From a virus (lineage: Duplodnaviria; Caudoviricetes), in the IMG/VR virus record IMGVR_UViG_3300021957_000133, positions 1-35,966 of that record: a DNA stretch of 35,966 nucleotides, one strand, 5' to 3'. The notes beneath the pieces are model-generated. The model worked only from the letters and a program-made list of their open reading frames with translations, ran no database searches and was not told the DNA's origin. A program made the translations under genes and the position numbers. This document shows, in pieces, positions 1 through 35,966 of the stretch (the stretch's first letter is position 1; every line of letters starts with the position of its first letter).

Positions 1-2
1 TT

Positions 3-1154
3 AACGAGAAGAGGAATAAGATACCTACTATTACGGAGATCAAGTCTTATCTTATTACTGATGATATGAAAGAGTCTTTCAAAGGGCTAGTCAAGTCATT
101 TTCAGATATTGATAAGCATCTTGATAAAGATGAGTTGTATGAAAATACAGAACGATTCTTAAAAGAGAAAGCTGTATACTATACAATGCTAAATGTAGCT
201 GAAGATGTTGCATCTGGTGAAGTAGATACTTCAAATGTATTAGATAAGTTTGAAAAGAGTTGTAATATTAGTCTAGTTACTGATCTCGGTTTAGATATTC
301 ATGGTGATATTGATCATATCATCGAAGATATGAATACTGTTCAAGATAAGATACCCTCTAATTGGGAATGGCTTGATGATGCTTTAGATGGTGGCTTTTT
401 ACAAGCAGGTAAGTCGTTATATGTCTTTGCTGGTGAGACTAATATTGGTAAGTCTATCTTCCTTGGTAATGTAGCTACTAATATTGCTAATCAGGGTAAG
501 AATGTATTGCTTATTACTCTAGAGATGTCTGAGCTACTTTATGCAAGACGGGTATGTACTAATATATCCAAGATTCCAATGAAAGAAATGGCTGTTAATG
601 GTGCATCTTTGAGAGCTGCTATTAAAGAAGAGCCAGGTCAGATCTTTATTAAAGAGTTTCCTCCTTCTACTGTAACTCCAGGTCAGATACAAGCCTATAT
701 TAAGAAGTTTGGTGATCAAGGTATTCAGTTAGATGCTATAGTTATAGATTACCTTAATTTAATTCACTCTGCTGTAGGTACTAACTCTTATGAACGTATT
801 AAGAACGTTACAGAGAAGTGTAGAGCAATGTCTTACCTATTTAACTGTCCTATCATTAGTGCTACTCAGTTGAATAGGGCTGGTTTCGATCAAGATAATC
901 CTGATCTAGCTACTATCTCCGAATCTATTGGCTTGGCTGCTACTGCTGATGTTATTATGTCTATCTTCCAGAATGATGAGGATAGAGACTTGGGTATTAT
1001 TAGGTTAGGTATGATGAAGAATCGTTATGGTCCTCGAGGTATGACTCAAGCGATGCGTATTAAGTACGAAACTTTAACTATTGAGCAAGCAGATGATGTA
1101 GATCTCGAAGAAGATGATACTGCATTGCAATCACTAGCCGCATTCAGTAGTTGA
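3..1154 (+). CDS. gp41: T4 gp41-like / DnaB-family replicative helicase (5'-truncated; frame open from position 3)
   Basis: Walker A AGETNIGKS, LLITLEMSE, IKEFPP, Walker B IVIDYLNL, SATQLNR, ISESIGLAATAD, MKNRYG; lies in a T4-like replication cluster. Confidence 0.93.
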   Translation, partial: NEKRNKIPTITEIKSYLITDDMKESFKGLVKSFSDIDKHLDKDELYENTERFLKEKAVYYTMLNVAEDVASGEVDTSNVLDKFEKSCNISLVTDLGLDIHGDIDHIIEDMNTVQDKIPSNWEWLDDALDGGFLQAGKSLYVFAGETNIGKSIFLGNVATNIANQGKNVLLITLEMSELLYARRVCTNISKIPMKEMAVNGASLRAAIKEEPGQIFIKEFPPSTVTPGQIQAYIKKFGDQGIQLDAIVIDYLNLIHSAVGTNSYERIKNVTEKCRAMSYLFNCPIISATQLNRAGFDQDNPDLATISESIGLAATADVIMSIFQNDEDRDLGIIRLGMMKNRYGPRGMTQAMRIKYETLTIEQADDVDLEEDDTALQSLAAFSS

Positions 1155-1178
1155 TTTACATGAAAGGTAGGCTAAATA
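1151..1178 (+). promoter_or_regulatory. Promoter: TTGATT-N16-TAAATA, 6 nt before the GTG start
   Basis: Same geometry as the other TTG-N16 promoters; -10 box equals the TAAATA late-type box. Confidence 0.5.
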
Positions 1179-1184
1179 TTCTAG

Positions 1185-2060
1185 GTGAATATATTGGTCT
1201 TTACAGATAACGATCTCGATGGCGCAGGCTCGGCATTATTACTAAAGAAGCTATTTACCGGTCATGAAGTTATTATTGTTGATACTACAGAGTGGAATAT
1301 TCTAAATGAATTTAAAAGTCGTTGGAATACATTAGACCATTTTGATAAGATATTTGTTTGTGATCTTTCCTTAAGCGAAGAACAAGCTGAAGCAATTAAT
1401 CGTGATAATGTTGTAATAATAGATCATCATGCATCACATGTTGAGCATATTGCAAAGTATACTAAAGCTAAAACTATACTAAAAGAGTATAGTTCATGTA
1501 CAAAGCTAATTGCTGATAAGTTTGAAGCTAAGTTAAACTTAACAGATGCTCATAAAGAGCTTGTTGAACTTATTGATCAATATGATAGTTGGTCATTTGA
1601 CTTTCCAAAGGAAATTGAACCTGCAAAACTAAATGCAATCTACTATGGTTATAATAGACCAAAAGTAAAACAGTTTATTGAATCATTTGCTGATGGGTTA
1701 AGAGAATACACCCCTCATGAAAAAGGTTCTATAAAATTATTTTTTAAACGGTTTGTAGAGCAACTTGATAGTCCAAAGTTTGTTGTACATGGTAAAGAGA
1801 ATAAGATTGTATCAACGTTTGTAACTACTACAGTTAATGAAGTAGCAAATTACATAATTGATAAGTATGATGCAGACATTGCAATCATGGTTAACTTAGA
1901 TCGTAAGATTGTTACCTTTAGAAAGAGAAAAGGATGCAAAGCTCATTTAGGTGAGTTAGCAGAGAAGCTCTGTGATGGTGGTGGTTCTCATAATTTGGCT
2001 GGAGGTAAGCTTGAAGATAAGTTTATGGCCTTTAGTCAAAAATTTACACCCATTGAATAA
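1185..2060 (+). CDS. DHH/DHHA1-family phosphoesterase
   Basis: TDNDLDGAGS, CDLS, IIDHH, IDQYDSW and C-terminal GGGSHNLAGG motifs. Confidence 0.85.
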   Translation: MNILVFTDNDLDGAGSALLLKKLFTGHEVIIVDTTEWNILNEFKSRWNTLDHFDKIFVCDLSLSEEQAEAINRDNVVIIDHHASHVEHIAKYTKAKTILKEYSSCTKLIADKFEAKLNLTDAHKELVELIDQYDSWSFDFPKEIEPAKLNAIYYGYNRPKVKQFIESFADGLREYTPHEKGSIKLFFKRFVEQLDSPKFVVHGKENKIVSTFVTTTVNEVANYIIDKYDADIAIMVNLDRKIVTFRKRKGCKAHLGELAEKLCDGGGSHNLAGGKLEDKFMAFSQKFTPIE

Positions 2061-2359
2061 TGCAGCCACCAAAAATACAGTCACCATCTGGTAATATAGC
2101 CACTCAAGAAGTAGAACATCTACTATTATGCTTTTGTACTTTCTGTTGTTTGCTAAAAGGTAAGAAACTATCACCGCAAAATGTATTTGTGCTAATACTT
2201 AAAGAATCTAAACTGCGAAATATACTTAAAGTGCTACTAACTGTTGATAACAACTTTGAACTAGTTACTTTATTCCTTAAGTTTGAGCCGCAGATTGCTG
2301 AATCCAAGTATATAACTAAGTACTTGAATCAAAATAAGACAATCTTTCAAGAAGATTAG
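2060..2359 (+). CDS. Hypothetical protein, 99 aa, Cys cluster LCFCTFCC
   Basis: TAATG stop-start coupling with the DHH gene; fills the gap to the next promoter. Confidence 0.7.
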   Translation: MQPPKIQSPSGNIATQEVEHLLLCFCTFCCLLKGKKLSPQNVFVLILKESKLRNILKVLLTVDNNFELVTLFLKFEPQIAESKYITKYLNQNKTIFQED

Positions 2360-2387
2360 TTGATTATTACACTTAAGTGTCTATAAT
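2360..2387 (+). promoter_or_regulatory. Sigma70-like promoter TTGATT-N16-TATAAT
   Basis: Intergenic; -10 box ends 8 nt before ATG 2396. Confidence 0.7.
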
Positions 2388-2395
2388 ACTTATAG

Positions 2396-3046
2396 ATGGT
2401 AAGTGAGCGTGAGAAGCAGATATATAATAGCTATTTATATGCTACTAGATCTGCTAAAAACCAACCTACAAAGTTTAGAAAAGACTTTAGTAAATTAAAA
2501 GATGAGGATTTTATAGCTCTTAAGAAGTTATCAGGCTTTTTCAATAAGCATACACATATTAACTATAGAGATTGGTTTGCTGCACCATTTGAAGTTTACT
2601 CTAAAGATGAGTACTTCGATTTAAGATTTTTTAATACACGTAAGGCATTAAGATGCTACTCGTTGTATATGAAAGAAAAGGAACTATCTAATCCTGATAC
2701 AGAAGAGAATATTAATACTCTTAAAGAAGGTTTAAAGTTCATTTATAATTACTGCATTGATAGTAATATCTCTGTTGATCAATATAAAACACATATAACA
2801 GGTAATATGCCGACTTGCCTCTTGCATTTACAAGAACATAGGTTAACATTTTACTTAATACATGCATTGGAGGTTGAACATACAATTAAGTCAGTTGAGA
2901 ATAGTGTTCTTAACTTTATTGTTCAAGACTTCCATACAGTTTTCGCGCGTACGCGCACAAAGTTCTCTGGCTCTGCAACATACAAGTTAAAGGCCAAAGA
3001 TGGTATAACCAAAATAAAAACAATAGTTGAAACAAAACAAAAATAG
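2396..3046 (+). CDS. Probable T4 gp59-like helicase loader
   Basis: 216 aa, basic, immediately upstream of gp32 as in T4; segments LKKLS, ALRCYSLY, LKFIYNY, LQEHRLTF resemble gp59 as recalled. Confidence 0.55.
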   Translation: MVSEREKQIYNSYLYATRSAKNQPTKFRKDFSKLKDEDFIALKKLSGFFNKHTHINYRDWFAAPFEVYSKDEYFDLRFFNTRKALRCYSLYMKEKELSNPDTEENINTLKEGLKFIYNYCIDSNISVDQYKTHITGNMPTCLLHLQEHRLTFYLIHALEVEHTIKSVENSVLNFIVQDFHTVFARTRTKFSGSATYKLKAKDGITKIKTIVETKQK

Positions 3047-3054
3047 TATACAAT
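3027..3054 (+). promoter_or_regulatory. Sigma70-like promoter TTGAAA-N16-TACAAT
   Basis: -10 box ends 9 nt before ATG 3064. Confidence 0.6.
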
Positions 3055-3063
3055 ATAATAATT

Positions 3064-3909
3064 ATGAGTGCGTTTAATATGTCCATGTTCGAAAGTATCA
3101 AAGGTGCCTTGGCTTCTGATTCAAAAAAGCAATCCAAGTTCTCTGAGATCATTCAATGTAAGCCCGGTAATACATATACCGTCCGTTTACTTCCTTACTC
3201 TCCATCACCGGTAGACACCTTCTTCCATTATTATAATATGGGTTGGGTTTCCTTCGCTAATGGTCAGTATGTCCAGACTCTATCTCCTCAAACGTTTGAA
3301 GAGCGTTGCCCTATTCAAGAAGAGCGTTTCCGTCTCTCTCGTATGGGTACTGATGAAGAGAAAGAGAAAGCAAGTGCTCTCCGTCGTATGGAGAAGTGGC
3401 TTGTTAATGTCTTTGTTGTAGATGATCCTACTAACCCAGATAATAACGGTAAGGTTAAACTTCTTCGTTATGGTAAGCAGCTTCAGAAGATTATTCACGA
3501 AGCTATCGAAGGTGAAGACTCAGAAGAGTTCGGTGCTAAGGTATTTGATCTCGGTGATGATGGTGTTAACTTTAAAGTTAAGGTCGAGCAGCAAGGTGAT
3601 TATCCTACTTATGTTAGTTCACGCTTTACTGGTGTAGGTAAACTTGGGCTTGATGAAGAGAAGCAGAAGAGTATCTATGATAGTGTACATAACCTTAAAG
3701 ATGTATTTACTCTTAAGTCTACTGATGAGCTTAAGCAAATGCTTGATGAGCATTTCCATGTACGTGATTCATCCACTGATAGCGCCCCGGTAGTTGAGAG
3801 TAGCTCACCACCGTTTACTCCTGATCCAGCACCAGTTGCAGAACCAACACCAGCACCAGTAGCAGATACTTCAGATGCTGATATCGATGACCTTCTAGCT
3901 GACCTGTAG
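3064..3909 (+). CDS. gp32: T4 gp32-like single-stranded DNA-binding protein
   Basis: VRLLP, CPI, NVFVVDDPTNPDNNGKVKLLRYGK, GVNFKVK..QGDYPTY..SRF and acidic tail DIDDLLADL. Confidence 0.92.
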   Translation: MSAFNMSMFESIKGALASDSKKQSKFSEIIQCKPGNTYTVRLLPYSPSPVDTFFHYYNMGWVSFANGQYVQTLSPQTFEERCPIQEERFRLSRMGTDEEKEKASALRRMEKWLVNVFVVDDPTNPDNNGKVKLLRYGKQLQKIIHEAIEGEDSEEFGAKVFDLGDDGVNFKVKVEQQGDYPTYVSSRFTGVGKLGLDEEKQKSIYDSVHNLKDVFTLKSTDELKQMLDEHFHVRDSSTDSAPVVESSSPPFTPDPAPVAEPTPAPVADTSDADIDDLLADL

Positions 3910-3913
3910 TATT

Positions 3914-4450
3914 ATGAATGAGAATATGACACCAGAGGCGAAGGCCGCAGTTATGAATCTCATGGGTACCACGTATGGTCAAATGAAGAAGCATGATGAT
4001 ATGATTGTTGGCGCATCAGGTAATTTAAGTCCGGCTGCTCAACAGATGCAAGCCGCAGTTAAGAATCTTGCGCAAGTACCTACTATATCTCAAGAGCAAT
4101 ATCAGGCGCAGCAAGCTGGTCAACCAATGCCAGCGCAACCCGCACCTGCACCGCAAGCTGCTCCTGCAGCACCGGCTCCTGTCGCTGCACCTACTGCAGT
4201 ACCAGCAGTGGTAACACCAGAGCAAGCAATAGCGGAACTACAAGCACCTGCAACACCACAATTAGAGGTTAATGCGTTTGCTCCAGTTGAACAAACACTT
4301 GAGTTTGACTTTAGCGAGCCAAGCCAAATGGATAAATTGCTGGATGCTATTAAAGAAAGTAACTTGCTATTAAAGGATATTAAAGTACAATTAGAGAAAG
4401 TAGATGTCAGACCAAAACGTAAATCAGCTAAATCTAAAATCGCCGAGTGA
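3914..4450 (+). CDS. Hypothetical protein with Ala/Pro/Gln-rich linker and C-terminal helix
   Basis: 178-aa ORF between gp32 and gp45; overlaps the next gene by 47 nt. Confidence 0.75.
   Translation: MNENMTPEAKAAVMNLMGTTYGQMKKHDDMIVGASGNLSPAAQQMQAAVKNLAQVPTISQEQYQAQQAGQPMPAQPAPAPQAAPAAPAPVAAPTAVPAVVTPEQAIAELQAPATPQLEVNAFAPVEQTLEFDFSEPSQMDKLLDAIKESNLLLKDIKVQLEKVDVRPKRKSAKSKIAE
4364..4391 (+). promoter_or_regulatory. Sigma70-like promoter TTGCTA-N16-TACAAT embedded in the upstream CDS
   Basis: Same 16-nt spacer; 12 nt before ATG 4404. Confidence 0.45.
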
Positions 4451-5135
4451 ATTTCTAAAGTTCTTAGACTCTTTATCAAAGATAAGTGAGAGTGCTATTA
4501 TTACTGTAGATCGAGAAAAAGTATCAAGTTTAGTATCATCACCTGACAGTACGTTAATTCTACACGCGCAGGTAAGTATGGAATCCGGATTCTATGATAC
4601 TCTTAATATTCCTGATGTTAAGAAGTTAACTAGAATTATTGATACTGTTGGTGGTACTGACTTAAGTCTTAGCATTAATTCTAATAATATTGAGTATAAG
4701 GGCAATGGTCTTAAGTTTAAGTACCATTTATTCGATGAAGGATTCTTAACTAAGCCGAGTCTAAATTTAGATAAGATTAATGCATTTACGTATAATGTTG
4801 AGTTCGACTTAACTAAAGATACATTGCAGAAGATCTTTAAAGGAGCTACCTTTGCGTCAGAGACTAATAAGATCTATTTCTATGCTGAGAGTGGTAAGCT
4901 TATGGCTGAGTTAACTGATAAGTCGCGTCATAATACTGATAACTTTGGTTTACAAGTAGCAGATGTTGATTTCGAACTTAGTCCTATTCCGATTAATTTT
5001 GATAATGTTAGATTGCTAACTAATATAAGTGATGTGTTTAAAGTACGTATTAATACTGAATTCGGTGTTGTAGTATTTGAGACTGAAGCCGCCGGTATTA
5101 AGCTGAAATATATTATCTCATCTTTAACAGCATAA
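4404..5135 (+). CDS. gp45: T4 gp45-like / PCNA-fold sliding clamp
   Basis: 243 aa; LNIPDVKKL, FKYHL, EFDLTKDTLQKI, DNVRLL, LKYII pattern; replication-cluster context. Confidence 0.75.
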   Translation: MSDQNVNQLNLKSPSEFLKFLDSLSKISESAIITVDREKVSSLVSSPDSTLILHAQVSMESGFYDTLNIPDVKKLTRIIDTVGGTDLSLSINSNNIEYKGNGLKFKYHLFDEGFLTKPSLNLDKINAFTYNVEFDLTKDTLQKIFKGATFASETNKIYFYAESGKLMAELTDKSRHNTDNFGLQVADVDFELSPIPINFDNVRLLTNISDVFKVRINTEFGVVVFETEAAGIKLKYIISSLTA

Positions 5136-5518
5136 TGTTATCAGATAAAAATAGAAATAAACTAAGGACTCCTGGTTATTTTATCAAACGTCTTAAGGAT
5201 AGTGGTTTTGCTACCCTTAGGATATTTGATAAGTATGGTGAGCATGATGCGCGTAGATGGACTATACTAGTTGACCCGAGTGGTGTGTCTGTTTACGTGA
5301 CTTGCTTTGAAAATCTTCCGTTTAAAGATGAGTTCTTGTTTAGTTTCTCTGATGGAGGTCAGAGATTTAAAAGAGGTTATGTGTTAAAAACTAATTCAAT
5401 TGAAGTTGTAGTTCAGAGATTACTAGATCATGGCTGCCAACAAGTTGAAGATAACGACTTTTTGACTAAATATAATAAGGATGGAAGAGAACAATCAGGA
5501 ACCAAAGAAAACAGCTGA
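5135..5518 (+). CDS. Hypothetical protein, 127 aa
   Basis: TAATG coupling to the clamp gene. Confidence 0.75.
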   Translation: MLSDKNRNKLRTPGYFIKRLKDSGFATLRIFDKYGEHDARRWTILVDPSGVSVYVTCFENLPFKDEFLFSFSDGGQRFKRGYVLKTNSIEVVVQRLLDHGCQQVEDNDFLTKYNKDGREQSGTKENS

Positions 5519-5813
5519 TGATGAAGTGAGAGAGTTGATTGAAGCAGCTCTCAATCTTCAACCTGAAAATTTGCAAAAATATAAAAGTGAAAAAGAACTT
5601 CGTGAGAAGTTAAAATCGGTTGTATCAGAGTATCTAGATTCGTTCTATATATTCGGGTATGATATAGAAGGTAATACTGTATTAGTTAAAGGAGCTCACT
5701 CAGACCAACAAATGGATGCATTGGATACACTTGCTATGCGATTAATTATAGCAGGTAATTTAGGTGGCACTTATGGTACTGGCGGCTATAATAAAGGTGA
5801 TGGACCCTATTAA
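5481..5813 (+). CDS. Hypothetical protein, 110 aa
   Basis: ORF preceded by TAAATA (5467-5472) and AAGG. Confidence 0.7.
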   Translation: MEENNQEPKKTADDEVRELIEAALNLQPENLQKYKSEKELREKLKSVVSEYLDSFYIFGYDIEGNTVLVKGAHSDQQMDALDTLAMRLIIAGNLGGTYGTGGYNKGDGPY

Positions 5814-6048
5814 GAAGAGAGAAATGTATGCCGTTAATAACGGTGACTATGTTGGTCAAATGTTTGCTGTTATTGCAGTAGATAAAGATAACGTCTCCTG
5901 TCTAAGTATGCCAAGTATGGAGAACGTTGAAGTTCCTTTAGATAAGTTTGATCTCGGAAGGAACTCTGATATAATAACATTAGTGGAAAAGCTTTCTAGA
6001 GATATTTGGAAAACCTGCGAGGCTCAATATAACAAAAATACTAAATGA
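5800..6048 (+). CDS. Hypothetical protein (start uncertain; ATG 5800 preferred over GTG 5764)
   Basis: Fills the gap; ATGA overlap with the RNase H gene. Confidence 0.65.
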   Translation: MDPIKKREMYAVNNGDYVGQMFAVIAVDKDNVSCLSMPSMENVEVPLDKFDLGRNSDIITLVEKLSRDIWKTCEAQYNKNTK

Positions 6049-6917
6049 GTAAAACTTTAATTATCGATGGTAACAATCTTATACATCGAACTTTTTGGAC
6101 TGCAAAGAACCAAGTTAAAAAATATAATGAAGGTGATTTAGATAAGATTGCAGGTTTGCATATCTACTTTACTCTTAATGCTATATTTTCTTATGTTAGA
6201 AAGTATAAGCCTACACAAACTATATGTGTATGGGACTACAAACCTGATTATAAACCTAATGTTCGTAAGGATCAGTTAGATGGTTATAAAGGTAATAGGT
6301 CTAAGGATAGTTCACCTCATGAACAGAATGAGATTATTACAAGACTACTATCACAGATTGGTATTAAGTCGATATTTCCACGTGAACGAGAGGCAGATGA
6401 TATTGTAGCCTATATATGTAAGACTTTTGAAGGTAAGAAAGTTATTGCATCAGTAGATAAGGACTTTCTACAGCTTGTGAATAGTGATACTATTATGTTT
6501 GATCCTATTCGTAAGCGTGAATATAGTCATGATACGTTTGTTGATGATACAGGCTATACTATGGAAGAATGGCTACCTGCAAAATGCTTGTTAGGTGATA
6601 AATCTGATAATGTACCAGGAATTCCTCGCTTTGGCAAAGCAAGAGTACGTAAGTGGCTTGATAAAGAGTTACAGCTTACCGTGGAACAAGAGGAGATCTA
6701 TGAGAAGAATATGACTGTATTCAATCTCTGTGAAGTAATGACTCATAAAGCGGAGGCTGACTACTATCAAGAACAACTTGATGTAGATATTCAATATGCA
6801 TGGTCAGAATTTTTATATGAATGTGAAGAGCTTGAGCTTAAGAATATTCTTAAAAAGAAGGAAGACTGGTATAGTACTTTTATATTGAGTCATAGATTGA
6901 CTTCGATGTTTAGTTAG
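6045..6917 (+). CDS. rnh: T4 RNase H-like 5'-3' exonuclease / flap endonuclease
   Basis: LIIDGNNLIHR, YKGNR, EADD, SVDKDFLQL, LLGDKSDNVPGIPRFG (H3TH) motifs. Confidence 0.92.
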   Translation: MSKTLIIDGNNLIHRTFWTAKNQVKKYNEGDLDKIAGLHIYFTLNAIFSYVRKYKPTQTICVWDYKPDYKPNVRKDQLDGYKGNRSKDSSPHEQNEIITRLLSQIGIKSIFPREREADDIVAYICKTFEGKKVIASVDKDFLQLVNSDTIMFDPIRKREYSHDTFVDDTGYTMEEWLPAKCLLGDKSDNVPGIPRFGKARVRKWLDKELQLTVEQEEIYEKNMTVFNLCEVMTHKAEADYYQEQLDVDIQYAWSEFLYECEELELKNILKKKEDWYSTFILSHRLTSMFS

Positions 6918-6924
6918 TTATAAT
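6897..6924 (+). promoter_or_regulatory. Sigma70-like promoter TTGACT-N16-TATAAT
   Basis: -10 box ends 5 nt before GTG 6930. Confidence 0.7.
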
Positions 6925-6929
6925 TAGTT

Positions 6930-7967
6930 GTGTTACTTACACTTCCAAGAGAGTATGTTGTAGCTAAGTTCTACGAGTTTGGTAGAAGCCCTTACTACAA
7001 TAGATTCAATAACGTATATCAATGCTCGTGTCCCATTTGTATGGAGTCACCAAAGAAGAAGCGTTGCTACTACTTACCTGAGAATGATAACATATATTGT
7101 CATAATTGTGGTTGGTCTAGTAAGCCGTTCAAGTGGATTAAAGAAGTAAGTAATTGTAGTAACTCAGATATTATTGAAGAGGTAAAGGATTATGAAGTTA
7201 CTATTGATATTACTAAGGATGATGAAGTTGTAACCAAAGTACAAACGGAGACACTACCTAAAGATAGTATTAACCTATCAGATAAGATACAGCAAGACTT
7301 TTATAATAATAATTTAATCGTTAAAGCGTGTAATCATATTATTAAGTCGAGAAGACTTGATACTGCAGTCAATAGACCAGATAATCTTTATGTTTCATTA
7401 ACTGATAAGGTTCATATGAACCGGATTACAATACCCTTTATAAATGAACATGGTGAAATCGAGTTTTATCAGACCCGTACAGTAAAAACATCAGACTTAA
7501 AAACGAAACCGAAATATCTAGGTAAGGTCGGGGCTGAAAAAACGTTATTTAACATTGATAAAGTATCAAGTGATCACGATAAAGTGTATATCTTTGAAGG
7601 TCCTATCGATGCATTCTTTGTTCGTAACTCTGTTGCAGTAGCTGGTATCACAGAACGTGGTAAGTCATTTACCAAGAGGCAAGAAGAGCAGATGAATACT
7701 ACTCTTAAATGGTATGATAAGGTGTGGATACTTGACTCTCAATGGGGTGATAGAGCATCTATGATAAAGAGTGAGGCTTTACTTAAACAGGGAGAGACCG
7801 TGTTTATATGGCCAGAAACACTGGGTAAGAAGTATAAAGACTTTAATGACCTAGCTCGAGCTGCTAATAAAAATGAGATTAGTTGGGATTGGATACAAAA
7901 AAATACCTTCGAAGGACTCGAAGGTATTGTTAAGATGACTGAAATTAAAAAGTATACTAATGCTTAA
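6930..7967 (+). CDS. gp61: T4 gp61-like DNA primase
   Basis: Zn finger CPIC..CHNC, RITIPF, KPKY, TOPRIM IFEGPIDA and WILD, KDFND. Confidence 0.92.
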   Translation: MLLTLPREYVVAKFYEFGRSPYYNRFNNVYQCSCPICMESPKKKRCYYLPENDNIYCHNCGWSSKPFKWIKEVSNCSNSDIIEEVKDYEVTIDITKDDEVVTKVQTETLPKDSINLSDKIQQDFYNNNLIVKACNHIIKSRRLDTAVNRPDNLYVSLTDKVHMNRITIPFINEHGEIEFYQTRTVKTSDLKTKPKYLGKVGAEKTLFNIDKVSSDHDKVYIFEGPIDAFFVRNSVAVAGITERGKSFTKRQEEQMNTTLKWYDKVWILDSQWGDRASMIKSEALLKQGETVFIWPETLGKKYKDFNDLARAANKNEISWDWIQKNTFEGLEGIVKMTEIKKYTNA

Positions 7968-8401
7968 ACCCCTTTGAGTATAGGATTCTCAGATTGAGCA
8001 AGATAGCCTCGAAAGGTCTCATTAAGAGCAGCAAGATCGGTAGCTACTTTAGATACACGACGTTGCTCACCTTTCATTTTATCAAAAAGTGTATCTGGTT
8101 CAGCATTACCAATTGCATATGCAATAGAGTTAGGATCGTTACTATCATTAAGGCTTTTAAGGAACGTATCCCCACTCTCTATCCAACCTTTAAGTGTGTT
8201 AACCATAGCAGCGTTTGCTTCACCCATTGCCTCTGCAGCTCTAACAGCAGGATCAACTTCAGCAATCTCAGTATCTGCTTCCATGTCTACATCAAAATCT
8301 TCTGCAGAAGTATCATCGTCAAGCTCAAGCTCGAAAGCTTCTTTCTCGTCTTCGATATCTTCTGTGATAGCTTTAAAGAATCTCTTTTCAAATTTACTCA
8401 T
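7964..8401 (-). CDS. Acidic hypothetical late protein, 145 aa (start ATG 8401)
   Basis: TAAATA box 5 nt upstream of this ATG; N-terminus MSKFEKRFFKAITE. Confidence 0.75.
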   Translation of the reverse strand: MSKFEKRFFKAITEDIEDEKEAFELELDDDTSAEDFDVDMEADTEIAEVDPAVRAAEAMGEANAAMVNTLKGWIESGDTFLKSLNDSNDPNSIAYAIGNAEPDTLFDKMKGEQRRVSKVATDLAALNETFRGYLAQSENPILKGV

Positions 8402-8406
8402 GTTAA

Positions 8407-8428
8407 TATTTAGTCTAGGGCATAAATA
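8407..8428. promoter_or_regulatory. Back-to-back TAAATA late-type boxes
   Basis: Minus 8407-8412 (5 nt to ATG 8401); plus 8423-8428 (7 nt to ATG 8436). Confidence 0.65.
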
Positions 8429-8435
8429 ATAATAC

Positions 8436-8762
8436 ATGAATGTTGCAAGTAATCCGTATTATGTTGGTCCAGCCAAGAATCCTGTTAATGCTCAACTAAG
8501 TGTTAAAGATCAGGAACTTAAATATAAGGACGACGAAAAATTTCAAAAAGCCCCACCTATTATGCCACACGAACTCGAACAGATTACTGCTACTCTTGGA
8601 AATACATTCGTATCATTAGCTGACTTACAACGCATGCTAGAGAATGTTAAGCAAAATGAAACTGTAGATGAAAAGCATGTAAGCGAACTACAGGATAAAA
8701 TCGATCGCATTAATAATCTCATACTTGAACTACCAGAAGAACTCGCTAAACTTTCATTATAG
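8436..8762 (+). CDS. Hypothetical coiled-coil protein, 108 aa
   Basis: Heptad-like C-terminal half; own TAAATA box. Confidence 0.75.
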   Translation: MNVASNPYYVGPAKNPVNAQLSVKDQELKYKDDEKFQKAPPIMPHELEQITATLGNTFVSLADLQRMLENVKQNETVDEKHVSELQDKIDRINNLILELPEELAKLSL

Positions 8763-8765
8763 TAG

Positions 8766-8793
8766 TTGCAACTATTAAAAAAGACACTATACT
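8766..8793 (+). promoter_or_regulatory. Sigma70-like promoter TTGCAA-N16-TATACT
   Basis: Intergenic; 7 nt before ATG 8801. Confidence 0.65.
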
Positions 8794-8800
8794 ATAGTAT

Positions 8801-9172
8801 ATGTTTAGATCTCTTTTACTAACAGCAATTGTATCAACGTTATTTGCTTTCGGATTAGCAGACTTGATGGGATTCTGGCATGCCTTTGCTCTTACAACAG
8901 GTGTACAATTTGTAGTTTTCTGGTTTGTTAATTCTTTTAATGTAACTAATAAAGAAGCGTTATATGCGGAGTTTGAGGGTGAAATGGATGCTGTATTATC
9001 TCTAAGTAGAGTATCAGCTCCATGCCCTTGTGGTGATTATACTTTCGATGTAGATGTTTTCGCAAATACGGAGAATGTCTTTAGATGTCCTAAGTGTAAT
9101 AATAATGTAGAATTAGGAATGATGAAGACGCCTATTCTACAAACTAATCCAAATGAGGTAACAGGAGAATAA
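8801..9172 (+). CDS. Membrane protein with two hydrophobic helices and a C-terminal Zn ribbon
   Basis: Hydrophobic residues about 4-43; CPCG...CPKC. Confidence 0.75.
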   Translation: MFRSLLLTAIVSTLFAFGLADLMGFWHAFALTTGVQFVVFWFVNSFNVTNKEALYAEFEGEMDAVLSLSRVSAPCPCGDYTFDVDVFANTENVFRCPKCNNNVELGMMKTPILQTNPNEVTGE

Positions 9173-9180
9173 ATACTTAT

Positions 9181-9504
9181 ATGTGTAAATTTATAACTGC
9201 ATTTATTGCATTGTTTCTTATAAGCTGTGATGGAACGTATACATCCTATTCTTATGATCCTACCCCGGCAACTACTGTAAGGTATATACCTACTCAAACT
9301 TTATTCGCACGTGAACGGCTTAGATATACTACAAGTCAGTATTATGTTCCTTACTACGGAACATATCGGTATAGAACCTACTGCCCACCAACATATCGGT
9401 ATAGTTCCCGGCCAGATGTTCCATTATGGGCACGAACAACTCATAAACACACGTCAAAACCTGTTCGTGTGCGTACAAGCAAGTATGAGAGTAAATCTAA
9501 GTAA
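9181..9504 (+). CDS. Putative Tyr/Arg-rich lipoprotein
   Basis: MCKFITAFIALFLISC lipobox-like signal; TAAATA 5 nt upstream. Confidence 0.6.
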   Translation: MCKFITAFIALFLISCDGTYTSYSYDPTPATTVRYIPTQTLFARERLRYTTSQYYVPYYGTYRYRTYCPPTYRYSSRPDVPLWARTTHKHTSKPVRVRTSKYESKSK

Positions 9505-9588
9505 GCCATAAGGAACTATCGTATAATTAGGTATGGAGAATGATAAAAATAATCAATCGAAATACGAACTATAATACAATAATAATAA

Positions 9589-9834
9589 ATGAATAAAAAT
9601 ATTACTCTTAATAAGAAAGATGGTACTACAGAAGAGATGACTCATGAGGAATTTTCTCGATGGGCGTGTTTAATCGAAGGTATTCAAGCAGTTGATGAAA
9701 AATTAGTTGCTGCAAAAGTATCAGATACAGATACTAAATGGGTAAAGCCTCTAGCTTTCGAGAAGTATATTCAAGAACGATTTCATTCAATGCTTAGTGA
9801 TGTTCGTGTAGAGCATTCACTCGGTAATATCTAA
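9589..9834 (+). CDS. Hypothetical protein, 81 aa
   Basis: ORF with upstream GAACT-N4-TACAAT box. Confidence 0.7.
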   Translation: MNKNITLNKKDGTTEEMTHEEFSRWACLIEGIQAVDEKLVAAKVSDTDTKWVKPLAFEKYIQERFHSMLSDVRVEHSLGNI

Positions 9835-9842
9835 TTTTATAA

Positions 9843-9917
9843 TCCGGAGTAGCTCAGCGGTAGAGCGGGGGACTGTTAATCCTTAGGTCGTAGGTTCGAA
9901 CCCTACCTCCGGAGCCA
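9843..9917 (+). tRNA. tRNA-Asn (GTT), CCA encoded
   Basis: Acceptor TCCGGAG/CTCCGGA, D arm GCTC-AGCGGTA-GAGC, anticodon loop CT-GTT-AA (9873-9879), T arm GTAGG-TTCGAAC-CCTAC, discriminator G plus CCA. Confidence 0.96.
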
Positions 9918-9925
9918 ATTTATAG

Positions 9926-9958
9926 TTGCATCTATAAATATATATTATACAATAAATA
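9926..9958 (+). promoter_or_regulatory. Composite promoter: TTGCAT-N16-TACAAT plus TATAAATA (9933-9940) and TAAATA (9953-9958)
   Basis: All within the 45 nt between the tRNA and ATG 9963. Confidence 0.6.
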
Positions 9959-9962
9959 CGAT

Positions 9963-10682
9963 ATGCTAAAAACTATTATATTAACAACGTTGGCTGCAGT
10001 AGGCTTTGCTTCTGCAGATATTACCGTACCACCTATTGAGGTGTTTTCTACTTATAGAGACACAGATGTCTGGCGTGGTGCTAAATTTGGAGATAGTGAT
10101 AAAGTAACAGGTATTGCTACTGGTTATGATTTTGACTTCGCGCGTTTGGAAGCTTCTTTCTCCTATGCTGATAACTCTGAGCTTAATAACACTAATCTTT
10201 CAGTTGGATTTAGTCGTGATTTCTCTTTAGAAAGTGTTGGTGAGTTCTCCGCTGGAGTCGCTTATAAACGTTATACCGGAGGAACTGATCTTGCAGGTGA
10301 TGTCACTAGTGAGATTGGGGTTTCTCTTGCTAAGGAGCTTTTTGATACTAATATTACAGGTACACAATACCTTACTACAGAAGGTAATGGATTGGGCTAC
10401 TTTGAGCTCAATGCTACCCGATCTATTAACCCATTCCCATATGTGCTTGACAATCAAGTCTTTGTCGATGTGAGTGCTACAGTAGGTTATAGCTTTGATG
10501 AGTCAGAGTTTACCCACACTCAACTATCTCTTAGTAAAGGTTATGATCTAGACTACTTTGGTGGAGTTACACTCACCCCGTTTGTTACGTTTGTAAATGC
10601 TGCATCTGATACAGCTGGTACTATTTATGCTGGAGCAGATAATGAAACTCTTACAGGTGTCTCCTTTAGGAAGTTCTTTTAA
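9963..10682 (+). CDS. Outer-membrane beta-barrel / putative porin
   Basis: Sec signal peptide ending FASA, alternating amphipathic strands, N-terminal Y..TDVWRG (like the YxFRG motif of TorF-type putative porins), C-terminal Phe (SFRKFF). Confidence 0.8.
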   Translation: MLKTIILTTLAAVGFASADITVPPIEVFSTYRDTDVWRGAKFGDSDKVTGIATGYDFDFARLEASFSYADNSELNNTNLSVGFSRDFSLESVGEFSAGVAYKRYTGGTDLAGDVTSEIGVSLAKELFDTNITGTQYLTTEGNGLGYFELNATRSINPFPYVLDNQVFVDVSATVGYSFDESEFTHTQLSLSKGYDLDYFGGVTLTPFVTFVNAASDTAGTIYAGADNETLTGVSFRKFF

Positions 10683-10705
10683 ACAATCAATAAACTAAAT
10701 TAATC

Positions 10706-10736
10706 ACCCTCTCATATTAATATGAGAGGGTTTTTT
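10706..10736 (+). terminator. Rho-independent terminator between convergent genes
   Basis: Perfect 26-nt palindrome ACCCTCTCATATTAATATGAGAGGGT followed by a T run. Confidence 0.85.
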
Positions 10737-10739
10737 GTC

Positions 10740-13487
10740 TTATGAACTTGTTGGGGTATAACTACTTGGTGGTGTAACTGCCGGTGTACCGGTTACTGTT
10801 GGTGTTACAGTAGGTGTATTTTGCGGTGTAGCTGTATTAGTAGGTGTACCTGTATTAGTTGGTGTACCTGTCACACCAGCAGTACCTGTATTAGTAGGTG
10901 TCGGACAAATACCACTACTACAAGATGCAGTAGGTGTTTGTGTATTTGTAGCTGTATTAGTTGGTGTGCCAGTAGGAGTACCTGTTTTAGTGGCCGTATT
11001 AGGCGGCGTTGCAAACGGTGTATTGGTAATTGTTTGTGTAGTAATAGGTGTACCTGTCTGTGTTGGTGTTGATGTAGGAGTACCGGACTTTGTTTGTGTT
11101 GGTGTTTGTGTCCCTGTTTTTGATGGTGTTGGTGTAGGTGTCCCTGTTTTTGAAGGAGAATTTGGCGGTGTTGGGAAAGGCGTAATTGTTGTTGTTGGGG
11201 TGACTGTCTTTGTCGGTGTATTGGTATTTGTTTGTGTAGGAGTACCGGACTTCGTAGGGGTATTTGTAGGAGTACCAGACTTCGTAGGGGTATTTGTAGG
11301 AGTACCGGACTTTGTAGGAGTAGTTGTAGGTGTTGGGGTTTGTGATGGGCATATGACTGGACATTCTAATGTATAAGTCCACTGTGGTTTATCATGCACC
11401 GGTGATTGTATAGTTACAGTGGCTTCATCCTCTTCAAAATGAGCTACTCTTATCATAGATGAACCAGATGTAATGTTATTAACATTCGGAAATCCATCAG
11501 CTGCAAGTGAAAGACCTGGGAAATTATTAGCTTCAAACCCCTCTGCAAGTAAAGCGTCTATAAATACTTGTCTTTTACTACCCGCAAAATTATAAGATGA
11601 GTGACCAATAAAACCAGTATCAAGAACAACTTCACCCTCATAGCTAACTATAAAACGATCAGGACCATCAACAACATTATACCTAAGAGTAACACATCTC
11701 TCAAAAGTCAGCGTAGGTGAATTACTTATAGTCGGTGTATGGCTAGGAGTTCCAGTCTGAGTAGGTGTACTAGTTACCTTGGCCGTAGGTGTAACTGTTT
11801 GTGTAGCTGTATTGCTTGGTGTTACACCTATAGGTAATGAACTTGTTGGTGTAACTGTTGGTGTACCAGTAGGAGTACCGGTTTTTGTAGCTGTATTACT
11901 TTGGGTTACGGCTATAATTTTTGAAGTTGATGGAGTAATACTCGATGTAACTGACGGCGCAGGTGGTGTAAGTGTAGGTGTAAACGTAGGAGTACTAGTT
12001 GTACATGGAGTAGTAAATGGATTAGTTGGTACTGGCGTGCAATTACCAATCGTTGGTGTTTGACATCCTTGAGTAGCTGGTGGAGTAAAACTAACTGGAG
12101 GTGTAGGTGGTAAAGGTGCAGAGCAAGAAGGACTGTTACTAGTAGTTGGTGTAGCAGTCGCAGCTAGAGGTGCTGTACCGGTTTGAGTGAAGCTAACTGT
12201 AGGTGTAGGTGTAGGTGAAGCTGAAATATTATTAGTTCTAATTTTAAGAATTTTATCTGCTTCTTGTGGAAAGTAATAAATACAATTACCAATTGTCGCT
12301 GCAGATGAAAAGTAGTTACAGTCAGTACCAGTTTCACCTAATTCAGAGTTAATATCTCTATAACTAACTACATCAGTAGATGGATCAACCCAAATAAGAT
12401 AAGGTGCATTAACAGGTACAGAAAAAACACAACCACCAGGACCTAAGACTGAATTGAGTGACTTTGAAGCAAAATCACCTGCAGGCAATTCAGTTTCATA
12501 TTCATCAATAGCATCTATAAGAGCTGGAGGAAGTGGGATTTCTGTCGTAGTATCATCTGATGTATCAATCTTAAGAACAGCATTCGCGCGGTTTGGCATC
12601 GCATAAATAGCGTTATTTGCCGCTAACGAACCACCAGAGTACATATTAAAGAAAGGAAATGGATCTAGATCCTTTGTAGATGAATCAATTGGTGCCGCGG
12701 TAGGTGTTAAGCAACCAGTAATAATGCAATCACCAAATGTAACTTTAGTTGCGCAAGAATCTGGTACAGTTGTATCTATTATAAGAATAGATTCACTAGA
12801 CATTGGCGTTGCATAAATCTTATCATTACCACCATCAGTAGCACCGCAAAATCTCCTATAGACATCACTAACAACTCCTTCATCTGCTGCAGTATTTCGT
12901 ACACTATGTATTGGACCACATGTTGGTGTTTCTGGGAAAGGTAAATCAGCACCAAATGAATCTGTACAAGTACACATAGTACGAACTTTCGCAGGTCCTG
13001 TGAAAGGTACCATAAATAAACACTCGCTCGTACCAGTGCCTCCTATAACACCTCCAGCTGTTTGAAGACAACAACGAGAATTGCAATCTGAAAAGTAACT
13101 TTGACTAACTGTAGCTGGTGATACACAAGTATCTATAACTAATGGTCCTGTAATAGCCTTATTAGGGTTCGCATAAATCTTACCACTACTTGGCTCTAAA
13201 ACACCTCCACTATACTTACATGATTGTTCACAGAGTGAAGGATCTACTACACCAAGATCAGCAAACTGATTAACAGTAGTATCAGTTCCAGGATCAAATT
13301 TTGTTACATAACGAGCTTCATCCGGTATAAGATAGAAATTCCTATCAAGACCAAGAACAGCGCCTTGAAACTTTGGTCCAGTTGCACATCCAGTAGGTAA
13401 TGTATCAACAAGACTTGAACCAACAAATTCAAATGTAAGATTCGATTGATTGCATGTAAGGCTGGGGGTAGGTAATGGCGCGCTCAT
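10740..13487 (-). CDS. Large virion/fibre-type protein: beta-propeller-like repeats plus two Thr/Pro-rich mucin-like tracts flanking a small globular domain
   Basis: Repeated G.VL...G.IY..P..A..VL.ID units in the N-terminal about 420 aa; TPT repeats; last gene of the tail operon. Confidence 0.7.
11235..11330. repeat. 30-bp coding tandem repeat, about 3 copies ([10 protein letters not shown])
   Basis: TGTAGGAGTACCRGACTTYGTAGGRGTAKT at 11235, 11265, 11295. Confidence 0.9.
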
Positions 13488-13490
13488 AAC

Positions 13491-14906
13491 TTATGAATAT
13501 TCTGGAAATACTATTCTTCTAAGAGTTTCATGTTGCTGTGTTAAGCCACATAAGTAGCTATCTTCTGTACCACATGATAGTGTGTAATATGGACATCCTA
13601 CAAAAGCTTCCCAATCAGTAGAGGAAAGAGGTGAGTAAACGTTGAGAGTAACTCTTGAGGAATCAGTATCTTTGTAAAAAGTAGCACCCCCATTTGAAAT
13701 AGTATCAGTTACGTATGGATAACCATCAGGCGCTATAGCACTTAGTGCAAGTTCTGCTTCTTGACTAATAGAATAACTTGATAAAAGACCTGTAATAAAC
13801 GCAGATCGACCAGATCCTTCATAATTATATATACTATTACCTACATATTCAGTATCATACACAGTATTGTTCTCATAACTATATACAAACCTAGTAGGAA
13901 GTCTGAAAGATGGTGTATTCCAACGTATTTCAACATCGCCGATAAAGGCAGAGATACCATAAAGGGTTGTTGATGGAAAAACACCTCTACTAAAATTGGT
14001 TACATCTGTTCCTAAGGCACTCAAACCACAATAATTAGCTGGACATCCAATATCTGGTTCAATACCTAGAAAGGGAAGTGGTGGAAGCTCTTCAGCTTGA
14101 GGGGCACCTAACTCATTCGGTGCGTCAGGTGGCTTCAAGCTAGCTTTATTACCTGCAATAGGGGTTGTATATGTAGTAGAAAGAACTTCCCTAGTAGTTA
14201 TAGGTTTATTCTTACCCTCTACATGAAAATTAGATACTACAATAGTACCATTAGCGTTACTAGATGTTAACGGTTTACAGAATGTAACACCTGGTCTATA
14301 TCTTGTGAAAGCATTAATTTGTGGCCCGGCAATATCAGCTTTAAGTAAGTTAGTATAGAAGACATCGCCTTGAGCTTTATAATCAACTTGAAGCTTTCTA
14401 CCATAGTTACCGAGTCGCGCTCTAAGCGTTTTAACACCACTATCTGTAAGATTAAATGCACTTATAGTTTCGTTAATATTAAGGTACTTATATGGATTAG
14501 TTGCGTCTGTTGCTAGTTGACGAGATGAATCAACTCCACGAACTGATATACTATTTAATTTACGGGTAGAAGGATCGATACCATCTCTAGTAGAGTTATC
14601 TACATATACCTTCGGTAGAGCGAAGCTGCCTAAACTATCTAAACCTATACCTATAATCGCACCACTTAGTGCATCATTCGCATCAGCTGCGAAGCCTGTA
14701 ACAGCACCGGAATATCCTAAATCAGTACCATTACCTCCACCATTAAATGTTGTATATGCATTTTGCAAGAACATACAAAAGCCTATCTCGTCAGAAGCTC
14801 CCCAGTTACTTAATTCATAAGTAAATGACCAAGTAATATCAAACTCGGGTGATAGACCTTCTTCGAAAATTGCTACTGATGTAGCAGATAGTGGTAGATT
14901 AGACAT
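13491..14906 (-). CDS. Virion protein with N-terminal L-type (legume-like) lectin domain
   Basis: GFCMFL..GGGNGTDLGYSG..GAIIGIGLDSLGSF..NSISVRG pattern of bacterial L-type lectin domains; start ATG 14906 or GTG 14912. Confidence 0.65.
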   Translation of the reverse strand: MSNLPLSATSVAIFEEGLSPEFDITWSFTYELSNWGASDEIGFCMFLQNAYTTFNGGGNGTDLGYSGAVTGFAADANDALSGAIIGIGLDSLGSFALPKVYVDNSTRDGIDPSTRKLNSISVRGVDSSRQLATDATNPYKYLNINETISAFNLTDSGVKTLRARLGNYGRKLQVDYKAQGDVFYTNLLKADIAGPQINAFTRYRPGVTFCKPLTSSNANGTIVVSNFHVEGKNKPITTREVLSTTYTTPIAGNKASLKPPDAPNELGAPQAEELPPLPFLGIEPDIGCPANYCGLSALGTDVTNFSRGVFPSTTLYGISAFIGDVEIRWNTPSFRLPTRFVYSYENNTVYDTEYVGNSIYNYEGSGRSAFITGLLSSYSISQEAELALSAIAPDGYPYVTDTISNGGATFYKDTDSSRVTLNVYSPLSSTDWEAFVGCPYYTLSCGTEDSYLCGLTQQHETLRRIVFPEYS

Positions 14907-14959
14907 TAACACCTATATTTAATCTGGTGTATGTCAGATACAAGTATAATAAATAGAAT

Positions 14960-16537
14960 TTACATTCCCCATTCGAATTTAACTAGTCCGTTGACAGTAT
15001 CATATGGTGCACTACCAGCACCACCTGCACCAGCACCTGGTACCCCTTTACCTCCACCCCAGAACGAAGCAGCTCCCGGAGCTTCTTCATCTCCTGAACT
15101 AATATCAAGACCACCAACACCACCAGGTATAATGTGGCCACCTATGATTCGTGGATCAGCAGTATTTAACGTACCAGAGGAAGGGGAAGCTGATGGGTGT
15201 CCAACCGGTAATATAGGTGCATTACTAGTAATAAGATCTGTACCTCCAATTGCTATTTTACTTAAGTTACCTGCAGCACCTGAAGCAGTTATACCAGCAC
15301 CAACAGTTACAGTAACAGTAGTACCAGGCTGACAAGAAAGTATGCCATAAAGTGTTGCCGCGGCATTACCTGACCAAACAGGGCTTTTTGAACCAGAGCC
15401 TGTAACCCATACTTTTGTATGTTCAGCTACTGTTGTAAATGTACCGCTAGAAGACATTACTGTAACACCTGGAGGCACTGGACCAATCTTAATTGCACCT
15501 GCCAAGGTATTTATAGGAACACCATTGGCTACTGCTGCATTATTGTTAGAAGCAGTTAAACCGCCGTTAATTGTTAATGTAGAAGTAACTACTGCATCAG
15601 GTAGTGCTTTAATATAATAACTTACTGCTTTGGTTGTGTACGTACTACCAGTAGAGTTAAGGGTACCATTACTAAAGCTTGAAACATCCGCTTGTCCTAC
15701 ATGTACTACATCTTCATAGTTAGGTAAGTTAAAGTTATTACCTGAACCACCATATTGCGCACCGATAATACTTGAAAGAACACCGTAGGTTGTATTAGAT
15801 ACAGATGAACCATCGCAAAGTAACCATCCAGATGGAAATGCTTTACCACTTGCAGCTGCCATTATAGTACCAACTGGTATAAAGGCACTAGAGGAATTTA
15901 CATAAAACTGACCTGTATTAAGCGGTGCAGACCATGAAAGTTGTCCTGCAGAATCAGTGCGTAGAAATTGATTATTAGCAACTGCACCTACAGGGAAGTT
16001 ATAATTAACATCGTTAATATTGAGCTTTTCTGGTAACTTAAGATGAGTATCGTTTTTAACGTTAATTCTATCAGTTAAAATCTGCGTACCACTTAATGAA
16101 ATCCTTCCAGCTACTAATTCTAATGAATTACCAAGAGCATCGTTATCAAAGTTATTTGCTGATAGTGTACCTACTCGTATAGTACCATTTACATCATCAA
16201 TAACAATTGAACTATCGTATGCTGCTAATACTTGTGAAGCTTTTACCCATGCTCCTTCCCATAATGTGTATAGAGCTTTACTTGTTGTATTGAAAGCTAT
16301 ATCACCATCTTCTGCACCAGCACTCAAAGCTGAATGATCAGAAGCAGTACCTAAGAACTTATTACCGGTTACGATACCACCTGATGTTGAAGAATCACCA
16401 ACAAATAGACGTTTATTATCTGTAGTATAGCCTAACTCACCTTCATCAAGAGTTATGTTTTGCCGATCAAGATCACCACCACGTCTAACAAGAAGTTTTA
16501 ATAGAGTGTTTTCGAGAATTTCAATTTTATTAGACAT
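14960..16537 (-). CDS. Tail fibre protein with Mtd-N-like N-terminus, tail-collar domain and Gly-rich tip
   Basis: RRG...LDEGELGYTTDNKRLFVGD; IPVGTI...PSGWLLCDG...FNLPN collar motif; GAGAGGAG C-terminus. Confidence 0.85.
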   Translation of the reverse strand: MSNKIEILENTLLKLLVRRGGDLDRQNITLDEGELGYTTDNKRLFVGDSSTSGGIVTGNKFLGTASDHSALSAGAEDGDIAFNTTSKALYTLWEGAWVKASQVLAAYDSSIVIDDVNGTIRVGTLSANNFDNDALGNSLELVAGRISLSGTQILTDRINVKNDTHLKLPEKLNINDVNYNFPVGAVANNQFLRTDSAGQLSWSAPLNTGQFYVNSSSAFIPVGTIMAAASGKAFPSGWLLCDGSSVSNTTYGVLSSIIGAQYGGSGNNFNLPNYEDVVHVGQADVSSFSNGTLNSTGSTYTTKAVSYYIKALPDAVVTSTLTINGGLTASNNNAAVANGVPINTLAGAIKIGPVPPGVTVMSSSGTFTTVAEHTKVWVTGSGSKSPVWSGNAAATLYGILSCQPGTTVTVTVGAGITASGAAGNLSKIAIGGTDLITSNAPILPVGHPSASPSSGTLNTADPRIIGGHIIPGGVGGLDISSGDEEAPGAASFWGGGKGVPGAGAGGAGSAPYDTVNGLVKFEWGM

Positions 16538-16549
16538 ATTAGTATTTTA

Positions 16550-17572
16550 TTAATAGTTATATACAGGTATTGCAAGCTTACCACATGTACCAGAATCTAT
16601 TGTTATAAATCCGGCAGAACATAAACAAATCATGACTGCTGCGGTATTACTACCGGTATCAGCTGAGAAACTTCCGGATTGAGCACAGACCACGGTCCGT
16701 CCGGCTGTAGTCGTATCAATAAGATCTCCGAAAAAGCACCCTGACGTTATCCCTGATAGGTTAGATGTAATTGCATTAGTTGTACCTGTAACTCTACCAA
16801 ACTGATCAAAAGTTGTGGTATTAAGCGGTTTACTCTCACCAGCTCCAATAGTAGCCATACCTAAAGTATTAGCATTATTATCTACTACTAATCCATTTGT
16901 AACAGTGGAGGCAACAATTGCGCATGCGCAAACTGTATTACATGGTGCATTGCAGAATGATAATTTACCGAAAGGCAGTCCGAAAGAATTGGAAGTAAAA
17001 AGGCCGACTGGCTCTACTCCACCGCCGCTTAAGCCATTACCAATACAAGAAGCAGGTATAGGTGCACCTAACACACTAAGTTGTCCTGTAGTTGAATTTA
17101 CTCTGATAGATGTACCATCCACGGCAGCTGAAAGACCTTGAACCGGGTTAAGAACAATACCACCGTTAGTAGCTACAACACTTGAATTTAAAGATGAAGC
17201 TGAAATAGCACCGGTAACAACATGTAGTTTGTTATTTACATCATAGCTAATAGATGCTGTATCTGTTTGCGATCCTATGAAAGCCCAACTAGAAAGTAGA
17301 GCGGAATCAGTACCAGAAAGCTGATATAAAAGGTTATTTTCATATACTAAATCATTTTGAACAGCTTGAGCTAAAGAAGTTTTTGCACTTGATGTAAGTG
17401 GTGCATATACCAAATTACCAGCTACATGTCCTCCTGGTGTAAATCCATCACCAACCCAGACTCTCTTACGATCTGTAGTATAACCCATTTCACCCTGTTC
17501 AAGGGTAACAGTCTGACGCTGCACGTCAGTACCTCTTCTTAATTTTAGTTTTACGATTTCAACGTCTGGCAT
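16550..17572 (-). CDS. Tail fibre-like protein, paralogous N-terminus to 14960-16537
   Basis: LRRGT...LEQGEMGYTTDRKRVWVGDG; small-residue-rich repeats; Cys-rich C-terminal half. Confidence 0.8.
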   Translation of the reverse strand: MPDVEIVKLKLRRGTDVQRQTVTLEQGEMGYTTDRKRVWVGDGFTPGGHVAGNLVYAPLTSSAKTSLAQAVQNDLVYENNLLYQLSGTDSALLSSWAFIGSQTDTASISYDVNNKLHVVTGAISASSLNSSVVATNGGIVLNPVQGLSAAVDGTSIRVNSTTGQLSVLGAPIPASCIGNGLSGGGVEPVGLFTSNSFGLPFGKLSFCNAPCNTVCACAIVASTVTNGLVVDNNANTLGMATIGAGESKPLNTTTFDQFGRVTGTTNAITSNLSGITSGCFFGDLIDTTTAGRTVVCAQSGSFSADTGSNTAAVMICLCSAGFITIDSGTCGKLAIPVYNY

Positions 17573-17584
17573 TTTTTTAAATTG

Positions 17585-18211
17585 TTAAGATGTTCTTTGC
17601 CATACATACAATCCGAATGATGGTGGCATATTATTATGTGGAGTTCCGCTTCCAGTAGAAGCTGAAGTAAATGTATTGACTGTGGCTTGTCGACCAACAG
17701 CATCACGTTGCTGGTTATTAGAAACACCCTGTCCCATAGCATCACCATCAATACCAGCATTATTACTGAGTTGGTCTAGACCGTGACTATGGGAAGCTAG
17801 CTCAGCTGTAGTAAGTGGGTGATTATATTTACCAGTAGTGTCATTACCAGCTGGAATTGTTTTAGCTTCAGTACCGTCATTACCAGCCCCTTCTCCAGCT
17901 ATAAACCGACCTGTAGCAATTTGTATCCAAGTAGTACCTGTAAATCTCGATCCTGGATTAGTATTATCTTGCGAAAATGTAACAGACCCAACAGGGTATA
18001 TTGCTTCAGCTATAGCAGTTTTAAAAGCATCACCAAGTGGACCGTCTACATCAATACCTTTACCTGCTTGACCTACCTTAAGAGCACTTTTATTACCAAA
18101 CCCATCGTATACATCTTCTTGTCCAGTAGCTGGTAACGCTGCACCTTTCGCATGCAGTACACCAACGTAAGTATTGCTGATGTTAGTATTAGTTAAGGAA
18201 GTACTTGCCAT
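17585..18211 (-). CDS. Baseplate/short-fibre protein with T4 gp10 C-terminal-like domain (start ATG 18211)
   Basis: IYPVGS...NPG..F.GTTW...GRF, LTTAELASHSH, HNNMPP...YVWQRT; TAAATA 5 nt upstream. Confidence 0.75.
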   Translation of the reverse strand: MASTSLTNTNISNTYVGVLHAKGAALPATGQEDVYDGFGNKSALKVGQAGKGIDVDGPLGDAFKTAIAEAIYPVGSVTFSQDNTNPGSRFTGTTWIQIATGRFIAGEGAGNDGTEAKTIPAGNDTTGKYNHPLTTAELASHSHGLDQLSNNAGIDGDAMGQGVSNNQQRDAVGRQATVNTFTSASTGSGTPHNNMPPSFGLYVWQRTS

Positions 18212-18244
18212 ATGTATATTTATGTCAATGGCAGTATTAAGCAA

Positions 18245-20278
18245 TCAAATATTTGTTAAAGCATCTTTATTAAATACAGGTTGTACATCAGCTTCAACAT
18301 TTACTTGCACTGTATTCATTATCTTTTGCTGTAAATTAAAAATTAACTCAAAACACCTATTTAATGTACCTGTTAAATTTTCCTCGTTCCCATGCACATA
18401 TAGATTTTCTATCTCTTGATTAAGTAATTGCTTAAAGTCAATCTCATAGTTATAATCGTCTAACTCGAGAATATCATTAACAAATTTACCAGTAAATCTA
18501 CCAATAATGTTGTTTTTAATAGCAATTGTATCATTGATAACTTTAAACAGCTCAGTATTAACAACAGAATTCTGTATAAAGCTATCTGTATTCAAAGAAA
18601 ATGCTGCACTACCATAATTATTGTAGTTAACATCCTTTATTACTCGTTGATATGCATTTTGAGTAGGTTCATCAAAGAAAAATAGTCTACCAGTAGTTAG
18701 CATAATAGCACGATCAGAAGAACTCACACCAGGAAAAATAGAGAATGATGTAATTTTGTCATCCAATAGACCGTCAACAGCAGCTGTTGTTGGAATACTA
18801 GAAGGAGCAGCATCAGTCGCTTGATTTACATTTTCAACTTCAATTTCAATACCTAAATTCCATATGAAATCAGCATTAGAATAATCTATATTAATAAAAT
18901 TCCATCTATTATTAATAGTATTAACTTCTACTTCTTTATTTTCAAGAACTTCTTCTAGAGCTATTTCTTCTGTTGTTTCAGTAAAATCGAGTAAATATAA
19001 ACGCTGTGTTCTAAACTTACCAATTATTTCAACTGGACGCGTTTTAAATTTTTTGTAAACTGTCTTATCTGTACCAAAATACCAATAATTACTATCCGTA
19101 CCAGAGAAAGTTAATGAATTAATAGTTTCATTTAATCCTAATGTATCATTTAAAGTAAACTTCTCACTAAAGCGGTAATTATCACCACTAAATCTATATA
19201 AGAATGGGGTTCTGACAGTAATTTTATTTGTAGTAATATCTCTATAAGTTATAACATAAAGCGAATTAAAGTTAGGATCATATCCCATTGCTCCAAACGT
19301 CTCTTTGCTTAGCTCAACAGAAGTAATTCGTGTTATAAAGTTAAAATCACCATCAAAAATTTTAATATTTCTGTTACCAGAATCAAAAACCGCTAATTCA
19401 GAATTGTTAGCTGCTAAGAAAGTAGGTTTATTAAATTTAGTTTGTCGTGTTGCACCACCGAAACCACCAACTAATTCTATATAGTTTCTTCGAAATCTTA
19501 AAGAGCTATCATTATTACTATATCCAGCAATATCATATTTTAAAACTACATTATTTCCAGTATCTGATATATATAGGAAATCTTTTGTTGAGGTGATACC
19601 TCCTAATTCGTTAAAAGATAGATCATTATTTTGACTCTCATACCCTGTAGTATCTTCAACTACAGTTAGTGCGGTATTATTCCCAGTTAAGCATAATAAA
19701 TTAGTTTTAGTTATTGCAAATAGTGAAAACTCACCACTTAACGGCTCAATATTAGTTTGCGCAGTTGCAGCAACCACATTACCAAATGCACTTAAGTAAT
19801 TATTGTTTTCAAACCTACTATTAGCAGAAAAAGCTGGAGTTGAACTATCCGATATACCTATTTCAAACTCGGTTGCAGATACTGATGATACTGATGCGTA
19901 GCGTAGGCTAGTAGCAAAAGGTAGCTTATTTGATGGTATAAACAATTTAGAATATACGTATGTATTATTCTCTCTTAACTTATCTAACTTAAATTTAAAT
20001 AACTCATAATTAAAATTATCATTTAAAGCAAATAAACACTCATTTTGGGTATTGGGTAACTCTAAGTCGAAATCTGCAACTACCCTATCCCTAAAATAAC
20101 TTGTATAAAACTGATCTGTTCTATAAGTACCTTTAGGTGTAAGTGTTTTACCAGTACTCACTTCCTTTGCTAGACCATCAACGGTTTCAGCAAAACCATA
20201 GAAATCACTACCAGTTAATGTAAACATATCACCGGAGGTGTAAATCTTTTTGTAGCTATAATAATTAGGAATTGCCAT
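18245..20278 (-). CDS. Structural protein with NHL-type beta-propeller repeats
   Basis: LYISDTGNNVVLKYD and FNKPTFLA...AVFDSGNRNIKIFD repeats; in the tail operon. Confidence 0.7.
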   Translation of the reverse strand: MAIPNYYSYKKIYTSGDMFTLTGSDFYGFAETVDGLAKEVSTGKTLTPKGTYRTDQFYTSYFRDRVVADFDLELPNTQNECLFALNDNFNYELFKFKLDKLRENNTYVYSKLFIPSNKLPFATSLRYASVSSVSATEFEIGISDSSTPAFSANSRFENNNYLSAFGNVVAATAQTNIEPLSGEFSLFAITKTNLLCLTGNNTALTVVEDTTGYESQNNDLSFNELGGITSTKDFLYISDTGNNVVLKYDIAGYSNNDSSLRFRRNYIELVGGFGGATRQTKFNKPTFLAANNSELAVFDSGNRNIKIFDGDFNFITRITSVELSKETFGAMGYDPNFNSLYVITYRDITTNKITVRTPFLYRFSGDNYRFSEKFTLNDTLGLNETINSLTFSGTDSNYWYFGTDKTVYKKFKTRPVEIIGKFRTQRLYLLDFTETTEEIALEEVLENKEVEVNTINNRWNFINIDYSNADFIWNLGIEIEVENVNQATDAAPSSIPTTAAVDGLLDDKITSFSIFPGVSSSDRAIMLTTGRLFFFDEPTQNAYQRVIKDVNYNNYGSAAFSLNTDSFIQNSVVNTELFKVINDTIAIKNNIIGRFTGKFVNDILELDDYNYEIDFKQLLNQEIENLYVHGNEENLTGTLNRCFELIFNLQQKIMNTVQVNVEADVQPVFNKDALTNI

Positions 20279-23200
20279 GATCAATGAATGTTATGTTATT
20301 AATTTTAGTACCTACTGGTAAAAACTGCTTAGCTTCTGCTAATATACTAGTTTTAATTTGATCTCTCACAATAGAGTTTGTAAGATTAAGATCTCTTACA
20401 ACTATATCAATTAAGTTAGAAGAATTATTTCTATTAAACTTAAAGAATTGCTGTATCTCAGTTTTTGATGTTCGTTGACCACCTGGTAAAGATAATGTAA
20501 TATCATCAATATCTTTAGTTGAAAGGTAAATTGCAAATATCTCTTCTGTGCTAATAGCTCTATCGTAAATAAATGGATTACGTACAATCAGATCTTTAGA
20601 GTAATAATATTTAGGTTGCCTCAAGTATGTAGCAAGATCAAGATTACTCTGGAAACCAGTTGATCCTATAAAGAACTGATCAGAGAAAATATCTTGAATT
20701 AAATACTTTCCTGGTTGAAAGGTTTGATTTTCATATAGATCTCCGTTTATATATAAAGAAGAATTACCTTGTAGACTATCAAGCCTATACGTGAAGTTAT
20801 AAAATCCTGGCTCAAAAGAGCTTGGTTGGAAAGATATGGTCTGATTTAGGACATCCTCGGTATCCAGATAATTTCTTAAACTCAATTTAAAATCTATAGA
20901 TGTATTATTATAAATCCGATTAATAGCATTATAATTAGTAAGATTATTTTGACTTGTATTATCACATAGATAAACACCTGATAGAGCTGTAGCTGTTAAT
21001 GTAGGAAACAACCCTTTTGCTAAATACATGTTTTTATCACTTCCTTCAGCAAGAATTACTGGGTATTGATATTGAATACCTTCAATATATTCATTAACCC
21101 AATCAATAGATGTGAATGCACCACCAGATAATGAAAACGTAGTATCATTAAAAGGTATTGGTATATTAATATCACCTATACTACCAGATAGCAAAAATAC
21201 AGCGCTAGTGTTATGTATAAAATATTTATCTGTAGTTAGAGTTACAATAGTATCATTTAAAATATTAAAGTCAACGATTTGGTCATTTGACTTAAGAAAC
21301 GACTGCGGTCCAAAATCTATATTATGCTTAACTATAAAATTACTTACTTTGTAAAAGAATGTATTATTGTTTTCCCATTTAGTTTTTGAACCTGGCAACT
21401 TATAAACTGTATCATTGTAATCTACTACATTATCATACAAACACATCTCATCCTTATAGACATCAAACTCTGTAGAAGAAAGAGCAGATACAGACATAGT
21501 GTTAATATTCATCCGAGTAGTCTTTTGATCAGAAGATATAAAGTCAATATGATCATGCTCCATATGTGTACCATAGTAATCTAAAATACCTGAACCACAT
21601 TCAAGCTTAATCTTATTACCTTGAGTATTTACTTTATAATATATATTACCAGCAGTTGCAACAATATAATCATCTAATGCACTTCTCTTGAAAACATGTT
21701 TAATTTTTGTTTTAAATTCTACTTTGTTAAGTAATACAAAATCCGTATTGTATATATACAAAGTATAATCTCCAACAACATGTATAAATGGCGTTACTGT
21801 CTGATCTTGAAAAATACCAAATCCTCTGTTAGTATTATTACCAATTAATTCAAAACCATAATTAACCGTAGGATCTAGATACATATCGAAGTTCAAGGTA
21901 AATGATTTAGAGTCATTAATTGCATCTTGAACATTAAAACTGGTATAGTTACTACCATTAAAAGTTAATTCCTTACCGGTGTAATCTACACAAATATTTT
22001 CTGATTCACCTCTTACAATTTTAGATGTGATATAGCTATCATACGATGATATTAAAGGAGCAGACGAATCGATAATTTCTGTAATATCCGCGCCACCGAT
22101 ACGTTGATATTTAATATCGATATTAGGTTCAATAGCCGCATCACTCTTTTTATCGAAAAACTTTTCTCTCGCTAGAACAGCATCTGCAACAGATAAATCA
22201 ACACCATCAACACTATCATTTAACGCGGGTGCATATCGAGCTGAACTTGAAAGAGCTGCTGTTTTTGTAATTTTATCAGGGTAGTAGTATCTATCAACCC
22301 AGATACCAGTTTCTTCTAATGAACTACCAGATAACCAAGTACATAAATACCTACCATTATCATATTGAGTAGAATTTTGCCGTTTAATAAAAATCTTATC
22401 TGAAAGCTGTGGCGTCGGTCCAGCAAAAGCGCCATTATTTACAAATGTAGAATCATTTATATTTAATTTAGTATAAGGGTAAGTTGAAGATGGTGCTTGG
22501 AAGTAAGTATCCGTACCATTAGTAATAAATACATCTTTATTGTAAAAGGTGTAATTTAGTATAGGATTTGTTAATCCTCCTTCCTGATCATTACCTAGAT
22601 AGAGGTTGTTATAATCTCGATTTTCATAGCCAGGTAATCCATAAGGAGTATCAATTAAATTACTACCACGCTTAATAAAGTTAAATTCAGATCTACTAGT
22701 GTCGAGAGCAAAGTAGTTAATAGGCATCTTATCACTAGATATTGTATTATAGTTAGTGATAAACATATACTGACCATTATCATCAAATGAACTCCGTTGT
22801 GTATTAAGAGTTAAATTAGATGCATTTTTTGAGCTATATGAAATAAAGCTATTATTAAGAAACTGCTTGTTAGTATCGAGGTTATAATCAATATTAATTA
22901 AATTATTAAAATCTCTATTTAAACCAGAAGGTTGTAGAGGGGCCATAATAGGTACTATACCGGTAGGTATAGAGCTTAACGTAAAGATGGTAAGGGTTGT
23001 ACCAATAGTTTTAAATAACTGTAAGTAACCATCATCGTCTAAATTATATCGGAAAACATCATTTCGCTCTTGCGTTATTTCCTTGTAGTTATCAGTATTT
23101 TGATAGAAAACAAACTCTCCACCTGATAGGGACACACCTGAATAATTAAGGTAAAAATCAAATATACCGTTATTATGTTTAATTCTTAATAAATTATTAT

Positions 23201-23621
23201 TAAGTGCTTCTATTTCGAAAAAGTAATTATTACTAAATGAATTTGCTGCATTTAAAGGACGTACGCCAAGAGGCTTTTGTTGGTTGGTCGCGACCTCACC
23301 ATCAGAGTTAAAAATATATAGATATTGGTCTAGTTCTCCTAAAGCTCGTTGAAATCCTAATTTAGTAACAAATGATGTACTCTCATCTCCAGCTATACTA
23401 GATAATTGCAAAAAATCAGAAAGCTTACTTTTGTTAGTAATATGAAAGGATGTATAGTTATTAATTTTACTATCTTTCGCACCTGATAGCGCGGTAATAT
23501 TATTTACCTGAAATCCTTGCTCTAAAACACTATCATACTGATCTAGTGTGACAAATCTATCGTCATATTCCCCTGTTGGGAAAGAGATTGAACTAACAGA
23601 TTTTGTATATGAAGAACTCAT
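20265..23621 (-). CDS. Large structural protein, 1118 aa, with LamG/concanavalin-like segments
   Basis: SFTLNFDMY and YNFTYRLDS..GNSSLYINGDL segments; TAAATA 6 nt upstream. Confidence 0.65.
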   Translation of the reverse strand: MSSSYTKSVSSISFPTGEYDDRFVTLDQYDSVLEQGFQVNNITALSGAKDSKINNYTSFHITNKSKLSDFLQLSSIAGDESTSFVTKLGFQRALGELDQYLYIFNSDGEVATNQQKPLGVRPLNAANSFSNNYFFEIEALNNNLLRIKHNNGIFDFYLNYSGVSLSGGEFVFYQNTDNYKEITQERNDVFRYNLDDDGYLQLFKTIGTTLTIFTLSSIPTGIVPIMAPLQPSGLNRDFNNLINIDYNLDTNKQFLNNSFISYSSKNASNLTLNTQRSSFDDNGQYMFITNYNTISSDKMPINYFALDTSRSEFNFIKRGSNLIDTPYGLPGYENRDYNNLYLGNDQEGGLTNPILNYTFYNKDVFITNGTDTYFQAPSSTYPYTKLNINDSTFVNNGAFAGPTPQLSDKIFIKRQNSTQYDNGRYLCTWLSGSSLEETGIWVDRYYYPDKITKTAALSSSARYAPALNDSVDGVDLSVADAVLAREKFFDKKSDAAIEPNIDIKYQRIGGADITEIIDSSAPLISSYDSYITSKIVRGESENICVDYTGKELTFNGSNYTSFNVQDAINDSKSFTLNFDMYLDPTVNYGFELIGNNTNRGFGIFQDQTVTPFIHVVGDYTLYIYNTDFVLLNKVEFKTKIKHVFKRSALDDYIVATAGNIYYKVNTQGNKIKLECGSGILDYYGTHMEHDHIDFISSDQKTTRMNINTMSVSALSSTEFDVYKDEMCLYDNVVDYNDTVYKLPGSKTKWENNNTFFYKVSNFIVKHNIDFGPQSFLKSNDQIVDFNILNDTIVTLTTDKYFIHNTSAVFLLSGSIGDINIPIPFNDTTFSLSGGAFTSIDWVNEYIEGIQYQYPVILAEGSDKNMYLAKGLFPTLTATALSGVYLCDNTSQNNLTNYNAINRIYNNTSIDFKLSLRNYLDTEDVLNQTISFQPSSFEPGFYNFTYRLDSLQGNSSLYINGDLYENQTFQPGKYLIQDIFSDQFFIGSTGFQSNLDLATYLRQPKYYYSKDLIVRNPFIYDRAISTEEIFAIYLSTKDIDDITLSLPGGQRTSKTEIQQFFKFNRNNSSNLIDIVVRDLNLTNSIVRDQIKTSILAEAKQFLPVGTKINNITFIDHGNS

Positions 23622-23655
23622 TATACTTATTTAATCTGGAAGCTAGTTGTTGCAA

Positions 23656-24195
23656 TCAATCTTTATCGAAGAATGTAGTATAGGTTCTCCTATTAAATCT
23701 AGATTGTAGGTTAGCAATAGTATTTGATGCAGATGTGCCGATCATTTGAGTATTAAGGATACCAAGTTTTTCAATACTATCATAGTATGATTCTTTCAAT
23801 AACCTAATTGGTTGAAAGATATTAGCAAAAAAGCCATCATTGAAATATATAAGAAATTGAACACTCAGACTTGTTACTTGCGTGCTTAGAGTAGGGGTAT
23901 ATGTATGCTCATATTCTTCTAGAACACTACCACCAATTTTACCATATAGTACTTCGTTTAAAATAGATTGCTCTCTATAATCATAAACAACATCTCTTTG
24001 ATAGTACTCGATATTACTATTATCACCCCAGTTAATATCTAATGTAAGAGCTTTGCTCTTAGATTCATCAATACCTGTAAGTACAAACATTATAGACGGC
24101 GCGCCTTTAAAAGTAACTTCTTCTAAAGTTGCAGATATAGATGACTGAAGCGCTGTCCCACTTAAAGCAGGTAATTTAATAAAAATATTTGACAT
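23656..24195 (-). CDS. Structural protein, 179 aa, PKD/Ig-like
   Basis: LDINWGD...YEHTY motif; coupled to the upstream gene. Confidence 0.6.
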   Translation of the reverse strand: MSNIFIKLPALSGTALQSSISATLEEVTFKGAPSIMFVLTGIDESKSKALTLDINWGDNSNIEYYQRDVVYDYREQSILNEVLYGKIGGSVLEEYEHTYTPTLSTQVTSLSVQFLIYFNDGFFANIFQPIRLLKESYYDSIEKLGILNTQMIGTSASNTIANLQSRFNRRTYTTFFDKD

Positions 24196-27122
24196 TAGAT
24201 TGTAACAGTAAAGTTGTTAGTATTGCGTGTGAATGCTCCGGAGTTAGCTGATATAGAGCCAAACATCGAACTTAATCCAAATGTGGTTGATCTTAATATA
24301 TCATCATTATCTTCATATTTGTAAATACTCTGTAATGTTAGATCATTATCAACCTGCTTAAACGATACATCGATAAAATGTGACATATCATTAAGATCAT
24401 TTACAATATAAGTTAACTTAAATATATCATTTTTCTTATTATATGCTATTTTCGGTGTATGAACTTCTTCAATTGTATAGTTTCTCAAGGCACTTAAACC
24501 TAAGCTCAAAGCTGCGGTATTAACGTTAAATACACTTAAAGTAGTAGATGCTGTATCGGCAGGATAAACTCTATTTACCTTGTTATCTAGTATAGAGTAT
24601 TCATAAATCTCCGGGTAAACTGTAAGATTGTTTTTAGGTGAAGCTTCACAGCTATTAACTCCAATAGTTTGAAATCTAGCAAAGTATACCTTACCAGTAC
24701 TCTCTACGTAGAACCTATTTGAGAACGTTTCTGCACCTACAGAGCTACTTACACTATATAATGTGTTAACTGTACTCGGCTTATTAAATTTAGAATCTTT
24801 ATACTCAATCTTATCTATTAAAAGATTAGATTTAGTTTCTAAGAAAATAGTATTTTGTATAATATCAAAATCTAGTAAAGATAGATTTATATCTGTTTGA
24901 ACACTTGTTGAATACTTTTGAAGTATGTTTGAAAGTGCAGTAGAGAGTGGTTGAGAATCAGAATAAGAACCATTCTTTACATATAATCTACCATCCAAAG
25001 CTTTACGCTCTTCAGTCGTAAGAGTTAGATCTTGAGAAGATAATGTTGATAATACAGTAGCACCACGAGGATCAGGGTTATCTAGATATCGATAATTATC
25101 TGAATAAATAAAATCATTAGGTAGATTTACCTCATCTGTAAAGAATCCCCCATCGTAATTAGTATAAGGGTCACCCGCTGATAGGTAATATCGGATATCT
25201 TGCGTAAAGTCAATTTCAACATCTCCTGTAGCAAGAAGAAAATCTGCTTCAGTTGTAATATCAGATAGCGGAGTCTGATCAGTAGTTAAGACAACCTCTT
25301 CAGGAAAGGTACCTTCTGCAAGAACTGTGTAATAGTAATTTAGTGGTGAAGGAAAATCTGGACCTATTCCAGATATTGGATTAGGTAACTCACTACCATC
25401 AAAAAAGGTAAATGCCCCACCATCACGCCAGAACGGCTTGAGATTTCTAGTCTTCTTAATAAGATTTTGATAAGGTGAAAATTCTCTAAAATATAACGTT
25501 AAAAAGGTGTTTAACCCCTGGTATCCGTTTGTATTAGCTGTTAATCCAGACCTAATAGTATCACCATTTACACTAGCCGTACTATAGTTAAAATTATAAC
25601 CTTCATTTATATCCCAAAAAGTATGACCATCTAATAATAAGTTTTTAATATAGTCTTGATCTGTAATTCTTGGTTGTAGTGGTGTATACTTAAGTAAAGC
25701 ATATTCATTACCAAAAATATCTGTTTGATATTTATCAATAACTCCTTGATCAAACAGATCTGTAAAGTTTAGCTTATAACTAATATCATTTAACTCTTTT
25801 AATTGAGTGCTATTACGTTCTTTTGTAGTATATGGCTCAAAAGTAGTAACTTTATTTGTAATTTTTGGATCACCAGAAGCTATACCACTAGAAACGTTTC
25901 TTACATTATCACGGTAATCAAACTTATAGTATACCGGGTAACTACTAACCGGGTTAACTGATACATTACCATACTTATTTGGATCTGGAAAAATAACAAA
26001 TTCGTTACTTAAAGCGGAAAGATTAATTGAATACGTGTAAGTTTCAGCTTGTAACTTAAATAAACCTATATTATCTGGTTTAAAGTTTAACCCTATATCT
26101 CTCAATAATCTAACGTCATTTGACTCAACTTGTGCTGCATCTGCACCTAGTAAGTTTAATGCATTTGAAGTTGGATTATCAGCAGCAATTAATAATCCAG
26201 ATGTAGGTGGGGTAGTGGTAGTATCTATATAGTAGATATCTGTACCTAAATACTTCTTAATTAATGACCGCTTAAGACTATATACTTCTGCTAAACTAAG
26301 ACCACCAGTTTTATATGCATTAGTTGCTTGAACAAGCTCATTATCTGGATTACATATAGCATCAAACTCCTCTGGTGTAACAGCCGGTGGATTAATTTTA
26401 AAGGTTCTAATAGCACCGATAAAGTTTTTTTGACCAGTAATAGCTTCGATTGCTAAAGGATCTAAATAATATTTTGTATCTATATTATTAATATTATTGG
26501 CTTCACCACCGGATGGTAAATCAAAATAATCACCATATACGTCAACAAATTCTTCTATCTCTATACCCAGTCCACTTACTGAAGCAGCAATAGTAGCAGT
26601 TTCTACTTCTTTTGAATCCTCCGCTGTAAATATAAAATTATAAATATTATCGAAAATTGCTTTTTCAACACCTGTAGTGCTTCCTTTAAGCTTATTTCTA
26701 TCAATAACATACTTACCTTCATCTCTCTTCTTCTTGTAAAAGAGTGCAATATCTTTTAACCTGTTGGCAAAAAATGGTATAGCAATATCAAGATCGGAGG
26801 AATTATTGAAGTCTATATTTTCAAGAAATCTTTTCTCACTCTCTGTTGTATAGCTAATAACAATCTCTTTAATAAATTGTTGATAGTAATCTTTAAATTG
26901 TGTTTTTTGCTCTTGAGCAGATATATCTTGAAGCGAGTACCAGTTTTGAAGATAGGAGCTATAAAAAGAGCTATATTCTTCTGGTGAATAATCTGCTTGA
27001 GTATAATTTATAAAGTCTAGAAAGGAGAACGGGGCAACATTATCTCTATAATCATCATTCTCAATCTTTGAGTTTGTGATAGAGTAGTTAACTACAACTG
27101 TTCTGAGTGATTGGTTAGACAT
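24195..27122 (-). CDS. Large virion/baseplate-region protein, 975 aa
   Basis: Long ORF in the baseplate cluster; no diagnostic motif recognised. Confidence 0.6.
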   Translation of the reverse strand: MSNQSLRTVVVNYSITNSKIENDDYRDNVAPFSFLDFINYTQADYSPEEYSSFYSSYLQNWYSLQDISAQEQKTQFKDYYQQFIKEIVISYTTESEKRFLENIDFNNSSDLDIAIPFFANRLKDIALFYKKKRDEGKYVIDRNKLKGSTTGVEKAIFDNIYNFIFTAEDSKEVETATIAASVSGLGIEIEEFVDVYGDYFDLPSGGEANNINNIDTKYYLDPLAIEAITGQKNFIGAIRTFKINPPAVTPEEFDAICNPDNELVQATNAYKTGGLSLAEVYSLKRSLIKKYLGTDIYYIDTTTTPPTSGLLIAADNPTSNALNLLGADAAQVESNDVRLLRDIGLNFKPDNIGLFKLQAETYTYSINLSALSNEFVIFPDPNKYGNVSVNPVSSYPVYYKFDYRDNVRNVSSGIASGDPKITNKVTTFEPYTTKERNSTQLKELNDISYKLNFTDLFDQGVIDKYQTDIFGNEYALLKYTPLQPRITDQDYIKNLLLDGHTFWDINEGYNFNYSTASVNGDTIRSGLTANTNGYQGLNTFLTLYFREFSPYQNLIKKTRNLKPFWRDGGAFTFFDGSELPNPISGIGPDFPSPLNYYYTVLAEGTFPEEVVLTTDQTPLSDITTEADFLLATGDVEIDFTQDIRYYLSAGDPYTNYDGGFFTDEVNLPNDFIYSDNYRYLDNPDPRGATVLSTLSSQDLTLTTEERKALDGRLYVKNGSYSDSQPLSTALSNILQKYSTSVQTDINLSLLDFDIIQNTIFLETKSNLLIDKIEYKDSKFNKPSTVNTLYSVSSSVGAETFSNRFYVESTGKVYFARFQTIGVNSCEASPKNNLTVYPEIYEYSILDNKVNRVYPADTASTTLSVFNVNTAALSLGLSALRNYTIEEVHTPKIAYNKKNDIFKLTYIVNDLNDMSHFIDVSFKQVDNDLTLQSIYKYEDNDDILRSTTFGLSSMFGSISANSGAFTRNTNNFTVTI

Positions 27123-27134
27123 CGATATAATTAT

Positions 27135-29381
27135 TTAGGTATCAAAAAGGTTCAAGCCTTCGTAAAGTGAGTTAGCAAAGATATTAGACATAATACCGTT
27201 ATCTTTTGACCAATCGTTGTAAGATGTGATACCATAAGTTAACGTATTATTAGGATCATCGAAATTAATAATAGAATCAGTAATGTCACCAACAGAACTT
27301 GCTTGATAATAGAATGAATAGATATCTGTAATTTCTCTATTACCACCGGATAATAATGGCCAACCCCAGGTTTCATTATAATCACTAAGATTATAAAATT
27401 GAGTTGATGACATTATATCCTCTGTTAATAGACCGGATAATGCTTCTGTAAGTACTGAGCAATTAGATGCACGTTCTAACGTTATAGGCTCACCTTCGGA
27501 TATACGTTCAGATGAAGTAGCTGTTAATACTCCTGTAACTGTACGATATACTATTCCATCTGGTATAGTTATGGTTGGAGCAATTCTCGCACTTAATGGT
27601 AGAGATGTATTCAGCGTTATATACTTACCACTATATAGTTCATTTGCTACTATAGGATCCCCTGGAACTATAATACTGTTAGGTGTAAGTTTCTCACCTA
27701 AGTTATAACCATAAAAATTATTAGATCTATATCCATAAGATTGATACTGAGTTCTATCTCTATTTCGTTTACCGAAAAGCTTTGACTTACTAATAGAGAG
27801 TAAATCCATTAATCTTGCTAGCTTAGGAGGTAGAGAGTATTTATTAAGTTTAGGTAAATCGAGCATTTGAAGTAACCCATCAAGTTGATTGATGTTACTC
27901 TCATCTATAACTGTATTATTCTTTAAAAAGTTTTGGATCTTTTCATACGTAGCCTTACCTATTGAATCTTGAGTAGAGCTTAAGTCGCCGAAAACTGTTC
28001 CTAAAAAGTCTTTCATTAAGACTCTAGCATCAGTAAATAGAGGTTGGATAGCAATTTCTTTAAATGCATCTTCAAAGTCTATATTTTCGTTCTGTTTTGC
28101 TATGGTATAGTAGCTACTAGGATTAATAGTAAATGTATTACTTGCTCCGTTTAAGAAAACGCCATTATAGTTACCTTGTGCTCCGGACAAGTATACATTA
28201 TTAAGAGGTACAGTATTGTTAGATACAAAATAACCTTTGTAAAATCCACCATTAGATAAAGATGAGAGAGTTCCAAAATCCGACGTAAACTCCGCATCAT
28301 AAATTGTTGTACCATCAGTTAACTTAAAATTAATAGCACTAATACTACCTTGAGTAGCACTTAACACTGGTGCAGATCGGTTACTAAAATTATCCTGATC
28401 TTTTACTTTGGCAACAAACGCTATTTTAGTTCCCGCAAACTTCTCTGAGCTTATATTAAATACACTAAAGTTATCAGCTCCTTCTCCATCAATACCATTT
28501 GATGAAAAGTCTAAACTATTATATTGTGCATTCGAGGTAATAGTTGCTTTCATACCATAGTTGGTAGTATTTGCATATTCGAATATATCACCTTGTTGAA
28601 AACCAAATATTAAATTATAATTATCAACAAAATCACTCTTAAAGTATACATCTGATGTACCAGAAACTCCAGCAAAAAATCCATCTATATCTGATTCATC
28701 AGTATATACAATCTCATTACTACTTAACTTAACGTATAAAGGGGTATCTATAGTTTCAATTGCATTAACGTTAAGAGTTTCAACTATACCGTTAGAAGTA
28801 AGTATTTGAACGAAAGAATAACTAGGATATAAATGCCCGTACGCTAATTTATCGTAACCATTTTTAAAGAAATCGTACTCGCTGCTAGATAAAGTTGCAC
28901 CTGATGCGTATGGAACGATCGTTGATAATCCGGTATTTAAGGTTCTATAAGAATTATAACGTTTTACGTTTATTGGATTAACTACTTTACCAGCTTTATG
29001 ATTTATATCTGCTGAACTAGTTACTACTAACTCATCTTGAACAAAGTCTTTAATGTTAACATCAGCATGGAAAGTATCTAGATAACCATTACCTGCATCA
29101 TCATAAAGAAAACAATTTACTCTATATGAACCTGGTTTATCAAATGCATGAGTAGCAGATACAGCTTCTGCAGTTGTACCATCTCCAAAATCCCATACTA
29201 TGCGCTTATTAGATACAAAATCTTGAATAGTGGGATCTAAGTTAGGTATAAAGGAAAGTGGTGCAAAGGGTAACGCGAACCCTTCATATGTTTCCTCACC
29301 GCTAATGTTCTTCACATAGAAGAAATTATACAAAAGATCAAATTCACCGGATTGATCGAGTTGTAGAGAACTGAGCGACAT
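27135..29381 (-). CDS. Baseplate wedge-region protein with N-terminal PKD domain (positional gp7 equivalent)
   Basis: IVWDFGDGT...ATHAFDKPGSYRV PKD motif; directly follows gp6. Confidence 0.65.
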   Translation of the reverse strand: MSLSSLQLDQSGEFDLLYNFFYVKNISGEETYEGFALPFAPLSFIPNLDPTIQDFVSNKRIVWDFGDGTTAEAVSATHAFDKPGSYRVNCFLYDDAGNGYLDTFHADVNIKDFVQDELVVTSSADINHKAGKVVNPINVKRYNSYRTLNTGLSTIVPYASGATLSSSEYDFFKNGYDKLAYGHLYPSYSFVQILTSNGIVETLNVNAIETIDTPLYVKLSSNEIVYTDESDIDGFFAGVSGTSDVYFKSDFVDNYNLIFGFQQGDIFEYANTTNYGMKATITSNAQYNSLDFSSNGIDGEGADNFSVFNISSEKFAGTKIAFVAKVKDQDNFSNRSAPVLSATQGSISAINFKLTDGTTIYDAEFTSDFGTLSSLSNGGFYKGYFVSNNTVPLNNVYLSGAQGNYNGVFLNGASNTFTINPSSYYTIAKQNENIDFEDAFKEIAIQPLFTDARVLMKDFLGTVFGDLSSTQDSIGKATYEKIQNFLKNNTVIDESNINQLDGLLQMLDLPKLNKYSLPPKLARLMDLLSISKSKLFGKRNRDRTQYQSYGYRSNNFYGYNLGEKLTPNSIIVPGDPIVANELYSGKYITLNTSLPLSARIAPTITIPDGIVYRTVTGVLTATSSERISEGEPITLERASNCSVLTEALSGLLTEDIMSSTQFYNLSDYNETWGWPLLSGGNREITDIYSFYYQASSVGDITDSIINFDDPNNTLTYGITSYNDWSKDNGIMSNIFANSLYEGLNLFDT

Positions 29382-29409
29382 ATAACATATTTAATCACTC
29401 AACTTACGT

Positions 29410-31254
29410 TTACAACCGTCTTATTGCTATCTTATTAGTAATATTAGCAATATCATAAAAATATGCATACTCAAAATCTGCTAATTGGTAGTTAAGAGAT
29501 TGAATAGCTCTATCACTATCTTTATAATCTGGATTCCAAACAACAAAGCTTAAATTAGGAATCTCTGCATCACCATTAACTGTGTGTAGTTCTGTTACTC
29601 CTTGAATATTAAGTATATCATTAGTCATAGAAGCTACATTAATAATATCCCCAAGTTGTAGTTTACTAAAGTAATTATTAAGTATAGTTGAAACAGCACT
29701 TTTTATGGCTCCGTTATTAGAAGCTTGATTCTTATCAACAGTAACACGTATTAAACTAGCTTGTACGATTTCATCAACACTATCACTGTCACCAAAGCTA
29801 GCTATCTCTGTATTAGAAACACCAAACGCAAATGCTTTAAATAAAGCATCAGTCACAACAACATTATGTGTTATGTCCTTTTTATTGTTGCAAAAATCAG
29901 CAATAATTTGTTTTTGAGCAGCATTAAGATATTTTGGTGATAAACTATTTAATGTAGGATCTCCACTAGGCACTGTATAGATATAAACATTGTTAAAGCT
30001 AGTAGAAGTAGAAAACTGAACTTGAGAGAATAGCATACGCGCATCATCATTACCTTGACCGAGACCTTGTTCAGTGTAATATCCTAATACTCTAGATGTA
30101 AACTCATCATTAGATAGAACCTTAACATCTTTAGTTATATTATTAAAATTCCTATTAACTTGATATTCGTAATCTTCTTTAGTAACAAGCCTGTTTTGCG
30201 AAGCGAATACTTTAGGTGCGTTAGTTTTAATATCATCTGTAGTCTCTGCCTTCTTTGGTGGTAAAGTACTATTATTATTATTTACTGTTACATTAGCAAC
30301 TTCTGTTGAAGTAATTAAATTTTGATCTTCGCTATATAGTACACTCTTAATGGCTTCAAAATTAGTTGAACCGTATAGGTTAAAAGCGGCGTTAGCCAGA
30401 GTATTAGGACCTGTTATACCGGCTTCGTTATCAGAGATTACATAGAATATGAGTATAGTATCATCACTTTCTAGCTGCTTACCATTTAAATTATTACCAA
30501 ATTTAAACTCATAATTACCAGATGAATTCAAACGCTTTTCATAACTCTTACTTTCAGCAGATTCAAGAAACAAAGAAGCGCATTCATACCACTCAGACCA
30601 AACACCAGTTACAGCGTTCTTAACAAATATATTAAATGCATTATCTGAAATAAACGTAGCACTATCTAAATTTGTTACACTTTTTACTAGCTGTGGGGAT
30701 GTAAAGCTATCAACAAGAGTTATATTCTCATATGGTTCACCAGTTGCTGTAAAGATAGTTTCATTAACTGCTCCTTGGTAGAGGGTGTTGTTTGACGGTG
30801 CTACTGCTTCGAGTGTAGTATTTGTTGTCTTTTGGAAAGTTGTATCTTCTATTGTAACAAAAGAAATACCTCCAGCTACTACGGAGCTAAACCTTGGTAT
30901 AGTATATACATCTGTAGGTATATTAGCAGCAGATAAATTAAAATTAAGTAGAGCTGTTTGATCGCCAAGAGGTTTGTATCCAATATTAGATACAAGCTTG
31001 TTCATATTCTCATAAATAGTAGCAGTATTAAACGTAGACTCGTTGGATGTAGTATTAAGCTGGAAAAGCAATACATGATACATATAAGCTACTACATCGA
31101 TGAATGCACTAAAGTTAGAACCTTCGAAGTTCTGATCTGTAAACGTTTCATTCTCATTTAACCTCTCAATAATTAGACTCTTAAGAGTATCTGCATCAAA
31201 GGTGAGATATGCGTTTTTAGGAAGTTTGTAATCTGTAAAGTCTTGTAAGCTCAT
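29410..31254 (-). CDS. gp6: T4 gp6-like baseplate wedge subunit
   Basis: FDADTLK, FTDQNFEGSN..AFIDVVAY, NESTFNTA, IGYKP, YEFKFGN..NGK, ET..DIK.NAP..FASQNRLVTKEDY. Confidence 0.92.
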   Translation of the reverse strand: MSLQDFTDYKLPKNAYLTFDADTLKSLIIERLNENETFTDQNFEGSNFSAFIDVVAYMYHVLLFQLNTTSNESTFNTATIYENMNKLVSNIGYKPLGDQTALLNFNLSAANIPTDVYTIPRFSSVVAGGISFVTIEDTTFQKTTNTTLEAVAPSNNTLYQGAVNETIFTATGEPYENITLVDSFTSPQLVKSVTNLDSATFISDNAFNIFVKNAVTGVWSEWYECASLFLESAESKSYEKRLNSSGNYEFKFGNNLNGKQLESDDTILIFYVISDNEAGITGPNTLANAAFNLYGSTNFEAIKSVLYSEDQNLITSTEVANVTVNNNNSTLPPKKAETTDDIKTNAPKVFASQNRLVTKEDYEYQVNRNFNNITKDVKVLSNDEFTSRVLGYYTEQGLGQGNDDARMLFSQVQFSTSTSFNNVYIYTVPSGDPTLNSLSPKYLNAAQKQIIADFCNNKKDITHNVVVTDALFKAFAFGVSNTEIASFGDSDSVDEIVQASLIRVTVDKNQASNNGAIKSAVSTILNNYFSKLQLGDIINVASMTNDILNIQGVTELHTVNGDAEIPNLSFVVWNPDYKDSDRAIQSLNYQLADFEYAYFYDIANITNKIAIRRL

Positions 31255-31277
31255 ATTATACTACGTTATTATTTAAT

Positions 31278-31763
31278 CTACACCGCTACATACCCATCTC
31301 GGTTAAGAGTAGCATTTAGAGTTAAATTATAGATATCTAGGTTAGGAATACTAAAAGTAATGTCGATAATATACTCACCTTGATCAGGATTCTCAGTAAT
31401 TGTTAATTTATTAAGAGTTACACGAGGTTCTTGAATACCTAGGTTATTATAAATGTAGTAGCCTAAAAAGTAAGATGTTGTCGAGTTAATAGGCTCAAAA
31501 AGATAACTTCTAAAATCAAGACCTAACAATGGGTTAAGTAACTTTTGACCTGGAGTTGTTGTAAGAATATTCTTAATAGAATTAATAACAGCTTGACCAT
31601 CCTGAATTTCATCTAAATCTTTAAGCTCACTCGTACCATAGAGCTCTGATTTAGTAAATCGACTAGTCTTGAGATCGAACTTTATATCTTTATATAGATA
31701 CCCACTCTCAAGTGATTTCTTTTCACTAGCTGGGATCTGTAAATTATCTAACCTTACTGCCAT
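31278..31763 (-). CDS. gp25: T4 gp25-like baseplate wedge / sheath initiator
   Basis: YKDI..DL, AVINSIKNILTTTPGQKLLNP.LG...YLFEP, EPRV. Confidence 0.92.
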   Translation of the reverse strand: MAVRLDNLQIPASEKKSLESGYLYKDIKFDLKTSRFTKSELYGTSELKDLDEIQDGQAVINSIKNILTTTPGQKLLNPLLGLDFRSYLFEPINSTTSYFLGYYIYNNLGIQEPRVTLNKLTITENPDQGEYIIDITFSIPNLDIYNLTLNATLNRDGYVAV

Positions 31764-31771
31764 AAAATGTG

Positions 31772-31799
31772 TATAAATATTTATATGAGTGACTAAATA
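31772..31799. promoter_or_regulatory. Divergent late promoters; palindrome TATAAATATTTATA reads TATAAATA on both strands
   Basis: Palindrome 31772-31785; further ACTAAATA 31792-31799, 5 nt before ATG 31805; TATAAATA is the T4 gp55 late consensus. Confidence 0.75.
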
Positions 31800-31804
31800 A
31801 TAGT

Positions 31805-32329
31805 ATGGCTAAATCGAACAAATTCACAACTCTTTTAGAGTCTTACATGAAACGCTACGAGCGTGGGGGTTTTCTCGTAGGAGATGTATTCAAGTTTAAT
31901 GATAACTTTAAAAGCGATGATGCATATAAAGATCTTGCTGATAATGTCAAAGAGAATATTGACTCGATGATTGATTCAGGACTTCATATTCGTGTTATTA
32001 ATATTAAAGACACTTCACCTGCAAGGTATCCTGCATCTGATCAAACATCCTCACTCGATGTTGTACTTGATATTGCACTTGATACAGGTGGCGGTCGTTA
32101 CACAGATCAATGCTCTATTCCTTGTTGTCTTGGTAGTTGTGAGCAATATGCTCCTAATTTACTTCCTATTCCAGATGGGCAGCGCCGTAAGAGTAAAGTC
32201 ACTATTAAGCCTGAAGAGGTTGATGAGAGTGAAGAGAATCCAGCTAACTATACTGATAGGGGAGATGGTAAGCTTACTCTCACAGGATTATCTCTTAAGA
32301 AAGAAAGCTACACTCAACAGTATCTTTAA
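31805..32329 (+). CDS. Hypothetical late protein, 174 aa
   Basis: ORF with TAAATA box; N-terminus KFTTLLE. Confidence 0.75.
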   Translation: MAKSNKFTTLLESYMKRYERGGFLVGDVFKFNDNFKSDDAYKDLADNVKENIDSMIDSGLHIRVINIKDTSPARYPASDQTSSLDVVLDIALDTGGGRYTDQCSIPCCLGSCEQYAPNLLPIPDGQRRKSKVTIKPEEVDESEENPANYTDRGDGKLTLTGLSLKKESYTQQYL

Positions 32330-32475
32330 TGGCATATACAATAGTTGATACTACTAACCTACCTTTAACAGCAGGAGGTGAGGCACCTCCATTTAAGATA
32401 TTAGACTCTTCTGATCAATGGGTATTTTCCACCTGTACAGAAGAGGAAGCACAGGAGTGGATTGACGAACAATAA
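32329..32475 (+). CDS. Small acidic protein, 48 aa (not in ORF track)
   Basis: MAYTIVDTTNLPLTAGGEAPPFKILDSSDQWVFSTCTEEEAQEWIDEQ; TAATG coupling at both ends. Confidence 0.7.
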   Translation: MAYTIVDTTNLPLTAGGEAPPFKILDSSDQWVFSTCTEEEAQEWIDEQ

Positions 32476-32639
32476 TGCCTAAAGAAGTTGCTACAACGAA
32501 GTGGTGCCCTGTTTGTCATAGTTCGCAAAAGATAAAGGGGTTTCGCTCGTTCTATTGTTACGATTGTTGGAAAGCAGCCGGAAAGCCTAAAATAGAGCCA
32601 TTATTTAAGGCAATGGATAAAGCTAAAGGTAAGAAGTAA
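32475..32639 (+). CDS. Small basic Zn-finger protein, 54 aa (not in ORF track)
   Basis: MPKEVATTKWCPVCHSSQKIKGFRSFYCYDCWKAAGKPK...; CxxC-x13-CxxC; abuts the convergent gene exactly. Confidence 0.7.
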   Translation: MPKEVATTKWCPVCHSSQKIKGFRSFYCYDCWKAAGKPKIEPLFKAMDKAKGKK

Positions 32640-32897
32640 TTACTTCTTTTTCTTCCAGCTCTTTCTAGCTGGACCCCTCTTCTTGTATTTCTTGTTTTTA
32701 ATCTTCTTACAAGCTGCATGAGTTGGTCTACAAGCCGGGTATGAAGCGCCTTTTTTTCCAGCCTTCTTACGTCCGCAAGGACCACCAGTCTTGCAGTTTA
32801 CCCAACCTTTAAACTTCTTACCAGTCTTCTTATCGGTACGAGTCTTGAACCAATCTCTTAGGTTCTCACTCAATTGTAACGTCTCTTGTTGAGTCAT
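32640..32897 (-). CDS. Very basic Cys-containing small protein, 85 aa
   Basis: ENLRDWF...GWVNCKTGGPCGR...YPACRP; coupled to the upstream gene. Confidence 0.75.
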   Translation of the reverse strand: MTQQETLQLSENLRDWFKTRTDKKTGKKFKGWVNCKTGGPCGRKKAGKKGASYPACRPTHAACKKIKNKKYKKRGPARKSWKKKK

Positions 32898-33790
32898 TAC
32901 TTAATCTTACCTCCACGGTTTACACATTTCTGAACATATCCAGAAGCATAAGCAGAAGGCCATACGTCATACTTACGCTTTGCTTTAGCTTGACATTTTG
33001 CACGAGTCTTTGAGACTTTCTTTTCTGCATCTTCCTCACCCTCAGACTTCTTCCTACCTCCTTTCATATTGGCACACCAGTGATACATCTTACCTTTCTC
33101 TCCACCGTACTTCTTAGCCATCTTACGAAGTTTTGTCACTGAACCCTTACAACTAGCACCAGAACGCTTAACTCGTCCTGGGCTGCTCTCCGCATCTTCT
33201 TGATATGAACCCTTAACAAATTTAATACCTTTCTTTAATTGACCATCTGTTGCGAAGTTAGCAACCTCCAATGCAGACTTACCAGCTAACTTAGCAGTAC
33301 CTAATGCAGCCTTACCAGCTAACTTTAACGCCCCCATACCAACCTTCTTGGCAGTCTCGTTATCTTCCACCTGATCCATTGGTACTATATCTAACTCTAA
33401 CCCTTCGAGAGGTATCCTTCTTGTTTGACCATTCGCAGCTGTAACTGTTAGATTTTGATCATCATGAGCAAGATAATATAATGTTTCACCATTATAAACT
33501 ATTGGATATCCTAAATCTTCTTCTACCTCATTTTTAAGATCTGCGATATTGTTAATAATAGCTTTAACCTCTTCAGGGTCCATATCTTTTTTAATTGAAA
33601 TAGGCTTTGTTAGTTTAACCTTACCATCAGAACCTCTTTTAAACTCATCCAATAAAGCACCTACGCCTGCTGTTGCTTTAGGAGCTATATCTTTAGCTAC
33701 TGCACCTGCTACCCCTTTAGCTACATCAAACAAACCTTCTTCTACGATATACTCGTTAAGCACTTTTTTATATAGCTCGTCAAACTGCAT
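32897..33790 (-). CDS. Modular late protein (start ATG 33790), acidic N-terminal half and two basic Cys modules
   Basis: TATAAATA 5 nt upstream; modules GASCKGS...YHWCANMKGG and AKCQAKAKRKYDVWPSAYASGYVQKC. Confidence 0.75.
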   Translation of the reverse strand: MQFDELYKKVLNEYIVEEGLFDVAKGVAGAVAKDIAPKATAGVGALLDEFKRGSDGKVKLTKPISIKKDMDPEEVKAIINNIADLKNEVEEDLGYPIVYNGETLYYLAHDDQNLTVTAANGQTRRIPLEGLELDIVPMDQVEDNETAKKVGMGALKLAGKAALGTAKLAGKSALEVANFATDGQLKKGIKFVKGSYQEDAESSPGRVKRSGASCKGSVTKLRKMAKKYGGEKGKMYHWCANMKGGRKKSEGEEDAEKKVSKTRAKCQAKAKRKYDVWPSAYASGYVQKCVNRGGKIK

Positions 33791-33795
33791 ATGTA

Positions 33796-33851
33796 TATTT
33801 ATATTAAAGAGAGCGAAATTCCCTTTATTTTTAGTACCTTTGATATAAATA
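33796..33851. promoter_or_regulatory. Divergent pair of perfect TATAAATA late promoters
   Basis: Minus 33796-33803 and plus 33844-33851, each exactly 5 nt before an ATG. Confidence 0.8.
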
Positions 33852-33856
33852 CTAAT

Positions 33857-34285
33857 ATGGCTAAACACAATACCAATTTTGGAAAAGATTTAAAAAATCT
33901 TTCAGATCTGGCGTTCTCGGTCCTTAATGAGAATACCAATGAAGTTATTAATGGCGGAGCTGCTTATAAGGGTGGTGATATCGACCACGATTGAGCGTCT
34001 CATATTAAAGCTCCTCCGTTTGGGGAGTCAATTAAGAAGATCCTTCACCACAATCTTACTGAGGAAGGTATTGTTGAAGAATATTACGTAGAGCACAACG
34101 GCAAACTCGTTGGCCTTTTAGCTGAAGATGTTGAGGTTATCCGTGAAGAAGGTCATCCTCCAGCGAAATCATCAGATGAGGAAGATGATGATGATGAAAA
34201 GAAAGAGCATGAAGGTGAAGAAGACGAAGAAAGCACAGCCCATGGTGCACGTCCTAAACTTATCGGAGTACCTATCCTTAGGTAA
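33857..34285 (+). CDS. Putative selenoprotein, 142 aa, in-frame TGA at codon 46 (33992-33994)
   Basis: 45 codons, TGA, then 96 sense codons in the same frame with no ATG/GTG/TTG; SECIS-like hairpin just downstream; fills the gap to the clamp loader gene. Confidence 0.7.
34005..34035 (+). promoter_or_regulatory. Bacterial SECIS-like stem-loop
   Basis: GCUCC-U(bulge)-CC [GUUU] GG-GGAGU at 34010-34028 with optional lower UUAA/UUAA stem; 23 nt between UGA and the G-initiated apical loop. Confidence 0.6.
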
Positions 34286-35201
34286 TAGCTTTCTCAAGTG
34301 ATACTAGACATGCAAATGCATTAATCTCTTTATCTACTATAAAAGCACTCTTATAGAGATGATCGGCAATTATGACGATCATCTCTTTCTTTTTCATATC
34401 AGGTAAATCTTGCTCATATAGAAAGTCGAGGAAGTTAGCTAATAGAGTGTCGTAATCACCTTGAAACCTATCCTCATTCTCAATAAGATACTTACGTAAT
34501 CCTAGAGAGTTAGTCCTAACACCTTGCATAACTTTAGCCAATAGCTCGTTATCACTAGCATTAGAGTCAATACATAGCTCACCATCTACAATAGACTTTT
34601 GAATCTCATTGATAGTCTTACGAAGATCAGGGAAATGCTTCTTAACTAAGATAACAAACTTCTTCTTCTGCTCTTCACTTACCTTTACATTCTCTAGTCT
34701 AAGGATATTAAAGCATCGCTTAGCAGCTTGATCTACAACCGGTTTAAGGTCTAATGACTGACATCTGGATTGAAGAGCAGGAATAATCTTATGCTTATAG
34801 TTAGCAGTAAGAATAAACCTACAATACTTAGCATACGTCTCCATAGTATTACGAAGAGCAGCTTGAGCTTGAGGAGTTAATCCATCCGCCTCATCGAGGA
34901 TAACTACTTTGATACCACCATCGAATGATTTAGTTTGAGCAAAGTTAGTAATATTATGACGAATGACATCAATACCAGATTCATCAGAAGCATTAATGTA
35001 TAAGAAGTTACATCCAAGTATATCATTAACAATAATCCTAGCAAGAGTAGTCTTACCTGTACCAGGGCTTCCAACAAACAACAAGTTAGGAATCTCATCC
35101 TCAAATTGCTTAACAACACGTAAAGACTTATCATCTAAGATAAGATCATCTAGCTTATGAGGACGATACTTCTCTACCCAAATCTTATCGAAATCAACCA
35201 T
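34278..35201 (-). CDS. gp44: T4 gp44-like / RFC small-subunit clamp loader AAA+ ATPase
   Basis: WVEKYRP, GSPGTGKTT, INASDE, ILDEADG, SRC, PDLRK motifs. Confidence 0.93.
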   Translation of the reverse strand: MVDFDKIWVEKYRPHKLDDLILDDKSLRVVKQFEDEIPNLLFVGSPGTGKTTLARIIVNDILGCNFLYINASDESGIDVIRHNITNFAQTKSFDGGIKVVILDEADGLTPQAQAALRNTMETYAKYCRFILTANYKHKIIPALQSRCQSLDLKPVVDQAAKRCFNILRLENVKVSEEQKKKFVILVKKHFPDLRKTINEIQKSIVDGELCIDSNASDNELLAKVMQGVRTNSLGLRKYLIENEDRFQGDYDTLLANFLDFLYEQDLPDMKKKEMIVIIADHLYKSAFIVDKEINAFACLVSLEKAIT

Positions 35202-35203
35202 AA

Positions 35204-35626
35204 TTACTTACCTGATGAGCCAAAGCCCTTTTCACCACGATCTGATTCAACTGCAGAGCCTTCACTCACCTCAACAGGGAAGTTAGCATATACAACAAAC
35301 TGCGCAATACGATCACCAGCCTTACCTTCATAGTCTTTATCAGTAAGGTTGTAGAGCTTAATACCAGCATCACCTCGATAGCCTTGATCAATGATACCAG
35401 GATGAGGCATAATGCCATGCTTAAAGCCAAGACCTGAACGACCTTCTACTTTAACCCAGTAACCAGGTTCAATAAAGGCAAACTTAAGTCCTACACCAAC
35501 AACAGTAGAGCCACCAGCAGGAATAGTAAAGTCTTCAATACAAGTAACATCCATACCTGTATCACTATCATGATTCTTACCAGGTAGTACAGCGTCTACA
35601 TGGGTCTTTTCAAATTGTAACTTCAT
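35204..35626 (-). CDS. dut: Trimeric dUTPase (start ATG 35626)
   Basis: TGMD, GRSG, GIIDQGYRG, GDRIAQ, RGEKGFGSSG motifs. Confidence 0.95.
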   Translation of the reverse strand: MKLQFEKTHVDAVLPGKNHDSDTGMDVTCIEDFTIPAGGSTVVGVGLKFAFIEPGYWVKVEGRSGLGFKHGIMPHPGIIDQGYRGDAGIKLYNLTDKDYEGKAGDRIAQFVVYANFPVEVSEGSAVESDRGEKGFGSSGK

Positions 35627-35634
35627 ATATACAT

Positions 35635-35677
35635 ATAATACTATAGGTATTGCAAAAATCAACTGTATCATTAAATA
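35635..35677. promoter_or_regulatory. Divergent promoters: minus TTGATT-N16-TATTAT (dUTPase) and plus TAAATA
   Basis: Minus boxes 35657-35662 and 35635-35640; plus box 35672-35677, 5 nt before ATG 35683. Confidence 0.6.
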
Positions 35678-35682
35678 TGTAT

Positions 35683-35966
35683 ATGGACGAAGTTAATAAT
35701 GAGATTGATGATGCGGTAGACGACATCTTAACTCAGCTTAAAACCCAAAATCATTCTATTACTAAAGAGGAAAAGCAAGAAGCTACTCTTGAAGTAGAGG
35801 ATATTGAGGAGTTTCTATTAAAGCGTACTGCCACTCTTGTTGATGTATCTCTTAATAATGTTAAAGAACATTCTGACTATATTTCTTCTGCACCAGAAGC
35901 TAGAGATGCAGAGGCTAACGCAGCTCTCCTTAAGGCTGCCACTGGGGCAATAGAAACACTACAGAA
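35683..35966 (+). CDS. 3'-truncated helical protein, possibly T4 gp16-like small terminase
   Basis: MDEVNNEIDDAVDDIL...EDIEEFL...SAPEARDAEA.AALLKA...IETLQ; helical pattern recalls gp16; late-type box upstream. Confidence 0.4.
   Translation, partial: MDEVNNEIDDAVDDILTQLKTQNHSITKEEKQEATLEVEDIEEFLLKRTATLVDVSLNNVKEHSDYISSAPEARDAEANAALLKAATGAIETLQ

Follow-up and report, generated by a model that had tools for sequence, protein, structure and literature searches.

Introduction

The SECIS element of the E. coli fdhF type carries a bulged U in its upper stem. Bacterial selenoprotein genes with bacterial SECIS (bSECIS) elements combine an in-frame UGA, a hairpin with a G[GU] loop at a distance of 16-37 nt, homologues with cysteine (Cys) in place of selenocysteine (Sec), and the use of UGA as a stop as well. 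In the available part of a May 2026 catalogue of prokaryotic selenoproteins (PMC13188914), the bSECIS model is given as a loop of 3-9 nt, a stem of 4-16 bp, a G in the first two loop positions, a spacing of 16-37 nt and a minimum free energy (MFE) of -7.5 kcal/mol or lower. The words phage, virus and viral do not occur in that part of the catalogue. The viral selenoproteins found in print, as far as the source was available, are captured eukaryotic peroxidases of poxviruses, namely a GPx1-like protein of molluscum contagiosum virus and a GPx4-like protein of fowlpox virus (PMC8310308). No phage selenoprotein was found by title or start of abstract in the literature searched, whose coverage mostly excluded subscription journals and bioRxiv supplements.

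This study is concerned with a gene in a 35,966-nt stretch of DNA (IMG/VR record IMGVR_UViG_3300021957_000133), referred to here as the window. The gene shares with the bacterial selenoprotein genes all four of the traits listed above. However, it is carried by a phage, its hairpin has no bulged U, and Sec machinery is absent from the contig parts searched. As with the poxvirus genes, its product would be a virus-encoded Sec protein that relies on host machinery. The poxvirus proteins described in the available part of that source are captured host glutathione peroxidases with a eukaryotic SECIS element, whereas the phage gene has a bacterial-type element and a domain that was found here only in phage sequences. 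The homologous domain of cyanophages (PSSM7_192, S-ShM2, S-RIM14, P-HM1/2 and S-H38; PHROG 11470, 22379 and 764) has the same predicted fold and the pattern H-x-C-A...H...G...Y-x-V, but it has a Cys codon, usually lacks the hairpin, and often occurs in tandem or within long proteins. In phages with stop codons reassigned genome-wide (TAG or TGA), so far as the sources seen describe them, an in-frame stop is also read as sense. In contrast, one UGA per contig is recoded here and the other UGAs terminate.

Results

Gene layout

The window is part of the genome of a myovirus-like marine phage, the record being 17% complete, and has genes for the baseplate wedge and the clamp loader. An earlier note, made from the letters of this DNA, described an open reading frame of 45 codons, a TGA, 96 further sense codons and a TAA, and the frame was found to be as described (Table 1). 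Also, no ATG, GTG or TTG follows the TGA in frame. The region would otherwise be a gap, as the note had pointed out: table-11 ORFs of at least 60 aa span 95% of the window and leave the read-through region uncovered. Eight TGA read-through candidates occur in the window, and only the gene at 33857 is both uncovered and without an early ATG. Another in-frame ATG at 33791 precedes the promoter and is missing from L002-L004.

Table 1. Features of the gene and its surroundings in the window.
Feature	Position	Strand	Remark
Octamer TATAAATA, taken to be a T4-type late promoter	33844..33851	+	5 nt upstream of ATG
Second TATAAATA, divergent	33796..33803	-	precedes neighbour gene 33790-32897
N-terminal 45 codons from ATG 33857: variable leader, then KGGDIDHD	33857..33991	+	the product if UGA terminates
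In-frame TGA, codon 46, putative selenocysteine	33992..33994	+	
SECIS-like hairpin, +16 to +34	34010..34028	+	apical loop CGUUU 34017-34021
Core domain (residues 37-104) with the predicted fold of a five-strand SH3-like barrel	33965..34168	+	alignments, model, fold searches
Acidic linker of low complexity, then the C-terminal HGARPKL motif conserved in the window clade	34169..34285	+	stop TAA 34283-34285

The octamer ahead of the gene is presumably a late promoter of the T4 type. A similar A/T-AAATA box stands ahead of the start codon in relatives of the window clade, and the transcript from the box at 33844 would be leaderless or nearly so. Boxes of this kind lie 5-7 nt ahead of the ATG, without a Shine-Dalgarno sequence, at late genes of the window (for example those starting at 33857, 33790, 9181 and 9963), which suggests that its late mRNAs are leaderless.

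The codon at the site in relatives

The TGA is present in 25 of the 25 IMG/VR loci that cover the site (26 related loci, 14 distinct contexts), and three more distant loci (39-47% identity) likewise have TGA. Since L001 equals the window sequence over 551 nt, it is not independent; related sequences enter all the counts given here, and thus the counts do not represent independent events. In viral contigs, a pattern that left the last letter of the codon open (TGN) gave 34 TGA, 7 TGT, 1 TGC and no TGG among 42 matches. A looser pattern gave at least 119 metagenome loci, from about half of the collection scanned, and 8 genome loci; the raw codons, chance matches included, were 112 TGA, 14 Cys and 1 TGG. 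When 239 H-x-TGN-A candidates were scored by a profile built from nothing but the residues that follow the pattern, 194 TGA, 15 TGT, 1 TGC and no TGG stood above the cut-off of 8 bits (redundant loci), and the lone TGG candidate fell below it. The ratio of TGA to Cys in these scans is not a census, because contigs are repeated in the counts and the patterns are biased to the TGA family. Alignment A6, in which the row of L196 had wrong coordinates, did not enter the counts. A pattern scan of GTDB gave eight matches, seven of which were judged to be chance; the remaining one is a homologue, L217.

The TGA is retained in two phage lineages, in which the primases are only 24% identical (L217 of the second lineage against the window). 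The earlier note had held that relatives keeping both the TGA and the hairpin would support a selenoprotein, and such relatives were found down to about 30-40% identity.

Cysteine homologues

In a phmmer search over 1.84 billion proteins, with a query that carried C at the UGA position, the Cys homologues P0058, P0059 and P0064 were identified (E 1.6e-5 to 9.5e-4). P0059 matches the three PHROGs named above and 31 records, nearly all cyanophages, including PSSM7_192 of P-SSM7 (HDCASKV). Proteins with HDCA.H, which the earlier note had expected in marine T4-like phages, do exist in cyanophages, and their homology is seen in profile searches as well as in the predicted fold. PSSM7_192 is labelled "possible cytitidyltransferase"; the cytidyltransferase name belongs to a neighbouring or fused region. 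By alignment, TGN scans and fold search, the same column of the homologues holds either UGA or Cys. In a tree with the site masked, which rests on only 69 columns, 35 rows with TGA or W are separated by one branch from 11 rows with Cys (support 99/98). This is consistent with a single switch between Cys and TGA, the direction of which is set by the choice of root. The Cys-type L128, L167, L085 and P0059 have two tandem copies of the domain. In L124, with a Cys codon, a strong GUUU-loop hairpin (407-445, -10.7 kcal/mol) lies at the SECIS position and may be a relic, a precursor or chance.

The domain differs by name or motif from the families of Table 1 in PMC13188914, in the part available, and matches no NCBIfam or Pfam family. 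The full protein gave no Pfam or PHROG match and the core only weak PHROG matches; there was no NCBIfam match of note and no sequence match to solved structures, and a tblastn search of 50,697 annotated phages with the core found nothing. In addition, four motifs of the family had no match in four supplements of the GOS 2008 selenoprotein study (PMC2398784), and the GOS_A and GOS_B sequences shown in the available part of it are unrelated to the family.

The hairpin downstream of the UGA

The earlier note had proposed a SECIS element of the fdhF type. A hairpin is indeed found 3' of the UGA; it starts at +16 and has 7 bp, a CGUUU loop, a spacing of 22 nt and -8.5 kcal/mol, all within the four criteria of the bSECIS model as we implemented them from the available part of PMC13188914 (our own implementation and not bSECISearch). 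This match has low weight, since criteria i-iii are passed by 14 of 14 Cys controls as well as by 54 of 54 TGA contexts; -7.5 kcal/mol is reached by 23 of 54 TGA contexts versus 5 of 14 Cys contexts. The bulged U was not borne out. Its register needs a C at +23, but only two of the 7 distinct hairpins of the window type have one, and the bulge is missing from the MFE fold of the window hairpin. Taken alone, the window hairpin is without statistical significance: its 76-nt fold has a z of -1.13, and 29 of 200 shuffles are equally stable. The significance of the hairpin comes from its conservation and not from the stability of a single sequence.

This conservation is seen in several ways. First, the GC-rich hairpin codons are unusual in the window, as the note had remarked (CCG is 11% of Pro codons and GGG 6% of Gly codons), and in relatives CCG is fixed in 35 of 35 Pro codons and GGG in 37 of 37. 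A second type of hairpin has CCA, AGT and TTG, each fixed in 57 of 57. Second, pS at hairpin codons +6 to +11 is 0 versus 0.59, 0.34 and 0.57 in the flanks (38 window-type sequences, approximate counting). Third, 64 of 65 distinct TGA contexts have a GU-loop hairpin, where synonymous recoding predicts 5.3; for the Cys contexts the numbers are 4 of 14 observed and 1.4 expected. Under strict criteria, which were tuned after inspection of the TGA group, a hairpin stands behind 44 of 44 internal TGAs, whereas among the 42 terminal TGAs of these genes that could be tested just one has it; the background is 14 of the 1,334 TGA triplets of the window, and 2 of 14 Cys homologues have a hairpin at +21-23. 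The conserved core consists of four pairs, +19 to +22 with +28 to +31, and the outer pairs are not conserved. Covariation is slight: across 30 distinct hairpin strings, both sides of a pair changed once, and one side alone changed in a few cases.

Site-specific recoding of this UGA, as judged from sequence, is strongly conserved and real in marine phages. The gene probably encodes a 142-residue phage selenoprotein, to which we give a probability of about 85%, and an equally high one to residue 46 being Sec inserted via SelB.

Other readings of the UGA

Among the alternatives, programmed leaky read-through survives best, at a low probability. By this reading the hairpin would delay termination so that a near-cognate tRNA could deliver Cys or Trp, independently of SelB and with an outcome like that of the Qbeta coat. 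A conserved UGA with a hairpin is expected from leaky read-through as well as from Sec insertion, but the loop G[GU] and the spacing of 21-23 nt are fixed in 54 of 54 TGA contexts, and a fixed loop sequence at a fixed distance is as expected for an element recognised by a protein. Many of the hairpins are weak (-3.6 to -5.3 kcal/mol), which fits read-through. Insertion of Cys would fit the Cys homologues. Against leaky read-through in general, the UGA stands on an invariant Cys column and not between domains, TGG is absent from homologous sites, and the part translated ahead of the UGA varies and is short, at 21-132 aa. The searches for Sec machinery, which gave none in the window and four related contigs, count on the side of leaky read-through. 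The earlier note had stated that the window holds no selA, selB, selC or selD; for selB and tRNA-Sec (selC), the two that the search of this 17% complete record covered, the statement stands. In the four related contigs no tRNA-Sec or selD was over the cut-off, these records and that of the window being 17-46% complete.

A second alternative is that UGA is always read as Trp (table 4) or Gly (table 25) in the phage or its host. This was suggested by database protein homologues that show Trp at the UGA column, in entries where the underlying codons are not visible. Several such public entries (P0046, P0052, P0002 and others) have UGA read as Trp and are fused to downstream genes. For example, P0002 is the window protein except for W46 and one further residue, and P0046 has a further W at the point where the near-identical L191 has its terminal TGA, and from there runs on into ribosomal protein S21. 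Because of this fusion, and because the tree has its four W entries among TGA loci, the W entries are best explained as table-4 gene-caller readings on short contigs. The earlier note had named Trp in homologues as a finding that would speak against Sec; in DNA no TGG was found at homologous sites, and W is confined to protein-database entries. Of the findings that the note had listed as speaking against its reading, those within reach of this analysis did not turn up. The note had also argued that the code is not changed genome-wide, and this is well supported: TGA terminates 6 of 37 window genes, all 78 Trp codons among the 11,517 codons of the window are TGG, and 44 of 102 distinct genes of the family themselves end in TGA, mostly in an ATGA overlap with the next start. 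Also, table-11 ORFs span 92-97% of the sequence in the window and in four related contigs, and neither the window nor any of these contigs has a convincing TGA read-through besides this gene. Reassignment of UGA is thus largely refuted on sequence grounds and is very improbable.

A nonsense mutation, a pseudogene or an assembly error, which a single stop in an intact frame would look like in one genome, is refuted, with a negligible probability, by the TGA being kept in two distant lineages, by four of four independent DNA runs with no alternative letter at 33992-4, and by purifying selection downstream of the TGA (pN/pS about 0.08 at codons +14 to +44 in 38 window-type sequences, by approximate counting). 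RNA-library contigs cross the TGA unchanged in three of four runs and leave 33600-33847 uncovered; these runs were chosen for containing the stretch and may include DNA.

Predicted fold and candidate metal site

Residues H44, U/C46, A47, H65, G71, Y76 and V78 are invariant in alignment A5, and a further His lies near residue 100. A structure model from 37 sequences has five strands and a pLDDT of 87; an earlier model from 10 sequences (pLDDT 61) was set aside. The best BFVD matches of the model are mostly the same cyanophage Cys proteins (TM 0.70-0.75), and the top rows of the fold search are NusG, KOW, SH3 and Tudor domains (Z up to 4.7). H44 and U46 are in the first predicted strand, H65 is near the end of the second, and the His near residue 100 is in the final one. 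This placement makes a metal site plausible, and His44, Sec46, His65 and His~100 are, somewhat more probably than not according to the model, its ligands. A CxxU redox pair is absent from the protein.

Phage lineages and hosts

G001-G003 are related to the window phage, with replication proteins mostly 55-85% identical and late boxes near the start codon. The second lineage has mostly Shine-Dalgarno-like sites and short MKT[FY]...KKKKK proteins. In L056-L191 of this lineage, N-termini of the MK[TS][FY]xE[FY] type and ATGA overlaps are common to the Sec genes and their downstream neighbours, and the Sec proteins end in Lys runs. The start MKT[FY]xE[FM], which we take to resemble the T4 capsid-targeting sequence, is common in the second lineage and in neighbouring genes and is absent from the window protein. 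In G004, of the second lineage, S21, IscU-like and IscA-like genes lie at 37204-40998 (L248, L249).

There are weak hints of a host of the window clade among Verrucomicrobiota or Planctomycetota. The DUF1549/DUF1553 and DUF1501 genes near the Sec gene of G001 (32133-35094, L235) have a top cluster that is mostly Planctomycetota. The window has a porin-like (TorF/Gcw_chp-like) gene at 9963-10682 (+), behind a late box and a tRNA-Asn (9843-9917), with many viral look-alikes; its best bacterial look-alike cluster is mostly Verrucomicrobiota. G001 also encodes a P-II nitrogen regulator (67270-67647, L237). L217 lies in a contig of the Flavobacteriaceae MAG NAT163 among primase, ThyX-like and other phage-type genes, and tRNA-Sec and selD were not over the cut-off in this MAG. 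Because of this gene context and the lack of tRNA-Sec and selD over the cut-off, the MAG was rejected as a host and the contig is probably mis-binned.

Discussion

If residue 46 is Sec, the late transcript would carry UGA46 and, by analogy with established bacterial Sec biology, host SelB would bind the GU-loop hairpin 22 nt downstream and bring Sec-tRNA to the UGA. The pairing of SelB with its SECIS element can be specific to a species. The predicted small SH3-like barrel may then bind a metal through the Sec and the histidines. With too little selenium, or too little of the host's Sec machinery, the 45-residue stub would be made instead.

T4 internal proteins have a capsid-targeting signal, as described in the available part of PMC3012670. 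The phage genes are similar in having a late box at the window gene and a shared N-terminal start in the second lineage, but the window protein is without this start. The presumed late expression and the second-lineage N-terminal motif suggest, by analogy, that the protein could be packaged in the head and delivered at infection like T4 internal proteins; we put this forward tentatively. A wider proposal is more doubtful still: that this is a phage-only selenoprotein family, which arose once, from a metal-binding module with Cys in T4-like phages, and has since spread to two or more marine myovirus lineages that are distant from each other and differ in host, that virion-packed selenium is carried to the next cell, and that the single UGA ties the full-length product to host selenium supply and SelB.

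Judged from its sequence, the gene very probably brings a chemistry that is already known into a carrier of a new kind and into a new protein family. If this is true, bacteriophages evolve and retain Sec genes of their own with bacterial SECIS elements, and a systematic annotation error is exposed, in which genes are cut at UGA or read with Trp. The 68-residue domain, which has cultured Cys counterparts, is easily testable. The gene would also mark uncultured marine hosts as users of Sec, and viral infection would be linked to the use of selenium in the ocean.
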